Below, in pieces: positions 1 through 64,000 of a stretch of DNA of 64,000 bases. Within the stretch, counting starts at the first letter, position 1; each line of letters starts with the position of its first letter. The notes under the pieces were generated by a model. The model ran no database searches. It worked only from the letters and a program-made list of their open reading frames with translations, and had not been told where the DNA came from. A program made the translations under genes and the position numbers. The DNA is from an uncultured Clostridia bacterium (lineage in GTDB: Bacteria; Bacillota; Clostridia; Christensenellales; UBA1242), in contig CANREZ010000002.1 of NCBI GenBank assembly GCA_947629745.1, forward strand, positions 210 to 64,209, written 5' to 3'.

Positions 1-2044
1 TGTAATTTACACTCCAATCACTATCCTTGAGTGTGCCAAGGTCTATATTGAATAACTTGCCGAAATCTGCATTTGTGCCAAAGCCACCAAGTAGGGTAGA
101 TGTGTCAAACCTTATATTTAGTATCAAATTATTCTGTCCATTGCTTGGCAGGGTAATTGTGGTCTGTGCATTAATTGCCACATTTTCTATCAAGTCTAGT
201 TCTTGAGTGTCTCCGCTAGTAGTATTGAACGATGGTTGGATATCAAAGTCCTCAATCTTCCCACGTCTTAGATAGAAAGATACTACTTGTTCATCGCAGA
301 AGAATTTTATTTGGTCTGTATGGTCAGTAGATACAGTCAGTGTGCCATCGGTGACATCTTGTAAGTCGCCCTCGTTATTCAATTGATATTTTATAGGGCT
401 TGCGATAGTCTTGCCATCAGTACGGCTCTTAGTTACACTGAATGTCACACTGTCTAGTAGTGAGTGATAAGTATTGCCATTAGATATAGTTATATCGCCG
501 GATGTTACAGTCAACTTTTCAGCTTTTGCTGTAAATTTCAAAACAAGCGTGAATGATTTGTTGCCAATCTGCAGTGCGATAGTCTCGCCGTCGCACACAT
601 CGAGGCTAGTTAATGTAAGGGTGTTGCCCGAATATGTTACATTCACATAGCCATTTGACCTTGGGGGAGTTACTACCCAGTTTTCGGGATTTTCCACACG
701 CAAACTTACTTGCTCACCAATATTTGTGATGGTGATAGTATTATTACCACTGGAGGATAATTCATCGCCTCCGAGGAACACTTTTGAGTTATTTTGCATT
801 CCCGCTTTTGTGATATAGAATGAATCTGTCGTGTCAGATAGGGTATTAGTCTCTCTGCTATACACTTTCGCATGAACAAGTACATGTATGAAATTATTGA
901 AAGCAGGTAGATCTCCCCCCCCTACAACTTTGAACTGGCGGGCGACGTTATCGTAAGTTATTACATTAGGGTCACCATGACCACCACCAGTCACCTCACT
1001 ATCTAGCCCGCATTCCACACTCAGTATCTCTAAGTATGCATTTTGGTCTGGAATAGGATTGAGGTTCACTGGGATATGGTCGAGACCTAGGCAATCGTCA
1101 TAGTTTATCTCAGCCTGTCCACTAAATAATGTGTCTGCGAAGTGTCCCATAGTGGATAGGAATTTTAGTTCATCAGTTTTGCTATTCCCACGGTAGTCAG
1201 TGACGGTCACGGTCACAGTGACAAGTCCTGCCTGTGTGAATGTGACAAGGCCATCTTTACTCACCGTTGCAATATCTGAATTGCTAGAGGAATATGCATA
1301 TGTCACATCGCAGTTAGCTGGCGTAGTGGTTACTCTTGGGAAATTGATAGACTGCATCGATGTCTCAAGTATGGATTTTGATTTATCGAAAGATATGCTC
1401 TTTAGTTTTGCATGGCACGAGATAGTAGTGCTGGTCTTAATGATGCCATTGGTGTTATCGCGCGATGTAGCAGTGACTGTGACATCTCCATTGCCTTTTG
1501 CGGTCACTGTGCCATCTGCGCCGACTTCTAAGATATCGTTATCTGAGCTAGTCCAGTCTATAATCTTGTTGCTAGCTTCCTGAGGATAAATGCTGACAGA
1601 TAGCTTGAATGTATCACCTTCGTACAAGTCGGATACAGTATCTTTGAATTTCAATTGGTGAACGGATGTGTCGGTGAATATTAGCACCTTTTCTGCTTTT
1701 GCTGCCACATTTTCTCTACTTGTGACTGTGATAGTTGTCTCTCCATAAAATACTGGAGTGATGATGCCATTGGCATCGATTGTAGCCACAAGAGGATCGC
1801 TGCTACTGAAGATCAAATCTTTGTTCCTAGCATTGATCGGGAAGACATTGACTTGGTCCATTATATTGATCTTTTCGGCAGTAGTCATATCCTTGACTGT
1901 GAAAGCCTGAAAGTTTTTGTCCACAAACTCTATATTTTCCACATATATGTAGGTAGCAAGGCTAAGTATTGCCCCGCTAACGAGTAAGATAGCAAGGAGT
2001 ATTAGTGGCAATATTATGATTGTGGAGGCCATTAATTTTCTCAT
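1..2044 (-). CDS. Cell-surface protein, N-terminal 681 codons (gene continues beyond left edge); signal-anchor plus bacterial Ig-like (Big_2-type) repeats
   Basis: Absent from the ORF track because there is no in-window stop. ATG at 2044, 3 nt after the stop of the upstream permease gene. My translation stays open to position 2: MRKLMASTIIILPLILLAILLVSGAILSLATY..., then recurrent Big_2-like strands (GETTITVTSRENVAAKA, GNGDVTVTATSRDN, AGLVTVTVTVTDYRGN). No minus-strand ORF of this frame is listed, consistent with no stop. Confidence 0.8.
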   Translation of the reverse strand, partial: MRKLMASTIIILPLILLAILLVSGAILSLATYIYVENIEFVDKNFQAFTVKDMTTAEKINIMDQVNVFPINARNKDLIFSSSDPLVATIDANGIITPVFYGETTITVTSRENVAAKAEKVLIFTDTSVHQLKFKDTVSDLYEGDTFKLSVSIYPQEASNKIIDWTSSDNDILEVGADGTVTAKGNGDVTVTATSRDNTNGIIKTSTTISCHAKLKSISFDKSKSILETSMQSINFPRVTTTPANCDVTYAYSSSNSDIATVSKDGLVTFTQAGLVTVTVTVTDYRGNSKTDELKFLSTMGHFADTLFSGQAEINYDDCLGLDHIPVNLNPIPDQNAYLEILSVECGLDSEVTGGGHGDPNVITYDNVARQFKVVGGGDLPAFNNFIHVLVHAKVYSRETNTLSDTTDSFYITKAGMQNNSKVFLGGDELSSSGNNTITITNIGEQVSLRVENPENWVVTPPRSNGYVNVTYSGNTLTLTSLDVCDGETIALQIGNKSFTLVLKFTAKAEKLTVTSGDITISNGNTYHSLLDSVTFSVTKSRTDGKTIASPIKYQLNNEGDLQDVTDGTLTVSTDHTDQIKFFCDEQVVSFYLRRGKIEDFDIQPSFNTTSGDTQELDLIENVAINAQTTITLPSNGQNNLILNIRFDTSTLLGGFGTNADFGKLFNIDLGTLKDSDWSVNY
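915..922 (-). repeat. G8 homopolymer (C8 on plus strand) inside the surface-protein CDS, currently in frame (codons GTA GGG GGG GGA)
   Basis: Counted directly: c915-c922. Position 925 is a codon first base relative to the ATG at 2044 (1119 nt = 373 codons). Confidence 0.9.
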
Positions 2045-2047
2045 TTG

Positions 2048-3652
2048 TTACACCTCTATTTTCCTATATTTCTTGTTTACGGTGAAGTAGAATACTAAGA
2101 AGTTAACTAGTGCATAAATTAGTGCAATTGATATGATTACTAGATAGGTGATCCATGCGCCATTGGCCATGTACATCTTAGGGAATATTATGCTAAGACC
2201 ACCAAATAGTGCGGATATCACAAGACCAATTAGTAGCATATAGGTGACGTTAATTTCCTCAGCCTCGCCATTTGCCTTTGGCTTGATATTAGGATTTGAT
2301 AGATTGATATTTGCACCATTGAATACTGCACCTATCACGAATAGCACTTCACATATGACGAGCACTAGTATTTCTATAGCGCTTATGAATTGCAGTGCAG
2401 CTAGCACTATCACGCTGATAAGCAGTGCACCTAGGCTCACTGCCACATTAATTGCGCTCTTCACTAACATTTGTTTGCGATAAGATACAGGAACAAGTTT
2501 TGTTATATAAAAGTTTTTGCCCTCAATGCTCAGCACAATCGCAGAGAATGAACTGATCATTGCCATGAATACCGATACGACTAGAATGGATGCACCAAAG
2601 TTGATGCCGCTGCCAATAGATGCAGTACCTACTAGGCTCACTAGTCTATCGCAGAAGAATACCATGACAGGAGTTGCAATTGCCACACCTAGATAGAAAT
2701 ATGAGTAAGACTTTGTGTGCAATATATCGAGCAGCGTGTGCTTTAGGATAGCAAAGCCGCTACCGTAGTCATCCAATTTGCTAGTCTTACGGATTGCACC
2801 ATCTCCACTATCCAATTGCTTCGTGCGGATATGTACATAGACGAATTTTGCAAGGACTATGCCTATTGCAGAAAGGACAATAGTTGCGCCGATTATTATT
2901 CCAAAACTCATCCAGAATTTGTGGAAGAAGATGATGCCGGATAGATAATATCCTGGATTGTACAATTTATCTAATTGGGTAAGTAGGTTCCTCCAGATAT
3001 CCAGTGTGCCTTGCTCCCAATTCCTATTGATAAAGAATTTGGCAAGAGCAGTTAGCACGAAATAATATAGGGTGAATAATCCAGCAAGGAATATGATGAA
3101 TATGATTAGCTGAATTACATTGTATTTCTTAAGAAGTGAACTAATATACATGATAGGTATAGCAAGCAAGGTGGATAGTGCAAATGGTATCATTGGCAGG
3201 AATATCACGCCAAGTATTATGCCAAATACAAATGATGCCGTGATGCATCCCATTGCCCAGCCAAAGACTAACATCATTGGCACTAGGAAGATTGCGGAGT
3301 ATATAGTGAGGTCTATGTAATTCAAAATTAAATTGCTAACGAAAATTTTGAATGGACTAAGAGGGAATCTAGCAGTAATCTTGAGGTCAGCAGGGCGATA
3401 GAGCCTACTAATCTGCATGCTAGTAGCAAATATTGTAAGGCCGATTAATAGTAGCGTGATGTACATGACAGATAGTTGTCTCGGCTCGACATGAAGGCTC
3501 TCGCGCAGCACGTAGGATAATCCCCATACTAGCGCTAGGCATATAGCTACTGCGAGTAGGACGGCAACTGAGGTCATTATGGCGTTGCCCTTGCTATTAT
3601 TTTTGTTCCATCCCCATTTTAGTTTGAACTGTAAACGGATGAAATCAAACAT
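2048..3652 (-). CDS. Polytopic ABC-exporter permease (putative ABC_export-like, about 12 TM segments)
   Basis: 534-aa ORF, hydrophobic throughout. Overlaps the upstream ATPase gene by 8 nt and ends 3 nt before the next start, so it looks like an operon. Confidence 0.7.
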   Translation of the reverse strand: MFDFIRLQFKLKWGWNKNNSKGNAIMTSVAVLLAVAICLALVWGLSYVLRESLHVEPRQLSVMYITLLLIGLTIFATSMQISRLYRPADLKITARFPLSPFKIFVSNLILNYIDLTIYSAIFLVPMMLVFGWAMGCITASFVFGIILGVIFLPMIPFALSTLLAIPIMYISSLLKKYNVIQLIIFIIFLAGLFTLYYFVLTALAKFFINRNWEQGTLDIWRNLLTQLDKLYNPGYYLSGIIFFHKFWMSFGIIIGATIVLSAIGIVLAKFVYVHIRTKQLDSGDGAIRKTSKLDDYGSGFAILKHTLLDILHTKSYSYFYLGVAIATPVMVFFCDRLVSLVGTASIGSGINFGASILVVSVFMAMISSFSAIVLSIEGKNFYITKLVPVSYRKQMLVKSAINVAVSLGALLISVIVLAALQFISAIEILVLVICEVLFVIGAVFNGANINLSNPNIKPKANGEAEEINVTYMLLIGLVISALFGGLSIIFPKMYMANGAWITYLVIISIALIYALVNFLVFYFTVNKKYRKIEV

Positions 3653-4364
3653 TGTCCACCTCGTTTATTTCCATGAACATTTTCTCTAAATTCACATTTT
3701 TGGTACGAGATAGGTCGACTTTCTTCACAAGCTGTCCATGGCGAATGAATAACACGATGTCACAAGCTTTTGCCACAGTTTCGAGACTGTGAGAGGAGAA
3801 TAACACTGCGTGATTCTCATCAGCGTATTCCTTGATATATTTTACCAGTAATGCCATAGTCTGAGGGTCGAGTCCCACCATTGGCTCATCTAGCACCCAC
3901 AACGATGGGCGGTGAACCAGAGCACCCAGTATGCAAATTTTTTGTTTCATACCATGAGAGTAGCTCGCGATCTGATTGTCCAGTGCGTATTCTATATCAA
4001 AGAGCTTTGCTAGTTCGCCCACGGCGTATTCCTTTTGCTCCTTGGTCGCACCATATAGGCTGCCCATATAATTGATATATTCTCTGCCAGTCAATTTGTC
4101 ATAGACAGAGTGGTCATCAGGCACATAGCCTATGTGTTTCTTTGCCTGCTCAGGCTCGTTATTGATATCATAGCCACAGACAGTGATTGTTCCTTCACTG
4201 AATGGTAATACTCCGATCAAACTCTTGATGATAGTGGACTTGCCAGCGCCATTGCTACCGACTAGTCCCACGACTTTGCCAGCAGGGACAGTGAACGATA
4301 TGCCCTTTGCTGAGTACTTATCATTTGCGGGATACTTTTTAGATAATTTCTCTACTTTTAGCAT
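3645..4364 (-). CDS. ABC transporter ATP-binding protein
   Basis: Walker A GSNGAGKST, signature-like YSHGMKQK, Walker B LWVLDEP, H-loop SSHSL. RBS GGAGAAAATAATG upstream. Confidence 0.9.
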   Translation of the reverse strand: MLKVEKLSKKYPANDKYSAKGISFTVPAGKVVGLVGSNGAGKSTIIKSLIGVLPFSEGTITVCGYDINNEPEQAKKHIGYVPDDHSVYDKLTGREYINYMGSLYGATKEQKEYAVGELAKLFDIEYALDNQIASYSHGMKQKICILGALVHRPSLWVLDEPMVGLDPQTMALLVKYIKEYADENHAVLFSSHSLETVAKACDIVLFIRHGQLVKKVDLSRTKNVNLEKMFMEINEVDNV

Positions 4365-4592
4365 TATTTTCTCCTAACGTAAATTTGTGACCCGGGACAT
4401 TCCCAGTATACATTATAAATAGTTTACTATTTATTCGACGATAGTGTCAAACAATCGACAACTTATTTTTATTTTGCGCAAAATACGACTAATTATTGAG
4501 TGAAAAATTATTTGACAGAAGATGAGTGGAATAGGGGAAATGTAGGGAAATAATTATGATAAAAGTGAAGAGAGGTTGAATTATATAGAGGG

Positions 4593-5056
4593 TAGTGAGT
4601 TGGCATCAAGGTTGGATGAAAAGCCCGCTCAATCCCCTCAGTCTGCACTTTGTGCATCCAGCTCCCCCTACTACGGGGCGCCTTTAATAGGTTTAAGATA
4701 TATAAAATTAGGTCAAAAGACCTAATTAATAATAAGTTTATTAAAAAGAAAAATTATATTTTTAATTTTTAATTATCTATTTACTTTTCACCTCATAAGG
4801 CTCCCTTTTAGTAAGGGGAGCTGGCGGAGACTTCCGCCTGAGGGGATTGATCGGGCTTACGGACCATCGTTGATTCGCGCTCATTCACCCACTAAAAAAT
4901 AAAGTAAAGATAAGGTCGAAATATTAGAATAAGATATATTTACATAAAAGATTAAAATAAATTATTAACACAAGAAAATTTATTATAATCAAGGAGGGTG
5001 GCGTGCCACATTGAGACGACTTACGGACCATCGTTGATTCGCGCTCATAACCTACT
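4593..5056. repeat. Composite hairpin-repeat locus A: modules U(+) 4593-4682, AT-rich spacer with 9-bp hairpin 4706-4727, U(-) 4798-4895, V(-) 4993-5056
   Basis: CTCAATCCCCTCAG (4629-4642) is inverted at 4839-4851 (CTGAGGGGATTGA). There is a perfect 29-nt direct repeat cttacggaccatcgttgattcgcgctcat at 4856-4884 and 5020-5048. Locus A is about 90% identical to locus B in the same module order. Confidence 0.85.
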
Positions 5057-5095
5057 AAATAATTAGTATAAAAAGAGGAATATGGATTATTTATG

Positions 5096-5124
5096 TTGAA
5101 AAATTTGGGGATATAGTGTATAAT
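5096..5124 (+). promoter_or_regulatory. Sigma-A-type promoter for the S-box/metK unit
   Basis: TTGAAA (5096-5101), 17-nt spacer, TATAAT (5119-5124), a few nt upstream of the riboswitch P1 helix. Confidence 0.55.
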
Positions 5125-5128
5125 GTGT

Positions 5129-5260
5129 CTATACCATGAAGAGTGGCGGAGGGACAGACCCTATGAAACCACAGCAACCTACAATTTTGCAAGGTGCTAA
5201 AGTCTGACCGATGGGTAATAAAAAGTATAGGATCCCACCGGTAGCGATGGGATTTTTCTT
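5129..5260 (+). promoter_or_regulatory. SAM-I (S-box) riboswitch with intrinsic terminator
   Basis: P1 CTATAC (5129-5134) pairs with GTATAG (5225-5230). Conserved cores are AGAGTGGCGGAGGGAC, CCCTATGAAACC, GCAACC and GGTGCTAA. Terminator ATCCCA (5232-5237)/TGGGAT (5248-5253) is followed by TTTTTCTTT. It lies directly upstream of metK. Confidence 0.9.
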
Positions 5261-5287
5261 TGCTCTTTCATGGGAAAAGGAGTATTT

Positions 5288-6373
5288 ATGAAAAAGATTA
5301 TAACAAGTGAGAGTGTGAATTGTGGTCATCCAGACAAGACTTGTGATATCATCGCAGATAGCTTCCTCGATGCAGCACTAGAGTCTGACCCAAATGCACA
5401 GATGGCGGTGGAATGCGCCATAAAGTCGGACAAATTATTCATCTACGGCGAGGCTACCACTACGGCAAAAATTGACTATGAGAAGATCGCGCGCGAGGTA
5501 TTAAAGGATATTGGCTACAAGCAGCCATTCAAAATTTATAAGACCATCACTGAGCAAAGTCCAGATATAAGCCAAGCGGTGAAGCGTGAGGAACTATGCG
5601 CCAACGATCAGGGAATGTGCTACGGCTATGCTACAGATGAGACGCCCGAGTACATGCCCATGCCAATAATAATGGCACATCGCCTCATGCGAAACTATGA
5701 GACATTTAGGAGAAACAATGAGGGATTCTTCGCCGATGCGAAGTCCCAAGTATCTATCGAATATGCGGACGACAAGCCAGTCCGTGTAGATACCGTGTTA
5801 ATATCTGTCTCGCACAGAGAGGACTTAGAGCCTGCATTTATACGCGAGACTATTTACAAAAACGTCGTATTGCCTACGCTAAGGAACTATCCAAATGTGT
5901 CGGTGGAGAACACACATTTTATCATCAACCCTAGTGGTAAATTCACCATCTGGGGCAGCGAGAGTGACAGCGGATGCGTGGGAAGAAAAATTGTGGTGGA
6001 TACCTACGGTGGAGTTGGTCGTGTAGGTGGAGGATGTTTTAGTTCTAAAAACGCTACCAAGGTCGACCGATCAGGTGCATACTACGCGCGATATGTAGCA
6101 AAAAATATTGTCGCACATGGTCTTGCACATAGGTGTGAGATACAGATAAGTTTTGGCATTGGGCTTGCCGAGCCGCTTAGCCTATACATCGATACTTTTG
6201 GCACAGAAACTGTACCACTTGAGGAAATCTATTCATATGTGCGTGAGCACTTTGACTTCCACTTATCCAATATTATCCGCGAGCTGGACCTATTGCGTCC
6301 TATATACAAAGCTACTGCCTGCTATGGGCATTTTGGCCGACCAGAATTCCCATGGGAGAGGATTATAGAATAG
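5288..6373 (+). CDS. metK: S-adenosylmethionine synthetase
   Basis: ORF track 5270..6373. I prefer the ATG at 5288 (MKKIITSESV...), preceded by GGAAAAGGAG. Motifs: GHPDKTCD, ANDQGMCYGYA, GGGCFSSKNATKVDRSGAY. Confidence 0.93.
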   Translation: MKKIITSESVNCGHPDKTCDIIADSFLDAALESDPNAQMAVECAIKSDKLFIYGEATTTAKIDYEKIAREVLKDIGYKQPFKIYKTITEQSPDISQAVKREELCANDQGMCYGYATDETPEYMPMPIIMAHRLMRNYETFRRNNEGFFADAKSQVSIEYADDKPVRVDTVLISVSHREDLEPAFIRETIYKNVVLPTLRNYPNVSVENTHFIINPSGKFTIWGSESDSGCVGRKIVVDTYGGVGRVGGGCFSSKNATKVDRSGAYYARYVAKNIVAHGLAHRCEIQISFGIGLAEPLSLYIDTFGTETVPLEEIYSYVREHFDFHLSNIIRELDLLRPIYKATACYGHFGRPEFPWERIIE

Positions 6374-6398
6374 TTGATAAGAAAGGTTATTCAATTAC

Positions 6399-6963
6399 TT
6401 AGTAGGAACAATGTTGGAACTAAGGTGGGTGCAAAGGCTGCTCAATGTGGCACTCCACTTTCCTGGGGGATATTTTAATTTAACAAATTATTATATTGTT
6501 ACTATTTTTGTTTAGCCAACCCATATTGATAGAGAGTGCAGGAGTTGGTAGCAAGAGAGATAAAAGCTGGCTCAATCCCCTCAGTCACCTAATCGGTGCC
6601 AGCTCCCCCTACTACGGGGCGCCTAAATGAGGTCAAGAGATAATATTTATATTTGCGCGGCGCCTTTAATAGGTTTAAGATATATAAAATTAGGTCAAAA
6701 GACCTAATTAATAATAAGTTTATTAAAAAAGAAAAATTATATTTTTAATTTTTAATTATCTATTCACTTTTCACCATATAAGGCTCCCTTTTAGTAAGGG
6801 GAGCTGGCGGAGACTTCCGTCTGAGGGGATTGAGCAGGCTTACGGACCTTCTTAGGTTCGCGCACACTTGCCCACTGAAAAATAAAGTAAAGATAAGGAA
6901 GAAATATTAACATAAAAGATAAAAATAAATTATTAACACAAGATATAATCCTATAATCAAGGA
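6399..6963. repeat. Composite hairpin-repeat locus B: V(+) 6399-6471, U(+) 6541-6645, spacer, U(-) 6781-6880, tail to 6963
   Basis: Same order and near-identical spacer as locus A. It carries an extra 41-nt insertion (6624-6664) ending in a duplicated GGCGCC, and ends with the same AATCAAGGA as locus A. Confidence 0.85.
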
Positions 6964-6977
6964 AAGCGGCTCGCCAC

Positions 6978-7006
6978 AAAAAAAGACCACGGGCGTGGTC
7001 TTTTTT
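6978..7006. terminator. Bidirectional intrinsic terminator between convergent metK-side and glycosyltransferase-side transcription
   Basis: AAAAAAA-GACCAC-GGGC-GTGGTC-TTTTTT. Confidence 0.8.
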
Positions 7007-7048
7007 GCTATCGATAATTTAGTAAAATTTCGTGTACAGGAAATTTAG

Positions 7049-7236
7049 TTATAAGGACTATATATTTGATTTATAAGATGCATATATCTATTAGATGTCT
7101 ATTAGTCCTATATTGATTAATTCCACAATATATTAGGTCCTATAGAGTCTTACTAATTCTACAAGATATTAGATTCTTAATGGTTATTAATCCCACAAGA
7201 TATTAGTCCTATAAGGCAATATATTAGTCCTAAAAG
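7049..7236. repeat. Array of about 16-bp sites, core ATATTAG(G)TCCTATA: five direct copies plus one inverted copy
   Basis: Cores at about 7100-7115, 7129-7145, 7166-7181 (degenerate), 7200-7215 and 7221-7236. Inverted copy TTATAAGGACTATAT at 7049-7064. Three copies are preceded by TTAATyCyACAAkAT. Confidence 0.7.
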
Positions 7237-7245
7237 TTGTTTACA

Positions 7246-7851
7246 CTATTCAGTTACAGTTTTTTGGGTTTCTGTAAAAGTTCCGTTATCATTTGTGTAA
7301 TATTTGATGGTATTTGATTTTGCATCAAAGATAGCAAAGTCAAAGTTGTAGTCCTTATCCTGATTCATCTCAAATAGATAGGTATTAGGATTCTTTACTA
7401 GTGTGCCGTATGTCTCGTCTGCGGCGTCGAGTTTCCTAATAGCGTAATCTATCTTGGTGTTGTACTCGCTGTTGACACTGGATAGTTCACAATTCCAAAT
7501 GCCCTCAGCTTGACTGTCTTCGAGTGAACTGAATGTAGAGCTGCCATAGCCTATTGCCATAACTTCTGGATTGAAGAAGAATATTAGCTCAGCTGGTATG
7601 GATGCTTCCATATCATATAGACCGATTGAAGCACGGGTCTTTGCTTGGTCTGGATACTGTAGATATGGATATCCTGGGTGACCTTTGTAGTAGAATACAT
7701 ACTCGTCACCATAATATGCGCGGGAAGCCTTGACATAATCGGTGAAGTCATCCTCACTGATTGGAGATGAACCGACGATGACGATCACTTTCTTATTTTG
7801 GTCAGTTGCTTCCTTAAACATATTGTCGCCGAAATTGTACAATTCTTTCAA
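7246..7851 (-). CDS. C-terminal half of a split GT80-like (PmST1/Photobacterium-type sialyltransferase-like) glycosyltransferase
   Basis: The track start is a TTG with no RBS. The frame stays open upstream to the G8 tract. VIVIVGSS...YVFYYKGHPGYP...SIPAELIFFF...GYGSSTFSSL parallels the PmST1 motifs FIFTGTT...KIYFKGHPRGG...ISFEVLMMTG...GVASSLYFSL. Confidence 0.6.
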   Translation of the reverse strand: MKELYNFGDNMFKEATDQNKKVIVIVGSSPISEDDFTDYVKASRAYYGDEYVFYYKGHPGYPYLQYPDQAKTRASIGLYDMEASIPAELIFFFNPEVMAIGYGSSTFSSLEDSQAEGIWNCELSSVNSEYNTKIDYAIRKLDAADETYGTLVKNPNTYLFEMNQDKDYNFDFAIFDAKSNTIKYYTNDNGTFTETQKTVTE

Positions 7852-7907
7852 TTCTTGCTTCTTTGTCTCATCAAATTCCTTTAGGAGGTTATAAAGTGCA
7901 AAAACTT

Positions 7908-8924
7908 CTAGTTTCTCCCCCCCCTGTACTCGGCAAGTTTTGCCGTGATAGTTGGAGCATCAGCCCTTGTGATATCGCTAATCAGCCATAGTTTGAAGTT
8001 ATCCTCATTCTCTAGCATTGGGATGGTGTAATTATTGATATTCTTTGATAAAATTCCACGAGTTGAAGCGTGATTGCTAATTGCTGTGGTGTATGCTATA
8101 TACTCATTGCTGAGTTTATCTAGATCATCATTAAATGTATTATCATCCTTGTATACTTCGTTGAATACAGCCTTGGATGCAGTACCATCGGAGATGAGTG
8201 TGACATCGTACAATTCTTTTGGTAAATTATTGCCGTATGTTACGTCCAAGCTCCCTTGTGGGTGATAATCGTTGTAGAAGAAGTGAAATTTGGAAGTCTC
8301 ATCTAGGCTGTGCAATTCCTTCACCCAAGCAGCGGTCTTGGAATACATTTCATTGGCATCCCCGATATGAGATGTTGTGAATTTTGCCACTGGGATTAGA
8401 TGCACATTCTCTGGCATTTTGGAGTAATCCCATGCTTGGTCTCTCTGGAACCACACAAAGGTTGGGATGGTGTAGTTACTTGTAATCTCCTGTAATTTAA
8501 TAGAGAATACAGTGACTGGCACAGTTGCAACTAGTGGGGCGATGATATACTCATCGGACGTGATTGCAAGAGTCTTCTTCTCACTATCCTTTGCATTCTT
8601 TAGGTGAGCGGTGAGTGAGACATTGTTGTTACCATAATATCCAGGGATATCTACATAACCCTTAGCAAGTTCACTAGAATTACGGATATCATAGTAGTTG
8701 TATGTGCCATCGAATAGTTTGTTTTCAATCTCTAATCTATCTGGCACGTTGTTTGACTCCCATGTCACTCTAATCGTTTCGTTATCGACTTTGGATAATT
8801 CGACCGATTTTAGTTCCATGGAGTAGTCGTACACGAATAGTGGCAATAAAAGTATTACTGTCACTACGATAGCAATAACTGCTACGACGGAAACGCTAGC
8901 AATTATTATCTGCTTCTTAGTCAT
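7908..8924 (-). CDS. N-terminal half of the split GT80-like glycosyltransferase (TM anchor, small beta-sandwich domain, first Rossmann half)
   Basis: 338-aa ORF with N-terminal TM helix IIIASVSVVAVIAIVVTVILLLPLFV. VTLISDGTASKAVF resembles PmST1 LNLYDDGSMEYVDL. It stops 2 codons after the G8 tract. Confidence 0.6.
   Translation of the reverse strand: MTKKQIIIASVSVVAVIAIVVTVILLLPLFVYDYSMELKSVELSKVDNETIRVTWESNNVPDRLEIENKLFDGTYNYYDIRNSSELAKGYVDIPGYYGNNNVSLTAHLKNAKDSEKKTLAITSDEYIIAPLVATVPVTVFSIKLQEITSNYTIPTFVWFQRDQAWDYSKMPENVHLIPVAKFTTSHIGDANEMYSKTAAWVKELHSLDETSKFHFFYNDYHPQGSLDVTYGNNLPKELYDVTLISDGTASKAVFNEVYKDDNTFNDDLDKLSNEYIAYTTAISNHASTRGILSKNINNYTIPMLENEDNFKLWLISDITRADAPTITAKLAEYRGGRN
7917..7924 (-). 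repeat. G8 homopolymer (C8 on plus strand) at the junction of the two glycosyltransferase half-ORFs
   Basis: Counted directly: c7917-c7924. With 8 G the upstream frame reads TAC AGG GGG GGG AGA AAC TAG. With 9 G it reads ...GGG GAG AAA CTA GAA..., which is the frame of the downstream half. Confidence 0.9.
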
Positions 8925-9272
8925 AAAACCTTTTTACCTCCTAAATTTTTTTGACCAAAAATAGTCTACTAAAATTTGTCGCATTATGTCAAACGATTGT
9001 ACCTTGTAATTAATAAGGTTATAAATATACTAATTAGTGGGCTCCTTTTATGGCCAAAACTGTTAGAGTAAGGCAAATAGATTGCGATGATAAAAACTAG
9101 GACAAGAGACATAAAATTTTATTTCTATATAGTAACTACTTCTATACTAAAACACAGTTAATGTACTACACAGATATATCTCCTGACAAAAAGTGCTAGG
9201 TTAGTGACAAAAATTATATTATAAAATATTTGCCGAAGAACCTCGAAATATGTTGTATAATGGGGGATTTTT

Positions 9273-10145
9273 GTGCTATCATTTAATATGAATAGGATAA
9301 ACTTGGAAAGTCTTCCATACTTTATCTATATAGCGATATTCCTTGTGCTAGTAGTGTCGCTATATTTCCTCTTTCGGCATAGGTCCTACAATGCAAAGCG
9401 TGCGGTGCTGCTTACTATATTATTTTTTAACCTAGCAGTGCATTTTGCAAAATTACTTATGCCGGGATACATCAATAATTTCCCAAATTCCATATCTCAT
9501 GTCACATTCGAGAATGTATGTGCGGTGACCACCATGGTCATGCCATTTGTGTATCTAATAAAGAAACAAAATGTACTCCACGACTATATGTTCTTCGTAG
9601 GTTGCTGCGGAGGATTTGGTGCAATGGCCTACCCAATGCCAGTGATAGGATATGTGGGTTATGATATTGAGGTAATTAGATTTTACATATGCCACATAAG
9701 CATCGTACTTGCTCCGATACTTGCCGTACTATTTGGAGTGTACAGGCCGAGAGCTAAAATGCTCTGGGTGATACCATTGTTATTCTTTGTGCAAGAATTT
9801 ATCATATTCGTTAACGACTTAGTATTGCTAAAGATCGGGGCAATTCAGCTAACGCGCCAAGAATTACTAGATAGCAGCATACACAATACTTCGCTAATAT
9901 ACGGGCCGTTGCCACCATTTAAGGCAATTGCAAATTTACTCATCGACCCATTAGTGCCACAATTTTTCAAAGTAGATATATTCAATATCAATGGCGGCAT
10001 ACCATACTATCACCCAATAGTGTGGATGGTGATACCGGCTATGATTTACTTCCCAATCGTATACATTATCTTGATTAGTCCGGTGATAATCGCAGATTAT
10101 ATCAAGGCGCGCAAGGCAAAGAAGACATTAAACGCTAAAGCATAA
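9273..10145 (+). CDS. Polytopic integral membrane protein (possibly TIGR02206/YwaF-like; family uncertain)
   Basis: 290-aa hydrophobic ORF. GTG start preceded by GGGGGA; an alternative ATG lies at 9288. Confidence 0.6.
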   Translation: MLSFNMNRINLESLPYFIYIAIFLVLVVSLYFLFRHRSYNAKRAVLLTILFFNLAVHFAKLLMPGYINNFPNSISHVTFENVCAVTTMVMPFVYLIKKQNVLHDYMFFVGCCGGFGAMAYPMPVIGYVGYDIEVIRFYICHISIVLAPILAVLFGVYRPRAKMLWVIPLLFFVQEFIIFVNDLVLLKIGAIQLTRQELLDSSIHNTSLIYGPLPPFKAIANLLIDPLVPQFFKVDIFNINGGIPYYHPIVWMVIPAMIYFPIVYIILISPVIIADYIKARKAKKTLNAKA

Positions 10146-10307
10146 TGATGGCTGCTTGATTGTGGGTATGAACTTGTGATATGTATCTATATGATGCAGG
10201 TCAGATAATATACAAGTAATTATTGGTTGATAACATCTGCAAGTTACAATTTGTCAAAAATATATGTGTTATTGGCAAAAACTACAAGTAGTAAGTTTTA
10301 TAAAAGA

Positions 10308-10339
10308 AGAGATACTCAGTGCGGTATCTCTTTATTTTT
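10308..10339 (+). terminator. Intrinsic terminator
   Basis: AGAGATAC-TCAGTGCG-GTATCTCT followed by TTATTTTT. Confidence 0.7.
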
Positions 10340-10440
10340 ACCAAATTTTGCATTATGACTAGGATATTGTGCCATACTAGGATTGTAGATAGGTCATTTA
10401 TATAAATATAAATGAAAATTAGAAACACTGCCAATTCGTT

Positions 10441-10468
10441 TTGTTTACGGGAAGATATTTAGTATAAT
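10441..10468 (+). promoter_or_regulatory. Possible promoter of the 2,910-aa lipoprotein gene
   Basis: TTGTTT, 16-nt spacer, TATAAT (10463-10468). RBS GGAG at 10500-10503. Confidence 0.4.
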
Positions 10469-10512
10469 GGTAGTATCAAAATTTTTAAGTGATTTGCTTG
10501 GAGATATAGATA

Positions 10513-13500
10513 ATGAAAAAATGGAAAGGTATAATACTCACATCTGCGCTACTTGGCACAATTGGTTTTGCTGGGTGCGGATGTCAGAATGAGATCCCGG
10601 ATATAGATCTGCCGACTAATATCGTTGTGCAGAATGAGACCGAAGTGCAGGAAGTGCTAGGTCTAGGGCAGACCCGAGATATTACATATAGGATAATTCC
10701 TGACGGTCTAAAGCCTGAGTACGACGATGTGCGTATTACTTTTGATAAGACTGGAATTGTGGAGTTTGCCGATGGTGGCGGTAGCGACCGTATTGAGGGA
10801 TTTGATACTTTTACCATCAAGGCAATAGGAGAGGGCACAGTCACCATCACTGTCACCACTCGTCATAGGGCATTGTCTGCTAGTATCACCATAGAAGTGG
10901 TGGATATCGAGACCCTTGCTACTCCAAGTATTTCTTGTGATGGCACGAAGATATCTTGGGATGCAGTGAATAACGCCCAGGGCTATATAGTGCGTGTCGC
11001 AAAGGGTAACGAAACTCCTAGGACATACCAAGTAGACGCTAATACCAATACATACACATTGCCAGAAGACTTCCGTCAAGATGGCGTGCAGTACACCGCA
11101 TCTGTCCGTGCAATTGGCGATGGCAAGAAATATCTTGCTAGCCCATATAGTGCAGGTTATACATTCTCGTTCCTGCCACTGGTGAGTGACTTTACCATTG
11201 ACGGCACGAAGTTTGTATTCGAGCCAGTAGATGGCGCTACTTCGTACTCGGTCACTATCAATAATAACGAGCATGATGTTACTTTTAATACTACTGACAC
11301 CACTTTTGATTTAGTGGAAAAAGCTGGCGTAACGGCCGATAGATACACTGTTAGGATTTTGCCACAAAATGAGTCTGCAAATGTGTTCCAGAGTCACCAG
11401 GCGTCTGAGGGTGAGTTCACAGTAAATAAACTAGCTACTGTAAGTAATATCACCACATCAGTCGATGCTACGACTATATCTTTTGATGCAGTCACTGGCG
11501 CTGAGAAATACACATATTTATTTACGCAACAGGGTAGAGATACGACTATCACCAAGACTTCGACTAACCCATCGCTTGAGATTTCATCATTAGAGGAAAT
11601 TACAGCAGGGCAGTGGACAGTGAAGATTTACCCATCTAGCCACACTATGGTGGATGGAGATAGCACTGAGTATTCATTCGAGAAATTAGGCGAGGCTGGG
11701 GAATGCACTATATCGAATAACCAGCTGACTATCGCTGAGGGAAATATTACGGCTAGCAAGTACCGCCTGACATTCGTGGATACTATTACGGGTGAGAAAA
11801 CCTATTACACATCCACCAATAGGACGGTGGACATATTGGCAGCTCTGGATAGCAAATCCGGGAAATACGAATTGTACATCGCACTGGCAGGTACAGATGG
11901 CGAGCAACAGGTCACAGGTAACGATAGCGAGACCGCGCTAGAATTTACTATCCTAGCACTGCCAACTGTGACAAAATACACGAATAATCACAATCTATCT
12001 AGTGATACATATACACACGGCCATGAGACTATCACCTGGAGTGCAGTCGAGGGTGCGGTAAGTTATAATGTGTATATTAAAAATGGTTCGGGATTTGAGT
12101 GCATAGGAAGTGTTACTGCTAATGATTCAGAAGAATATTCATTTGAGTTAAATGAAAAATTTAACACACTCTTAGCTGGTGAATATGGCATATATGTGAG
12201 TGCAGTTGGTGACGGCACAGATTATTTATCCAGTAAGACGCTAAAGAATGAAGAAGTCGCCGATTACAAGATAACGAAGCTAAATAACGTTCAAGCCGAG
12301 ACCGCAACATTCGATGAGACTACTAATAAACTTACATGGGCTGCAGTCGAGGGTGCAGCAGGCTATGCGCTGAGTTTTGACGGCGGGAAAACATATTATC
12401 AAACTAGTGAAAATGCTTATTATGTTACACAAAATCTAAGTGAGACTACGAGTGTCACAATTATTGCACTTGGTTATGATAGCATTGGAAGTGATACATC
12501 CAATTGGTCGGCAAATAGCAATAGTGGATCGCTTTATACTATCAAGAAACTGCAGAAGATAAGTACGGTAAATACTTCAGGTGGCAAACTGACCTTCACC
12601 GACCCTAACACAAGTGATAGCATTGCAGGACTTAGATATGTTATCTCAAATGATTCTAGGATATTAGCAGAGTTCCGCGATGTTGAGGCAGCTGAGGGTG
12701 TCATAACTCTAGACCTTGATGCGCTAAATCTCGATGGCGGCACTTATACAATAAAACTATCCGTGCGCGGCACAGGTTGTCTTGATAGCGATGAGACCGA
12801 AGTAACAATCAAGGTATTAAATACGATTGGCAATTCGACCGTTACATATTCAAATGATGATACATACAAGTTAAATTGGGATAGTATAGAGGGTGTCACG
12901 TCGTATAGTTTCGAGGGATATTATCTCGACAACGGCGGGAATAAACACATTATTCCAACAGATGTTGTTAATGGAATATTAGGAAATGATCACAAATTAG
13001 ACGCAACCAAACTTGCTAGCGGCACATACAAATATCGTCTGCGCGCAATGGGTGGCACTATCACTGAGACTGAATATATATCCAGCAAATGGTCCGAGGA
13101 ATTCACATTCGTGGTGTTCCCAAAAGTCAGCGTAAAGACTGAGGACAACAAACTCGTGTGGAACGCTTCCACTGTTGGCAACCTGTCAGCAGATCAATAC
13201 GATATCTATATGGCAAATGGCACAGGAGATGAATACAAGAAAGTCGGCACAGTAAGTGAGGGCTTAGAGTTTGATTTAGCAAAGGTTACTGAGGCAAGTG
13301 AAGCTGGCACATACAAATTCTATGTCGTGCCATATGGCACACTGACCGACACTGTAAAGGGTGCAAACTCCGATGTGTTGACTCTAACAAAGAGTGATAA
13401 ATTATCCGAAGTAACTGTAAAGAGTGGTGTCCTAACCTGGACAGATGATGTAGATGGTGAAAACGTCACTTACCTAATCTTTGAGGGAGATACATTACTC

Positions 13501-16500
13501 GGCACAACAGCTGAGAAATCGATTCTAGATATATTTGATGCAGGGAAGGAGTATACTGTAAAAGTTGTGCGCCGCACAGTAGGCCAGATGGATTCTGTAG
13601 CAAGTGACGAGATATCATTTACTAGACTTGTGGCTCCAGCTAACTTCGTTGTGGCAAATAACGTCATCACATTTGATGCAGTAGAGAATGCTACTGGATA
13701 CCGCGTGACTGATGTAGGCAGTAGTGGCACTTGGCAGATAAATGTTGGCGATGATGGCAAAGTAACATTTGATTTACGTCAATATGGCATCACAGGTGCA
13801 CACCACTTGCAGTTTGTGGCACTTGGCAGCGAGACGGCAAATGGCGCAAACTATCTAAATAGTGCACCAAGTGTAGCTGTGGGTTGCTCAGTACTTGCTA
13901 ACCACATTTCGCTCGCTATTACCGATGGCAAACTCACTTGGACCGCCGAGTCAGGCGATATCTCAGGTTATGAATTGCATATCTACACCAAGACGGGTTC
14001 AGGTGATGAATATAGCGAAACTACAACCAAGATTTTTGATAGCAATACTCGTACATACGACTTCCAGGGACTTGCTGGTGAATACTATGTGAAGATCCTT
14101 GCAAAAGGTAACAACTTAGAGATATTCGACAGTGTGCTGACCAACGATTACTTCCATGTAACCAAACTCGCAACTCCACAGATTACACTCAATCTTGGCT
14201 CAATCAAGTTAGTCAAGGATAACAACATAAGTGGATGCAAGTTCACTCTATATCGTGGAGGAGAAGTATTAACCACACTAGCAGATAGCGAGAGTTCATA
14301 TTTTGACTCAACCGCTATGACCGGCAATGTGTATGCATATAGCCTAGTGTTAACCAAAGACGGGTGTGTGTCTAGTGACGTGTCAAAGGCTCTTCGTGTG
14401 CAATATCTAGATATTGTGACCGGACTAAGACTTGTAGAGGGTGACAATATGAATGTCACACTACAATGGGCACCAGTAGAACACGCAAATGGATACAATG
14501 TATATAGAGTGTTAGATAATGGAATACATCAGTTAGTCACAACTGTTGAGTCAGGTGTTACATCAATTGATGTGGATTTGCTAGCTAATTCACAAGGCCA
14601 CATTGTAATCCAAGCAATTGGTGGCAATGTAGGATATAGCGATATAACGGACGGAGATGAAGCACAAGGTTATTGTAACGGTCAATACAGTGCCGAGATA
14701 GAATTATTCATCCTAGCACAAGTTACTGATCTAAAATTGACCAACGGTGTCCTCACCTGGACGGATGCGGAGAACGCAACTGAGTATCTAGTGCGCGTTT
14801 ACAAAGTAGAGGGAGATGGCCCAAGGCAACTCGTGGCAAGCGCATTTGTGGCAGGCACAGAATATAGGTTTGAGACTGAGGTCGACGGCGAGTACTGCGC
14901 AGAGGTCTACACCATCGGTGATTACAGCCAAGGCACAGGATATATCTCAAATAAAAATCCTAAGATACTAGATCACGTATTCAAGCACAACGTGTTAGAA
15001 ATGGATACAGTCAAGATGAAGAATGGATTGTTTACATTCGATGTATCTGTTAACGAATTAAAAGATGTGTTAAGTGTTTTACCAGAAACTAATAAACTAT
15101 CTAATAAAGAATTAGGACAAGTTGCAGAAACAATTTTTGCAAGGTTTAGCGAAGGCACTGAGCTTACTGGTGAGATAGTTATAAGCGGTGTGCATATCAA
15201 TGTGAAGGATGCATCGGATGCTTTGTATCATCTATTCTATCTAGATGTCGCGTATGACAAGATAGCTAATTTCGGAGATATCACCACATCATATGAGTAT
15301 AGTTATGGCAATCTAGCAAGGTCGGTGAGCTCGACTGATGCTGGTATCACAGTGACCTTTGATTTCCTACTAGGTGAGGGATATTACAACATGATGTTCT
15401 GCACATCGGGTAATAGCGGAGACGAGGAGTCTACATACAAGCTTTACCTTGCAGGCAACATGACCGATAACATCAAGGTGTACAAAGCCTTGACTCCAAC
15501 TCCAGTGCAACATGGTGAATTACAACATTACATCATCGACGGCGATGTGCATTTCAACCGCGTGTATTACACCGAGGATAATGAGCAAAAGGAAAGTGGT
15601 TATGTCGTGGAAGTCCGCTACACATTAAGTGGCAGAAGATATACTAGAGAACACGAAGTAACGCAGGAAGAATTAAAAGAAGCAGCAGGTATTGTCAAGC
15701 TAGATACATTGGTTAATGAATTTAACCTCCCAACTGCAACCACACTTCAAATTAGTGTGAGGGTAAAGGGTTCTACTGGAGAGATAAACACAGATGAGAT
15801 AATTATCAGCCGTGGCAGTCTGGATGTAACTAGCGAGACCAAGATATTGCCAACGCCAAGTGTATCTGTGCGTGGTGGACACGCTGAATGGATAGCAAGC
15901 GGTGAGGCAAGTTATCAGCTAGTTAAAATTTATAACGAACGCAATGAAATATTAGACGAAAGACAATTAGTCCCAGTGATTAGTGAAGTGTTAGGTGTAA
16001 CGCCTGAGAGCGCTCCAACCTATATCACCAACGGTGGATTCCGCGTGAGCAAGGATATGACACAGTTTATGACCACAGCACTTGGAGCTGGAACTAACTA
16101 CAACATAAGCGTGCAGGAGTGCGGAAATAATGTTGACTTGATAGACTCCAAAGTATCCGCAAATATTACATTCAATATACTTGAGGAAACTGTAAAAGAC
16201 TTTAGGTACGAGGGTGGAAATATTATATTCTCTGGTAAGAATAGCGCTCAAGTGACAGTCTATAGGGTAGATACTGAGGGCAACCTCGTAGCATTCAATC
16301 CAATTGTGCTAAATAGGAGTGACGCAACAACTAGTGGACAAGGTGACGGATTCTACACATTCACATTCACTATGCCATCGACATTCGAGACATATGATGC
16401 CGAGGGCAACAAGATTGACTACAAGATAGGTGTGAGAGATTATCCAGCAGGCATTAGTGGATCAAACTTAGTAAGTACCGAACACATGTTAGATAAGACC

Positions 16501-19245
16501 TTCAATAGAGCAGATACTATAGATATTAGTTCTGTGACAATTGATGGGCAGAAGTTAAGATGGACCGGCGTGGACTATGCAACTGCATACGAAGTGAGTG
16601 TGAGCGGTGTCAATGTGGGCGAGTTAACACACGTTGATGATGATAACCCATTAGACACTGAGATTGACTTGACGGAGTTCCCAGGTGGTATGTATCAAGT
16701 GGGTATTCGCGCTACATCATCTGCACAGCCAGTGGATTCAGAAAAACAACTCCTGCTTGGTCAATACGCTTATGTGACTATCACGAAGTACGACGCACCA
16801 GAGATTAGACTAAAAGACGGTCAATTGTATTGGGGCGTGGAAGACACCATGATTGCTAAGAACACTAGCCATGTGGAAGTGAAAGACGAGAGTGGCACTG
16901 TGATATATTCTAAAGACTTAGAGAGTGCTACATTCGACTTTGCAACTGAGATGACAAATGACGATACAGTGTTTGACCCAGGCACATACACAGTGGCAGT
17001 AAGCATACTAGCAACTCCTGGCACAAAGGATATGACTAGCCCAATTGAGGAGATTGAGGTAAATTACTTAGGTGCACCAACTGTGGATACTGTAAGGGAG
17101 ACACTAGATAATACTCCAGCAGTGAAGGTGACAGTAGAGCAGCACGCTAGCGGATACAGATTCACTTGTGTGACGCATACAGCGGATGACACTGAGTCTA
17201 CAATGTTCCTATACGATGTGTATTTGACAAGGACAGAAGAGCTAAGAGTCGACCGTGTGGCTGTGACTGAATACTACTACGATATAGAAAACGAGCAGTT
17301 TGTCTTAAGAGCTGATCAATATGATCTACAAGACTTTAATGAAAAAGTATACATTGGTGAAGATCAATGCCTATACTTCTACACCAAGAATGTAACCTTG
17401 CCAGTAGGTGGCAGTGACTTTGAGATAACAGTCCGTGCAATTGGTGGCGAGATGGAGGAAGTCACATACGTTTCGGGCAAACCAGCAGAGACTATCTACA
17501 TCACCACTCCAACCCAGCCTAAGAGTGTGAACGTAAATGCACAAACAGGTATGGTCACATGGACTAATGACAAACAAGGATTCTACTCACATATTAGATA
17601 CACTATCAAGCAGACATTAACGAATGATTATACAATAGAGACCCTTGCTAAGAGATTTGCTAAGTTTGAGAACAAGACTATCTACAAACTAGCAAGTGAC
17701 AACCACAGAGTTGTATATAGCGCAGACGCAGACAATGCAAGTGAGTTTACTGCAAACACCGAAGTCTATATTGAGATAGAGGAAGCACTAGATCAGAATG
17801 TACAACAATTTAGATTGAAGACTATTGGCTCATACAGCAATATCTACATCTTCAATATGTCTAGCACGGGTGAGATCTCGGAGAATTCAGATATCTATTC
17901 AGCCGAGTTTAGACCATTTGAGTCTGGTGATGGTACGACCGAGTATCCATATATCATCAAGACTAGTGATCATATGAATAGGCTAAATGTATTTGGTACT
18001 GAGAATTATCAATACAAAGTCGAGGCAGAGAGCTTAACTATCGCAATGTTTACTACAATTAGCACGTTCAATGGAACTATAGACTTTGGCACATCGAAGA
18101 TTACTTATTCGGCAAGTAATGCATTTATAGAAAACCTTGCAGGCAAAGTATATTCAAGCGATAAATCTGCTGAAATTACAATTAGCAGTAATATCAATTA
18201 CTTCATCCATAGCATTGCCCATGGTGGGAATTTGAGCGATATTAAGTTCGTCCTATCATCAGTAAATAAGACTATATCTAGTGGCACAACGGGTGTGTCG
18301 TTAATCACTACAAACAATGGCACAATCAGTGGACTGGATATAAGCGTTGGTGAGATGAATTACACTATCCAAAATAGCGGTTATGTCGCACTACTTGTTG
18401 GCACGAATGATGGCCAGGTGAGCGATATCAATATCCATGCAATTGAGAATACTGGCAAGATAAGGGTCACTACACAGGCTGCAAGTTACATCTCCGCAGT
18501 GGCATACAGGAATGGTTCTAACGGAACTATGAGGAATATAAAAGTAACGTTAGATATAGAAGTAGATGAGACGAATAATTCTATCAGCTACGTCTCCACA
18601 CTTGCTACCTACAACCATGGAAGTATTACATTAGCTATCGTGAAGAGTAACTTAACCAGTAAACACAGCAGCTTGTCTGGTGGTGTGAACTGGAACTTAG
18701 GTTCACTCGACCAAGTGTCCTATCAAGGTAAGTTGACTATTACCGAATCAAGTAACAATAGCATCTACGCAGTGGGATTAGTTGGCATTATGACAGATAG
18801 CCTAAATATTGGTGGATCTAGTTATCAGTCAAATAGTGTGACGGTATCCAATTGTTACACCATTATTGAATCAGTGAATATTACAAGCGGCCGTGCAACG
18901 GTGGCAGGACTCATCGGCTCAACCAATGTGAAGAGCACATTCAAGGTCGAGAACTCCTACACAATAATTGCATCAATTAGTACAAATGGAAGTCTCACAG
19001 TAGGATTAGTGACAGGTAATCCAAATACAAATAACAATTACACCAATGTCTATTACTTAGCAGTGAATGGATACAATGCTACGTCAGGCACAACGGGTAT
19101 AACCGGTGCAAGCAGCACAGATGCATTCACTACACAGAATGGAAATGCTATAACTCTTGGAGATAAATTCAAGAGTACTAAGACGCAGATTACATTTGAT
19201 GAAAAGACTTACTATATCTATGAGTTTGCTGAGGTGACTGACTAG
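10513..19245 (+). CDS. Giant surface lipoprotein (2,910 aa): Big_2 domain, at least 18 FN3-like repeats, C-terminal GLUG-type beta-helix region
   Basis: Lipobox GFAGC. N-terminal TFTIKAIGEGTVTITVTT resembles Big_2. An ~85-90-aa repeat carries the signature W/F-x-A-V-x-G-A-x-x-Y (ISWDAVNNAQGYIV, ITWSAVEGAVSYNV, LTWAAVEGAAGYAL, LQWAPVEHANGYNV, LTWTDAENATEYLV, LRWTGVDYATAYEV and others). The C-terminal part starts GDGTTEYPYII and contains VALLVGTNDG, AVGLVGIM, VAGLIGST and TVGLVTGN. Confidence 0.9.
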   Translation: MKKWKGIILTSALLGTIGFAGCGCQNEIPDIDLPTNIVVQNETEVQEVLGLGQTRDITYRIIPDGLKPEYDDVRITFDKTGIVEFADGGGSDRIEGFDTFTIKAIGEGTVTITVTTRHRALSASITIEVVDIETLATPSISCDGTKISWDAVNNAQGYIVRVAKGNETPRTYQVDANTNTYTLPEDFRQDGVQYTASVRAIGDGKKYLASPYSAGYTFSFLPLVSDFTIDGTKFVFEPVDGATSYSVTINNNEHDVTFNTTDTTFDLVEKAGVTADRYTVRILPQNESANVFQSHQASEGEFTVNKLATVSNITTSVDATTISFDAVTGAEKYTYLFTQQGRDTTITKTSTNPSLEISSLEEITAGQWTVKIYPSSHTMVDGDSTEYSFEKLGEAGECTISNNQLTIAEGNITASKYRLTFVDTITGEKTYYTSTNRTVDILAALDSKSGKYELYIALAGTDGEQQVTGNDSETALEFTILALPTVTKYTNNHNLSSDTYTHGHETITWSAVEGAVSYNVYIKNGSGFECIGSVTANDSEEYSFELNEKFNTLLAGEYGIYVSAVGDGTDYLSSKTLKNEEVADYKITKLNNVQAETATFDETTNKLTWAAVEGAAGYALSFDGGKTYYQTSENAYYVTQNLSETTSVTIIALGYDSIGSDTSNWSANSNSGSLYTIKKLQKISTVNTSGGKLTFTDPNTSDSIAGLRYVISNDSRILAEFRDVEAAEGVITLDLDALNLDGGTYTIKLSVRGTGCLDSDETEVTIKVLNTIGNSTVTYSNDDTYKLNWDSIEGVTSYSFEGYYLDNGGNKHIIPTDVVNGILGNDHKLDATKLASGTYKYRLRAMGGTITETEYISSKWSEEFTFVVFPKVSVKTEDNKLVWNASTVGNLSADQYDIYMANGTGDEYKKVGTVSEGLEFDLAKVTEASEAGTYKFYVVPYGTLTDTVKGANSDVLTLTKSDKLSEVTVKSGVLTWTDDVDGENVTYLIFEGDTLLGTTAEKSILDIFDAGKEYTVKVVRRTVGQMDSVASDEISFTRLVAPANFVVANNVITFDAVENATGYRVTDVGSSGTWQINVGDDGKVTFDLRQYGITGAHHLQFVALGSETANGANYLNSAPSVAVGCSVLANHISLAITDGKLTWTAESGDISGYELHIYTKTGSGDEYSETTTKIFDSNTRTYDFQGLAGEYYVKILAKGNNLEIFDSVLTNDYFHVTKLATPQITLNLGSIKLVKDNNISGCKFTLYRGGEVLTTLADSESSYFDSTAMTGNVYAYSLVLTKDGCVSSDVSKALRVQYLDIVTGLRLVEGDNMNVTLQWAPVEHANGYNVYRVLDNGIHQLVTTVESGVTSIDVDLLANSQGHIVIQAIGGNVGYSDITDGDEAQGYCNGQYSAEIELFILAQVTDLKLTNGVLTWTDAENATEYLVRVYKVEGDGPRQLVASAFVAGTEYRFETEVDGEYCAEVYTIGDYSQGTGYISNKNPKILDHVFKHNVLEMDTVKMKNGLFTFDVSVNELKDVLSVLPETNKLSNKELGQVAETIFARFSEGTELTGEIVISGVHINVKDASDALYHLFYLDVAYDKIANFGDITTSYEYSYGNLARSVSSTDAGITVTFDFLLGEGYYNMMFCTSGNSGDEESTYKLYLAGNMTDNIKVYKALTPTPVQHGELQHYIIDGDVHFNRVYYTEDNEQKESGYVVEVRYTLSGRRYTREHEVTQEELKEAAGIVKLDTLVNEFNLPTATTLQISVRVKGSTGEINTDEIIISRGSLDVTSETKILPTPSVSVRGGHAEWIASGEASYQLVKIYNERNEILDERQLVPVISEVLGVTPESAPTYITNGGFRVSKDMTQFMTTALGAGTNYNISVQECGNNVDLIDSKVSANITFNILEETVKDFRYEGGNIIFSGKNSAQVTVYRVDTEGNLVAFNPIVLNRSDATTSGQGDGFYTFTFTMPSTFETYDAEGNKIDYKIGVRDYPAGISGSNLVSTEHMLDKTFNRADTIDISSVTIDGQKLRWTGVDYATAYEVSVSGVNVGELTHVDDDNPLDTEIDLTEFPGGMYQVGIRATSSAQPVDSEKQLLLGQYAYVTITKYDAPEIRLKDGQLYWGVEDTMIAKNTSHVEVKDESGTVIYSKDLESATFDFATEMTNDDTVFDPGTYTVAVSILATPGTKDMTSPIEEIEVNYLGAPTVDTVRETLDNTPAVKVTVEQHASGYRFTCVTHTADDTESTMFLYDVYLTRTEELRVDRVAVTEYYYDIENEQFVLRADQYDLQDFNEKVYIGEDQCLYFYTKNVTLPVGGSDFEITVRAIGGEMEEVTYVSGKPAETIYITTPTQPKSVNVNAQTGMVTWTNDKQGFYSHIRYTIKQTLTNDYTIETLAKRFAKFENKTIYKLASDNHRVVYSADADNASEFTANTEVYIEIEEALDQNVQQFRLKTIGSYSNIYIFNMSSTGEISENSDIYSAEFRPFESGDGTTEYPYIIKTSDHMNRLNVFGTENYQYKVEAESLTIAMFTTISTFNGTIDFGTSKITYSASNAFIENLAGKVYSSDKSAEITISSNINYFIHSIAHGGNLSDIKFVLSSVNKTISSGTTGVSLITTNNGTISGLDISVGEMNYTIQNSGYVALLVGTNDGQVSDINIHAIENTGKIRVTTQAASYISAVAYRNGSNGTMRNIKVTLDIEVDETNNSISYVSTLATYNHGSITLAIVKSNLTSKHSSLSGGVNWNLGSLDQVSYQGKLTITESSNNSIYAVGLVGIMTDSLNIGGSSYQSNSVTVSNCYTIIESVNITSGRATVAGLIGSTNVKSTFKVENSYTIIASISTNGSLTVGLVTGNPNTNNNYTNVYYLAVNGYNATSGTTGITGASSTDAFTTQNGNAITLGDKFKSTKTQITFDEKTYYIYEFAEVTD

Positions 19246-19256
19246 GCTAATAATAA

Positions 19257-19289
19257 AAGGCTCGCTACATAATGTGGCGAGTCTTTTTT
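19257..19289 (+). terminator. Intrinsic terminator after the giant lipoprotein gene
   Basis: GGCTCGC (19259-19265) pairs with GCGAGTC (19277-19283), followed by TTTTTT. Confidence 0.7.
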
Positions 19290-19321
19290 GGCAAAAATGA
19301 ATGCAACCTATAGCATAGTTT

Positions 19322-19351
19322 TTGCAAGTTTTGGTGCTTATTTGATATAAT
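19322..19351 (+). promoter_or_regulatory. Promoter of the signal peptidase gene
   Basis: TTGCAA, 18-nt spacer, TATAAT. AGGAGG RBS 5 nt before the ATG at 19370. Confidence 0.5.
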
Positions 19352-19369
19352 AAATTATAGGAGGCGGGC

Positions 19370-19834
19370 ATGTATACTAGGTCAAATGCGTTTATGTATT
19401 ATCTATCGAGCGTCGTAGCTAGCATTGTTATCTCGCTAGTGTTTACCTTTGGCATATCTCTGCTTGCGGGGTGCAGATATCTAAACGTCGTGACCGGCAG
19501 CATGTCACCGGCTCTCCCCGTAGGCTCGCTAATATGCGTGAATACCAATGTGGATCTTGAGGACCTAAAACCAGGGGATATAGTGACCGCGGGCAATACT
19601 TTGAAGGTCACACACAGGGTAGTATCTGTCGACCTTGAGGGCAGGACATTTACCACTCATGGGGATGCAAATGGCCCGTCAAATGAGACTTTCAAGGCAG
19701 AAGAACTGTATGGCAGGGTGATATACCACATACCGTATTTTGGCAAAGTAAAGACCTTCATGCAAAACCCAATAAATGTACTATGCCTTGTAGCCCTAAT
19801 AGGGGTTGTAGTATTTGGGTACAAATTTGTATAA
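19370..19834 (+). CDS. sipW: Signal peptidase I, SipW/archaeal-ER type (S26B)
   Basis: N-terminal TM, catalytic-Ser box VVTGSMSPAL, His box VTHRVV, THGDAN box and C-terminal TM. This matches the Ser-His S26B pattern of B. subtilis SipW. Confidence 0.8.
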   Translation: MYTRSNAFMYYLSSVVASIVISLVFTFGISLLAGCRYLNVVTGSMSPALPVGSLICVNTNVDLEDLKPGDIVTAGNTLKVTHRVVSVDLEGRTFTTHGDANGPSNETFKAEELYGRVIYHIPYFGKVKTFMQNPINVLCLVALIGVVVFGYKFV

Positions 19835-19895
19835 CTTGTTAAAATATTATGATAATTATCTCGCATATGATATAATATAAATAGAGGCGAAGAAA

Positions 19896-20459
19896 ATGAA
19901 TTTTGAAGATAAATTTACACAGATTTTAAAGGAAGGGGAAGTCATCAAGCGCACTTACAAGCCAAATAAATTCAAGTATTGGCTGAGCAACGGGCTTAGA
20001 TTATTCTTCCTACTTGTGATGCTACTAGGATTTGCATGGATAGCATCGATGACGGAAGTTGACGAGAATAATCCAGGGCATTTACAATTTAGCGCCATGA
20101 CGTTTGGCATATATGCAGGCATCATTGGACTAATTATAATCCTTGTGCTAGTATATCGCATATTCTTCTACAGGAATTTATATTACGGAGTCACCAACGA
20201 GCGTATTGTGATTAGAAAAGGTGTGTTTGGCACAGACTTTAAGTCACTGGATATGTCCATGATTGGTGCACAAAACGTCCATGTCACACTGCTAGATAAA
20301 ATCGCACGTCGCAATACGGGCAGTCTAGTATTCGGGTCAAATTCCTCACCAATTACCCCACAGGGTGGCACGTTTATGCTAAAGGATATCCTCGACCCAT
20401 ACAATGAGAGTAGATTTATCAAGTCTGTCATTGACGAGTATAGGGAAAATAACAAATAG
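19896..20459 (+). CDS. Membrane protein with bacterial PH domain (bPH_2, YdbS/YdbT-like)
   Basis: Two TM helices, then YYGVTNERIVIRKGVFGTDFKSLDMSMI, typical of PF03703. Confidence 0.65.
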   Translation: MNFEDKFTQILKEGEVIKRTYKPNKFKYWLSNGLRLFFLLVMLLGFAWIASMTEVDENNPGHLQFSAMTFGIYAGIIGLIIILVLVYRIFFYRNLYYGVTNERIVIRKGVFGTDFKSLDMSMIGAQNVHVTLLDKIARRNTGSLVFGSNSSPITPQGGTFMLKDILDPYNESRFIKSVIDEYRENNK

Positions 20460-20552
20460 ATTTGCTATGCCGATAGTCAACAAATATATAAGTAAAATTA
20501 TTAAGTAGGCAGTCAAAGTATCTTTATTTGGTAGATAATCTAAAAAGTAAAT

Positions 20553-20585
20553 AAAAAATGACAGTGTTATAACTGTCATTTTTTG
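20553..20585. terminator. Bidirectional intrinsic terminator
   Basis: AAAAAA-ATGACAGT-GTTATA-ACTGTCAT-TTTTT. Confidence 0.8.
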
Positions 20586-20739
20586 TTGTCGTCATTAATT
20601 GACTGATATTGTTAGTTATAATATTTTTTGTGTCAAAATTTCTCAATTGGTTGCAATTGCTAGTAATATTACTTTTTGTTAATTAGAAATATTATTTTGT
20701 TAATTAAAATAATACACTCAACTGTCATTAGTACTATTG

Positions 20740-21204
20740 TTATTTTTTATAACCTAAGATAGTACGCAGGCCAGATACTTTGCGTGCATCGTGGATATAT
20801 GGGATGCGCTCCTTTACGAAGTTCCTAGACCCGCGCTCCTCGTCAGGGTATCTAGGGATTAGTTGGAGGTGATAGTGATTCATAGGTCCATCACACATTG
20901 TGCATAGATACACGCTGCTGCACCTATAGACTGACCTGATGGCAAGCATCGTGCGCTTTGCTATGGACATCATATGATGTGTGAGGGTGATTGGTGCCTC
21001 CGACATATCCTTGTAGTGCTTGACGCTAGAGATTATAGTATGGCCCGCACATCGTGGGTTGCCACAGAGGAAGCACTCGACCAGATTGTCACGATAGATT
21101 ATCATCCGAGAGTTGTCACCAAATACACAGTGATTATGCGATCTATCATAGCACGTAGGGCATATCCCACTATCGGTCAATTCCTTTGCAGTAATCTTTC
21201 CCAT
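20740..21204 (-). CDS. HIT-superfamily nucleotide hydrolase/transferase-like protein with Cys-rich N-terminus
   Basis: NPRCAGHTIISSVKHY substrate-loop-like segment and NHYHLQLIPRY (an HxHxQ variant of the histidine triad). N-terminal CPTC...C...CFLC...C cluster. ATG at 21204 is preferred (RBS AAAGGTAGG). Confidence 0.6.
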   Translation of the reverse strand: MGKITAKELTDSGICPTCYDRSHNHCVFGDNSRMIIYRDNLVECFLCGNPRCAGHTIISSVKHYKDMSEAPITLTHHMMSIAKRTMLAIRSVYRCSSVYLCTMCDGPMNHYHLQLIPRYPDEERGSRNFVKERIPYIHDARKVSGLRTILGYKK

Positions 21205-21273
21205 ATTCACCTACCTTTACCTTATCTTACTACAAAATATTTTTTATTCAAATAATTTCCTATATAGTTTATA

Positions 21274-21308
21274 AAAAAGACTAAGCGGGCGGCTTAGTCT
21301 AATTTTTT
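21274..21308. terminator. Terminator hairpin, copy 1 of a direct repeat
   Basis: AAAAAGACTAAGC-GGGC-GGCTTAGTCTAATTTTTT. Identical to 22334-22367 at 32 of 34 positions, with both differences in the loop. Confidence 0.75.
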
Positions 21309-21320
21309 AAAATTTTATAA

Positions 21321-22232
21321 TTAATCTCTTCTTGTATCTTCCTTAATTGCGCGATAAAGTATTTTGCCGCCTGCATTACATATAGTGGCATTTGGGAATT
21401 CTTTCATTAAAAATAAAATAAATTCTTTGTTTTGTTCTTGTTTGCTAGACAATATGAATGCGGAAATATACTGGGAAGGTACAGCTATTGGAAGGTATGC
21501 GTATTCATCCCCCTCACGCATTGGACTAGATTTACATCTTAAGCTTCCTAAGGCTTGTTTTTGCGCTTCAGTATTTATTCCATTTGGATATTTATCTAAT
21601 CTATATGCATATTGTCTATTAGTAATAGGATCTATATAACCTGGACCCATTAGAATATGAGGTCTAACATTTGATATGTCAAATGCTAGAAGTTTTTGAA
21701 TGCCAGGGCTTGTTGAATCGATAACAATTCCTAATTCATTTATAGAAGTTATGTTTGTGTGATTATAAAAGGAATGTCTAGTCATTATAGAATCGTATTC
21801 TTCAGACACTGATCTTGTCTCAGCACATCTATGAAAACTGACCATATATGGCACTTCATTATCTAAACCTTGTAAATCGCCAACATTAAATGAAGCAATA
21901 CTTAATAACCCTTTTTCCTTAATGGAGAGCAATTTCTCATAATCAATTTCAACATTTCCATAGGTTATAGGCGACAGATGTATCAAAGTACCTGCAGGTA
22001 ATATCATTTCATTTTGTTTATTAACACTGTAATTAAATGGCGTAGTTTTATAATTATTAGCCTTAAAATACGCATCAGTTATACAATTTGTTATATTGTT
22101 TGCAAGTGTTTGATCGGTTAGAAACCTTAGTCCATCTGTTCTAAAACTCTTTATCCAATTATTGAGTGAAGGTTCACCAATCTCTTTTGGGATACCTCCC
22201 ATTGCTTTAATGTTAATTCCGCGAATTTTCAT
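21321..22232 (-). CDS. Hypothetical protein, compositionally atypical (AT-rich) cassette gene
   Basis: ORF track 21321..22250. ATG at 22232 follows AGGAGCAATTAT. No motif recognised. Hand-counted 60-nt samples give 30-33% GC, against 47% in the adjacent HIT gene. Confidence 0.6.
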   Translation of the reverse strand: MKIRGINIKAMGGIPKEIGEPSLNNWIKSFRTDGLRFLTDQTLANNITNCITDAYFKANNYKTTPFNYSVNKQNEMILPAGTLIHLSPITYGNVEIDYEKLLSIKEKGLLSIASFNVGDLQGLDNEVPYMVSFHRCAETRSVSEEYDSIMTRHSFYNHTNITSINELGIVIDSTSPGIQKLLAFDISNVRPHILMGPGYIDPITNRQYAYRLDKYPNGINTEAQKQALGSLRCKSSPMREGDEYAYLPIAVPSQYISAFILSSKQEQNKEFILFLMKEFPNATICNAGGKILYRAIKEDTRRD

Positions 22233-22333
22233 ATAATTGCTCCTATGCATATATTTTACTTCAAATTTTGCCAGTTGTCAATATCAAATATTTTCTTTAG
22301 CTTAAAATTTAATATATAAAGAAGAGAATAAGT

Positions 22334-22367
22334 AAAAAGACTAAGCGGTCTGCTTAGTCTAATTTTT
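22334..22367. terminator. Terminator hairpin, copy 2 of the direct repeat
   Basis: AAAAAGACTAAGC-GGTC-TGCTTAGTCTAATTTTT. Similarity extends about 35 nt further (tcttgtatyttcctt), matching the 3' end of the cassette gene. Confidence 0.75.
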
Positions 22368-22502
22368 AGTTAGTTATTATTTTCTTGTATTTTCCTTTCT
22401 GTCGTCTGGGATTGACTCCATTTGTATATTAGTCATATTGTAGATTATTTCTATATTTTTAGATTTAATTTTCCTAAGTGGAATATTCGAAAAATCGGTA
22501 TA

Positions 22503-22621
22503 TGGAGCTAGTGGTGCGGATCGTAAGGAACGAAGTGACGGAATAGCGAGAGAGATCTATCATAATAATTGATGAGTAATCAATATCGAGCGTCACATCA
22601 TTTCGTTATCCGCCCAGTGCG
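22503..22621. other. tRNA-Thr-derived fragments in inverted orientation forming a ~100-nt extended stem-loop
   Basis: 22503-22523 (tggagctagtggtgcggatcg) resembles the tRNA 3' end at 22674-22694. 22567-22585 (aattgatGAGtaatcaata) resembles the anticodon arm in the opposite orientation. 22601-22621 (tttcgttatccgcccagtgcg) resembles the T-loop and acceptor 3' strand. Helices: 22516-21/22608-13, 22529-34/22602-07, 22535-40/22591-96. Confidence 0.5.
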
Positions 22622-22673
22622 TGTAGATATGTGACAACGGAGGCACAATAGGGACATCCGGAGTCACATAAAG

Positions 22674-22749
22674 TGGAGCTACTGGGCGGATTCGAACCGC
22701 CGACCTATTGATTACGAATCAATTGCTCTACCAACTGAGCCACAGTAGC
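22674..22749 (-). tRNA. tRNA-Thr(CGT): tRNA-Thr (anticodon CGT), CCA encoded
   Basis: Minus strand: GCTACTG-TG-GCTC-AGTTGGTA-GAGC-A-ATTGA-TTCGTAA-TCAAT-AGGTC-GGCGG-TTCGAAT-CCGCC-CAGTAGC-T-CCA. This is a canonical cloverleaf. Confidence 0.93.
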
Positions 22750-22788
22750 ATACTTGTGACGAAAATATGCATATTCATCACATATAAA

Positions 22789-22817
22789 TATATACCATAA
22801 AACAGAACTTTTGACAA
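22789..22817 (-). promoter_or_regulatory. Possible promoter of tRNA-Thr
   Basis: Minus strand TTGTCA, 17-nt spacer, TATATA, about 35 nt upstream of the tRNA 5' end. Confidence 0.35.
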
Positions 22818-22852
22818 CATTATTTTAAAAGATATATTTGTAAATGGGATAA

Positions 22853-22880
22853 TAAAAAATCGCAAGGGGACTTGCGATTT
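22853..22880 (-). terminator. Intrinsic terminator of the ABC exporter operon
   Basis: Minus strand AATCGCAAG-TCCC-CTTGCGATT followed by TTTTTT. Confidence 0.75.
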
Positions 22881-22962
22881 ACTTTATTTAGATACTAAGT
22901 GCAGATTATCTAAAGATTGGAAGTTAGGCTTATTTTAAAATATATATCTACACTTACTAGTA

Positions 22963-24744
22963 TTACTTATTCTCAAATTGGCTACGATATAGGTCACTGT
23001 AGAAGCCACCTGCCGAGAGTAGCCCCGCATGTGTGCCTTGCTCTACAATATTGCCATCACGCAGCACGAGTATTAAGTCAGCGTTTTTGATAGTGGATAG
23101 TCTATGGGCTATGACAAAACTTGTGCGGCCCACGGTTAGTCTATCCATAGCCTCTTGGATAAGTTCCTCAGTTCGGGTATCCACGTTGCTTGTAGCCTCG
23201 TCTAGGATGAGCATTGGGCTATTTTGAACCATAGCACGCGCGATGGTGAGAAGTTGCTTTTGACCTTGGGAAATACTGCTATCCTCAGTTAGCTCCATGT
23301 TGTATCCACCAGGTAGGGACTTTATCATATGATCAATCTTTGCTTCCTTGCAGATATGTTCCAATTCCTTGTCGGATATCTCCTTGCCATAAGTGAGATT
23401 TTCCCTAATTGTGCCACGGAATAACCATGTGTCCTGCAGCACCATGCCAAATAGGTCACGCACTGTGCTGCGCTTCATGTCATATATGGATACGCCGTCC
23501 ACCCGTATATCTCCAGACTGTATGTCATAGAACCTCATAAGTAGGGATATTAGGGTGGTCTTGCCCGCACCAGTTGGACCAACGATGGCCACTTTTTGGC
23601 CTGGTGTTACCTTGGCGCTAAAGTCATGGATGATTGGCACATTCGGGTCATAACCAAATACCACGTGGTCAAACTCGACTGAGCCTTTTACATTCTCAAT
23701 AGTTGCAGTCTTGTCGTCCTCTGGGTCTTCCTCAGATGCTCCTAGGAAATCCATGATACGTTCATTTGCAGCCATGAGATTTTGCACACTAGCTGAGATA
23801 CTAGAAATATTGCTAAGTGGTTGGTTGAAGTTTCTAACCGATGTGATGAATACTTGCACGTCGCCGATGAGGAGCACTTTGTCTATCGCATAGAATGCTC
23901 CCATTAATGCACAGGTGATGTATGCGAGGTTGCCGACGAGACCAAATAACGGATTCATTATGCCGGAGTAAAATTGGCTCTTCCAAGCAGCGTTGTATAG
24001 TTCGTTATTGCTAGTATCGAAGTCCGACATAGTGCGAGGCTCTAGGTTGTAGGCCTTCACAATAGTGTGATTGGTGAATATTTCCTCGATTTTGCCATTG
24101 ACTGTGCCCAGTGCGTTTTGCTGGATTCTAAAATATTTCTGTGAGAATCTGACAACGAGTAGCACTATGAGTAGGCTTAGTGGAATGCAGCAGAATGTCA
24201 CAAAAGTCATAGGCACGTTGATGGTAAACATCAGCACGACGGCTGAAATGATCATGGTGATAGATTGGAACGTCTGGTTCACGACGGAGGAGAGGTTGTT
24301 TGCTGTGATATCCACGTCGTTTGTTATACGAGATAGAATATCTCCGAAACTCTCGTGGTCATAGAACGATAGAGGCAAGCGATTGATCTTCTCAGATATT
24401 TCCTTCCTTAGCCTATATGTGATATTCTGACTCACTATGGTCATAATGACAAAGGATGAATAGTTGAATACATAGTTTGTGATTAGGAACGATAGCGCAA
24501 TTAGAGCGTTCTTCGTAACTAAAGCGAAGTTGATAGCACGCTCATCGTCACTGGCTGTCTGCAATTCGTTGGTGATATCTCCTACGAGTCGTGTGGCTAA
24601 CATGAATAATACTGTTCCCACCACAATGAGGCAAACTGCTAGCAACACGGCCCATTTGTAGGCCTTTAAATACTTTAATAAGTCTCTAAAACTTTTCTTG
24701 AAATCTCTGGCCTTTGAGACCTGATTTACACGACCTCTAGGCAT
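22963..24744 (-). CDS. ABC exporter, fused permease/ATPase subunit (consensus NBD)
   Basis: Six-TM N-terminal half. Walker A GPTGAGKTT, signature ISQGQKQLL, Walker B MLILDEATS, H-loop IAHRLST. Confidence 0.9.
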   Translation of the reverse strand: MPRGRVNQVSKARDFKKSFRDLLKYLKAYKWAVLLAVCLIVVGTVLFMLATRLVGDITNELQTASDDERAINFALVTKNALIALSFLITNYVFNYSSFVIMTIVSQNITYRLRKEISEKINRLPLSFYDHESFGDILSRITNDVDITANNLSSVVNQTFQSITMIISAVVLMFTINVPMTFVTFCCIPLSLLIVLLVVRFSQKYFRIQQNALGTVNGKIEEIFTNHTIVKAYNLEPRTMSDFDTSNNELYNAAWKSQFYSGIMNPLFGLVGNLAYITCALMGAFYAIDKVLLIGDVQVFITSVRNFNQPLSNISSISASVQNLMAANERIMDFLGASEEDPEDDKTATIENVKGSVEFDHVVFGYDPNVPIIHDFSAKVTPGQKVAIVGPTGAGKTTLISLLMRFYDIQSGDIRVDGVSIYDMKRSTVRDLFGMVLQDTWLFRGTIRENLTYGKEISDKELEHICKEAKIDHMIKSLPGGYNMELTEDSSISQGQKQLLTIARAMVQNSPMLILDEATSNVDTRTEELIQEAMDRLTVGRTSFVIAHRLSTIKNADLILVLRDGNIVEQGTHAGLLSAGGFYSDLYRSQFENK

Positions 24745-26467
24745 TGTCCAGTTCCTCCTTTGATATCTGTGAATATGCTATTTGCTGATACACTGGGCAA
24801 TTCTTTAGCAATTCCTTGTGTGTGCCCATTCCCACTATCTTGCCATCATCTAGCACGACAATTCTATCACTATTCATGATAGTGCCGATCCTCTGGCCCA
24901 CAATTATTGTGGTGGTAGAGTCAAGCAGGGTGGATAGAGTAGACCTAAGTTCCTGGTCAGTCTTGAAGTCCAGTGCTGAGAAGGAATCGTCGAATATTAA
25001 TATCTCTGGTTTCTTAATTAGAGCACGGGCTATGGACAGCCTCTGTTTTTGCCCACCTGAGACATTGGTCGAGCCCTGGGATAGATTGTAGTCCAGTCCC
25101 TCATCAAGGGTCTCTACGAAGTCCTTTGCCTGTGCGATACGCAAAGCCTCCCACATATCCTCCTCGGTAGCATCAGGGTTGCCGTCTAGCAAATTTTCCC
25201 TAATCGAGCCACTGAATAGTAGGGTCTTTTGGCTAATATATCCTATTTTGTTCCTAAGTTCCTTTAGATTGTAATCCCGCACATCCATGCCGTCGACAAG
25301 AATTTTGCCCGTACTTACGTCAAAGAATCTTGGGATGAGGTTGATAAGTGTGCTTTTGCCCGAACCAGTTGAGCCGATGAATGCCCAAGTCTCGCCCGGC
25401 TTGATATCTAAGTTGATATTCTCTAACACATTTTCATCGCCATGAGGATAGGCAAATGACACGTCAGAGAATGTGATAGACCCATCAGCTACAGCTGGGG
25501 TCTTGCCTGTGCCAGATCTTATCTTCACCTGGGTTTGTAATACCTCATTAATACGGTTGGCGGAAACTAGCGCTCTTGGGATCATGACAAACACCATGGA
25601 TAGTGTGAGGAATGACATTAGGATATGCACACTGTACTGTGAGAATGTGGTGACTGTGCCGATATCTATCGTGTTGCGTGCGATTAGGTACGAACCAACC
25701 CAGACTATCACAAGGCTTAGTGTCTTATTTAGGAAGTTCATAGTAGGGAATAGTAGGTTCATGACATTCTCAACTACTTTTTGAGTATGGGTGAGAGACT
25801 TATTCGTGTTATCGAATTTCTCTTCCTCTTCATCCTCAGTATTGAACGCACGGATAACTCTAAGTCCAGTCAAATTCTCGCGCGCTAACATATTGATGTC
25901 GTCGGTGTATTTCTGGATGTGCTTAAATTTTGGCACAACGATGGTGACGCATGTGATGATGAGTGCTACTAAGACAAATAGTGCTATCATGGTGATGAGG
26001 GAGAGTTGCTTGTCACTCTGAAGGATCTTTAGTATAGCGCTGATTGCCATGAGTGGGGCGGTGACTAACATCCTAAGAGACATTGTGATAGTCATCTGCA
26101 CATTTTGTATATCGTTGGTGCAACGGGTAATAAGACTAGCAGTCGAGAAACCAGATATCTCATCCATGGAGAATTGCTGCACTTTTTCAAAAGTCTTGTG
26201 CCTTAGGGTCTTAGCAAAACCTGAGCCGATATGGGATGACAGGTAGTTTATGATGATAATGACAAAGACTTCGGATATAGCAAGGGCAAACATTATCCCG
26301 CCAGATTTCCAAATAACATCGCGTTGCCCATCGGTCACAGCATTGATTATTGTGCCTAGTTGACCAGGTATTGCCATAGTGATCTGGGTCTGCAAGAAAA
26401 TTAGGCCTAACATGACTATTAGCCCTATCCACTGCGCAAGCGAAAAATATTTTAGTAATTTCAGCAT
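24737..26467 (-). CDS. ABC exporter, fused permease/ATPase subunit (degenerate NBD partner)
   Basis: ORF track 24737..26557. ATG at 26467 follows AAGAGGAAAT. Walker A GSTGSGKST, signature VSGGQKQRL, Walker B ILIFDDSFS (Asp replaces the catalytic Glu, as in heterodimeric exporters of the LmrCD/TM287-288 type). It overlaps its partner by 8 nt. Confidence 0.88.
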   Translation of the reverse strand: MLKLLKYFSLAQWIGLIVMLGLIFLQTQITMAIPGQLGTIINAVTDGQRDVIWKSGGIMFALAISEVFVIIIINYLSSHIGSGFAKTLRHKTFEKVQQFSMDEISGFSTASLITRCTNDIQNVQMTITMSLRMLVTAPLMAISAILKILQSDKQLSLITMIALFVLVALIITCVTIVVPKFKHIQKYTDDINMLARENLTGLRVIRAFNTEDEEEEKFDNTNKSLTHTQKVVENVMNLLFPTMNFLNKTLSLVIVWVGSYLIARNTIDIGTVTTFSQYSVHILMSFLTLSMVFVMIPRALVSANRINEVLQTQVKIRSGTGKTPAVADGSITFSDVSFAYPHGDENVLENINLDIKPGETWAFIGSTGSGKSTLINLIPRFFDVSTGKILVDGMDVRDYNLKELRNKIGYISQKTLLFSGSIRENLLDGNPDATEEDMWEALRIAQAKDFVETLDEGLDYNLSQGSTNVSGGQKQRLSIARALIKKPEILIFDDSFSALDFKTDQELRSTLSTLLDSTTTIIVGQRIGTIMNSDRIVVLDDGKIVGMGTHKELLKNCPVYQQIAYSQISKEELDNA

Positions 26468-26624
26468 ATTTCCTCTTTTTAACTTCTTTAATATTATGAA
26501 TAATATTAAAATTTTGTGTAACACACCTAAATTACCACTAAATAGCAAGACTGTCAAACAATTGTTACGTTTAGTATAAAAATAGTTTAACTGCAGACAC
26601 TATAGATATAAATAGGAGGATATT

Positions 26625-26786
26625 ATGATAAAATTAGGCGCGGGCGAATATGCCCCATATACAGGCACATACAGTGTGGTGGATGCAAATGGCACAAGGC
26701 AGTACACTATAGAGGCTACTCGTGGAGAGAAGCTGCCGAATACATCAAATAGCACACTTCACTATGAATTTGACGAAAATAATTAA
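26625..26786 (+). CDS. Small protein (53 aa), YjzC-like
   Basis: Below the ORF-track cutoff. RBS AGGAGGATATT before the ATG. MIKLGAGEYAPYTGTYSVVDANGTRQYTIEATRGEKLPNTSNSTLHYEFDENN resembles the YjzC pattern G..AP..G.Y...G...L..G..(F/L)P.T.N. A terminator follows immediately. Confidence 0.6.
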   Translation: MIKLGAGEYAPYTGTYSVVDANGTRQYTIEATRGEKLPNTSNSTLHYEFDENN

Positions 26787-26789
26787 AAA

Positions 26790-26817
26790 TAGGCTACACG
26801 CGTAGCCTATTTTTTTT
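26790..26817 (+). terminator. Intrinsic terminator
   Basis: TAGGCTAC-ACGC-GTAGCCTA-TTTTTTTT. Confidence 0.85.
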
Positions 26818-26977
26818 GTGCGACAAAAATCTACTATTGCTATAACAAATGAATTATGATAGCCGTAAAGTCATTAGTGTATCCTATACTAACTCCATGT
26901 TACATAAATTATTTGTAACAGAATAGTTATCAGCAAATATTAGATAGTTAGTGACAAAAAGTTACGAATTATTGTCA

Positions 26978-27952
26978 TCAACTTTTCTTTTTCTTATCTA
27001 TTCTCCTATCTAGTCTTAAGTCATTGCTTTCCATGGACAGCATGATAGAATTTGACTTGTCATTTAGCCTTGAGAATATCCTCTCCTCGTAGGTATCCAG
27101 GATATATTCTGGATCGTAATTGGTATTGATTAGAGTGTGCTTGCCATTTGCCACACGATTGGTGAGGATGACATATAGATATTCCTTTGTCACATTCTTC
27201 ATCTTTGGCTCGGAGCCTAAGTCATCGATAATTAGCAAGTCACAGTCAAAGTATGGGGCAAGGTATTGCTCCTTATCCTGGATGAGTGCGCAGTGATAAT
27301 TTAGCATAGCTTTGTTTAGATCAACTGCGGTGGTAAAGACTGTGTATATTCCCTTGGATATAGCGTATTTCATGGTAGTGAGGCACAAGTTTGTCTTGCC
27401 CACTCCGGTGTAGCCGGATATGGTGATATTTAGGCGTTTCGTGTTATCGAATTCGTCTATATAGCGCTTTAGTAGGTCATACAGTGCCATGATATTGAGC
27501 CTATATTCTTCCTTGTAAATGCTATAGTCCACTTCCTCAAATGGCTTCACTTCAAGCAAGGCTTGCTTTGAGATATTGCAATTAGCAAGTAATATATTAG
27601 ATAATTCCCTATTGAAGCACTCGCACCTTTCATCCCCATTGTATCCAGTATCCTGACATATAGGGCAGGAAAATTGTGGCACGAGGTCGGATACTTTGTA
27701 TCCCATGCGATTGATATTTTTCTTTAGTTCAGCCTTTGCGGACTTGATATCTTTTTCAATTTTCTTGGTGTCAACACCTACTAATTCGGCCTTGGCAACT
27801 TCTAGTTCCAGGGATCTAATTTTGTAGTATAAGTCATGACAAATTTTGTCAGACAACACATAATCTAGGTTCACACGCGCGGTGAATATTTCCTGATTTC
27901 TCCTGCGATTGATTATATCCATGGCTTGGCGTTTTAGGTCACTTGTCATCAT
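26978..27952 (-). CDS. dnaI: Primosomal helicase loader DnaI
   Basis: N-terminal Zn-binding CPICQDTGY...CECF. AAA+ Walker A GYTGVGKTN, Walker B LLIIDDLG. ATGA overlap with the upstream dnaB-like gene. Confidence 0.85.
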   Translation of the reverse strand: MMTSDLKRQAMDIINRRRNQEIFTARVNLDYVLSDKICHDLYYKIRSLELEVAKAELVGVDTKKIEKDIKSAKAELKKNINRMGYKVSDLVPQFSCPICQDTGYNGDERCECFNRELSNILLANCNISKQALLEVKPFEEVDYSIYKEEYRLNIMALYDLLKRYIDEFDNTKRLNITISGYTGVGKTNLCLTTMKYAISKGIYTVFTTAVDLNKAMLNYHCALIQDKEQYLAPYFDCDLLIIDDLGSEPKMKNVTKEYLYVILTNRVANGKHTLINTNYDPEYILDTYEERIFSRLNDKSNSIMLSMESNDLRLDRRIDKKKKS

Positions 27953-29373
27953 AATTCCACCGTCCTTATATCGTCAAATAGACTGGATATATCTTCTTTT
28001 TTGTAATTGCGTTTCTTCATCGTGTCGTGACTCTTTGTGTTATTTGAGTCAAAATTCATCTTCTTGGCCTCGTCTACACTTGTAATATTGCTAGAATGTA
28101 AGCTTGATAACACTTTGTGCAGATATATCATAGGATTGGACTTGCCAGCAGATTTTTCTATTGCAAAGGATAATAGCTCGTCTGATATATTCCACTTTTG
28201 CCACAGACTATATTTATCTCGGTCGTCTTGGGTGACATTCCTACTAGAGCCAAGGGATTCTAGGATATTTTTGATTTTGTTATCTATTTCCTTGAGCTCC
28301 TCAATATATTCGTGAATACTGCCGATATCGATCCTTCCCATTTGATAGAATTTCTCAACTAGGGCATCTAGCCTATCTAGTGTCCTAATAGAGCGGAGGA
28401 AGCAGTAATCGGCGAGTTCCACTAGCGTGTCCTTGTCATAACCTTTTCTCGTCCAATCGGTCACGTACTTGTCTACAATGTTTTCCAGATTATCATAGTA
28501 TAGACCCATGTGTTTGCACACAGATTTTGCTATATCGTAGTATTTCTCGGAACTATCGAAGTATGCCTCCACGTCATTTGCGTTCTCGCATCTTGCCTCA
28601 TAGCACTTTAGCACCAAGGCATTTAGTCTATTCATACCGCCAGTCTTCACGTGGTCTGCAATTGAGAGGATAGTGTCAAGTGATAGGTCAAATTTCTTCG
28701 TCCAATCTAGATACATATTGTAGTCGTCGGGAGTGATTGCACGCTTTAATTTTAACACTTTGAATAACTTTTGCATCTCAAGGGTGGATGCTTCCTGATC
28801 ATGGAGTCTATCCTCCACACTCTTCTCATCGAGGAGTCCATTTGAGATGAAGTCGCGCACGACTGTGCTGATGTATGGATAATTGACCTTATTGCCCTTT
28901 AGGTTAGCGCAGTATTTGATAATCAGCACTAGGGCGGTCTCGGATAGGCCTTTTGACCCTATCAGATAGTAATATTCGTTAAATTCGTTAGGAGTAATTT
29001 GTCTGCCGGATAATATCTCCTGCACTTCGAGGTTAAAGGCTTGGAATTTTGACGAATTGTATTTCTTGTAGGCGTGGCTAGCAAATTTCGTTGGCAAATA
29101 TCTCACTTCAAAATCATTTGATGAAAGGATCTGAAGTGCGCCTAGTTCCTGCCAATATATGAATGCACTCTCTATGTCGCTGACAGGGGCATTTAGCGCA
29201 ATGGACATATCCTCAATGCTAAACGATCCGTTGTTTCCGCAAAGATATAGGCCGTACAAATATACTTTCACGCAAAAATCTGGGGCTGCGGGTAACAATT
29301 CGGATACAAATTCGTTGTCAACCTCAATGTGTGATGAGCGGACATATTCTGTGGAAAATTTACAAAAAGCCAT
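27949..29373 (-). CDS. dnaB: Replication initiation/membrane attachment protein (Firmicute DnaB, DnaD-domain family)
   Basis: 474 aa, translationally coupled to dnaI as in the Bacillus dnaB-dnaI operon. The assignment rests mainly on synteny and size. Confidence 0.6.
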   Translation of the reverse strand: MAFCKFSTEYVRSSHIEVDNEFVSELLPAAPDFCVKVYLYGLYLCGNNGSFSIEDMSIALNAPVSDIESAFIYWQELGALQILSSNDFEVRYLPTKFASHAYKKYNSSKFQAFNLEVQEILSGRQITPNEFNEYYYLIGSKGLSETALVLIIKYCANLKGNKVNYPYISTVVRDFISNGLLDEKSVEDRLHDQEASTLEMQKLFKVLKLKRAITPDDYNMYLDWTKKFDLSLDTILSIADHVKTGGMNRLNALVLKCYEARCENANDVEAYFDSSEKYYDIAKSVCKHMGLYYDNLENIVDKYVTDWTRKGYDKDTLVELADYCFLRSIRTLDRLDALVEKFYQMGRIDIGSIHEYIEELKEIDNKIKNILESLGSSRNVTQDDRDKYSLWQKWNISDELLSFAIEKSAGKSNPMIYLHKVLSSLHSSNITSVDEAKKMNFDSNNTKSHDTMKKRNYKKEDISSLFDDIRTVEL

Positions 29374-29520
29374 ACTCCCTCCATGTTTTACTCATTATAC
29401 AATAAATTTAGTCTAAAAAGCAATAAGACGACCATGACTAGGGAAAAAACTTTTTTTATAGATTAGTTGGTCTAAAATCTACTCGTGCTCTCATAAAATA
29501 GTGATGTAGGAGAGTAATTT

Positions 29521-31020
29521 ATGAGAAAGTTAAGAAATTATTGTCTAGCACTAGCCCTAGTAGTCCTATCTATGTTGACACTTGCAGGGTGCAACAAGCT
29601 TGAGGGAATCGACAAAGTAGCGAAGGACCTTGATACATATTCTATCACCGCGAATGTCGATGTAGAAAATATGACTATGACGTGCAGGCAAGTGCTAAAT
29701 TATACCAATAGATACGATACTATCATTGAAGACCTGGACTTCCACCTATATCCACGTGCATTTAGCGAAGGGATTGTGAATAAGCCAGTGAATGAATTAG
29801 ATAAGAATAATGCTTATCCAAATGGTGTGGACTATGGAGATATAGTGATCACCGAGATAAAATACAATGGAGAGGTGGTGGATGCTATATACGAGGGGCA
29901 GGACTCGGATATCCTAGTCATTGACACTACGCTAAATCCATATGATACAGCGACCGTGGAGATGGCATTTGAGATAGATATCCCAAATATAATCCACCGA
30001 TTTGGCTATGGGAATAACACTATAAACCTTGGCAATTTCTATCCAATACTCTGCGTGTACGAGGACGGTGCATACAATACTAGCCCATATGCAGCCAATG
30101 GTGACCCATTCTATAGCAACGTAGCAAATTATGATGTGACTATCACATACGATAGCGATTACACTCTAGCGCACACTGGTTATGTGGTGGACTCCTCAAC
30201 TGATGGGGAAGTAACCACGACAAATATCGCTGCCAAGGCCGTGCGTGACTTTGCGTTCGTACTATCCGACAAATTCGAAATAGTGAACGCTAGTGTAGAC
30301 GGTGTGGATGTTAGATATATGTACTACGAGCAAGATAATCCCGAAGTGTACTTGCAGACCGCAGTGGACGCTATATCTACATTCAATAAATTATTTGGAC
30401 CATATCCATACAGCACACTCGATGTGGTAAAGACCAATTTCATCGAAGGCGGCATGGAGTATCCAAATTTAGTCTACATATCCGACGCAGTAGAGGGAGT
30501 GGAAGATTACAATAATACTATAATCCACGAGATAGCACATCAATGGTGGTATGGAGTTGTTGGCAACAACGAATATGTAGCAAGTTTCCTAGACGAGGGG
30601 TTGACTGATTATAGTTGTGCGCTATTCTACGAAGCAAACCCTAGTTACGGCGTAGACTATAGCACGCTAATATCCACCACACGTGATAGATATATTACAT
30701 TCGTAGACTTCTACAAAGATACGTTTGGCGATATAGATACTAGCATGGATAGAGCGCTAAATGAGTATGGTTCGGAATACGAGTATGTATATTGCACTTA
30801 TGTCAAAGGAGCATTATTTTTTGACAGCTTAAGAGAACTTATTGGCAATAACAAGTTTATGAAAGGACTACAGAGATACTATGTAGACAATGCATATAGC
30901 ATCGCTACAGTGTCGGACTTACTTAACGCAATGGAGAGGGAATCAAGGTGTGACCTAGGCTCATTCTTTGACTGCTGGATAGAGGGCAAAGTGGAGATAT
31001 TTGACCTATCCAAAAACTAA
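29521..31020 (+). CDS. M1-family zinc metallopeptidase lipoprotein
   Basis: Lipobox LTLAGC. HEIAHQWWYG followed by a distal E in LDEGLTDY (HExxH-x18-E). Confidence 0.85.
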   Translation: MRKLRNYCLALALVVLSMLTLAGCNKLEGIDKVAKDLDTYSITANVDVENMTMTCRQVLNYTNRYDTIIEDLDFHLYPRAFSEGIVNKPVNELDKNNAYPNGVDYGDIVITEIKYNGEVVDAIYEGQDSDILVIDTTLNPYDTATVEMAFEIDIPNIIHRFGYGNNTINLGNFYPILCVYEDGAYNTSPYAANGDPFYSNVANYDVTITYDSDYTLAHTGYVVDSSTDGEVTTTNIAAKAVRDFAFVLSDKFEIVNASVDGVDVRYMYYEQDNPEVYLQTAVDAISTFNKLFGPYPYSTLDVVKTNFIEGGMEYPNLVYISDAVEGVEDYNNTIIHEIAHQWWYGVVGNNEYVASFLDEGLTDYSCALFYEANPSYGVDYSTLISTTRDRYITFVDFYKDTFGDIDTSMDRALNEYGSEYEYVYCTYVKGALFFDSLRELIGNNKFMKGLQRYYVDNAYSIATVSDLLNAMERESRCDLGSFFDCWIEGKVEIFDLSKN

Positions 31021-31089
31021 CAATTACCATAAAATAACTTTTGTAAAAAACTGTCAGTCTATGATATAATACGTCTAGCGGAAGGTATT

Positions 31090-31878
31090 ATGAAAGTTTG
31101 TATGTTAGCTAGTTCCTCAAAAGGCAATTGCACGGTAGTGTGGAACGATCGTTATGCGATTCTCATCGACTGCGGCATTGCTATGCGTGATGTAGAGGAG
31201 AGACTGAATATTCTAGGCATTGACCCAAAGATGGTGGTAGCCATACTCGTCACTCACGAGCATAGTGACCATATCAAGGGGATATCGTCATTTGTGAGAA
31301 AATATAGGCCAAAGGTGTATATCCATGCAGACGGCGTGGATGCCACTATTCCAAAAATTGGCAAGATTGACACAAATCTTGTTGTTGAGTATTTCTCCGA
31401 CTTTGCACTATACGACTTTGATATTCATCCATTCAAGATTCCACATGATGCATCAAACTGTGTGGGTTACACTATCCGCGAATTTGATAGGCAGATAAGT
31501 ATTTTGACCGATATTGGTTATACTACTAGTGACATTTTATCCAATGTCTATGGTAGTACATTAGTAATCCTTGAGGCCAACTACGACGAGAAGATGCTAA
31601 GGGTATCGACTAAGTATCCAATGGCGCTAAAGAGTAGGATTAGTGGCAAGTTTGGGCACCTATCTAATAAAGATAGTGCGGACGCTATATGTGACCTTGC
31701 ATGCCATGGGGTGAAGCAGATACTTCTTGCCCACCTTAGTGAGGAGAATAATACTCCCGACCTATGCTACGATAGCGTGTGCGAGATGGTTAGGTCCCAA
31801 GGCGTGATCCCAGGGGAAAATATAATGATAGACGTAGCCCCGGCTCATAGGATTAGCACTATATTTTCACTTAAATAA
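31090..31878 (+). CDS. yycJ: MBL-fold metallo-hydrolase (YycJ/WalJ-like)
   Basis: VTHEHSDHIKG motif. Followed by an htrA-like gene, as in yycJ-yycK of Bacillus. Confidence 0.8.
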   Translation: MKVCMLASSSKGNCTVVWNDRYAILIDCGIAMRDVEERLNILGIDPKMVVAILVTHEHSDHIKGISSFVRKYRPKVYIHADGVDATIPKIGKIDTNLVVEYFSDFALYDFDIHPFKIPHDASNCVGYTIREFDRQISILTDIGYTTSDILSNVYGSTLVILEANYDEKMLRVSTKYPMALKSRISGKFGHLSNKDSADAICDLACHGVKQILLAHLSEENNTPDLCYDSVCEMVRSQGVIPGENIMIDVAPAHRISTIFSLK

Positions 31879-31904
31879 ATTTTTGCTACCATAAAGGAGA
31901 TAAC

Positions 31905-32900
31905 GTGAAACGTTTTGTGGTAGCAATTTTTTTATCCAGCATTGCTTTATTTGGTTGTGGGGCAAAATCCGCCTACAAGGTCGAGCCTATCAATATCTTA
32001 AGTGAGATAGGCGATTTTAGCACAGTTGCAAATATGGTGAGACCAGCCGTAGTGACCATCTATTCTAGGACAAATGCGACTGAGAGCCTGGGCAGTGGCG
32101 TGTGCATATCTGATAGTGGGCATATTGTGACAAATAGTCATGTGGTGCTTCCTGGTGGGAGCAACTACGTCTACACCCTTGATGGAGGTGAATATTATGC
32201 TAATATGTGCTATAGAGATGAGAGTCGTGATATAGCGATAATCAAAGTTTCCGCACCTATCCCATATCTAGAGATTGCAAGTGATTATAGCGTGGGTGAG
32301 GCAGTGCTTGCTATTGGCACACCACTAAGCTATGACTTCAAGGGCACAGTGACCAGTGGCATTATCAGTGCGACCGATAGAGTGATAGAAGTGGAGGGAG
32401 ATAATGGACCAAGCTATATGCAAGGGCTAATCCAACATGACGCCAGTATTAACCCCGGCAATAGCGGAGGCGCGCTAATCAATAGCCGCGGTCAACTGAT
32501 TGGTATCAATACGCTAAAAGTCTCAACCTATGAGGGTCTAGGTTTTGCTATCCCTGCCAAGTCAATTACAGGCGCTGTATCTAGGCTATCTAGCAGTGAC
32601 ACAATCGATGTGCCTGAGATTGGGATACTGGGATTTTCGGTAGACGTAGCACGAGCAAATGGAGCAGATGTGTCATGTGATAGAGGGCTGTATATCGCAA
32701 GTGTCAAGGAAGACAGTGCTGCTATGAGATCGGGCCTTAGAGTGGGAGATTGCATCAAGACTATATCGGGCAAGAATATAGACAGCGAAGCAGACCTAAT
32801 GAATCTATTATATGAAACAAATGCGGGTGACACACTAACGATAATTTATAGCCGTGCGGGGCGTGACAAATCTACTATTTGTTGCCCAACGAAGAAGTAA
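31905..32900 (+). CDS. htrA: Trypsin-like serine protease HtrA/DegP family with PDZ domain (lipoprotein)
   Basis: GTG start after AAGGAG. Lipobox LFGC. Catalytic triad contexts VTNSHVV, RDIAIIKV and GNSGGAL. C-terminal PDZ-like GLRVGDCIKTISG. Confidence 0.88.
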   Translation: MKRFVVAIFLSSIALFGCGAKSAYKVEPINILSEIGDFSTVANMVRPAVVTIYSRTNATESLGSGVCISDSGHIVTNSHVVLPGGSNYVYTLDGGEYYANMCYRDESRDIAIIKVSAPIPYLEIASDYSVGEAVLAIGTPLSYDFKGTVTSGIISATDRVIEVEGDNGPSYMQGLIQHDASINPGNSGGALINSRGQLIGINTLKVSTYEGLGFAIPAKSITGAVSRLSSSDTIDVPEIGILGFSVDVARANGADVSCDRGLYIASVKEDSAAMRSGLRVGDCIKTISGKNIDSEADLMNLLYETNAGDTLTIIYSRAGRDKSTICCPTKK

Positions 32901-32968
32901 TAGTATAATATTCTACAAAATCTATGTTTAACACTACAATTGTAGTGTTATTCTTTTTGCGTTATTAG

Positions 32969-34030
32969 GTGGACAATAATTACTTTATAATATATAATAT
33001 AATTAGAAAAATTATGAAGAATAACGAGATAGGCAAGATTAATGATAATGTTTTTCGTTCGCGCTACAATGTAATTGATAGCGTGAAGACTTTTTTTTAC
33101 TCACTAATTATTCCTGAAGTTGTCATATTCGTTGCATCAATCCTTGGATTAGTCATAGTGAGACTATCAGGTGGCAGCGATGCTACTATTTCGGGCAATG
33201 TGCCTTTCCTAATATTCCTAAATGTGATTGGCAATCTAGCACTATTAGTGTACTTCGTCGTATACGTTAGACACAATAAGATTAATGCCCTTGCAGCGAC
33301 TAAGATCTCTAGGCCAAAGACAGTAAATATCATCCTTGCAGTAGGCATTGGTATTGCTGCATTCGCCGGAGCGTATTTATTTGTAAATTATCTATCCTAT
33401 CTATTTGGCGAGTGGTTCAATTATCACCCATCGAATGAATTTAGCTTGTCTCCAACAAGTGTTGGCTCATATATTGGTGGGCTATTTGCACTAGTAGTAG
33501 TGCCAGTATTTGTGGAGGAGATAATTTATCGCGGAGTAGTATTCGTAGGCCTTACTGAGAAATTTAATGCTATTACTAGCATACTTCTATCATCCTTCAT
33601 ATTCATGATCATTCACAATAATCTCAATCAGACAGTTTATCAATTCTTATTGGGATTAGTCATAACCATCGTCGTGTACTACACAGGGAATCTCGTGTAT
33701 GGCATGGTGATACATTTTACGAATAATTTTATTTCGCTAACTTGCGACTTTATCCTAAATATGACAGGCACTAAGGAAAAGTTTGTGTTAAACTTCACGG
33801 ACTGGAAGATAGTGCTTATCGCCTTTGGTGCACTGATTGTGGGGGCAGGGATTGTGGCATTGCTAGTGTATGTAGTAAAGAGACTAAATGCAGAGGATAA
33901 ATTAGTTGCATCAGAGAGGAATATGCGCTTGTCCAAGACCGAGATAATATACCTTGTAATAGCCGTCACTCTTGCAGTCATTCTCTGGATAGTGGGGACA
34001 ATATCCTCGGCAGGAGGTGGCAATGGATAG
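32969..34030 (+). CDS. CPBP-family intramembrane glutamic endopeptidase (Abi/CAAX protease-like)
   Basis: EEIIYRG, FIFMIIHNN and VIHFTNNF motifs. The start codon is uncertain (GTG at 32969 or ATG at 33014). Confidence 0.8.
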   Translation: MDNNYFIIYNIIRKIMKNNEIGKINDNVFRSRYNVIDSVKTFFYSLIIPEVVIFVASILGLVIVRLSGGSDATISGNVPFLIFLNVIGNLALLVYFVVYVRHNKINALAATKISRPKTVNIILAVGIGIAAFAGAYLFVNYLSYLFGEWFNYHPSNEFSLSPTSVGSYIGGLFALVVVPVFVEEIIYRGVVFVGLTEKFNAITSILLSSFIFMIIHNNLNQTVYQFLLGLVITIVVYYTGNLVYGMVIHFTNNFISLTCDFILNMTGTKEKFVLNFTDWKIVLIAFGALIVGAGIVALLVYVVKRLNAEDKLVASERNMRLSKTEIIYLVIAVTLAVILWIVGTISSAGGGNG

Positions 34031-35162
34031 CAGAAAAAATTCACGCCAAATATTTGTCGCTTACATGGTGTATTTTATGTGTATGTTAGCATTCCTAGCA
34101 GTGAGGATAATTAGTGACAAGCACTTAATATCCGCTGGGTCATATTATCTACAAGAGGCTATATACACCACAATTATCCAAGTAGGGATCATGGTGATAT
34201 TGCCGACTGTATTACTATTTTTGTTCCTCGGCCATACTCCAAAGAGACTAGCGCAAAAAGCGAAGTTTAGACCAGTGAACTTCATGTCAATATTAATATC
34301 TTTTGGCATAGGGATTGTAGTATTTTTCCTAAATATCGCTATATCATCTATGTTCAATGGAATTATCAATTTCACGGGATACACTCCACCATATGGGCTG
34401 GGTGATGGGCTATATATGACATATGACATGAATAGCTTCTACTTTAGCATAGTGTTTACCGCACTACTTCCTGCAATTTGTGAGGAATATTTGCACCGAG
34501 GGTTACTATTATATGAGACACGTGGCATTGGCATCAAGCGTGCCATACTTTTCTCATCACTACTATTTGGACTGCTACATTTTAGCATAGACAAAGTCTT
34601 CTACACTACAATACTTGGCATATTAATAGGATTTGTCGCGGTGTCATCTAGGAGCATTTTCCCTGCAATGATCATACACTTTACCAATAATTTTCTAAAC
34701 GTCTACTTTGACTTTGCATCCGAATTAAATTGGTGGGGAAAAGACCTATACACTGGCATTGAGAATTTCCTATCAAATACCAATTTCTTTCTCACATTCC
34801 TTGCGATATTTGCATTCCTACTCGTGTGTGGAGTAGTGTTATTCTTCCTGATATCAAAGTTATTCAAACATTCCACACTAAGGTCGCTAAATCGTGCGAT
34901 AGACAAAGTCTATGCCGCTCATGATCTAAAAGACGACAATACACCTATAAAATATGAGGCAAGCCGCGTGATAGATGAATTGATTGAGAGCAATTCTACA
35001 CTAAACACCGACTTTAACTATCTGAGAAATCCAATTGATATAGTGCTGCCTAAAGACAAGAGATATGGCAAAATCACTTGGCCGACTATGATATTCCTCT
35101 ATGCTAGCCTCACGCTGGGAGTGCTTGTCACACTTGCTACTTTCATATGGGGATTCCTATAA
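34017..35162 (+). CDS. CPBP-family intramembrane glutamic endopeptidase, tandem paralog
   Basis: CEEYLHRG, LLFGLLHFS and MIIHFTNNF motifs. Overlaps the previous gene by 14 nt. Confidence 0.8.
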   Translation: MAMDSRKNSRQIFVAYMVYFMCMLAFLAVRIISDKHLISAGSYYLQEAIYTTIIQVGIMVILPTVLLFLFLGHTPKRLAQKAKFRPVNFMSILISFGIGIVVFFLNIAISSMFNGIINFTGYTPPYGLGDGLYMTYDMNSFYFSIVFTALLPAICEEYLHRGLLLYETRGIGIKRAILFSSLLFGLLHFSIDKVFYTTILGILIGFVAVSSRSIFPAMIIHFTNNFLNVYFDFASELNWWGKDLYTGIENFLSNTNFFLTFLAIFAFLLVCGVVLFFLISKLFKHSTLRSLNRAIDKVYAAHDLKDDNTPIKYEASRVIDELIESNSTLNTDFNYLRNPIDIVLPKDKRYGKITWPTMIFLYASLTLGVLVTLATFIWGFL

Positions 35163-35638
35163 TGTACGACGAGAAATATTTAATTGCAGCACTAGATGAA
35201 GCGCGAAAAGCTGCAAGATACCAGGATGTGCCAGTAGGGTGTGTGATAGTAAAGGACGGCAAGATTATTGCCCGTGCACATAATAGGAAAGTAGCATCAG
35301 TCGACCCTGTAGCACATAGTGAGATACTGGCTATCCGCAAGGCCGCAAAGAAACTTTATTTATCTAATCTATCCGGATGCGATATGTATGTCACATTCGA
35401 GCCTTGTCTCATGTGCGTTGGCGCCATAATTGGGGCAAGAGTAGATAACGTCTACTATGGCGCGCGGGACTTAAAATTCCCAACCGTAGATAAGATAAAA
35501 GATATCCCAGTGAATCACAAAGTAAATTTCGTGTATGTGGAAAGTAGTCAGTGCAGCGCGATATTAACCGATTTTTTCAAGGAGTTAAGGAATGGTAAAA
35601 GAGGAAACAAGAGTAGAGGTAAAGACAGCAACAATTGA
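35162..35638 (+). CDS. tadA: tRNA adenosine(34) deaminase
   Basis: TAATG overlap with the upstream stop. HSEILAIRKA (HAE) and PCLMCVGAI (PCxxC) zinc motifs. Confidence 0.88.
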   Translation: MYDEKYLIAALDEARKAARYQDVPVGCVIVKDGKIIARAHNRKVASVDPVAHSEILAIRKAAKKLYLSNLSGCDMYVTFEPCLMCVGAIIGARVDNVYYGARDLKFPTVDKIKDIPVNHKVNFVYVESSQCSAILTDFFKELRNGKRGNKSRGKDSNN

Positions 35639-36365
35639 TAGCAGCATGAAGGTGATAATCCTGCTATATGCTAGCCCTGCATTTCACACACTTATGCCGG
35701 GATACAATATGGATATAGCAGGGATTAGTATGCTCGATTGGGTGAAGCGTGCGGCAAAAGGATATCCTACTATTTGCGTAAATGTAGGGAGCGACACAGA
35801 TTTCCTGCCGGATATAGCGGGTGTGCTAGATGAGTCAAAGTACACTGCAATACTATTCTCTGACACTCCACTAATTGACACGAATTGCTTATCGGATATG
35901 CTAGACTATGTAGTCTACAAGGACCAAAATTTAGTGAAATTCACTCGCGCATATGTAGCAAAGACTGAGTATCTAAAGAAATGTGAGAATTTATCCAGTG
36001 CAACCTCTAGCCCAATGCACCAAGATATGTTTTATAAAGTATCAGATATGCGAGATCTATCTGCTGTGCGAGGTGTGATAAATAGACGAATAAATGCTTA
36101 TCACATGAGCTGTGGAGTGAATATTTTAAATCCCGAGAGTGTGAATATCGACGCGATGGTCGAGATAGGGGATAACGTGACAGTCGACGGTCCGTGCAAA
36201 ATACTTGGTGCTAGCCATATTGGGGATAATTGTACGATTAGAGATAGTAGGATCAATGCTTCCGATATTGGCGCAGGTGCTACTATATCTCATAGCGTTA
36301 TCGAGCACTGCAAGATTGCAGAGGGTAGCAAGGTTGGACCGTTTCAGTATCTATCAGATAAATAA
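35592..36365 (+). CDS. GlmU-like protein, truncated and with degenerate nucleotide-binding loop
   Basis: ATG after AAGGAGTTAAGGA. VIILLYASPAFHTLM occupies the position of LAAGKGTRM. The LbH repeats VNIDAMVEIGDNVTV...IGDNCTI...IGAGATI...GPFQYL end where the GlmU acetyltransferase C-terminus would continue. It occupies the glmU position upstream of pth-mfd. Confidence 0.55.
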   Translation: MVKEETRVEVKTATIDSSMKVIILLYASPAFHTLMPGYNMDIAGISMLDWVKRAAKGYPTICVNVGSDTDFLPDIAGVLDESKYTAILFSDTPLIDTNCLSDMLDYVVYKDQNLVKFTRAYVAKTEYLKKCENLSSATSSPMHQDMFYKVSDMRDLSAVRGVINRRINAYHMSCGVNILNPESVNIDAMVEIGDNVTVDGPCKILGASHIGDNCTIRDSRINASDIGAGATISHSVIEHCKIAEGSKVGPFQYLSDK

Positions 36366-36376
36366 TTGAGGATAAT

Positions 36377-36943
36377 ATGAAAGATATATATGTTTTTGTA
36401 GGATTAGGCAATCCAGGGGAGAGATATCGTGACACTCACCACAATATGGGATACATGGCAATTGATCATTATGCACAGTCCCATGGGGTGAATTTTTCTA
36501 AAGCGGAATGCGACGCTGATGTGGCTTATATTATCTCTGGCGATAAGAAAATAATTCTCGCAAAGCCAACGACGTTTATGAATAACTCAGGGCAGAGCGT
36601 GGCAAAATTTGTGAAGAAATACAAAGTGCCACTAGATCATCTAGTGATAATCTATGACGATATAGATATCGAGTGTGGCACACTCCGTATGCGAAAGGCA
36701 GGAAGTGCCGGCACGCACAATGGGATGCGAAGTATTGTGGAATGTTTGGGTGATACAGCATTCCCTAGGATTAGAATTGGCACGGGATATGACCGAAGTT
36801 ATGATCTAGTGGATTTCGTCCTATCTCCGCTAAATGACCTAGAGAGAGCGGTGATTGCAAAGAACAAAATTTTTGAGCGAGTGACAAGCGCTCTGGACAA
36901 ATTCGTTGCAAATGGTGGCGATATTGAGAAAATAATCTTGTAA
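36377..36943 (+). CDS. pth: Peptidyl-tRNA hydrolase
   Basis: VGLGNPGERYRDTHHNMGY, plus the NNSGQSV and GTHNG motifs. Confidence 0.93.
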   Translation: MKDIYVFVGLGNPGERYRDTHHNMGYMAIDHYAQSHGVNFSKAECDADVAYIISGDKKIILAKPTTFMNNSGQSVAKFVKKYKVPLDHLVIIYDDIDIECGTLRMRKAGSAGTHNGMRSIVECLGDTAFPRIRIGTGYDRSYDLVDFVLSPLNDLERAVIAKNKIFERVTSALDKFVANGGDIEKIIL

Positions 36944-36956
36944 GAAGGATACTTGG

Positions 36957-39900
36957 ATGATAAAGAGATTGCTTGGTAATGGGCCACTTTTGAAACTCAT
37001 TACCTGTCTTGATGGACCAGATAGAATTGTTGCCTATGGGTTGGACCTAGAGGCAAGATTTTTGGTGCTGAAAGAAATTGATCATCCTATAATGTACATC
37101 ACATCCGATGATGTGCAGGCAAATAAAATTTGTGACCTTGCTGAGCGCGTGGGATATAGGTCAGCAAAAGTAGTGGCATTTGACTACGACTATAGCATAG
37201 TGGCATCGGACGAAGTGCGATCAAACGCAGATAATATTGCAAGGTTCAATTGTGGGCAAACTGATTTCCTATGCGTTAGCGCTGGGGCATTGCTATCCAA
37301 ATATCCGGGGCACTTATCTTCACTAGAATTTGGCGTAGACGAGGCTGTCCGACCGAATCTTGAGGAGACGTTATCGAGCCTGGGATACTCTAGGACCAGC
37401 GAAATTAGTGGCGTAGGAGATTACTTCCTCCTTGGTGAGAGGCTAGATATCTCAACTCCCGGTGGCAGGTTCAAAATTGATTTTGACTTTGACACAGTGA
37501 GCAAGATTACGTCAGTAAATGGTGACCCACTTCATCCAGATAGGATCACTATTCCGGCACTATCGGTGCTCGGGGCTCGAGACATAGACTTTGACCGATT
37601 GCTAAGTGACTTAAAGCGTAATAAGGGGACCTGCGATATAGATGCTAAGTGCAAGGAACTAGAGAATCTTCGCGAACTAAATATTGGAGATATTCCATAT
37701 CTATTCCCATATAGCAAGGTGGTGGATAGCACAATATTTGACCTCGTGCGCGATGACTGCAAGATAGTGGTCGATGATTACAAGCAAGTGTATGAGACTA
37801 TGCAAAAATATTTGCAAGAGGAAAAGGATGTTATAAAGAATAATAGATCCCTTGGCCTTGCAACCAAATTGCACGAGAGTGCACTATTTAGCATAGAGGA
37901 TGTGAGGATTAGATTATCTAAAACCTCAGTCGTGGGCTTTGGGATAATATCCTCCAATAATAGATTGTTCGACGCGACGAAGTTATTTAGTATACACTCA
38001 AGTCCGGTGATCAATTATGCAAGCCAGCTAAAGATGTTAGCTTGCGACATATCTAGGACTAGCGGATACACTTATATAATATTCTGCGACAATGTGGAAT
38101 TTGCAAAGAGCATATCAGGCGACTTTGATAGGTATAGGATACCTTATGAGATAGTCGGGAATCTCGCTGCAATCAGCAAGGGCACAGTAAATCTTGTGAC
38201 TAAATATTTGCCACTAAGCTCTACATTTGATGCGGATAAGTTGTGTATTATTGGCACCAACCACATACTTAGTGACAAAAAGATTAGTTTCACTCACGAT
38301 GACTATACAGTAGATTTGCCAAAGATTGGTGACTATGTCGTGCATTCATCTTATGGAATTGGAAGGCTAGTCGAGTCAAAGATGATCGATGTGGGTGGCA
38401 CGCAAAAGGAATACTTTGTCATAGAGTACAAAGGCTCGGATAAATTGTATCTGCCATGTGAATACATCGATAGGATCACAAAGTACATAGGCGGGGATCC
38501 AAAACTAAATAAGCTTGGCTCAGGGGACTTCCTAAGGACTAAAGAGAGTGTCAAGAAATCTCTAAAGGCTCTTGCATTTGACCTAAGGGAAGTGTATAGA
38601 GCAAGGACCGGCAAACAGGGCATTGTCATCCCAAGACAGGCTGAATTAGAGGAGATGATAGCATCTACTTTCCCATACGACGAGACAGCTGATCAATTGC
38701 AGGCAATTAGTGATGTTTACAGTGATATGGCATCGGGCAAGATCATGGATAGATTGGTCTGTGGTGATGTGGGATATGGCAAGACTGAGGTGGCCATTCG
38801 TGCAATATTTAGGACAATTATGGCGGGATATCAGGCGCTATTCATGTGCCCTACGACCATCCTTGCTGTGCAGCACTACAATACTTGCCGAGATAGACTG
38901 GCTGAATTTGGCATGAGAGTTGAGATGCTCTCCCGTTATGTGCCGGCTAAGAAGAGAGAAGAGATATACGCGGATTTTCGTGCAGGCAAGATTGATTTGC
39001 TGTGTGGCACACATAGTCTCTTATCCGATAAGATTGAGGCAAAGAATCTAGGACTACTTGTGCTAGATGAGGAACAAAAATTTGGCGTGGGTGACAAGGA
39101 AAAGATAAAGAATATCAAGAGCAGTATCAATGTGCTGACTCTCTCTGCCACACCTATTCCAAGGACACTGCATATGTCACTTGTTGGCATTAGAGATATA
39201 TCCATCATCGGCACTCCGCCATTTAGTAGGCTAAATTGTATCACCAGTGTGACTGGTTATAGCGATGCACTCCTAAAGAACGCAATCATGCGTGAAGTAG
39301 GTAGAGGTGGTCAGATACTTGTAGTCTACAACCGTGTGGAGAAGATATATGCTTTTGCTAGCCACGTGAGGGAATTATTGGATGACCCGAATATCACAAT
39401 CGGCGTGGCGCATGGCAGGCTAGATGAGAAAGAATCTAGTGCCCAGATATATGACCTATATTCTGGAAAGACAAAGGTATTTATCGCAACGACTATTATA
39501 GAAAACGGCATTGACCTGCCGAATGCTAATACACTATTTGTCATAGATAGTGATAGACTAGGTCTTGCGCAGCTCTATCAATTGAAGGGACGTGTAGGCA
39601 GGAGCAATATTCAGGCATATGCGTACTTCACATACAATGAGGGAAGTGTGCTAGGATCTGATGCATACAAGAGACTTGAGAGTATCATGCAATATAGTGA
39701 CTTAGGCTCAGGATACAAGATAGCTATGCGAGACCTTGAGATTCGTGGAGCAGGAGATATATTTGGAGCAGAGCAATCTGGACATATGGGGAAAGTCGGA
39801 TACAATATGTATGTGACCCTGCTTGGTGAGAGTATTGCCGAGCTTGATGGCAAGGCTAAGGTCGATACTGAGTGTGAAGTAGAGACCGATATTGAAGCGG

Positions 39901-40319
39901 TCATCCCTACATACTATCTATCCAGCACGCTTGATAGAGTGTATTGGTACAATCAAATTTCCGGAATATCGGATGATGAGGGACTAAACAAAGTGTACAA
40001 AGCTATGGTAGAGCGTGTGGGTCCAGTGCCAGCGCCGGTGAAAAATATCATGCTCGTTGCTATGCTAAAAAATATCTCTAGCCGCAGTAATATTAAAAAG
40101 GTTATTGTCAATAATTCAAAATGTGAAATGCAATTTACTGACCTATCGTCCATGCAAGATTTTTATCTCGCCCACAGTGATTCACCTATATCCATCATAT
40201 CCGATGTGGGGTATACGATAAAGCTAGAGAGCAATTTGCCAAGGCTAGAGAAAATTATAGAACTATTAAAGTTGCAAGGTGTGCTAAAAAATATTGACGT
40301 AACGTTTGATTTATTATAA
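36957..40319 (+). CDS. mfd: Transcription-repair coupling factor
   Basis: 1,120 aa. CarD-like GDYVVHSSYGIGR, helicase Walker A GDVGYGKTEVA, DEEQ box LVLDEEQKFG, and the TRG region. Lies downstream of pth. Confidence 0.93.
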   Translation: MIKRLLGNGPLLKLITCLDGPDRIVAYGLDLEARFLVLKEIDHPIMYITSDDVQANKICDLAERVGYRSAKVVAFDYDYSIVASDEVRSNADNIARFNCGQTDFLCVSAGALLSKYPGHLSSLEFGVDEAVRPNLEETLSSLGYSRTSEISGVGDYFLLGERLDISTPGGRFKIDFDFDTVSKITSVNGDPLHPDRITIPALSVLGARDIDFDRLLSDLKRNKGTCDIDAKCKELENLRELNIGDIPYLFPYSKVVDSTIFDLVRDDCKIVVDDYKQVYETMQKYLQEEKDVIKNNRSLGLATKLHESALFSIEDVRIRLSKTSVVGFGIISSNNRLFDATKLFSIHSSPVINYASQLKMLACDISRTSGYTYIIFCDNVEFAKSISGDFDRYRIPYEIVGNLAAISKGTVNLVTKYLPLSSTFDADKLCIIGTNHILSDKKISFTHDDYTVDLPKIGDYVVHSSYGIGRLVESKMIDVGGTQKEYFVIEYKGSDKLYLPCEYIDRITKYIGGDPKLNKLGSGDFLRTKESVKKSLKALAFDLREVYRARTGKQGIVIPRQAELEEMIASTFPYDETADQLQAISDVYSDMASGKIMDRLVCGDVGYGKTEVAIRAIFRTIMAGYQALFMCPTTILAVQHYNTCRDRLAEFGMRVEMLSRYVPAKKREEIYADFRAGKIDLLCGTHSLLSDKIEAKNLGLLVLDEEQKFGVGDKEKIKNIKSSINVLTLSATPIPRTLHMSLVGIRDISIIGTPPFSRLNCITSVTGYSDALLKNAIMREVGRGGQILVVYNRVEKIYAFASHVRELLDDPNITIGVAHGRLDEKESSAQIYDLYSGKTKVFIATTIIENGIDLPNANTLFVIDSDRLGLAQLYQLKGRVGRSNIQAYAYFTYNEGSVLGSDAYKRLESIMQYSDLGSGYKIAMRDLEIRGAGDIFGAEQSGHMGKVGYNMYVTLLGESIAELDGKAKVDTECEVETDIEAVIPTYYLSSTLDRVYWYNQISGISDDEGLNKVYKAMVERVGPVPAPVKNIMLVAMLKNISSRSNIKKVIVNNSKCEMQFTDLSSMQDFYLAHSDSPISIISDVGYTIKLESNLPRLEKIIELLKLQGVLKNIDVTFDLL

Positions 40320-40362
40320 TTTTTACTATATAATATCTAAGACAACTATTGGAGTGTGCAAT

Positions 40363-42090
40363 TTGAAAAGAAAATTTTTAACTATCATCCTTGCTCTATT
40401 CATGTGCGTTATGACCCTTACGGGTTGTAATATTTTCGTGCGCGATGATTATGCATATTATAGCCAAATAGTGGCAAGTGTGGATAATATGGATTTCTCC
40501 ATGGAAGACTTGGAATTATACTTCTCGCTATTCAATGGCCAGAATTATATATCTCAGTATAATATGTCGACCGAGGAGGCTTATAGACAAGTCCTAAGCA
40601 ACATGATTGACCGCAGACTGATAACTAATGCTCTACTAAATGGTGATGACTTTAAGGAATTGGGCATTGCTGGAGAAGAGTTTGACAAAGCATACAAGGC
40701 TGATATCATGACCGACGTGTATGAGCAGATCAATAAGGATCTAAAGGTGTATGTCGATGCTATTCTTGACGAGCGTGGGCAGTTAGTGCCAGACGAAGAG
40801 GAAGAAGAGGATAGTGAGGACGAGGAGAGTACCAGTATCTACGAGCATACCACAAAGGACGAGTGGAATACTAATTTCCGTGAGACTACAGACGATGAAG
40901 GACACTGGGCACTTGGCGTAGTGTATGATAGCTATCTGCCAAAGGAAATAGTTGTGCCAGAATTCGTATTCAAATGTGAAGACGAGAGTGTGAAGAGCGA
41001 GGCTTGGAGCAGATATATTAGTTATCTACAGATTACCGCTAATAGACATGGCAGATTCGGCCAGACTGAGGCAGAACTCTTTGCTGATAGAGTACAACAG
41101 CAATACGAGATATCTAGGGAACAAAAGATAATAGATGTTTTCCAGAATTATTACAAGTCCACTGCAAAAGTGAACTTAGCAAAGTATGTCGCAACCTACA
41201 AGCAAAAGTATGAGGAAGCATACAGTAAATATCGCAATGATACAGTAAATACTACTACAAACGATAATCACTATGCTAGTTACAAATCCGATATGGGTGG
41301 CAATCCACAGGATATTTACTATCATATAGACAATGCATATACATCTGTGGCACACGTGCTGATATCATTTAGCACTGCACAAAAGCAGATGATCACTGCG
41401 TGGAAGAATGACAACGACTATGTCACTGAGTCTGCAACAGATGAAGACAAGGCAAAGCTCCAAGTATATCTAGAGCAATTAGCTGGCACCAATGGTGAGA
41501 ATATCACATGCTTCTACACCGATGATAATGGCAAAGAGGCTACCAAGAGTGCAAGCGCTATATATGCTGAGATCCTAGATGCAGTCAATCCTGAGAGCAG
41601 GACTCTCACATTATATGACAAGGCTGATAGGTTCGAGCCATTTGTCTACAAATATTCAGATAATAATGGCGGCTCACAGAATGCAAACTTTGGATTCGTC
41701 GTGCCAGTCAATCCAGATGATGGCAATAACAATTTAGTTGACCAATTCGCAAATGGCGCACGCGACTTGTTTGAGGAGAACCCAAACGGTGGCAATATCA
41801 AATACGTCATATCCGAATATGGCATACACATCATATTTAGCTTTGGCGGAGTGAAAAATTTTGTTTCCCACAACCAGCTAGATAATGTCGATGCGAAATT
41901 GCTTTGGAATACACGTGTGTACCCTATGACTAGCAAGTCAATTCTCGATGTGCTTGCCGAGAACGATGGCTCACTTGATGGGTCCGAAAGACTACAAGAT
42001 ATGCTAACTGATGAGAAAATCAAATTGAAACAAGCAGGCAAAGAAATCACAGTCTACGATTATAGACTAGAGAGTTTGTGGAATATTTAA
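40363..42090 (+). CDS. prsA: PrsA-like foldase lipoprotein (parvulin-type PPIase domain near C-terminus)
   Basis: ORF track starts at 40306. I prefer the TTG at 40363 (GGAG upstream), giving LKRKFLTIILALFMCVMTLTGC with a lipobox. ISEYGIHIIF is parvulin-like. mfd-prsA adjacency is common in Clostridia. Confidence 0.65.
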   Translation: MKRKFLTIILALFMCVMTLTGCNIFVRDDYAYYSQIVASVDNMDFSMEDLELYFSLFNGQNYISQYNMSTEEAYRQVLSNMIDRRLITNALLNGDDFKELGIAGEEFDKAYKADIMTDVYEQINKDLKVYVDAILDERGQLVPDEEEEEDSEDEESTSIYEHTTKDEWNTNFRETTDDEGHWALGVVYDSYLPKEIVVPEFVFKCEDESVKSEAWSRYISYLQITANRHGRFGQTEAELFADRVQQQYEISREQKIIDVFQNYYKSTAKVNLAKYVATYKQKYEEAYSKYRNDTVNTTTNDNHYASYKSDMGGNPQDIYYHIDNAYTSVAHVLISFSTAQKQMITAWKNDNDYVTESATDEDKAKLQVYLEQLAGTNGENITCFYTDDNGKEATKSASAIYAEILDAVNPESRTLTLYDKADRFEPFVYKYSDNNGGSQNANFGFVVPVNPDDGNNNLVDQFANGARDLFEENPNGGNIKYVISEYGIHIIFSFGGVKNFVSHNQLDNVDAKLLWNTRVYPMTSKSILDVLAENDGSLDGSERLQDMLTDEKIKLKQAGKEITVYDYRLESLWNI

Positions 42091-42121
42091 GAGTAAGCGA
42101 TGTGACTTACTCTTTTTTTTT
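42091..42121 (+). terminator. Intrinsic terminator
   Basis: GAGTAAG-CGATGTGA-CTTACTC followed by a T9 run. Confidence 0.85.
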
Positions 42122-42153
42122 GCCTTAAAAATGAGAGATATGGACAAATTGGT

Positions 42154-42181
42154 TTGACACAAAATGCGAAAAACTTATAAA
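42154..42181 (+). promoter_or_regulatory. Possible sigma-A promoter
   Basis: TTGACA, 16-nt spacer, TATAAA. Confidence 0.45.
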
Positions 42182-42205
42182 ATAGTAAGAGTATAAGGAA
42201 ATAAG

Positions 42206-43447
42206 ATGAAAAAGCAAAATAACGAAGCAACGACCGAATTTACCGTAGATAATGACAAATTGCTACCTAGCGATGAAGACCTAAAGCGAGTCGAGATATC
42301 TGACAATAAGATATTAGACGAAGCTAAGCAAAAGATGAAGGAACAAAGTTCCCGTAGGACAAAGATCTTTAACATTGCATTCTTCCTAGTGAATATTGCA
42401 GTGCTTGTCATAATACTCATTGTGCAGCTAAATCGTGACGGAATCAGCAATCTTGGCAGTGCCATTGGAAGCGAAGTAGGTATCAGATATCTATTCCTAG
42501 CACTCGGTGCATTCGCCGCTATCATGTTGGTGGATAGCCTTAGGACATTCATATTGATTCACAAGTCCACTGGACGTGTCATGCCGCTTATATCTTACAA
42601 GTCTACGGCGATGGAGAAATATTATGATAGCATCACGCCACTATCAGTCGGCGGTCAACCATTCATGATATACTACCTATCTCGTTGGAAGATAAAGGCT
42701 AGCACAGCAACGAGCATTCCTATGGCAAGACTAGTGTATAGCCAACTAGCATTCGTCGTGGTATCTATAGTGATACTATTTACTAATCTAGATATATTCA
42801 ATTCCTACCAGGCTGATGCCAATGTGGTTTATGTCATATCCATTGTGGCACTCTGCCTAATATGTTTACTGATACTTAGCATATTTGTGTTATCTTATAG
42901 CAAAGTGGTTGCGCCAAAACTCGTTATGGGGGTATTAAAACTCGGTCACAAAATGCACTTAGTGCGCGACTATGAGGCATCGTTTGAGAATATCATGCGC
43001 CATGTATTAGAATATCAGAAGAGCATGAAATATTTCGCGAAGAGTCTGCCTGTATCGATCGTCTCATTCATACTATCTGCCGGAATTTATTTCCTAAAGG
43101 CTTTAGTGCCATTCTGCATATATCTAGCGATGACTCCAGTGCCAGTAGTCTCATATTTCTCAATATTTGCTAGGATCATACTGTGCGAGCTAGTTGCTCA
43201 CATCATACCTTTCCCAGGTGGGGCAGGAATGGTGGAATTCTCATTCAGCACGCTATTTGCTAGCCTATTCTTGGACGGAACACTATTCTGGGCTATGTTA
43301 TTCTACAGATTATTCTCATACTATATCTACTTGCTCCAAGGATTCTGCGTTATGGTCTATGATTTTGCTATTGGCAATCGCAGGAGGACCAATCGCCCAA
43401 AGAGATTGGAGAGGCGACGAATAAAGAAGATAGAGAGATCTAAATAA
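42206..43447 (+). CDS. Flippase-like membrane protein (UPF0104 / lysyl-phosphatidylglycerol synthase TM-region family)
   Basis: Polytopic. TPLSVGGQPFMIYYL resembles the conserved GGQP segment of PF03706. The C-terminal tail is basic. Confidence 0.55.
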   Translation: MKKQNNEATTEFTVDNDKLLPSDEDLKRVEISDNKILDEAKQKMKEQSSRRTKIFNIAFFLVNIAVLVIILIVQLNRDGISNLGSAIGSEVGIRYLFLALGAFAAIMLVDSLRTFILIHKSTGRVMPLISYKSTAMEKYYDSITPLSVGGQPFMIYYLSRWKIKASTATSIPMARLVYSQLAFVVVSIVILFTNLDIFNSYQADANVVYVISIVALCLICLLILSIFVLSYSKVVAPKLVMGVLKLGHKMHLVRDYEASFENIMRHVLEYQKSMKYFAKSLPVSIVSFILSAGIYFLKALVPFCIYLAMTPVPVVSYFSIFARIILCELVAHIIPFPGGAGMVEFSFSTLFASLFLDGTLFWAMLFYRLFSYYIYLLQGFCVMVYDFAIGNRRRTNRPKRLERRRIKKIERSK

Positions 43448-43452
43448 AAATT

Positions 43453-43477
43453 AGGGTGCATCCGCACCCTTTTTTTT
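43453..43477. terminator. Bidirectional terminator between convergent genes
   Basis: AGGGTGC-ATCC-GCACCCT-TTTTTTT, with an A-run on the other side. Confidence 0.85.
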
Positions 43478-43479
43478 GT

Positions 43480-44787
43480 CTAATTATACTTCACTTCCCG
43501 CATAGGGTCATAGATAGATTGTGCGTCAAAGAATGGGGATAGTTCCTCACTTCTCTCACGTAGAGTCTCTCCACCAACGAGTGTGGTGTGGAGTAGGCCA
43601 TCGCTACATCCAGCCTCATTATCCGCCACTAGGAAATATGTGTAGTCATCTTGCGCCTGCGAGAAATTCTCGCTTTGTTTATCAATATTCCCATTTGGGC
43701 AGAAGTAGCACGAAGTCTTGCCCACTATGCTTGCCACTTCGTTCTCGAATGAGAATAAATTCTTCGCATAGTCCATAGGGCTAGATATGGTCATATCTAG
43801 ATTGCTATATCCGCATGAGCCAAATTCCCAACCGAGCCTCTTTAGTTTCGACACGATGGCGGATACTTTTTTCACCTCATATTTATAATTTGCATTGGAG
43901 TGTTGGGTCTTGTATCCCAGTATTCCATTCTCGCCCGATAGTGTAATTATCCCACGTGCGGAGCGGAAGCTAAAGTCGGGGTTGTTATGGATGAAATTCT
44001 CCATAATTGGCACGAATTCGTTGTCTGTGCTTATTCTATCGCGTATGGATTTCTTGCCCGTGTATGTGGCAATTTCGCCGTCATTATTTATTATTAACCT
44101 ATCTATCTGGCACTTGTAATCATTGCCATAACACACGTTGTCGAAGATTAGGATTATAGGTCGTTTACCTTCGGGAAGTCGCCTGTCGCTGGAGAGATAA
44201 TTGCTATCCACTAGCACGTAACCATTGTCGTAAAGCTCGGATAGGATGCTTCGGAATTCCCTTGGCGTTATATATTCTCTATCTAGGATGTTAGCATTTG
44301 GATTTTTGCTAGTCAGGGCATATTCGGGGAATGCAAGTAAGGGCTTAAATGCTAGGCTAAAAACCTCTCCGTTGTAATCCACAAGTTCTCGGTCGGAGAG
44401 GATATTCTTTAGCCGTTTGATGGTGGAGGTCACATTCTCGTCAGTTGAGTAATAACGCGAGTTTTCTACAAGGATGGATAAGGCTTGCTCAATATCTCCC
44501 TCGCGCTCATAGGCATGAGATAAGAGGAGTAATTTTTGTTTGAATTTCCCTAGAGTGTCATCTATAGGAATTTTTAGTTTGTCATACACCGCTGTCATAT
44601 CGTTATTTTTTAATATCTCATATGCACCCTCATAGTCACCGGAATTGTATCTATCTTGGAATGCTTGTAGCATTGCATCGCACTGATACTGACTATAAAT
44701 TGCACCTGCCGGGCTGGCGTAGGTGTCAGGCACAAGGTACAGTGCAAATAGCATGATAATTAGCGCGAAAAATACAAATTTTTTCAT
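43480..44787 (-). CDS. Secreted protein with TPR-like N-terminus and possible diverged NodB-type (polysaccharide deacetylase-like) domain
   Basis: Signal peptide. ITPREFRSILSELYDNGYVLV and PIILIFDNVCYG resemble deacetylase-fold segments, but the TFDDG catalytic motif is not conserved. Confidence 0.35.
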   Translation of the reverse strand: MKKFVFFALIIMLFALYLVPDTYASPAGAIYSQYQCDAMLQAFQDRYNSGDYEGAYEILKNNDMTAVYDKLKIPIDDTLGKFKQKLLLLSHAYEREGDIEQALSILVENSRYYSTDENVTSTIKRLKNILSDRELVDYNGEVFSLAFKPLLAFPEYALTSKNPNANILDREYITPREFRSILSELYDNGYVLVDSNYLSSDRRLPEGKRPIILIFDNVCYGNDYKCQIDRLIINNDGEIATYTGKKSIRDRISTDNEFVPIMENFIHNNPDFSFRSARGIITLSGENGILGYKTQHSNANYKYEVKKVSAIVSKLKRLGWEFGSCGYSNLDMTISSPMDYAKNLFSFENEVASIVGKTSCYFCPNGNIDKQSENFSQAQDDYTYFLVADNEAGCSDGLLHTTLVGGETLRERSEELSPFFDAQSIYDPMREVKYN

Positions 44788-44847
44788 AACTTAGTTTGTG
44801 CTAAATTTGTGGGGTATTATACCTGAATTTCCGTCAATAATTAGGGT

Positions 44848-45261
44848 ATGAGAAAATTTTTTGTACTAATATTTGCACTCGCTGCGACCATTGGGCTATG
44901 CAGCTTGCAATACACCAATCTCTGTATGCTCGATGTAGGTGGCAGATACATATGTTATAGCAGAGACAATACCACATTTATTCCAGTGGACATGGATGAG
45001 GCAGTGGAGGAATATTGTAGGGCAGACGCGCCATATGGCGAGTGTATCATACTGTATAGTGCCGATGATTTTGAGTATGTCAAGCGCACATTGATGCTAA
45101 GGCAGGTGTCAAGCGATATGTATGGACAAACCAAGATAGAGTACTACTATAGCCCACGGTTAAAGGAGAAGATAGATATCCGTGGCAAGTCGGTGAATAT
45201 CACCGTGGCATATGGCGAGAACGTAAAAATAGGTTATCCAATAATTCGGGATAGTTTCTAA
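44848..45261 (+). CDS. Small secreted protein, possibly YwmB (DUF1779)-like
   Basis: Signal peptide. The C-terminal VNITVAYGENVKIGYPIIRDSF resembles the YwmB-family C-terminus. Its position upstream of the spoIIQ-like gene fits known synteny. Confidence 0.3.
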   Translation: MRKFFVLIFALAATIGLCSLQYTNLCMLDVGGRYICYSRDNTTFIPVDMDEAVEEYCRADAPYGECIILYSADDFEYVKRTLMLRQVSSDMYGQTKIEYYYSPRLKEKIDIRGKSVNITVAYGENVKIGYPIIRDSF

Positions 45262-45319
45262 CAAATATGTATAGGAAAGGAAAAATCTGTCAATAAAAAT
45301 TGTAGCAAGGAGGAAAGAT

Positions 45320-45904
45320 ATGAAATTAACTTGGGAGAAAGTCAAGGATTACGCAGGAAGATATGGCTACATAGCCTTGATAATAGTCGCTATGATAGCA
45401 CTTGCCGTGGTGATTGCGGTAGGGTCAGTGCTCGCATCAAATAGCGGGGATACACCTATAACAGATATCCCGACTGAGGGACAAGTGACTACATTCTACG
45501 ACCCAGTAGCCGAATTTAGACTTGGCAAGGACTACAATGGCTCACATCTAGTCTACAATGAGAGTCTAGAGAAATGGACTCCTCACAAATGTGTGGACTT
45601 GCTCGTAAATGACAAGGCTGATGTATATGCTGTACTCTCGGGCACTGTGACAAATATAGACAAGACCTATATGCGCGGCACAGTGGTCACAATTGACCAT
45701 GGCGACGGACTAGTCACTAAGTATGCATCACTAGAGAATGATGTGCCACTCACAGTCAATGCGACCGTTGAGCGTGGCCAGAAGATCGGAACAGCTACCA
45801 TTAGCCCAGAGGGCAAGCAATTAGGCGCCAGACTACAATTCTCAGTATTCAAAGACGGCCTAGCAGTAGACCCTAATAATTATCTAAGTCTAGGGGAGAA
45901 GTAA
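45320..45904 (+). CDS. Membrane-anchored LytM/M23-domain protein with degenerate active site (SpoIIQ-like)
   Basis: N-terminal TM. HKCVD keeps HxxxD, but YASL replaces YxHL and ARLQFSV replaces HLHFE. VTIDHGDGLVTKYASL and VERGQKIGT form the M23 core. Lies next to spoIIID, as spoIIQ does in Clostridia. Confidence 0.6.
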   Translation: MKLTWEKVKDYAGRYGYIALIIVAMIALAVVIAVGSVLASNSGDTPITDIPTEGQVTTFYDPVAEFRLGKDYNGSHLVYNESLEKWTPHKCVDLLVNDKADVYAVLSGTVTNIDKTYMRGTVVTIDHGDGLVTKYASLENDVPLTVNATVERGQKIGTATISPEGKQLGARLQFSVFKDGLAVDPNNYLSLGEK

Positions 45905-45928
45905 TCTAATAGAAAAGACACATTAAGA

Positions 45929-45958
45929 CGACTTGGCATATACCAAGTTGTTTTTTTT
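45929..45958 (+). terminator. Intrinsic terminator
   Basis: ACTTGG-CATATA-CCAAGT followed by TTGTTTTTTTT. Confidence 0.8.
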
Positions 45959-46042
45959 GTTGGGAGGATGGAGAATTTGGATAGCGCATTATAAGTCTCC
46001 CAAAGATTTAAGTAACCTAAATGAGGATAAAATATTGTAGTT

Positions 46043-46262
46043 AGATGGTAGAGAAGTTTGAACATAAGCGGGTAAAAAGTCGGCTCAATCCTCTCAGTGT
46101 GGCACGCCACTTGCCTGGGGTAATAATAAAGTATGTTTGTTTAATTATTAAAAGAGCAATGAGTTGGTAGAAAGAAAGATATAAGCCTGCTCAATCCCCT
46201 CAGTCTGCACTTCGTGCATCCAGCTCCCCCTACTACGGGGCGCCTAAATAAGGTGTTAAGAA
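46043..46262 (+). repeat. Hairpin-repeat locus C: V(+) 46043-46120 and U(+) 46161-46262
   Basis: GCTCAATCCTCTCAGTGTGGCACGCCACTTGCCTGGGG is the V module. GAGTTGGTAGAAAG...GCTCAATCCCCTCAGTCTGCACTTCGTGCATCCAGCTCCCCCTACTACGGGGCGCCTAAATAAGGT is the U module. This is the same V-then-U tandem as 6399-6645. Confidence 0.85.
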
Positions 46263-46271
46263 ATTATAAAA

Positions 46272-46306
46272 AGAGTGCTGCAATTGCTTGCAACACTCTA
46301 TTTTAT
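46272..46306 (+). terminator. Hairpin following repeat module U(+)C (weak terminator)
   Basis: AGAGTGCTGCAA-TTGC-TTGCAACACTCT (one mismatch), followed by ATTTTAT. Confidence 0.45.
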
Positions 46307-46504
46307 CCATCTTAGTTATTAATTATATTTTAGTTATTAGTTATATTTTAATTAATAATTAAATTTTAGCTATTAATTATATTTTAATTTTCTATTTTGT
46401 CTTAGTTATTTAATCTTAGTTTTATATTTTATTAGTAATTTATTTTGGTAATTAATTTTATATTAGTTATTAGGTTAATTTTGGTCAATTATATAATAAT
46501 TTTG
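46307..46504. repeat. Extremely AT-rich, roughly 18-nt periodic low-complexity tract
   Basis: Recurring TTAGTTATT and (A/T)ATTATATTTTA units (for example cttagttattaattatatttta, gttattagttatatttta, gctattaattatatttta). It abuts the acpP stop codon. Confidence 0.7.
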
Positions 46505-46741
46505 TTATTTACTTGATAATTTCTCAACAATTCGGGCTACGTCGCCAACGGTCTTTAACTTAGCTGCTTCGTCATCGCTAACCACTATGCCTTTTTTATC
46601 CTCAAGTATCATTAGTAATTCCACGACATCTAGACTATCTGCGCCTAGGTCATCGACAATCTTGCTATCTGCACTAATTTCGTCCACTTTAAGAGATAAT
46701 TGGTCGGCTAATATCTTCTTTACCTCGTCTAACGCTGTCAT
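46505..46741 (-). CDS. acpP: Acyl carrier protein
   Basis: 78 aa. LGADSLDVVELLMILE contains the phosphopantetheine-Ser motif DSLD. RBS AGGAGG. Confidence 0.92.
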   Translation of the reverse strand: MTALDEVKKILADQLSLKVDEISADSKIVDDLGADSLDVVELLMILEDKKGIVVSDDEAAKLKTVGDVARIVEKLSSK

Positions 46742-47186
46742 ATCTCCTCCTAAAACTGCTTATTATAATTATATTGATAATAGACCTTATAGTAAAGCAA
46801 AATTGAGGAAGTTGTGCATAAAAATCTACTTATCCAAATATTGCATAATATGATCACAAAAACGTGATAAGGTTCACCATGTGCCACAAATAGTGTAAGG
46901 GTAAATAACCACTAATTCTGTGGCGAACTATAACAATTAATTATCATATAATAGTACTCTATATAATCAATTGCTATACTACCGAGAATTATCCTTTCAC
47001 TCAATATAATAGCTATATGTCACTAGATTACTGCAAAAGTATACTTTATCTGATAATCGATAGATTATCCTAAGTGATAGAGTAATTGGAATATAAACTG
47101 CAAGATCCCTTCATTTTGTCGAAAGTTGTCAAAAATTGGCATACAACCACATATTGATTCATATTGTAGATTAAGAGGTGAATCAT

Positions 47187-47450
47187 ATGTTATTTTATAA
47201 AACCCGACAAGAAGAAGTTGGCAAATATATCCTAAGGCACAAATGCACAATTCGTGCCGCGGCTGCACACTTTGGCCTAAGCAAGAGCACGGTACATCTG
47301 GATGTCTCCCATAGGCTAAAGACTATCAATCCAGGGCTATATGCTCGTGTGAAAAGAGTGCTTGAAACGAATTACGACGAGCGTCATATTCGTGGTGGAG
47401 AGGCTACAAAACGCCACTATGCGCAAGCAAAAGTTAGTAAGGTAAAATAA
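47187..47450 (+). CDS. spoIIID: Sporulation transcriptional regulator SpoIIID
   Basis: ORF track 47178..47450. ATG at 47187 follows AAGAGGTG. HTH segment IRAAAAHFGLSKSTVHLDV, plus INPGLYARVKRVLE and HIRGGEATK as in B. subtilis SpoIIID. Confidence 0.88.
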   Translation: MLFYKTRQEEVGKYILRHKCTIRAAAAHFGLSKSTVHLDVSHRLKTINPGLYARVKRVLETNYDERHIRGGEATKRHYAQAKVSKVK

Positions 47451-47491
47451 TACAATAACTAAATATTTTATTCCAAATATACATCACTTAT

Positions 47492-47524
47492 TGACAATAT
47501 CTATTATGATATTGTCATTTTTTA
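47492..47524 (+). terminator. Intrinsic terminator of spoIIID
   Basis: TGACAATATC-TATTAT-GATATTGTCA-TTTTTTA. Confidence 0.85.
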
Positions 47525-47968
47525 TTACTTACCAAAATCGCAAATTTTAGTAAATTGGGCAAGTATTAAGGCGTGAGAACTTTAGCAAGACTAGGTGGAA
47601 AGAGATCTTATCCTTAATGAGTACAAGAAGGTTTAGGTGTGAGTATTTTAGATATTTGGAATCGTGGGTTTTCATAAATTCTGCTTATGATTAGTGGTGT
47701 GTATGATAGTTATCTTTGTGTTCCACTAGTAAATAGGATGAAATGGTGATAGGCAGGGGTGGTCTTGTGTGCTAAAATTTGACCGTTTATTAGATGAGTT
47801 AAATGTATGCAGATATCGATCTTCATCAAGGTCCATTGGCGTTTTGATGAGTTAAATCTTTTAGCTAAGTTATCGCTCTATTTAGCGAGGTTATTGCCCA
47901 CAGCACTAGCCTCATTTTGGTGGGCTTAATTTATCAGTCAATATCCGTCCAAATAGATATCAAATCGT

Positions 47969-47997
47969 TTGACATATTTCGTCAAAAAAAATACAAT
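47969..47997 (+). promoter_or_regulatory. Sigma-A-type promoter upstream of the giant ORF
   Basis: TTGACA (47969-47974), 17-nt spacer, TACAAT (47992-47997). It would give a leader of about 175 nt before the ATG at 48181. Confidence 0.55.
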
Positions 47998-48180
47998 GGG
48001 ATTAGATATATTATATTTTATATAATATACATTTATGAAACTGTGACAAGGCAGGGAAAATTTTGATGCAATTTTGCTACAAATAACTAGTCCCTCAAAC
48101 TATCTAAAAAGTGGCTCGTATAATTTGCCAAAATTTAGATAAAATTCACCCTTTTGTAAATACTAAAAATGGAGATAACT

Positions 48181-51100
48181 ATGGTAAAGAAATTATTTGG
48201 ACTGATTATCACTATCCTTTGTTCGACGATTGTCCTATTCGGGTGCGGTGACCCGTACAAGAATATGAATCTCATCCTGTCGGACGAAGTGGTTGATTTA
48301 TATATAGGCGAGGGAGATGACCTGCTGAGCCAAGACGTGACAGCTAATGTGACGGGCGCGGCAAAGGGCGTGCGCACCAATGTCGAGTACTGGCTAAGTG
48401 GTGATGAGAATATAACTATCACGACCAGCGTATCCGGCTCAGTTACAACTCTACATATGACAGCAAAGAATCTCGGCCACTCACTCTTGACGCTTAGAAC
48501 CATTGAGGGAAATATAAAGCGCGAGATGCAGGTGAATGTGTATCGCAAGATTGAGTCTGTGGACTTTGCTTCCACTGACCTTGCTATTGCAAATGGCGGA
48601 AGCCTAGATCTATCTAGTGTGCTAAACTTCACACCAGCAGATACTAACCAAAGAGATCTAAGGTACGAATTCTTTGATGCTAGCGGAAACGTATTAAACG
48701 AGGGCTACACACATTTTGAATTAGACGGCAATACCCTAAAGATGACTAGATCCATCAACTTGACTGACGTAGTAGATGGATACATCCGTGGCACAAACAT
48801 CCCACGCACGACTAGCAGCAAATATCCATACCCATTCATACGCGTTCGTGCTATATCGACATTCAATGAGACTATTTCCTCCGAGATAAAGGATATCTAC
48901 ATAACCGACGCTGTATCGAGCGATGATATCAAATTATTCGCAGAGAGCTTGTCCAGTGGCATGAGCGAAGTGGGCAGGAATAGCCAAGGAATGTATGAAG
49001 TAGTGTTATCCAGCAACACTGCAGGGGAGAAGACTGCTCTGTATGACAGACGACTAAATTTCCGCATAGGTGATGATGACTCGGCTGACCTTGGACTAAA
49101 TTATACAGTCAATTTGCTTGAAGCCGGCAAATACACTGACAATAGCGCTAACGACCCAGTAGCATTCGTCTCAAACCTCGATGTTGAGGAAAGGGAGGGC
49201 TCACTATTTAGATTCCGTATCACTTCGCACAAGAACGGCACGGACACGTTAGTATTCCGCGTACAGCACAAATCTTTCCCAAATCTTGTAAGCTACGATA
49301 TACCTGTACTTGTGCGAGTGTTGGCTTTCCCAAATGACCTAGTCATAACCTCAGGTGGGGTGAATATCCCTACATTAAATGAAGAGGATTTATTTAACGA
49401 CGCACGCACGTATCAGGAACTTAACGTGCTAAATCTATTGCACAATAATCCAAGCATCGAGGCAATCGCATTTAATATCCTGCCTAACAATCAGGCGGAC
49501 AACCGTGATGCAAGGATTACTTTTAGGATAGAACTAGTTACTGCCGAGGGCGTGCAGATGGCAGGTATGACCTTCGTGGATGACCGCTCAGGCAGGCAGA
49601 TTCTTGGCACCAGCGAGACAGTATCTCCAAATAGTGAACTGTATATCTATCACAATATCTTAAGTGGAGATATGATAAGGGATATTGCACATGGCAAAGT
49701 GGCGCTTAAGATTACCGCAAATTGCGATATGAACCCACAGAGCGCGGGTCATGATGTGTATGTCGATTCGTTTACTAAATACATTCCACTTGGCTACTAC
49801 AAGAATGTGGATACATTCAATGTGTCAGGTGAGATATTCCTAGATATAGTCAATACTGAGTCTACCGAGGTGGCAGCACAAGCTGATATCATCTCATCCG
49901 ATATAGGTGTGGATGTTGTGCCATTCAAGCTGTCAACAAGAGACCAGAATGTCACAATTACGAGCGTGGCGCAAGATAGCGCGATAGAAAATCGCGTGAG
50001 CCTAGACGGGCAGTATCTATTTAGCATATGGCAGTCGGATATGAGGATGTATGCTGTGGCAAATAGAGATGGTTTCACCGGACAAGTGAATATATCCATC
50101 TACGACCCAATAAGGCTAAAGAATATCAGCACCAACATCATAGTGTTTAGTCCAATTACTGAAGAATCGGTAGTGGTCGATGCTATCAATCCTGCTTTTG
50201 ATAGGAATATCGTGCTAAATGCTAAGTTTAACAATGAGGACACTCTCCACCAGGAATTAGCTGAAGTGGACTTCGCAGTAAGACGCGAGGACGAGCCAGC
50301 AAAATCCATTGAACTTGGATTCTACAACGTAATCAATTTTGGCAACAACGATACACGAACGGTGATTGATAGTTCTCGTGTGTCTGTGAGAATCTATGCA
50401 GGGGATAGAGAAAATTACACTTATCTATCATATAGAGATAGCGCGCTATTCGTGAGCTACAGGACTTATGTCGACCCTGAGCCAATTCGCGTGGTCATAT
50501 CCATTCGTGGATACAATTATACCACATCGGGCGAAGGTGTCGTAGCCGTCACTGTGGAAAAGGAAATATTAGTGCATATCTATCAGATAATCTCCTCAGT
50601 AGATGTGAGGACATCAAATTCTGATACATATGACTTAACGAGCCTAGGATTCTTTGATAGATCAGTTGAGGCAAGTGATCGTGGCCATGATGTGAGCGTG
50701 ATAGACCTCTCCTACGACGTGGCAAATATAGATTATGACAGTGTCTTTAAGAGATTCACTATCACAAACTTTGACCAAGTAGTCTACACATATGGAGATA
50801 TAGAGGTCACACTGGGAGACCTATTATTCCTACTAAGATATGACGAGGATGCAACCACGTCTGATATAGGCCGAGCAATAGAGATAAACGGTGCGGGAAA
50901 TCTCGCACTTGTGCAATACGCTGACCTTGCTAGTGCAATGGTGGCAGGCGGAGCTATGCCAGATGACGAGACTGTCAGAATTCTCGGTAGAGACATTGGC
51001 TTTACCTACAATGGCAGTATTGCAACCCTAAAGACTCTAGCTGTGACAAACGTGTTAGATGAGATTCTTACACGTGGCAATGTCGTAGCAAATATTTATG

Positions 51101-54100
51101 TGGAAGTCTATCAGTACAAAGGATTTGATGTGTCAATCACCGACAATGTGCAGATTAGACTAAACAACGCACGCCAGACACTGGATATTATCAACAACAT
51201 CCCAGACGACGGAGTATATCTAGAGGTATCCAGCAGGGATAGACAGACCAACCCTGGCAAGTACAAGAGTTTTGAGACAACATTTACCCTATCACCAAGT
51301 GGGGTATTCAATAATAAACTCGTGGTGACCAATATTCCAAATATTGTGACCGTGGAGTACAATAATCAAATTCTATCTGTGGGCGATGTGATTGAATCTG
51401 GTTTGCCACTCACATTTAGGAGCAAAGATGCTAGCGGTACAGGATTATTCACTGTGGCTGCTATGGATAGTTATACAAGAGAAGATTTTGCAAGACTCAC
51501 TCGCTCAGTCCGCGTGACTGTGGCTGACGGTAGGAATACAGCATTCCACGTAGCTGATGTAGAAGATTTCTTGCAAATTGGCAGTGAAGCAAATAATGGC
51601 TTCAACTATATGCAGACCAAGGATATTTCCTTGCCAGCAAATAGATATATTACAGATTTTGCAGGTTCATATGATGGGCTATACACCTACTATGACGCAG
51701 ACTCGGCTGTGCACTATGTGCAGACCACAATTGCAAATCTTAATATCACAAGTGGAACTGGGAATATTGGATTATTCGCTCATGTGGCAAGTAACGCAAC
51801 GATAAAAAATATCGTGGTGCTAGGTGCACAGATTAGACTAGACAATGTGACAAGTGATGTGAATATAGGAATTCTATCTGGCAACCTCGAGGGTGAATTG
51901 TTATCCACAGATAACGGCATCACTCGTGTGCAAGGCTCAATTACCGTATCACTCGGCAGTGTAGCTGCTGCAAACATTGGTGGAGTGATCGGAAAGTCCG
52001 GTAAAGACCTGATCTTCCTAAATAACACAGTAGATATCAATAATGCTGATGTCGAGATCAATATCACAGGCAGTGCTACTACGCTGCTTGTCGGTGGCAT
52101 CGCAGGTGATGCTACTAGCTCTATCACGGGCGCAATCACCCGTGGTGTGATAAAAGCAGAGAATGCAATCGCTGGTGGTATTGCAGGACGCATTACAGGC
52201 AAGGCAATCAACGACGTTGTGAGCCAGACAGTGATATCGGGCGGCAAATATGTCGGTGGTATCGTAGGTGAGTTAAATAACGCAAATGTCAATAGAGCGC
52301 AAGTGGAATTCATAACAAGTGAAGTTTCACTACAAGCAAGTGAATATGTCGGTAGCATTGCAGGGCATAGCACGAGCAGTGACATCACGGCATCTTATGG
52401 CAGGTCTTACACCGAGCCTACAGATAAGAACAATATGACCGCAAAGACAGTTGGCGGCATCGTGGGCCTTGCAAAAGGTGGCACGATTAGTCAATCTTAC
52501 TTTGATGGATATATCACTTACTCTGAAAGCACAAATCAAAATATCGGCTACATCATCGGTGCAGACGAGGAGACAAATGTCGAGACTGCAGGTGATAGTG
52601 TCGACCTAACAACAATTGATAGATCATTTGCATATGTGGAGGGCACACTAAAAGAAAATACTGATGTGCTCCCATATGTATCTAATAGAAAGACAGATGA
52701 CTCCATGATGGAAGTCACGCTTAAATCCGGCTTTGACCCAGATAAGGCAGATGAGTTAAAAGAGAAAGGCCTCAAATTATTAGATGGTTCAAAGTCTGAG
52801 ACTACACTTAGCGGTGAGTACTGGATAGACGGCGTGAAACTAAGTGGCGTGACGGGAAAAGAATCTCGCTACCAGGCTTACTCAATAATTGATGCTACAA
52901 TTAAGAAAGAAGTGCAAAATGACACGACTCATAGATACTTTGTATCAAAAATTGATAACAAAGATGTAATCGTCGGTGTCATTCGTCCAGCGGATGGTGA
53001 CTATACAAGTGAGCAATGGACTAATGATGATCAATTCAATACAAACAAAGATAATCTCCAAGTAGAGCCATATGGTGGTGAGTTCTACAAAGGGGCTAGG
53101 AAGTACGACGGTGAGGAACAAACTGGTGAAGGCAACACACCATATCGAGTCACTGTCAAAGGAATTACAGAAAATCGCGCAACTGACTTAAATGGCGAGA
53201 TCAGTAATGACAAAATCTACTTTGTGGCTTACTACACTTATAGGAATTACACTTTAGCAGGAGCAGATGGCAAAACTAGTATCAAGCTGCGTAACATCCC
53301 AGGTATTGTGGCTTCATATCTTGCAAATAAGGACGGCAAAGGAAGTATTGCAAAAGGCCTAGAGGATGAGTCAGGTTGGAACGTAAATGACTCAGTGACA
53401 CTAAATGATATGCAAAAGGTTGCAGTCGAGGCAAATGCAAGTAGCAACGTATTCGCATCCATGAAGTTCAATATAAATGTCGTGGATGGAGCAAGCGCAT
53501 CTGGCACAGTCACACTCACAGGATATGATTGGATACAGTATGTGCTCTCAACCGATGCAGTCAATCACAATCTGCCAGTACAGATAGTGGATGGCAGACC
53601 ACTCTATAATCTATTACCAACTACAATTAGTAGCGTAATCCATGATAGCGAATTTAATGTAAACAATTCTAACTTTAAGATAGACGAAACACACGTTGTC
53701 CTCACATACAATGAGCCTGAGAGCGGTAGCAATGTGTTAGATATCAATAACCTCTATACAATAGGGTTGTACGAAGATAGTACCACCCAGACTATTTCAT
53801 ACAAACTGGGCGTACCAGAGAATTTATCCAATGGATTGTTCAACGTGGATAGCAGGGTAAATCTATCATTCGACAAATCTGGTGTGATAGAGGCTGTGGC
53901 ACTATCTAGCGGCAGTAACCTTCGCGTAGTGGGTGAGGGAGAGGTGAAACTCACCATCGCATCTAGACTAAATCCTAGTGTATCAGTGGATGTCAATATC
54001 CTAGTCGTGCGCGGTGTGAAGGATCTGATAGTCAGTGATGACGCAAGGAACACACTTGGCAATAACGCAAGTATGCTAGCATATGTGAATAGTTCCTCAG

Positions 54101-57100
54101 TCTACACATTCACTCCAACCAATACTTATAGGCCAAGTGCCAACTCACAGACATATTCATACAAGGCAAATGAAGCTCTTGGTTACCGCGTAACTCTCGC
54201 ATCAGATAGTGTTGCAGATATGGGCGAGAAGGAATTATTCTCACTAGGAAATGTGACAGTCAAGGCAAGTGAGCTTGCATCCGGCAAGACCATATATGTG
54301 GATAGTATTGAGCCACTGGTGATCACTGGACTATTAAAGTGCAATGGCGTGAATGTCACAATCACTCCATATATTAAGATAAATAATAGCACATACAATT
54401 TTGCAAAAGGTAATGAAGATAGTGCAAATGGCATCTATCTAGACGAATTAACCCGCACTTATGTGCTAACTATATTAGAGCGTGCACACGATATGACGGC
54501 AGCTAAGGAAGTGAAATTCACCACCTACACGCCAGTCGAATTCGATGTGTCATACGTCACAACATCAGTAGATGATATTGATGGCAATCTATCTCTTAAC
54601 AATGAAGATTTGGTGCTCGATACGAGCTCTATTGGGAATTACGGCATACTATCCGTATCTAGTCCAAAGATTGAGTCCCTTGGCAGCAACAACGAATATC
54701 GCGTGACTTACACGATATCCATATCGTTTAACAAAGATATGTATAGGATTCCGGGAAGCACGGTGCAGGCTAGCGAGTTTAGCGTAGTGTTCAACCCAAG
54801 GAGCAATCCAGATAACAAAGTTACAACTTTAGTAAAATTCGACACCGTGAAGGTGGAGAAATTGCAAACATATTTCTACCCATCAGCAATGCTCGATAGG
54901 ACGAATACTGACGAACTAGAGCTAAATGAGTCTCCAAGTGGTTATATCGTCCCAGGCAGGACGGGACTACTTAAGATCAACGCACTGCCAGCCTTTGCAA
55001 GCATCGACCAGATCGAGGTGAGGGCAACAGGCGACTACGTGCCATATCTACTATTCAATCAATATGTAGCAAGGTACGATGGTGATAGCGTGCTATCCAG
55101 ATTTGACTGGTATAGCCAAGGTCCTGACGCAGCAAACGTGCTTGTCGCAAGACGAGTTAGCAACGTGATAGGAAATGTATTCGAATATGACGGGTCATAC
55201 TACATCCGCATTATCCTTGCAGATAACGCACCAGTTGGCGGCACATTGCAGATACAATTGCTTGTGCACTCAGCCGATCAAGGCGACATGACATTTACCG
55301 TATCTATGGATGTGGTGAATAGACCTGAGATTGCAGTGCAGATCGACGGATCAGATGACACTGTGCTTGCAGCCGGCATGAGGAAGAAAATAGACGTGCA
55401 GGGCAGCACTTATGATAATATTCGCTTTAACGTATATGAGATAGATGCAGCAGGCGATAGAGTCCCTGTATCCGATAGCCGAGTGGAAGTGGTGCATGAG
55501 GGAGATGAATACTACTTGGTCTCTCGCGACACGACACGTTTTGGCTACACATACTTTGTGGAATTCACCGCAGAGAAGATGTACAACGGTATGCGTGAAG
55601 AAGCAATCGACACCATCCGTGTGCAAGCGGTGAAATACGAGATCACGGGCTTTAATATATCCGGCGCTCTTAGCGGCCACGTTGTAATAAAGAATTCTGC
55701 TACATTCAATCTATATATGAATATATCCACTAGCGTATCACCAGCTGTCGATATATCTGAGGACTTCATGATATTTGATAGCGTGGCAAATGGATTATTC
55801 ACATATTACTATACAGTAGATGACGTGTATCTCAGTATGGTCAATAATCCTTGGTACGAAGTCGTGGGTGACACATTCACTCCACTTGGTCGTGGCATGT
55901 CCGCAGGGCCAAATGGCGAGTATCGCTTCTACCCATCAGATACCGAGAATAATAGATTGCCATACATCCTTGCAAGGAAACTCACTACTCCAAATAACAT
56001 GCCACAGATTGCAGCCGAGCTAGATTACTACTACGATAGTCTAGGATATCCAAGGCTGTATGTCCGCGACATGAATCTATCTAAATATTATGCGCGTGTG
56101 GAATCCTTCACACTAGAGATTCAGGAAAATTCCACCTACGACCATCCAAATCCAATATTCAATGTAGATGACTTCATGGCGATGAACAACCCTGAGGCAC
56201 ACTACATCTTAGTGAGCGACCTAGTGCTCAATAACTGGAGGCCACTTGCTGCACAGTTTGCTACATTCGATGGCAATGGCAAGGTCATTACAATCAATTC
56301 ATTCAATACCACGATGGATAGCTCCAGTGCTGCAGGAAACTATGGAATATTCACTAGTATTCCGAACGGCGCTGTGGCAAAGAACATCACAGTGGATGTC
56401 TCTCCACTCCTTAGAGAGACCAAAGCTACTAGCGCATCAGTCGACTTGTCGAGTTTCGGCCAAGTGAATTTTGGTGTGCTCGCTGCAACCAATAGTGGCA
56501 CGATCACCAATTGTAAGATTGTGGCAAGAGATGACGGCAATGAGAATGCTAAATATCTCAATATCCTAACCGGACCACTAGCTTCAACCAATATTGGTGG
56601 CATCGTTGCAACCAATGCTGGCAGCATTACTAATTCTTCCGTAGGTCTAATATATATCAACGGAAGTGATGCAAGTAGAGAGGTCTACATCAACTCATCA
56701 TCTAGCACAATTAGCACCTCGGAGGGAGATGAGACCTGGACTACTACAAATAGTGGCGCAAGCTCCATGAATATCAAATCATTCTGGATAGTTGGCAATC
56801 AACACATCGGTGGCGTTGCATCAACCAGTTCTGGAGTGATCGCAAGCACATACGTAAATGGTGTGGGTATCATGAATAGCTCTAGCACCACGCAAAATAC
56901 TACGACCGGTGGATTTGTCGCAGAAAACTCCGGCACGATATTCGCAAGTTTCGTCCAAGGAATATACAGCAGTAGCAATAGCGATAGCAAATATAGGACA
57001 GATGAGTCTATATTCATCGAGACCAAGGGTGATGCAGGGGCATTCCTACACACCAATAGTGGATCGATCAACGATTGTTACAGTGCTATGAATATCAAGA

Positions 57101-60100
57101 CCAATAGTAGACTGACCGCAGGTTTTGTCTACCGCAATGCAAATGGTGCTAAGATATCTTACTGCTATACTACTAGTAGATTGATATTAGGAGATCAAGA
57201 ACTGCAGAGCGGCGCACATGGCAAGTTCACTGGCAAAGACTCCACCAATACTCCACAGGCTCGAGAAGAGGATTATGTGGGATGCTACTACCTAGTAGCC
57301 CAAGGCGAGTATGAGGACTTGGTCGAACCAGCAAAACCAATTGACGTCAGCATCACATTTAGTGCAGACAATGATAATATCGACGCATTCTCCTATATGG
57401 GTACATATTATGGATATTCCATTTCCAATTCCCCAAGCGGTCTTGAGAGATGGTATATGTCGAGCGATTTAGGTCCAAGGCTAGATCTCACGACGACTTA
57501 TTCGTTCCGTGAACTCGAAGCCCGAGACACTACTAGCGATATGTACAATTACACATACGATAGCGCACATCAATACGGTGGCGCTGACAACCCATTATTA
57601 GTCAATACTGGTGAAGAATTCGTACGTTTCATCACCAATATGTCAAAGATTTATACTGTAAATAATGAGCAATATTACATCTTCGGCGCAATTGATGGAG
57701 ATAATGAGGCAGGCAATGCAGTGTACAATGTGAGGTTAGTGAATAACTTCTCCTTTGGCACGAACGCAAACCAGCCATACAATTATATAGACGGAGTCAC
57801 TCCACTATATCTATCTCAGATAATATTTGCAGGCAAACTGGACGGCAACGGCATGACCATGCGTGATATGGACTTGCACGATGAGATTGGTCTAGAGGGC
57901 AAGCAGAGTTATGGATTATTTAAGTCACTAGGTCTGCCAAATGCACTTGCTACAGTTACAGGCATTTCTGCTCCATACAGCATCATAAAGGACTTAAATA
58001 TCACCGTGACAAATGTATCCTCACCAACTAGTAGTTTCGTAGGCACTCTCGGTGGTGTGGCATACAATACCACATTCATCAATACTAAGATCACCGGCAA
58101 TGATGGCAGCATGGTGGATGGCAGGAATGTGGTTGGTGGCCTAGTCGGTGCAGTAGTGGAGAATAGTAGTCTAAAAGACGTGACTGTATCAGTCTCTGCT
58201 AGTAGCACATACACCGCATCTATCAGTGATACAAATAGTGATATTTACGACTACGGTGTGCCAACATATGTAACAAATACCAATGCTTATGGCGAACTAG
58301 TCATGGATACTACAAATGGTGTGTCCTACACCGGTGGTGTGGCAGGAATACTCGATGTGGCAAACTTTGACCGAGAAGATAATATGTGGGATACTGTAGC
58401 AAGAGATCTTGTAGGCAACGATACATCCAGTGACTTTGAATCCAAGACTACAGATGGGTTGATGATCAAAGATGTGACAGTAATTGGAAATATCACACTT
58501 TATGGTCAGAATACCGGTGGTGTATTCGGCTATATCGGTGCAAACACTCGTGCATATGGACTAAAATATGTCATTCCAAATACTTTAGCCGAGGGTAGAG
58601 ATAGCAGGATTCAGGCATCCAATATAGCAGGTGGCGTAGTTGCTGAGCTATATGGAGTGCTCGAGAAAGGTACTACAGAATTTGAAGATGATTTCATAAA
58701 ATCCAATGATATTAGTAATCGTGGTGGGAATATTGTAGGCTTTACCAATATATTTGGTAGAGACAATGATGAGATGTATCCTAAGATCATAGGTGGCTTA
58801 GTAGGCCAGATGCAGGATGCAATAATCCTCGACTCTTACTCCAAGATAAATGTGGTAAATAGCAAGAGCACAGTAGCAGGCGGCTTAGTAGGTAAAGCGC
58901 ATAACAATAACTACTTACTCCGTGCATACACTACAGGCTACGTCTATGCAGGCAATGTCATAGGTGGAGCAATTGGTGTGGTGACTAGTGCGGACGAAAC
59001 TTGCAAATTATACTTAGATTACCTGTCTGCACTCAATAGATGGGATAGCAATAATAATAGGGAAGTAGCAAACAAGGTCTACAATCTCTATAGCGGCCTA
59101 TATCGATACACTAAGAATACTACTACTCAGGAGACCGCAATCTCCCCTCACATCACACGTATGGCACAGATTGGTAACCAAGACCTCATAGTGCCAAGAC
59201 TGTCTATTAGTAGTGATAATAAATTAGTTGACCGCAACACGACAAGTTCGTTAAATGGTATAGAATTAAGCAGTGCAAGTGGACTCGCTGTTGACACCAA
59301 TACTGGTATGGTCTATCTGTCAAGTGTACATGGCACAGCAGGAGATAGTGGCACAACTGAGATCTCTGGTGTTAACTTAACATATAGAGGCATTGATTAC
59401 AACGGCACATACCGAGCAGTGCCAGTGTGGAATTTGCCTTATAGTAATATTAGTGCTACGGACTTCGTAGGATCTCTCATCGGACGAAATGCAAGTAATG
59501 TGGCGATCGGCACTAGAAGCAACATTAATAGTGCTAACTTGCCATATAGCTCGATGAATACTATATATAGCTCAACACTAAAGGCAGGCTCTAATAACAA
59601 CAATGGTTATACCGCAAACTATGTGAAGAATAATATAGAGAGCCCAGCATACAATGCTGCGCTAAAATATAATAGCAATAACAATGAACAGGAGAGCACT
59701 GGTGTTGCTGACCTATTCACATTTGATAATCCATTTAATGCAGATGGTGTTGTCGTCAGTATTGGCTGGCAGCGCGATACCGATTACCTAGTAGGTCTCA
59801 AGCAAGAATCAGGTGAGGAGAATGCCTCTGAGTCTGTCAGATCCAATATCTTCAATACATGGCAATTTAGTGATCTGGATATGGCAGATATGTCCAAGGA
59901 ATCCAAGATCTGGATAGTGGACGCTGAGACGTATATCCCAAGATATTCTAACGGCATCGAGAGCAGCATAATAACTATTGCAAATAGTACTCAGTTTGAA
60001 TCCGAGATTATTATACCTAATAGCACTGACACTAGTAGCACATTTGGCAAATACTATTACGTGACAGATAGCTTTGCGCTAACATCAACTGGAAACCCAA

Positions 60101-63100
60101 TAGTCAGACAATTTGAGGGCAGACTGATTGGTGTGGCAAATAGTGAAGGGCAGTATCCTACTATCACAGTCACGGGTCAGTTATTTGGCAAACTGCGCGG
60201 TGCGAATATTAGTAATATCAATTTTGTGGTGACAGGTGGAGCAAACCTTAGTGAGGACTTTGTCAATACCCGTGATGTGGCATCAGGATTATTCGCTAAT
60301 ATCATCGATGGCTCGACTATATCCAATTGTAATATCACTGTAGGGGAAGTCACTCTCACAACTACTCATGATAGCGTTAATGTTGCAGATAACAATCGCA
60401 ATCACTTGGGTCGTGGAATTGTAGCTGGCTATATGAATAATAGTTACTTCTCATCCACAAGTACTGCAAATATTGTGGTAGGGAATGTCACTACTACGGA
60501 TAATAACTATCAATACAATGGAATATTCGGCATGGTGAATGCTTCTAGTATCTACAGTGTAAATGTGACAAGTGGGGCATTCACATATGGCAGCAGTTAC
60601 GGCAAGATCTCTCTTACCGCATCGGATATAGCACTTGGCATACTTATCGGTCATACTCAGAATAGCACTATCAATGTGGAGTATGCATCAAGTGTGAATA
60701 TCACAGATAGTACGACACTAGATAGTATTAGGACAGTGAGTATTGGATTACTAGGCAAAGTGACAGGCTCGACAATTGACCTACAAGGATCCGATATTGC
60801 AACATCTGCAGTGACAATCTCAAATAATACTAACAAGGAGCTAAGACTAGGTGCTGTCATTGGATCAGCTGAGTCCAGCAGCGTAATATTTAGTAGTAGC
60901 AGTGCTATGGGTGTGACAATCACGGCATCCACCGCATCTACATCATATATTGGTGGCATTGGTGGATACTTGAATTACACTACATTTGAGGGAAATGGTC
61001 TGAACCTCACATCATCTATTACTATAGCAAGTAACAAGATAATCAACGTAGGTGGTGCATTTGGTTCCCTCACGGGCAGACAAGATAGCAACAAGTCTAT
61101 CAAGGACATTACTGTAGATACAACTATAGTGTTTGGTAACACTGGCAATACCTATATGATTGGTGGATTTGCTGGTCGTGCAGAACTATACAATCTCTCA
61201 GATATCTACGCTGATGTAGACATTACACTAAATAATAATACAACCAATTCTAGTAACTTTGTAGCCGGACTCATTGGTAAGGCAACGGGAATTGGCGTAA
61301 ATAACTTCTCTGTGACAGGAGCTATCAACCTCGGCACATTTGCAACGAATATTGCAAATATCTCAGGTATAGCAAATCTTGCTGATGCTTCATGCACATT
61401 CGCTAATGGTTTCACCACAGTGCGTGTATTTAAGAATGATTCTAGCGATACGAAGCAACCACTCTACGCATTGTCAAATAACGTGAAAGCCGACTTTGGT
61501 GGTAGCGCTCCAAGCAGTGTAAGTAGGGTTAGATATATCAAAGAATTCTTCTTGTCGGCTTCTACAACCGGCGTGATACTCGGAGGATTTGAGAAATCTA
61601 CTCCAATTAGTCTACAAGACCTAGATAGTGACATGAATGTAGACATCGAGCAATTATCCGGTACTGCTACAATCACGGATAGTGCTGGTATCTATCTAGT
61701 AGATACAGGCGCTTCAGTCACAATAACTAGTGACTTCTATGGCATTCTCATTGCAAAGGACTTAAGTGCAGGATTTGATCTAACTATCACAGGGGATGTG
61801 AAGAACTACGGTGCAATATACGGTGCTAGGTTCGGCAGTAGTAGTAAGTTTAATGAGAACTACGGCGTGCTATACGACTGTATGAGCGCAGACACGATGG
61901 TTGGCACTAACAAAAACGCAAATAACGGCGCTATCATCCGTTGTGGCAATGTGAATAACAATGGTCAAGTCATGGTGAACACTAATGACAAAAATACTGT
62001 AATCTTCGGCTGCTATGCTATAGTGAATAGCGGAAAGGGCATTGTAGAAAGCGGTGCTTCTTACAAGTGTTACTATGCAGGCAATATGACAAGTGGCATA
62101 ACCAATACCACTATCATAAAGATTGACGACTATAATAGTTACATCACAGGTACTAAGACTATAGATGGATTTACAATATTAGACGATCAGACATTCTCTA
62201 CTAACTATGGTCTGCCAGTGCTATGCTTGGTAGAATATAACGGAATGCAAGGTCTCACTCCAAATAACGTGGTTAGCGTGGTGGATAATCAAAATACTGT
62301 GGATATCTACACACCAATGATGTGGAATATATTTGCTACATATTCCAATAATAGTAAGCTTGGAGATATCGATACTATCTCGATTAAGGAAAACTTAACC
62401 TTTAGTAGCACAAACAATATTAAGATGGTGGATAACCTAACCGTCAATGTGTTTGGCAATAATCACACTATCAGCGGATTAAAATTTGGAAAAGATAGTA
62501 CGTCACTATTTGGAACAATTGCATCAAATACTTCGGTCAAGCAATTTACCTTAGTTGTATCAGTAGATTATAAAGATACTAAGCTGGATAACCAGCCTCT
62601 AGGTTTTGTGACAGGTACGCTAAATGCTAATGTGACCTTAGATAGCATCAATATTGGTGCAGCACCAGCTGAAGGCAGAGCACCTAGCCAATTAACCATT
62701 ACTATGCCAAGTGGTGTAAGTACTTTTGGTGCAATAGTTGGATCTATGACAGGTGGCAGCATTACTAATTGCCATGTGTATTACAATTTAACTACAGGCT
62801 CGAGCCTGTCAGGTGGATTTGGAGGACTAGTCGGTAGCGTCACAGGTGGGACTATCACAAATTCTTTCAATCACGGCACATCCTTATCTGCTACAGCCGC
62901 ATCTCATGTCGGTGGACAGGTAGGAACTATGACAGGTGGTTCATTTACATACAACACTGCATTTACTAGTAGCATGAATGTTACAGGTATGAGCTATGTC
63001 GGTGGCGTGATAGGTGAAGTATCTGCAGGTAAAGTAGAATTCGGTGATGCTGTTACATTATCTGGTACCATCCAAAGTAATAGTGCAAGACAGGTAGATA

Positions 63101-64000
63101 GTGATTATATCGGTGGTCTCATTGGAAAGAACAATGGTACATTAAATATAAGTGGAGCTATCACTCTATCAACTACCGTAACTGGTGATAGATATATCGG
63201 TGGATTTATTGGAGAATCAAATTCTGTTCTATCCAATAATATTACAATTGCAAAAGTATCTGTAACTGGTAATTACTCAGTAGGTGGTCTGTATGGTGAA
63301 TTATCTGCATCATCATCTAGTACTTTAAATATTGTAGATAATCCAAATATCACAGTAAAATACTCTTCACCAAAAGTTAAAGGAACAGGCTTAGAATCTG
63401 CAAACTTTGGTGGTTTAGTTGGAAATATCAGTAGTGATAATGATCTTAATATCAATATTGATAGCATCACAAACGGTGCTAATGGTTTGACTCTAACTAA
63501 TACTGGCTCTGCAAACTATGTCGGAGGACTTGTTGGTAATAGTGCAGCAACTCTAACTATCACGATAGACACTGAAATTACATTACCGGCAATTTCGGGT
63601 AAAAATTATACAGGTGGACTAGTAGGAGCTAGCGACGGTGTCAAACTTAGCGCAAGCACAGTGTCACTTGGAGAACTCACTGGTAGCGTGGCAGTAGGTG
63701 GAATAGTAGGTTCTTGTAACACCTTCGTATTATCTTCTGCTCTCACACTAAACGTTACTAAGATCTCTGCAAGTGATGGAGATGAAAATATAGAAACATC
63801 TTCCTATGGCACAGGAGGACTCGTTGGTAATTGTAGTGATACATTCACCGTTAACACAAATACACTTACAGTCAATCTCACAACTACCGCAGGTATCACA
63901 GGTGGCACTCATGTAGGTGGAGTTGTCGGATATATACAGAGAATTGATTGTAATAATGCTGTGACCGTTACAGGTATTGCAATGAAGGATGACAAACCAT
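48181..64000 (+). CDS. Giant surface lipoprotein, 5' part only (>=5,273 codons in window, no stop): Ig-like domains then multiple GLUG-type beta-helix modules
   Basis: Absent from the ORF track because it is open-ended. GGAG lies 6 nt before the ATG. MVKKLFGLIITILCSTIVLFGCGDPYK carries a lipobox. I translated frame 1 at 48181-49380, 52021-52560, 55351-56290 and 62700-64000 and met no stop. No frame-1 plus-strand ORF is listed, which implies no stop. GLUG-like repeats: LLVGGIAGDA, AGGIAGRITG, YVGGIVGEL, VGGIVGLAKGGTISQSY, FGGLVGSVTGGTITNS, YVGGLVGNS, YTGGLVGAS. Module heads resemble FATFDGNGKVITI, FAGKLDGNGMTM and FGNNHTISGL. Confidence 0.88.
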   Translation, partial: MVKKLFGLIITILCSTIVLFGCGDPYKNMNLILSDEVVDLYIGEGDDLLSQDVTANVTGAAKGVRTNVEYWLSGDENITITTSVSGSVTTLHMTAKNLGHSLLTLRTIEGNIKREMQVNVYRKIESVDFASTDLAIANGGSLDLSSVLNFTPADTNQRDLRYEFFDASGNVLNEGYTHFELDGNTLKMTRSINLTDVVDGYIRGTNIPRTTSSKYPYPFIRVRAISTFNETISSEIKDIYITDAVSSDDIKLFAESLSSGMSEVGRNSQGMYEVVLSSNTAGEKTALYDRRLNFRIGDDDSADLGLNYTVNLLEAGKYTDNSANDPVAFVSNLDVEEREGSLFRFRITSHKNGTDTLVFRVQHKSFPNLVSYDIPVLVRVLAFPNDLVITSGGVNIPTLNEEDLFNDARTYQELNVLNLLHNNPSIEAIAFNILPNNQADNRDARITFRIELVTAEGVQMAGMTFVDDRSGRQILGTSETVSPNSELYIYHNILSGDMIRDIAHGKVALKITANCDMNPQSAGHDVYVDSFTKYIPLGYYKNVDTFNVSGEIFLDIVNTESTEVAAQADIISSDIGVDVVPFKLSTRDQNVTITSVAQDSAIENRVSLDGQYLFSIWQSDMRMYAVANRDGFTGQVNISIYDPIRLKNISTNIIVFSPITEESVVVDAINPAFDRNIVLNAKFNNEDTLHQELAEVDFAVRREDEPAKSIELGFYNVINFGNNDTRTVIDSSRVSVRIYAGDRENYTYLSYRDSALFVSYRTYVDPEPIRVVISIRGYNYTTSGEGVVAVTVEKEILVHIYQIISSVDVRTSNSDTYDLTSLGFFDRSVEASDRGHDVSVIDLSYDVANIDYDSVFKRFTITNFDQVVYTYGDIEVTLGDLLFLLRYDEDATTSDIGRAIEINGAGNLALVQYADLASAMVAGGAMPDDETVRILGRDIGFTYNGSIATLKTLAVTNVLDEILTRGNVVANIYVEVYQYKGFDVSITDNVQIRLNNARQTLDIINNIPDDGVYLEVSSRDRQTNPGKYKSFETTFTLSPSGVFNNKLVVTNIPNIVTVEYNNQILSVGDVIESGLPLTFRSKDASGTGLFTVAAMDSYTREDFARLTRSVRVTVADGRNTAFHVADVEDFLQIGSEANNGFNYMQTKDISLPANRYITDFAGSYDGLYTYYDADSAVHYVQTTIANLNITSGTGNIGLFAHVASNATIKNIVVLGAQIRLDNVTSDVNIGILSGNLEGELLSTDNGITRVQGSITVSLGSVAAANIGGVIGKSGKDLIFLNNTVDINNADVEINITGSATTLLVGGIAGDATSSITGAITRGVIKAENAIAGGIAGRITGKAINDVVSQTVISGGKYVGGIVGELNNANVNRAQVEFITSEVSLQASEYVGSIAGHSTSSDITASYGRSYTEPTDKNNMTAKTVGGIVGLAKGGTISQSYFDGYITYSESTNQNIGYIIGADEETNVETAGDSVDLTTIDRSFAYVEGTLKENTDVLPYVSNRKTDDSMMEVTLKSGFDPDKADELKEKGLKLLDGSKSETTLSGEYWIDGVKLSGVTGKESRYQAYSIIDATIKKEVQNDTTHRYFVSKIDNKDVIVGVIRPADGDYTSEQWTNDDQFNTNKDNLQVEPYGGEFYKGARKYDGEEQTGEGNTPYRVTVKGITENRATDLNGEISNDKIYFVAYYTYRNYTLAGADGKTSIKLRNIPGIVASYLANKDGKGSIAKGLEDESGWNVNDSVTLNDMQKVAVEANASSNVFASMKFNINVVDGASASGTVTLTGYDWIQYVLSTDAVNHNLPVQIVDGRPLYNLLPTTISSVIHDSEFNVNNSNFKIDETHVVLTYNEPESGSNVLDINNLYTIGLYEDSTTQTISYKLGVPENLSNGLFNVDSRVNLSFDKSGVIEAVALSSGSNLRVVGEGEVKLTIASRLNPSVSVDVNILVVRGVKDLIVSDDARNTLGNNASMLAYVNSSSVYTFTPTNTYRPSANSQTYSYKANEALGYRVTLASDSVADMGEKELFSLGNVTVKASELASGKTIYVDSIEPLVITGLLKCNGVNVTITPYIKINNSTYNFAKGNEDSANGIYLDELTRTYVLTILERAHDMTAAKEVKFTTYTPVEFDVSYVTTSVDDIDGNLSLNNEDLVLDTSSIGNYGILSVSSPKIESLGSNNEYRVTYTISISFNKDMYRIPGSTVQASEFSVVFNPRSNPDNKVTTLVKFDTVKVEKLQTYFYPSAMLDRTNTDELELNESPSGYIVPGRTGLLKINALPAFASIDQIEVRATGDYVPYLLFNQYVARYDGDSVLSRFDWYSQGPDAANVLVARRVSNVIGNVFEYDGSYYIRIILADNAPVGGTLQIQLLVHSADQGDMTFTVSMDVVNRPEIAVQIDGSDDTVLAAGMRKKIDVQGSTYDNIRFNVYEIDAAGDRVPVSDSRVEVVHEGDEYYLVSRDTTRFGYTYFVEFTAEKMYNGMREEAIDTIRVQAVKYEITGFNISGALSGHVVIKNSATFNLYMNISTSVSPAVDISEDFMIFDSVANGLFTYYYTVDDVYLSMVNNPWYEVVGDTFTPLGRGMSAGPNGEYRFYPSDTENNRLPYILARKLTTPNNMPQIAAELDYYYDSLGYPRLYVRDMNLSKYYARVESFTLEIQENSTYDHPNPIFNVDDFMAMNNPEAHYILVSDLVLNNWRPLAAQFATFDGNGKVITINSFNTTMDSSSAAGNYGIFTSIPNGAVAKNITVDVSPLLRETKATSASVDLSSFGQVNFGVLAATNSGTITNCKIVARDDGNENAKYLNILTGPLASTNIGGIVATNAGSITNSSVGLIYINGSDASREVYINSSSSTISTSEGDETWTTTNSGASSMNIKSFWIVGNQHIGGVASTSSGVIASTYVNGVGIMNSSSTTQNTTTGGFVAENSGTIFASFVQGIYSSSNSDSKYRTDESIFIETKGDAGAFLHTNSGSINDCYSAMNIKTNSRLTAGFVYRNANGAKISYCYTTSRLILGDQELQSGAHGKFTGKDSTNTPQAREEDYVGCYYLVAQGEYEDLVEPAKPIDVSITFSADNDNIDAFSYMGTYYGYSISNSPSGLERWYMSSDLGPRLDLTTTYSFRELEARDTTSDMYNYTYDSAHQYGGADNPLLVNTGEEFVRFITNMSKIYTVNNEQYYIFGAIDGDNEAGNAVYNVRLVNNFSFGTNANQPYNYIDGVTPLYLSQIIFAGKLDGNGMTMRDMDLHDEIGLEGKQSYGLFKSLGLPNALATVTGISAPYSIIKDLNITVTNVSSPTSSFVGTLGGVAYNTTFINTKITGNDGSMVDGRNVVGGLVGAVVENSSLKDVTVSVSASSTYTASISDTNSDIYDYGVPTYVTNTNAYGELVMDTTNGVSYTGGVAGILDVANFDREDNMWDTVARDLVGNDTSSDFESKTTDGLMIKDVTVIGNITLYGQNTGGVFGYIGANTRAYGLKYVIPNTLAEGRDSRIQASNIAGGVVAELYGVLEKGTTEFEDDFIKSNDISNRGGNIVGFTNIFGRDNDEMYPKIIGGLVGQMQDAIILDSYSKINVVNSKSTVAGGLVGKAHNNNYLLRAYTTGYVYAGNVIGGAIGVVTSADETCKLYLDYLSALNRWDSNNNREVANKVYNLYSGLYRYTKNTTTQETAISPHITRMAQIGNQDLIVPRLSISSDNKLVDRNTTSSLNGIELSSASGLAVDTNTGMVYLSSVHGTAGDSGTTEISGVNLTYRGIDYNGTYRAVPVWNLPYSNISATDFVGSLIGRNASNVAIGTRSNINSANLPYSSMNTIYSSTLKAGSNNNNGYTANYVKNNIESPAYNAALKYNSNNNEQESTGVADLFTFDNPFNADGVVVSIGWQRDTDYLVGLKQESGEENASESVRSNIFNTWQFSDLDMADMSKESKIWIVDAETYIPRYSNGIESSIITIANSTQFESEIIIPNSTDTSSTFGKYYYVTDSFALTSTGNPIVRQFEGRLIGVANSEGQYPTITVTGQLFGKLRGANISNINFVVTGGANLSEDFVNTRDVASGLFANIIDGSTISNCNITVGEVTLTTTHDSVNVADNNRNHLGRGIVAGYMNNSYFSSTSTANIVVGNVTTTDNNYQYNGIFGMVNASSIYSVNVTSGAFTYGSSYGKISLTASDIALGILIGHTQNSTINVEYASSVNITDSTTLDSIRTVSIGLLGKVTGSTIDLQGSDIATSAVTISNNTNKELRLGAVIGSAESSSVIFSSSSAMGVTITASTASTSYIGGIGGYLNYTTFEGNGLNLTSSITIASNKIINVGGAFGSLTGRQDSNKSIKDITVDTTIVFGNTGNTYMIGGFAGRAELYNLSDIYADVDITLNNNTTNSSNFVAGLIGKATGIGVNNFSVTGAINLGTFATNIANISGIANLADASCTFANGFTTVRVFKNDSSDTKQPLYALSNNVKADFGGSAPSSVSRVRYIKEFFLSASTTGVILGGFEKSTPISLQDLDSDMNVDIEQLSGTATITDSAGIYLVDTGASVTITSDFYGILIAKDLSAGFDLTITGDVKNYGAIYGARFGSSSKFNENYGVLYDCMSADTMVGTNKNANNGAIIRCGNVNNNGQVMVNTNDKNTVIFGCYAIVNSGKGIVESGASYKCYYAGNMTSGITNTTIIKIDDYNSYITGTKTIDGFTILDDQTFSTNYGLPVLCLVEYNGMQGLTPNNVVSVVDNQNTVDIYTPMMWNIFATYSNNSKLGDIDTISIKENLTFSSTNNIKMVDNLTVNVFGNNHTISGLKFGKDSTSLFGTIASNTSVKQFTLVVSVDYKDTKLDNQPLGFVTGTLNANVTLDSINIGAAPAEGRAPSQLTITMPSGVSTFGAIVGSMTGGSITNCHVYYNLTTGSSLSGGFGGLVGSVTGGTITNSFNHGTSLSATAASHVGGQVGTMTGGSFTYNTAFTSSMNVTGMSYVGGVIGEVSAGKVEFGDAVTLSGTIQSNSARQVDSDYIGGLIGKNNGTLNISGAITLSTTVTGDRYIGGFIGESNSVLSNNITIAKVSVTGNYSVGGLYGELSASSSSTLNIVDNPNITVKYSSPKVKGTGLESANFGGLVGNISSDNDLNINIDSITNGANGLTLTNTGSANYVGGLVGNSAATLTITIDTEITLPAISGKNYTGGLVGASDGVKLSASTVSLGELTGSVAVGGIVGSCNTFVLSSALTLNVTKISASDGDENIETSSYGTGGLVGNCSDTFTVNTNTLTVNLTTTAGITGGTHVGGVVGYIQRIDCNNAVTVTGIAMKDDKP

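Follow-up and report, generated by a model that had tools for sequence, protein, structure and literature searches.

Hairpin-bearing repeats of gut Clostridia are physically linked to genes for DUF559 nucleases

A 64-kb stretch of DNA from an uncultured Clostridia bacterium (the window) carries copies of a family of short hairpin modules, termed U and V, which is found widely among Oscillospiraceae and other, related gut Clostridia. In other genomes, DUF559 genes are tightly linked physically to such modules. We consider it probable that the U and V copies are decayed REP/MITE-like palindromic DNA repeats, that DUF559 units carry inverted ends and that the nuclease mobilises the repeats in trans; movement of the repeats by DUF559 is something that we infer from sequence. 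No description of this repeat family was found in the literature.

A sequence-only reading of the window had listed eight family members. A combined U+V profile run over the whole 64 kb recovered exactly eight, five U and three V, at E-values of 8e-30 to 9e-14 and at coordinates identical to those listed or a few bases off; no ninth match fell below E=3. The U copies have the layout TCAATCCCCTCAG-[variable hairpin]-CAGCTCCCC-[hairpin], and the core TCAATCCCCTCAG-N(8-26)-CAGCTCCCC occurs five times in the window versus 0.00 expected from 100 shuffles. All five U copies were also recovered (E 1e-8 to 1e-10) by a profile made from other genomes' A modules only. The members and associated features are as follows.

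4580-4694, plus strand: U1, A-type module, hairpin TGCAC/GTGCA (profile and core pattern)
4706-4727: perfect 9-bp hairpin AATTAGGTC-AAAA-GACCTAATT within the AT-rich spacer that separates the U1 and U2 tails
4788-4900, minus strand: U2, A-type module, hairpin GCGGA/TCCGC, tail hairpin GCTCCC/GGGAGC (profile and core pattern)
4982-5063, minus strand: V1, shorter sister module, hairpin GTGGC/GCCAC (profile)
5131-5217, plus strand: SAM-I riboswitch of metK (Rfam 56.5 bits versus a gathering score of 44.4)
5288-6373, plus strand: metK (S-adenosylmethionine synthetase)
6394-6476, plus strand: V2, sister module, hairpin GTGG/CCAC (profile)
6526-6645, plus strand: U3, A-type module, hairpin CACC/GGTG (profile, to 6635, and core pattern)
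6656-6664, plus strand: U-tail fragment of 9 nt, CGCGGCGCC, which is the tail hairpin's 3' arm
6688-6709: second copy of the 9-bp spacer hairpin
6771-6883, minus strand: U4, A-type module, hairpin CGGA/TCCG (profile and core pattern)
6961-6978, minus strand: truncated V-like remnant GGAAAGCGGCTCGCCACA, ending at the base of its own hairpin
46038-46125, plus strand: V3, sister module, hairpin GTGGC/GCCAC, keeping CCTCTCAG (profile)
46144-46262, plus strand: U5, A-type module, hairpin TGCAC/GTGCA (profile, to 46256, and core pattern)

This genome has 41% G+C, and its window copies are old and degenerate. In U1, the head TCAATCCCCTCAG is followed by the hairpin TGCAC/GTGCA, CAGCTCCCCC, a weak tail hairpin (CCCC/GGGG) and a tail extension ending in AGGT. 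V1 has the same leader of ~55 nt and the same CTCAAT head as U; its tail is degenerate, and the tail sequence GCCACCCTCC resembles the B-type GCCACCTCCC of other genomes. V as such can be assigned to the B type only loosely. Separately, a sigma-54 reading of the V hairpin is conceivable. The fragments at 6656-6664 and 6961-6978 are additions to the earlier list, which also lacked a direct repeat of 4674-5010 at 6656-6978 (about 89% identity). Both breakpoints of this duplicated block of ~330 nt lie inside module hairpins, the left one being marked by the U-tail fragment, and the V remnant stands directly beside a terminator hairpin (about 6985-7000). The 9-bp spacer hairpin is enclosed in a perfect direct repeat of 46 nt (4698-4743 and 6680-6725); both copies of this hairpin score as terminator-like on the minus strand, in agreement with the role proposed for the first of them. 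More generally, the window copies adjoin terminator-type hairpins. Such hairpins lie 10-25 nt beyond each of U1, U3 and U5, the last being a 12-bp terminator-like hairpin at 46272-46299, 10 nt downstream of U5.

An exact-pattern scan showed the exact U core in at least 109 stretches of at least 28 Oscillospiraceae/Clostridia genomes or metagenome-assembled genomes (MAGs). Among the matches listed, a genome often held many copies, and contig ends were a frequent location; contigs break at the repeats, and one MAG held 42 heads in 147 kb. IMG/VR viral contigs gave 0 matches to the core pattern, and metagenome contigs gave 0 matches to a window-specific pattern, so that no close relatives of the window lineage were obtained. 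In these genomes the A module runs from a head, CAATCCC(C)TCAG, through a variable near-perfect hairpin and CAGCTCCC(C) to the tail hairpin GCTCCC..GGGAGC; its inverted sister, of B type, reads GCCTCCC..GGGAGGTGGC-hairpin-GACGGAGGGATTG. The conserved hairpin feet are CAATCCCCTCAG and CAGCTCCCC; no tetranucleotide of the GTAG type was seen. Modules occur in both orientations and in an order that varies across genomes. In many MAGs, B(-)/A(+) inverted doublets lie 70-90 nt apart, and the U(+)/U(-) pairs are their parallel in the window.

We examined pairing in the central hairpin across the window and the 109 listed stretches. The four self-complementary variants that had been noted in the window are real, and pairing is strong family-wide: 135 copies with exact flanks carry 72 distinct inserts, and their hairpins comprise 344 Watson-Crick, 3 G:T and 10 A:C pairs (G:T = 3/388). 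Under a stricter pattern that also required the tail hairpin, which left 59 distinct inserts, hairpin positions 3-5 were paired in 93%, as compared with 43 +/- 4% and a maximum of 55% in 1000 arm shuffles. The compensatory changes that had been described for an upstream hairpin turned out to be weak, being based on only two sequence types, GAATCA/TGGTCC in U2 and V1 and GAACCT/AGGTCC in U4. These differ by one two-sided and one one-sided change, each contains an A:C mismatch, and the remaining five copies do not form the hairpin. Thermodynamic support for a whole-copy fold was rejected, since DNA folding z-scores of -2.3 to +1.6 make the window copies no more stable than shuffled sequences. 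The sequence-only reading had been unable to match the repeats to an RNA family, and they are indeed absent from Rfam 15: at gathering thresholds, the whole window yields the SAM riboswitch, a tRNA and no other hit, and neither U nor V had a match on 4400-7100 at E<=10 or, with E<=1, on eight related loci. The strong covariation, the near absence of G:T pairs, the occurrence in both orientations and the lack of excess stability together point to a DNA-level palindromic repeat and not a small RNA. The near absence of G:T in itself argues for DNA, yet RNA remains compatible with it. Thus the proposed family holds, with copies in other genomes, strong covariation of its central hairpin and no Rfam match, and among the identities suggested for it the REP/MITE-like element is the one favored by the evidence.

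The full unit in other genomes consists of an A module and its inverted B sister, which form imperfect terminal inverted repeats of ~65 nt around a DUF559 gene of ~120 aa. GGAGGG of the left-module head is the ribosome-binding site of the gene, whose stop codon is in many cases the TGA within the right variable hairpin; AAACAATCCCTCAGTCAGCTACGCTGA encodes the ORF end VKQSLSQLR*. Modules bracket the DUF559 gene in loci L034, L040, L106 and L111-L118 and, as judged by eye, in most of 80 metagenome loci, which were retrieved by N-terminal and central peptide patterns, away from the module-encoded end. Inverted ends, defined by a flank inverted-repeat score of at least 20, were present in 42 of 63 distinct DUF559 genes, with a median score of 28 versus control medians of 10-11. 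A strict module pattern occurred within 200 nt upstream in 25/71 DUF559 loci and at the stop codon in 27/70; in 124 kb of farther flank it matched once. The left and right ends co-vary by lineage, GGAGGGAGAGA occurring with TCTCTCCCTC and TCTGACGA with TCGTCAGA. Away from the gene, the module variants of its flanks turned up again in the MAG concerned or in a close relative of it and nowhere else (11 copies in JAGBIM and one in JAGARU; four in JAZRXJ).

The partner protein matches Pfam DUF559 (PF04480) at E 1e-27 to 1e-33, with 95.8-115.1 bits against a cut-off of 20.6, and the DUF559 structure PDB 3hrl at E 2e-13. A structural model (pLDDT 77) was closest to 3hrl, I-Bth0305I and Vsr; in Foldseek, the comparison with I-Bth0305I (3r3p) gave a TM of 0.79, an rmsd of 2.9 A and a probability of 1.00. 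The motifs D..E.DG..H and R are invariant in 24 sequences. The protein is predicted to have a Vsr-like, PD-(D/E)XK catalytic fold. DUF559 is a large family of unknown function across bacteria, which includes E. coli YcjD. An independent hint of mobility comes from predicted inversion targets, in which the annotation 'DUF559 domain-containing protein' shows a 14-fold enrichment (PMC9881135). The clostridial genes are free-standing between other genes, with no group I intron, intein or fractured host gene. If a unit is transcribed from end to end, its RNA is predicted to form an extended 5'-3' duplex (-183 kcal/mol, z = -6.8) in which the ribosome-binding site is hidden, so that some of the conservation may be owed to control of the gene. 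The idea that the ~55-nt leader of U and V is left over from the 3' coding end of DUF559, which began from a by-eye likeness of FFSGQVC to NFSGVC, was set aside as unproven: neither a protein profile searched in six-frame translations nor a DNA profile of the genes' 3' ends bore it out. The leader may be an inter-head spacer instead.

Gene-less two-module composites, likewise with imperfect inverted ends of ~65 nt, are dispersed within genomes, and these gene-less versions are the dispersed repeats. In Ruminococcus RGIG4744, direct repeats of 35, 29, 33 and 24 nt enclose composites of 190 nt, and every one of these direct repeats is a terminator-like hairpin. Another composite, the fifth, lies inside a hairpin loop, and five further right ends abut a hairpin. 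Overall, the direct repeats in this genome measure 12, 24, 29, 33 and 35 nt; the lengths are long and variable, not the fixed short length of a conventional target duplication. A gene-bearing unit, in locus L152, likewise has a 30-nt flanking duplication, which cuts the 3' end of the upstream gene. The hairpin-length target duplications were seen in one MAG subfamily only, which has extra outer inverted repeats TGTCGAAAAA; by eye, composites of a second MAG, CAKUJL, had no hairpin target duplications.

Between two inverted V-U pairs of the window, V1/U2(-) and V2/U3(+), lies metK with its SAM riboswitch, and the module heads face metK on both sides. Gene and riboswitch occupy the slot that is held by the DUF559 gene in the canonical unit elsewhere. 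The arrangement differs from the canonical one in that V and then U stand in direct order and the U tails face each other. No DUF559 gene was matched within the 64 kb, and only one other contig, of 1.3 kb, was found for metK of this organism. Target duplications were not found at the window copies except for the 46-nt perfect repeat, which is ambiguous as such because it lies within the larger 89% duplication.

How does this family compare with known systems? It resembles the REP/REPIN-RAYT system of Proteobacteria in its short, GC-rich, intergenic palindromes, arranged as inverted doublets and present in tens to hundreds of copies, in a small gene flanked by inverted units and apparently present in few copies per genome, and in lineage-specific unit variants that match the gene flanks. 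The partner there is a Y1 HUH transposase, whereas here it is a DUF559/Vsr-like PD-(D/E)XK nuclease; the clostridial units are also larger (two hairpins, about 65 nt), lack the GTAG head and are overlapped by the gene, the hosts are Clostridia, and long target duplications are not known for REPINs. Bacterial MITEs (Correia, RUP, ERIC, BOX) share with it a non-coding length of ~150-200 nt, terminal inverted repeats, target duplications and a likeness to internal-deletion derivatives of a gene-bearing unit, and BOX and BIME share its modular, mosaic build. In contrast to MITEs, the ends are themselves two hairpins, no DDE transposase was found, and the candidate partner is a nuclease; the duplications are of 24-35 nt, a whole hairpin, versus 2-10 nt. 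The only gene seen between the ends is the 120-aa DUF559, where an autonomous MITE or IS relative would have a transposase. I-Bth0305I and free-standing homing endonuclease genes are alike in nuclease fold and as small, selfish-looking genes, but I-Bth0305I lies in a group I intron, its relatives lie in inteins or fractured genes, and it has no inverted-repeat ends, gene-less derivatives or target duplication. In E. coli, the last codons of the DUF559 gene ycjD overlap a dispersed GC-rich palindromic repeat (median 16 copies per genome), which we take to be BoxC, and about 40 nt of the gene 3' end are repeated after the insert. This repeat is on one side only, and the likeness to the clostridial modules is one of arrangement. 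IS1397/ISKpn1 and IS110-family elements also insert into palindromic DNA, namely REP hairpins, and Cas1-Cas2 spacer acquisition duplicates a whole palindromic repeat of ~30 nt by cuts at both borders; these use DDE, DEDD or Cas1 integrases, and no such gene is linked here. Integron attC sites differ in having one site per cassette, in one orientation, with R''/R' cores (RYYYAAC/GTTRRRY) and IntI. As a candidate they were rejected, since the metK-flanking sites are inverted and have no core-site motifs, and no integrase was present among the window ORFs scanned.

Other explanations can be weighed against these data. U, with or without V, might be a structured small or cis-acting RNA with its own promoter and with the nearby terminators as ends, whose exposed C-rich strands (CCCCUC, CUCCCC) could pair with Shine-Dalgarno sequences. 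Conservation of the sequence across genera, the hairpin covariation, the terminator-like hairpins past three of the U copies and an exact TGGCAC-N5-TTGC motif in V3, upstream of U5, would fit this. We regard it as very unlikely, and the small RNA suggested by the sequence-only reading as unsupported: both orientations stand side by side, module order differs by genome, G:T pairs are nearly absent, folding is that of shuffles and no Rfam family matches, and in addition assemblies break at the copies, which are also found with target duplications and on both sides of a nuclease gene. We would give a similarly slim chance to immobile DNA sites that serve the host and are spread by ordinary recombination, for example binding or processing sites of nucleoid, gyrase-type or repair proteins, or stabilizers of mRNA ends. 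An intergenic position near gene ends and terminators and conservation over a long evolutionary distance agree with such a role; the target duplications, a copy number that varies widely by genome and the contigs broken at the repeats do not.

A classical partner has a little more in its favor but is still improbable. The repeats would then be of REP/REPIN type and be served by an unseen RAYT (IS200/IS605-like Y1) or other classical transposase, with DUF559 as a bystander or preferred landing site. The inverted palindrome doublets dispersed between genes are REPIN-like, and with only 8-kb pieces covered per genome, a single-copy RAYT could escape. Nevertheless, a search for the RAYT/IS200-type partner that had been suggested found none: tblastn with IS200 and IS608 TnpA, a weak test, gave a best E of 0.08 in the window and the 109 listed stretches. 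Moreover, all-against-all clustering of 2,802 ORFs from these stretches showed no recurrent transposase, the other recurrent clusters being housekeeping genes or spurious ORFs that read through repeats. The typical GTAG head is absent, and a bystander role does not fit a gene that overlaps the module, draws its ribosome-binding site and stop codon from it and has ends that co-vary with its lineage. An explanation that we hold to be unlikely, though less so than the foregoing, is that the modules are control or insulation parts of a mobile DUF559 gene, with terminators on both sides and a duplex masking the ribosome-binding site of a potentially toxic nuclease that has no trans action, and that gene-less copies are scars of gene loss by deletion between the ends. 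The left head contains or adjoins the ribosome-binding site and the start codon, and the right hairpin contains the stop codon; this placement, the terminal duplex of the full-unit RNA, the run of T that often follows the tail hairpin and the target duplication of the gene-bearing unit itself are all in keeping with it. Against it, near-identical gene-less composites reach high copy numbers in a genome whose examined loci show one gene copy or none, so that the scar reading needs many independent gene losses, and in RGIG4744 the gene-less composites retain intact target duplications of their own, which suggests insertion as short elements.

We therefore favor mobile palindromic DNA repeats with a DUF559 nuclease acting in trans. 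In such a mechanism, the module hairpins would act in DNA, as extruded hairpins or cruciforms, and not as RNA; the DUF559 nuclease would recognize them and supply nicks in trans, moving the gene-bearing unit and its gene-less derivatives; and staggered cuts on both sides of a target hairpin would produce the 24-35-nt duplications. To our knowledge, a lone PD-(D/E)XK nuclease has no known strand-transfer activity, which counts against this explanation. A bolder and distinctly tentative proposal, which we think more likely wrong than right, is that DUF559/Vsr-like nucleases are the dedicated enzymes of an unrecognized class of transposase-less mobile DNA, which inserts at hairpin-forming DNA such as terminators by staggered cuts at both hairpin feet and thereby duplicates the hairpin whole (24-35 nt). 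If true, such a class would also account for orphan repeats, e.g. those of BoxC type beside ycjD in E. coli, and would explain how ordinary genes, such as metK, end up between such ends.

For BoxC, Correia, ERIC and many other repeat families of bacteria, we know of no mobilizing enzyme. For these abundant gut Clostridia, the repeats have a practical consequence, as they break metagenome assemblies; since they lie at terminators and promoters, they may also alter the expression of neighbors such as metK. A nuclease-only partner together with hairpin-length target duplications would suggest a different insertion chemistry. The clostridial repeats and their DUF559 units thus point to a possible new way for palindromic repeats to move, and the link to a repeat family suggests a testable function for DUF559.

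A profile built from all eight copies of the hairpin repeat (five U-type, U1-U5, and three V-type, V1-V3) matched eight members across the 64 kb, at E 8e-30 to 9e-14, with no further match below E=3. The repeat family recognized in the sequence-only reading is thus real. The string TCAATCCCCTCAG-N-CAGCTCCCC, common to the five U copies, occurs five times in the window against 0.00 expected from shuffles. Alignment divides the copies into four parts: a leader of ~55 nt common to U and V (TAG.GG..GAG..G.A...AAG.C..CTCAAT), a head (CCCCTCAG) that V1 and V2 lack, a slot after the head and, in U only, CAGCTCCCC with a second hairpin after it. The slot does hold self-complementary sequences that differ between copies, as had been noticed. 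The case for an upstream hairpin with compensatory changes, proposed likewise, is weak: two sequence types show it, and it does not form in the other five copies. Folded whole, the copies are no more stable than their shuffles (z -2.3 to +1.6).

Further copies exist in other genomes. A scan of the exact core pattern over the bacteria and archaea, with each species represented by a single genome, matched more than 109 stretches. The matches listed come from at least 28 genomes or MAGs (counted by contig prefix), nearly all of them Oscillospiraceae or other gut Clostridia (Ruminococcus sp., Acutalibacter, Neglectibacter caecimuris, Faecousia, Vescimonas, Pelethomonas). Many genomes are multi-copy, one MAG carrying 42 heads in 147 kb, and copies are often found at the ends of contigs. 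The core pattern had no match among viral contigs. A profile made solely from foreign copies recovered the five window U copies (E 1e-8 to 1e-10). A 3 kb contig of a 'Phenylobacterium' MAG (L017, CAMFHW010000537.1), binned to an alphaproteobacterium, carries a single exact match to the core, which represents either mis-binning or a rare case outside Clostridia. For the window's own lineage, a window-specific pattern gave 0 metagenome matches. The only other contig found encoding the exact MetK (L110, ENA ERZ27249610 NODE_48213, 1,278 nt) contains the gene and its leader alone, which fits assembly breaking at the flanking repeats.

Across genomes, the U-like module, or A-type, has the form TCAATCCCCTCAG-[TCA..stem..loop..stem..TGA]-CAGCTCCCC-TT[variable tip]AA-GGGGAGCC. 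Its variable hairpin covaries: the 135 exact-flank copies hold 72 distinct inserts, with 344 Watson-Crick, 3 G:T and 10 A:C pairs. Under a stricter pattern that also required the tail hairpin (59 distinct inserts), hairpin positions 3-5 were paired in 93% of cases, compared with 43 ± 4% (maximum 55%) in 1000 arm shuffles, and three to four pair types occurred per position. Since pairing is far above the shuffles and uses multiple pair types, this hairpin is maintained. The inserts are odd-centred near-perfect palindromes, with frequent TTC/GAA triloops. Rfam 15 recognized only the SAM-I riboswitch before metK (5131-5217) and one tRNA in the window; neither U nor V matched at E<=10, and eight related loci gave no match at E<=1. 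The lack of an Rfam match argues against an sRNA, one of the options raised initially, as do the scarcity of wobble pairs, the near-perfect palindromes and the presence of copies in both orientations. Together with the triloops, these sequence properties point to action at the level of DNA rather than RNA. The U/V finding is real and is not an RNA family; of the early options, a REP/MITE-like repeat fits best.

In other genomes, the modules have a gene partner. Clustering of ORFs from the 109 stretches yielded a single recurrent non-housekeeping gene, encoding a ~120-aa protein that was bracketed by modules on both sides in each of 3 different MAGs and that belongs to DUF559 (PF04480, 96-115 bits). 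A B-type sister module (CAATCCCTCCGTC-hairpin-GCCACCTCCC..) is as a rule found ~35 nt upstream of A in inverted orientation, head to head, forming with it a ~180-nt composite with a hairpin at each outer end; other genomes contain module mosaics of several types. All DUF559 homologues on long contigs (L111-L118) show the order inverted B module, gene, A module. The A head and hairpin themselves supply the final codons in L111 and L115 (GTT AAA CAA TCC CTC AGT CAG CTA CGC TGA, VKQSLSQLR*), and in many loci GACGGAGGGATTGTC directly precedes the ATG, so that the GGAGGG of the module is placed as a ribosome-binding site. A metagenome scan with peptide patterns drawn from the N-terminus and middle of the protein, hence unbiased by the module-encoded end, returned 80 loci, most of them with modules by eye. 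The inverted-repeat score of the flanks had a median of 28 and was at least 20 for 42 of 63 distinct DUF559 genes, against medians of 10-11 in two controls. The strict module pattern was found upstream in 25/71 loci and in 27/70 at the stop codon, compared with a single match in 124 kb of farther flank. The left and right ends of the unit vary jointly between lineages, and the other places where a gene-flanking module variant occurs all belong to its own MAG or to a close relative. Because of these inverted flanks, module matches at both ends, joint variation and confined variants, gene and modules are one evolving unit, of which the gene-less composites look like internal-deletion derivatives. 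Some DUF559 genes (L194-L198, L111-L114) sit within alternating A(+)/B(-) arrays with more than one pair, on both sides, which suggests repeated insertion beside existing modules.

The protein keeps an invariant D..E.DG..H..R signature. Its predicted model (pLDDT 77) is nearest in fold to 3hrl (DUF559), the Vsr-like homing endonuclease I-Bth0305I (TM 0.79) and Vsr. DUF559 has been grouped with Vsr among PD-(D/E)XK nucleases (PMC3424549), and 'DUF559 domain-containing protein' was 14-fold enriched among predicted inversion targets in one survey (PMC9881135), which fits inverted repeats around the genes.

In the window, scanned ORFs of at least 150 aa include no transposase, integrase or DUF559 gene, and the repeats neighbour ordinary chromosomal genes. 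The features of the metK locus, the first three overlooked by the sequence-only reading, are:

4674-5010 and 6656-6978, direct repeat of ~89% identity
6656-6664, U-tail fragment of 9 nt
6961-6978, minus strand, truncated V
5096-5124, promoter-like site with near-consensus TTGAAA-17-TATAAT, preceding the riboswitch, within the segment enclosed by inverted modules
5131-5217, plus strand, SAM-I riboswitch (Rfam, 56.5 bits) before metK, within the same enclosed segment

The order is U1(+), an AT-rich spacer with a 9-bp hairpin, U2(-), V1(-), riboswitch, metK, V2(+), U3(+), the same spacer and hairpin, U4(-), truncated V(-) and a terminator. The heads of V1/U2 and V2/U3 point toward metK, which thus occupies the place of the nuclease gene in a canonical unit. 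The duplicated block ends in the loop of a U tail hairpin and at the foot of a V hairpin. A 46-nt perfect direct repeat containing the hairpin (4698-4743 and 6680-6725) flanks the U2..U3 segment; since it falls within the larger 89% duplication, its reading as a target duplication is ambiguous. A very large ORF (10513-19245, plus strand, 2,910 aa) lies 3.5 kb downstream of this locus. The third locus (V3, U5) is located between two convergent genes and their terminators. The V3 hairpin (46100-46114, TGGCAC-GCCAC-TTGC, ~50 nt upstream of U5; weaker in V2, ~6447-6461) matches the sigma-54 -24/-12 consensus exactly, probably by chance since the motif is the hairpin itself. About seven AT-rich 18-nt tandem units (..TTAGTTATTAATTATATT..; 46291-46497) separate V3/U5 from a small PP-binding (acyl-carrier-like) gene (46505-46741, minus strand).

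Signs of movement come from other genomes. In the Ruminococcus MAG RGIG4744, a 190-nt composite has extra outer inverted ends (..TGTCGAAAAA / TTTTTCGACA..). Of its seven insertions with both flanks present, four have direct repeats on either side (35, 29, 33 with three mismatches, and 24 nt), each a terminator-like stem-loop copied foot to foot; a fifth lies inside a hairpin loop with a ~12-nt repeat, and the remaining two have no flanking repeat. At five more right ends, on contig edges, a terminator-like hairpin follows after 1-5 nt. In L152, a gene-bearing unit, the full unit stands between 30-nt direct repeats (1371-1400 and 1937-1966) that break the 3' end of the upstream gene and are a long target duplication; this unit has its own promoter-like site (TTGACG-17-TATAAT). 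Opposite-strand cuts at both feet of a hairpin or extruded cruciform would generate exactly such duplications, and we infer that the DUF559 nuclease mobilises the modules in this way. Composites of a second MAG, CAKUJL, showed no such duplication, so the signature is not yet general. The window itself contains a 34-nt bidirectional-terminator hairpin, AAAAAGACTAAGCGG(G/T)C(G/T)GCTTAGTCTAATTTTT, at 21274-21307 and 22334-22367, flanking a ~1-kb segment with one 309-aa ORF (21321-22250, minus strand) that has no match in Pfam or NCBIfam; this shares the hairpin-duplicated-around-insert pattern of the Ruminococcus MAG but lacks U/V modules.

Since genomes were sampled as 8-kb pieces, a RAYT or another transposase, so far unseen, may serve the repeats instead; that the ORF overlaps the module and that the ends vary jointly both argue that DUF559 is no bystander. 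It is also plausible that the modules chiefly control and insulate a selfish nuclease gene, gene-less copies being scars: as RNA, the unit folds to a terminal duplex over the ribosome-binding site (z = -6.8). Near-identical composites at high copy with intact target duplications speak against this.

We found no description of the U/V-module family in the literature. E. coli K-12 ycjD, also a DUF559 gene, ends (SPSP*) inside a dispersed GC-rich repeat, presumably BoxC (L199, NC_000913.3 1351040-1351840). After an insert of ~66 nt, some 40 nt from the 3' end of its coding sequence recur; the repeat itself is present again 170 nt beyond, and the start codon is overlapped by a perfect hairpin of 17 bp. 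Across 5,426 E. coli genomes, the median number of places per genome with a 51-mer of this repeat is 16. The best reading of the U/V family is a DNA repeat of the REP/MITE kind whose partner, a DUF559 nuclease, is of a new kind. What is shown is the family itself, its covariation and its link to the gene; that the nuclease mobilises it, by cuts at hairpin feet, is inferred. As a computational lead it is of high interest, because DUF559 and some orphan repeats thereby gain a testable role.

Follow-up and report, generated by a model that had tools for sequence, protein, structure and literature searches.

The window, a 64-kb stretch of DNA from an uncultured Clostridia bacterium, carries on its minus strand two open reading frames (ORFs) arranged around a run of eight G residues (G8). 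The features of this locus are as follows.

7246..8924, minus strand: the complete gene in its nine-G form (G9), encoding a predicted 559-residue exported GT80-like (sialyltransferase-fold) protein
7908..8924, minus strand: the 338-residue ORF open in the G8 state, with an ATG start
7246..7959, minus strand: the open frame of the C-terminal half, which extends back across the tract to 7959
7851..7246, minus strand: a 201-residue ORF within that frame
7917..7924, minus strand: the coding-strand G8 homopolymer, which reads as C8 on the plus strand and is the proposed slipped-strand switch
8937..8942, minus strand: a Shine-Dalgarno sequence (AGGAGG) that precedes the ATG at 8924 by 12 nt
8963..8992, minus strand: the best upstream match to a σ70-like promoter (TTGACA, 18-nt spacer, TAGACT; 10/12), a consensus match only

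At the tract, the minus strand reads ...GAG TAC AGG GGG GGG AGA AAC TAG, and the 338-residue ORF ends at this TAG, two codons past the G8 run. This ORF encodes a signal anchor, an immunoglobulin (Ig)-like domain, and the N-terminal Rossmann half of the enzyme; the frame of the C-terminal half holds the HP, Glu, and Ser-Ser-Thr motifs together with a C-terminal β domain. When the tract length is changed in silico, G9 gives a 559-residue ORF without a stop and G6 gives one of 558 residues; with G7 or G10 the frame stays broken. Full-length homologues are single ORFs of 555 to 600 residues that cover 92-99% of the repaired protein, and the two ORFs in the window are therefore the halves of one gene. 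The initial annotation had proposed such a split gene, mended by one extra G, with a second ORF that has only a TTG start and no ribosome binding site, in a frame open through the tract. Each of these points is borne out.

The repaired ORF is collinear with 65 homologues, and all 21 of the 21 invariant family residues are intact across both halves. Neither half contains a further stop or frameshift, and the G8 tract is pure and uninterrupted. In the AlphaFold model, the tract encodes a loop, R336-G-G, between a helix (residues 324-335) and a strand (339-342). The 338-residue product is also present in NCBI (P0001).

The AlphaFold (AF2) model of the repaired protein (pLDDT 91.5, pTM 0.87) predicts four parts in order: a transmembrane anchor (residues 2-31); an Ig-like β-sandwich (38-121); a GT-B fold (125 to about 480); and a small C-terminal β domain (494-553). 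Compared with the PDB by Foldseek, the model finds GT80 sialyltransferases as its best 12 matches, with E values from 3e-14 to 2e-9; the next tier consists of GT1 UGTs (E about 1e-5). Among these top matches, aligned over about 485 columns, are 4r83 and 2z4t, enzymes that likewise combine an Ig-like domain with GT-B. Single-sequence searches of Pfam, NCBIfam, and PDB sequences returned no useful match for the repaired protein, and PF11477 (GT80) did not match the window protein even at E ≤ 1, nor did PF07388 (GT38) match it. Weak Pfam matches among the 66 family members lean to GT38 (16 members, best 1.6e-7) over GT80 (8 members, best 6.5e-5).

A profile of the family aligns with Pasteurella multocida PmST1 (E 0.005), so that YYKGHP, AELIFFF, and GYxSST fall opposite YFKGHP, FEVLMM, and GVASSL. 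The corresponding codons in the window are these.

8184..8189, minus strand: D246-G247 (LISDGTAS), both invariant in 66 family members
7675..7680, minus strand: H416-P417 (YYKGHP), the invariant HP motif, from the family alignment and the profile alignment to PmST1 YFKGHP
7534..7590, minus strand: E446 (7590-7588, AELIFFF) through S462-S463-T464 (7542-7534, GYGSSTF), from the profile alignment to PmST1

The stretch that includes E446 and S462-S463-T464 aligns with the PmST1 residues that bind the CMP ribose and phosphate. The His of the HP motif is the catalytic one in GT80 enzymes. H416, P417, and E446 are invariant among the 66 members, and conservation of S462 and T464 is 90% or more. In the N-terminal Rossmann half, D246-G247 is a candidate counterpart of the D/E-D/E-G motif, which supplies the catalytic base of bacterial sialyltransferases: the first acidic residue is replaced by Ser or Thr in the family (LLSDGTAS), and D-G is invariant. 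A profile of this half found no sialyltransferase among PDB sequences, so the presumed equivalence of D246 to PmST1 D141 rests on fold position only.

The protein had been described as GT80-like, with structure prediction proposed as a check. The fold comparison agrees with that description, as do the motifs; membership in the sequence family does not follow, given the silence of PF11477. GT80-likeness is thus supported for fold and motifs, and the predicted enzyme may transfer a nonulosonic acid. The family itself is unannotated, most members lacking any Pfam domain; distant members bear Big_2, Flg_new, or BspA-LRR surface domains.

The window protein is predicted to begin with an N-in signal anchor, in which a hydrophobic helix of 25 residues comes after MTKKQ. 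A hydrophobic N-terminal segment is present in 63 of 66 homologues, in keeping with the transmembrane anchor noted at the outset, and a lipobox-like motif in 28 of 66, with clear lipoboxes at loci L030 and L059. The anchor carries an implication that the initial annotation had not drawn: the family is, as judged from these signals, exported by way of a membrane anchor or a lipoprotein signal. Export of a nucleotide-sugar transferase in a Gram-positive bacterium is unusual.

The gene is monocistronic and stands alone. No genes for synthesis of nonulosonic acid, sialic acid, or CMP-sugars lie within the 64-kb window, and no conserved operon or neighbourhood is common to the relatives. (In the L059 species, a GT2 gene lies upstream and overlaps the family gene, which also faces a gene for an M60-like peptidase.) A scan of the long intergenic region downstream of the window gene for Rfam families and tRNAs found nothing.

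Runs of eight G or C had been remarked on as rare in this DNA, and the count bears this out: only two G/C runs of six or more occur in the 64 kb, at 915-922 and 7917-7924, both with G on the minus strand. No run of length 6-7 occurs, where a first-order Markov model predicts 5.9; such an absence arose in 0 of 300 simulations. The two runs of at least 8 compare with an expectation of 0.30; two were reached in 4% of the Markov simulations and in 6 of 100 dinucleotide shuffles, for which the expectation is likewise 0.30. The second run lies in another gene.

915..922, minus strand: the second G8 run, on the coding strand and in frame (VVGGGDL)
2047..<1, minus strand: the ORF that contains this run, a gene for a transmembrane-anchored Big_2 surface protein of at least 682 residues

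In both G8 runs, therefore, the Gs are on the coding strand of a gene for a surface protein with an N-terminal anchor. The run at 915-922, which is in the ON state, may mark a second contingency locus.

Related genes were surveyed at 80 species-representative loci (GTDB) and, separately, at 77 metagenome loci. Across the 80 loci, 11 of the 14 G/C runs of at least 8 fall within the gene or no more than 300 bp upstream, a zone that makes up 18% of the DNA (binomial p = 1.3e-6), and in all 11 the G lies on the coding strand. The tracts occupy different sites: the N-terminal tail; the signal peptide; the position just after the transmembrane segment; the Ig domain; the promoter spacer; and the ribosome binding site region. 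Since the tract-bearing proteins are mostly 30-54% identical in pairs (only L014 and L019 are close, at 96%), most tract origins appear to be independent. The 77 metagenome loci, mostly distant long forms, contain no such G tracts, which indicates that the trait is restricted to part of the family.

Both states are represented among the relatives. Alleles at L005, L014, and L030, all G9, are ON; those at L002 (G9), L022 (G8), and L059 (G8) are OFF. In 17 assemblies of the L059-species orthologue, the tract is G7 once, G8 once, G9 ten times (ON, 575 residues), and G10 five times (OFF), with flanks otherwise identical. The L047 orthologue carries its tract in the promoter: two assemblies read TTGACT-N7-G8-TAAAAT, a third has G9, and the protein is identical. 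In the L014/L019 pair, one tract has decayed to C-G5-T-G3 with a frameshift, an apparent locking in the OFF state. A comparison of tract lengths in relatives, suggested when the locus was first described, thus revealed polymorphism in two orthologues; none of the relatives examined has a tract at the homologous mid-gene site, all other family tracts being at the 5' end or in the promoter.

Two further sets of split or short sequences came to light. Members of the P0139 cluster, 334 residues long, were considered as split copies and rejected, the protein being unrelated and metallophosphoesterase-like. The split pair P0204/P0206 (P0113 cluster) breaks after '...QVAKK', which, from the sequence, looks like a break at an A-run rather than a G-run.

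These observations suggest a model in which the window tract turns the gene for a sialyltransferase-like surface enzyme ON and OFF by strand slippage and was sequenced in the OFF state; we put the probability of this model at roughly 0.65. One gene would encode an enzyme, anchored at the cell surface, whose fold and catalytic motifs are those of bacterial CMP-sialic-acid-type (GT80-like) glycosyltransferases, and the coding-strand G8 between its two Rossmann halves would act as a hypermutable simple-sequence repeat (SSR), gaining or losing Gs through slipped-strand mispairing in replication. G9 (or G6) would be ON, yielding the full enzyme; G7, G8, and G10 would be OFF. The sequenced G8 allele would then stop after 338 residues, leaving a membrane-anchored Ig-like domain and half of a GT-B fold without the donor-binding half. 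Slippage between the states would make the population a mixture of cells with and without the surface glycan-modifying activity, as we propose. In this model the tract would switch at a useful rate; against it, G8 is near the lower length limit of tracts with known fast switching. The switch was first suggested from this one locus. For the family it is now strongly supported, by recurrent coding-strand poly-G, ON and OFF alleles, and length polymorphism in two orthologues; for the window locus the support is indirect, its three known copies all being G8.

Those copies bear on the chief rival, a stable loss of function, in which deletion of one base from a G9 run created a pseudogene and the tract is a mutational hotspot rather than a maintained switch. 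An exact-protein look-up of the C-terminal fragment led to two further public assemblies, which are 100% identical to the window over stretches of 2265 and 1541 bp. Both have G8, and no length variant of the tract appears among the three copies. The ON allele, a full-length protein of 559 residues, is absent from 5.8 billion protein clusters. The mid-gene position of the tract, unlike that of other family tracts, also fits a chance lesion, and the decayed tract of the L014/L019 pair illustrates how an OFF state may become fixed. On the other hand, identity over up to 2.3 kb means that the three copies are effectively one strain, sampled at 1.6-2x coverage and possibly in a single study. (GTDB species representatives and metagenome contigs supply no other strains of the gene, the nearest relatives being 46% and 41% identical.) Moreover, the gene is otherwise undamaged, with every invariant residue kept, and the tract has stayed pure and persists although G/C runs are otherwise purged from the genome. 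A stable loss of function is accordingly an explanation that we take seriously but consider unlikely.

A homopolymer error in sequencing or assembly, the true sequence being G9 and the gene intact, was the alternative raised originally. G homopolymers are error-prone, and G9 is the ON length in three orthologues. However, two SPAdes assemblies made independently from other samples have G8 as well, which makes an assembly error unlikely. The 64 kb contains no other homopolymer frameshift: its T7 and T8 runs sit within intact ORFs, and ORFs of 8.7 kb and >15.8 kb are uninterrupted. Tract lengths in the L059 species also deviate in both directions from G9 (G7, G8, and G10), unlike a systematic undercall. 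This alternative thus has very little to recommend it.

Least credible is recoding, by which the G8 allele would yield full-length protein through −1 ribosomal frameshifting or through addition of a G by RNA polymerase slippage: AGG GGG GGG would place a slippery heptamer, G_GGG_GGG, in register for a −1 shift to the exact G9 product, and all four OFF alleles (window, L002, L022, and L059) need the same +1-nt correction, but the 87 nt downstream form no stimulatory structure (MFE −8.8 kcal/mol, z = +0.55), G10 OFF alleles would require the opposite shift, and tracts in the relatives, some of them in promoters and others at scattered coding positions, change length in the DNA itself, which fits the data better than programmed frameshifting does.

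What the enzyme might do is more speculative. It is conceivable, if rather doubtful, that this large, exported, surface-tethered family acts outside the cell in Gram-positive gut commensals, using host sialosides (the trans-sialidase mode) or CMP-sialic acid that it scavenges, either to remodel mucin glycans or to add sialic acid to the surface of the bacterium itself, and that poly-G control was gained independently in many lineages. If so, this would amount to SSR-based, multi-locus contingency behaviour in non-pathogenic, uncultured Clostridia. A trans-sialidase mode is possible for GT80 enzymes. The family might also supply extracellular sialyltransferase or trans-sialidase activities, relevant to host-glycan mimicry and chemoenzymatic synthesis.

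Phase variation of gut commensals has so far been mapped almost wholly through invertible DNA. A 2025 review gives only inversion-type switches for the Clostridia, and raises the question of whether phase variation through repeats at multiple loci is truly limited to pathogens (PMC11868660). The present evidence comes from uncultured gut Clostridia, in which one surface-enzyme family has repeatedly gained coding-strand poly-G tracts, and tract length varies between metagenomes of one species with ON/OFF consequences. Tract-bearing genes are split or truncated in the annotations of metagenome-assembled genomes, and so are presumably under-counted.

The best structural matches are the GT80 enzymes: the α2,6-sialyltransferases of Photobacterium damselae and JT-ISH-224 (4r83, 2z4t) and P. 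multocida PmST1 (2ex1, 2ihz; PF11477). They share with the window family an export or anchor signal, an Ig-like β-sandwich, and a GT-B fold in the same order, and their donor-site KGHP, Glu, and Ser-Ser motifs align. Identity to the window protein is only 11-14%, and the latter falls below all Pfam thresholds. The window family also differs in the Ser/Thr that replaces the first acidic residue of D/E-D/E-G, and the window protein in its extra C-terminal β domain (494-553). GT80 hosts are marine and pasteurellacean Gram-negative bacteria, whereas the hosts here are Gram-positive gut Clostridia.

The GT38 family (PF07388), which includes NeuS of Escherichia coli K1 and SiaD of Neisseria meningitidis B, has the HP motif in common, and NCBI labels one member of the window family 'alpha-2,8-polysialyltransferase family protein'. 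No GT38 structure is among the best 50 PDB fold matches listed. GT38 enzymes are capsule polymerases of the cytoplasmic face, encoded in capsule loci; the window gene, in contrast, is solitary and its product is predicted to be exported. Meningococcal siaD is toggled ON and OFF by slippage of an intragenic poly-C tract, and is the closest functional precedent.

Phase-variable lipooligosaccharide (LOS) glycosyltransferases and sialyltransferases are familiar elsewhere: Campylobacter jejuni uses poly-G tracts; Haemophilus influenzae lic3A, tetranucleotide repeats; and the Neisseria lgt genes, poly-G. As in the window family, a repeat within the gene for a surface-glycan enzyme shifts that gene in and out of frame, and the coding strand is the one that bears the Gs; the distribution of tract lengths is bimodal in a genome otherwise poor in G/C runs; and ON and OFF alleles occur among isolates. 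The LOS enzymes are cytoplasmic, belong to other families (GT42, GT25, and others), and come from Gram-negative mucosal pathogens, whereas the window family comprises predicted extracytoplasmic enzymes of uncultured Gram-positive commensals. (This comparison draws partly on a review, PMC11868660.)

Finally, the sortase-dependent pilin genes of Bifidobacterium breve are switched by replication slippage in poly-G (PMC9187656). These are pilins, in Actinobacteria, and maximum-depth sequencing was used to measure their switching (PMC9187656); for the window family, switching is deduced from assemblies. As in the window, the host is a Gram-positive gut commensal, and a surface gene is annotated as two ORFs around a G tract. 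In B. breve, the ON fraction is enriched in vivo, and other species have tracts in the same class of genes (PMC9187656).

The gene (minus strand, 7246..8924) is interrupted by a tract of eight G residues (7917-7924), read on the minus strand as GAG TAC AGG GGG GGG AGA AAC TAG. Two open reading frames flank or traverse this tract:

8924..7908, minus strand: 5' half, 338 aa; ATG start with AGGAGG 12 nt upstream, stop two codons past the G8 tract
7851..7246, minus strand: 3' half, 201 aa; frame open back to 7959, through the G8 tract

As the initial annotation proposed, one additional G (G9) restores an ORF of 559 aa; two fewer (G6) yield 558 aa, and G7 and G10 leave the frame broken. Each homologue is a single protein, 555-600 aa long, spanning 92-99% of the repaired (G9) sequence; the two ORFs are therefore halves of one gene.

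The tract exceeds chance expectation. The window (41% G+C) contains only two G/C runs of six or more residues, each exactly eight long and each G on the minus strand, bearing out the early impression that such runs are unusual and two in number. Against a first-order Markov model, runs of five number 9 (25 expected); runs of six to seven, 0 (5.9 expected; none of 300 simulations gave 0); and runs of at least eight, 2 (0.30 expected; 4% of simulations reached 2). Dinucleotide shuffles of the window are consistent with this result. G/C runs generally are thus purged, with two long outliers. The second outlier is:

915-922, minus strand: G8 on the coding strand, in frame (VVGGGDL), inside ORF 2047..<1

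The product of this minus-strand ORF is TM-anchored, at least 682 aa long, and bears three Big_2 Ig-like domains; genes for an ABC ATPase and its paired permease (3645-4364, 2048-3652) lie just upstream of the ORF. Its tract probably is a second contingency locus, now ON.

The repaired protein by itself matches nothing in Pfam, NCBIfam, or PDB sequences. In the AlphaFold model, which is confident (pLDDT 91.5, pTM 0.87), an N-terminal helix (residues 2-31) precedes a beta-sandwich (38-121); an alpha/beta core with two lobes follows, and a small beta domain makes up the C-terminal end. The G tract maps to the loop between helix 324-335 and strand 339-342. In a Foldseek comparison with PDB, GT80 sialyltransferases take all 12 top places, with E from 3e-14 to 2e-9: the alpha2,6-sialyltransferases of P. 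damselae and JT-ISH-224 (about 485 aligned columns, Ig-like domain included), the P. phosphoreum alpha2,3-sialyltransferase, the P. dagmatis sialyltransferase, and PmST1. Plant and bacterial GT1 enzymes form the next tier, from about 1e-5. A family-profile search of PDB sequences places PmST1 at the top (E 0.005), pairing YYKGHP with YFKGHP, AELIFF with FEVLMM, and GYsSsT with GVASSL; the N-terminal half has no sequence match among solved structures. Alignment of 66 family sequences identified 21 invariant residues, including D246-G247 (LLSDGTAS), H416-P417 (YYKGHP), E446 (AELIFFF), and G459, whereas S462 and T464 are nearly invariant. Pfam gives weak matches to PF07388 in 16 of these 66 members and to PF11477 in 8. 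By this measure the family lies between GT38 and GT80. The original description of a GT80-like sialyltransferase is upheld by fold and donor-site motifs but not by Pfam membership: the predicted product is GT80-like, yet belongs to neither Pfam family.

The repaired protein begins with MTKKQ and a 25-residue hydrophobic helix, an N-in signal anchor. The TM anchor noted at the outset thus is present, and 63 of the 66 homologues share an N-terminal hydrophobic segment. Lipobox-like motifs occur in 28, with textbook lipoprotein signals in L030 (…FCLIGCGDN) and the L059 species (…IALSACGQQ), two of the relatives' loci; distant family members carry further surface domains as fusions (Big_2, Flg_new, or BspA-type LRR). 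Together, the anchors, lipoboxes, and fusions predict a catalytic domain outside the cytoplasmic membrane, as in the Photobacterium enzymes, which are lipoproteins. This predicted extracytoplasmic location adds to the initial interpretation. It is unusual for a Gram-positive organism, in which CMP-sugars are cytoplasmic.

One genome per GTDB species was scanned for relatives, and the best 80 of the 277 loci found were fetched. In these 80, G/C runs of at least eight number 11 within the gene or up to 300 bp upstream (176 kb), whereas the other 810 kb contain 3 (binomial p = 1.3e-6). In each of the 11, the coding strand carries the G residues:

L014: coding, codons 9-11
L059: coding, signal peptide
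L005 and L002: coding, just past the TM helix
L022 and L030: coding, Ig-like domain
L047: non-coding, promoter spacer (TTGACT-N7-G8-TAAAAT)
L067: non-coding, abutting the TATAAT box
L032: non-coding, RBS position
L019: non-coding, G8 about 150 bp upstream
L076: G11 at the 5' end, frames shifted (listed with the non-coding tracts)

Pairwise identity among the tract-bearing proteins is mostly only 30-54%, the exception being L014 and L019 (96%). With G9, L005, L014, and L030 read in frame (ON); in L002 (G9), L022 (G8), and L059 (G8), the frame is lost precisely at the tract (OFF). No such G tracts occur in a further 77 loci from metagenomes, most of them distant long forms; the trait is confined to part of the family.

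Outside the gene zone, L010 (a Clostridia MAG) carries G14 (10049-10062) in the gene that directly follows the GT80-like homologue and encodes a TM-anchored surface protein; the run occupies codons 7-11 (MNKRKLQGGGGDSG...), and this likely is another phase-variable gene. Of the other two long runs (L075 5464-5472; L050 85-93), a nucleotidyltransferase/aminotransferase-like ORF has one, a G9, at its 3' end, and the other is an intergenic C9 upstream of glmS. Separately, comparison of database entries P0204 and P0206 with P0113 (Logan contig, 40,303 bp) revealed another family member that in 3-4 assemblies is broken into ORFs of 296 and 279 aa. The split, after '...QVAKK', apparently involves an A-run, not a G-run, and may be real or an error.

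Comparison of orthologous loci, suggested in the initial annotation, found tract-length polymorphism in the L059 species and in the L047 promoter. Once its frame is conceptually repaired to G9, the L059 gene encodes a 575-residue protein that matches P0230, known from other samples, at every position. DNA for the 575-, 561-, and 560-aa members of the P0230 90% cluster, plus L059, gave 17 assemblies with identical flanks: G9 in ten (ON), G10 in five, and G7 and G8 in one each. Three contigs encode the same 565-aa L047 orthologue, with a promoter-spacer G8 in two and G9 in one. Finally, L014, L019, and relatives in their 90%-identity cluster vary at one site (G9; C-G5-T-G3, 10 nt and frameshifted; C-G4-T-G3; AAGGTTGGG), which looks like tract birth, slippage, and decay.

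Slipped-strand phase variation, a classical mechanism, would toggle this surface-glycan enzyme gene, and we favor the view (probability roughly 0.65) that the window locus is a phase-variable gene caught OFF. Proof of switching is carried by the family, through recurrent tracts, ON and OFF states, and orthologue polymorphism, and not by the window locus alone, whose tract showed no variant. Species-representative and metagenome scans contain no other strains of the window gene, and the protein database no full-length allele. Exact look-up of the 191-aa, ATG-started C-terminal fragment retrieved two ENA contigs belonging to other assemblies; these align to the window at 100% identity, over 2265 bp (6281-8545) and 1541 bp (6810-8350). 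Both have G8, the dominant allele of the window strain where sampled.

This uniformity of length, and a mid-gene location where all other family tracts lie elsewhere, would suit a fixed pseudogene. Such loss is considered less likely than the switch, in favor of which two observations count: both gene halves are undecayed, and the tract is pure in a genome that otherwise lacks G/C runs. The homopolymer miscall originally raised as the alternative is quite improbable, because G8 recurs in the two ENA contigs and because window T7 and T8 runs lie within intact ORFs and its 8.7-kb and >15.8-kb ORFs are unbroken; moreover, the variation among orthologues, which runs in both directions, cannot be a systematic undercall. 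Least probable is recoding, in which −1 ribosomal frameshifting on the in-register G_GGG_GGG would make the same full-length protein from the G8 allele, but downstream structure is absent (z = +0.55) and bidirectional variation does not fit such a mechanism.

Neighbors of the gene within the window include metK with its riboswitch, a TMEM164-like membrane protein, and a 2910-aa giant protein; no nonulosonic-acid genes were found within these 64 kb.

5131-5217, plus strand: SAM (S-box) riboswitch (56.5 bits), directly upstream of metK (5270-6373)
6374-7245: 872-bp gap between metK and the gene 3' end, unusually long non-coding DNA
6564-6584 / 6821-6841: 21-nt inverted repeat in this gap
7114-7236: 20-23-nt motif (ATAGGACTAATATMTTGTGGRATTAAT-like) repeated about five times at intervals of 21-36 nt, right after the gene stop codon
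10513-19245, plus strand: unbroken giant ORF, 2910 aa
48160-63999, plus strand: unbroken giant ORF, >5280 aa, running off the window end

The gap has no match in Rfam or tRNA scans. The giant ORFs contain essentially no Pfam domains above threshold and presumably encode huge surface proteins. Conserved gene context is absent among the relatives' loci. In the L059 species (mouse gut; L171-L185, positions 1-404 and about 2248-2528), an upstream GT2 (Glyco_trans_2_3) gene ends 4 nt into the GT80-like gene, overlapping its ATG, and a gene for a 1480-aa M60-like (mucin-targeting) peptidase converges on the GT80-like gene; these neighbors hint that the enzyme may act in surface polysaccharide or mucin biology.

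Slipped-strand switching already is familiar. Precedents include meningococcal siaD, with poly-C in a GT38 polysialyltransferase; H. influenzae lic3A; and the C. jejuni LOS glycosyltransferases. Among Gram-positive gut commensals, Bifidobacterium breve offers a published parallel, a poly-G switch in its pilin genes (PMC9187656), and a 2025 preprint describes SSR switches in S. aureus. For Clostridia, the phase variation listed in a 2025 review is exclusively inversion-based, and the review raises the question of whether pathogens alone have multi-locus phase variation (PMC11868660). The open-access literature yielded neither a description of this family nor poly-G switching in gut Clostridia. 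What is new is the taxon; the unannotated, exported GT80-like family; and the recurrent, independent recruitment of tracts.
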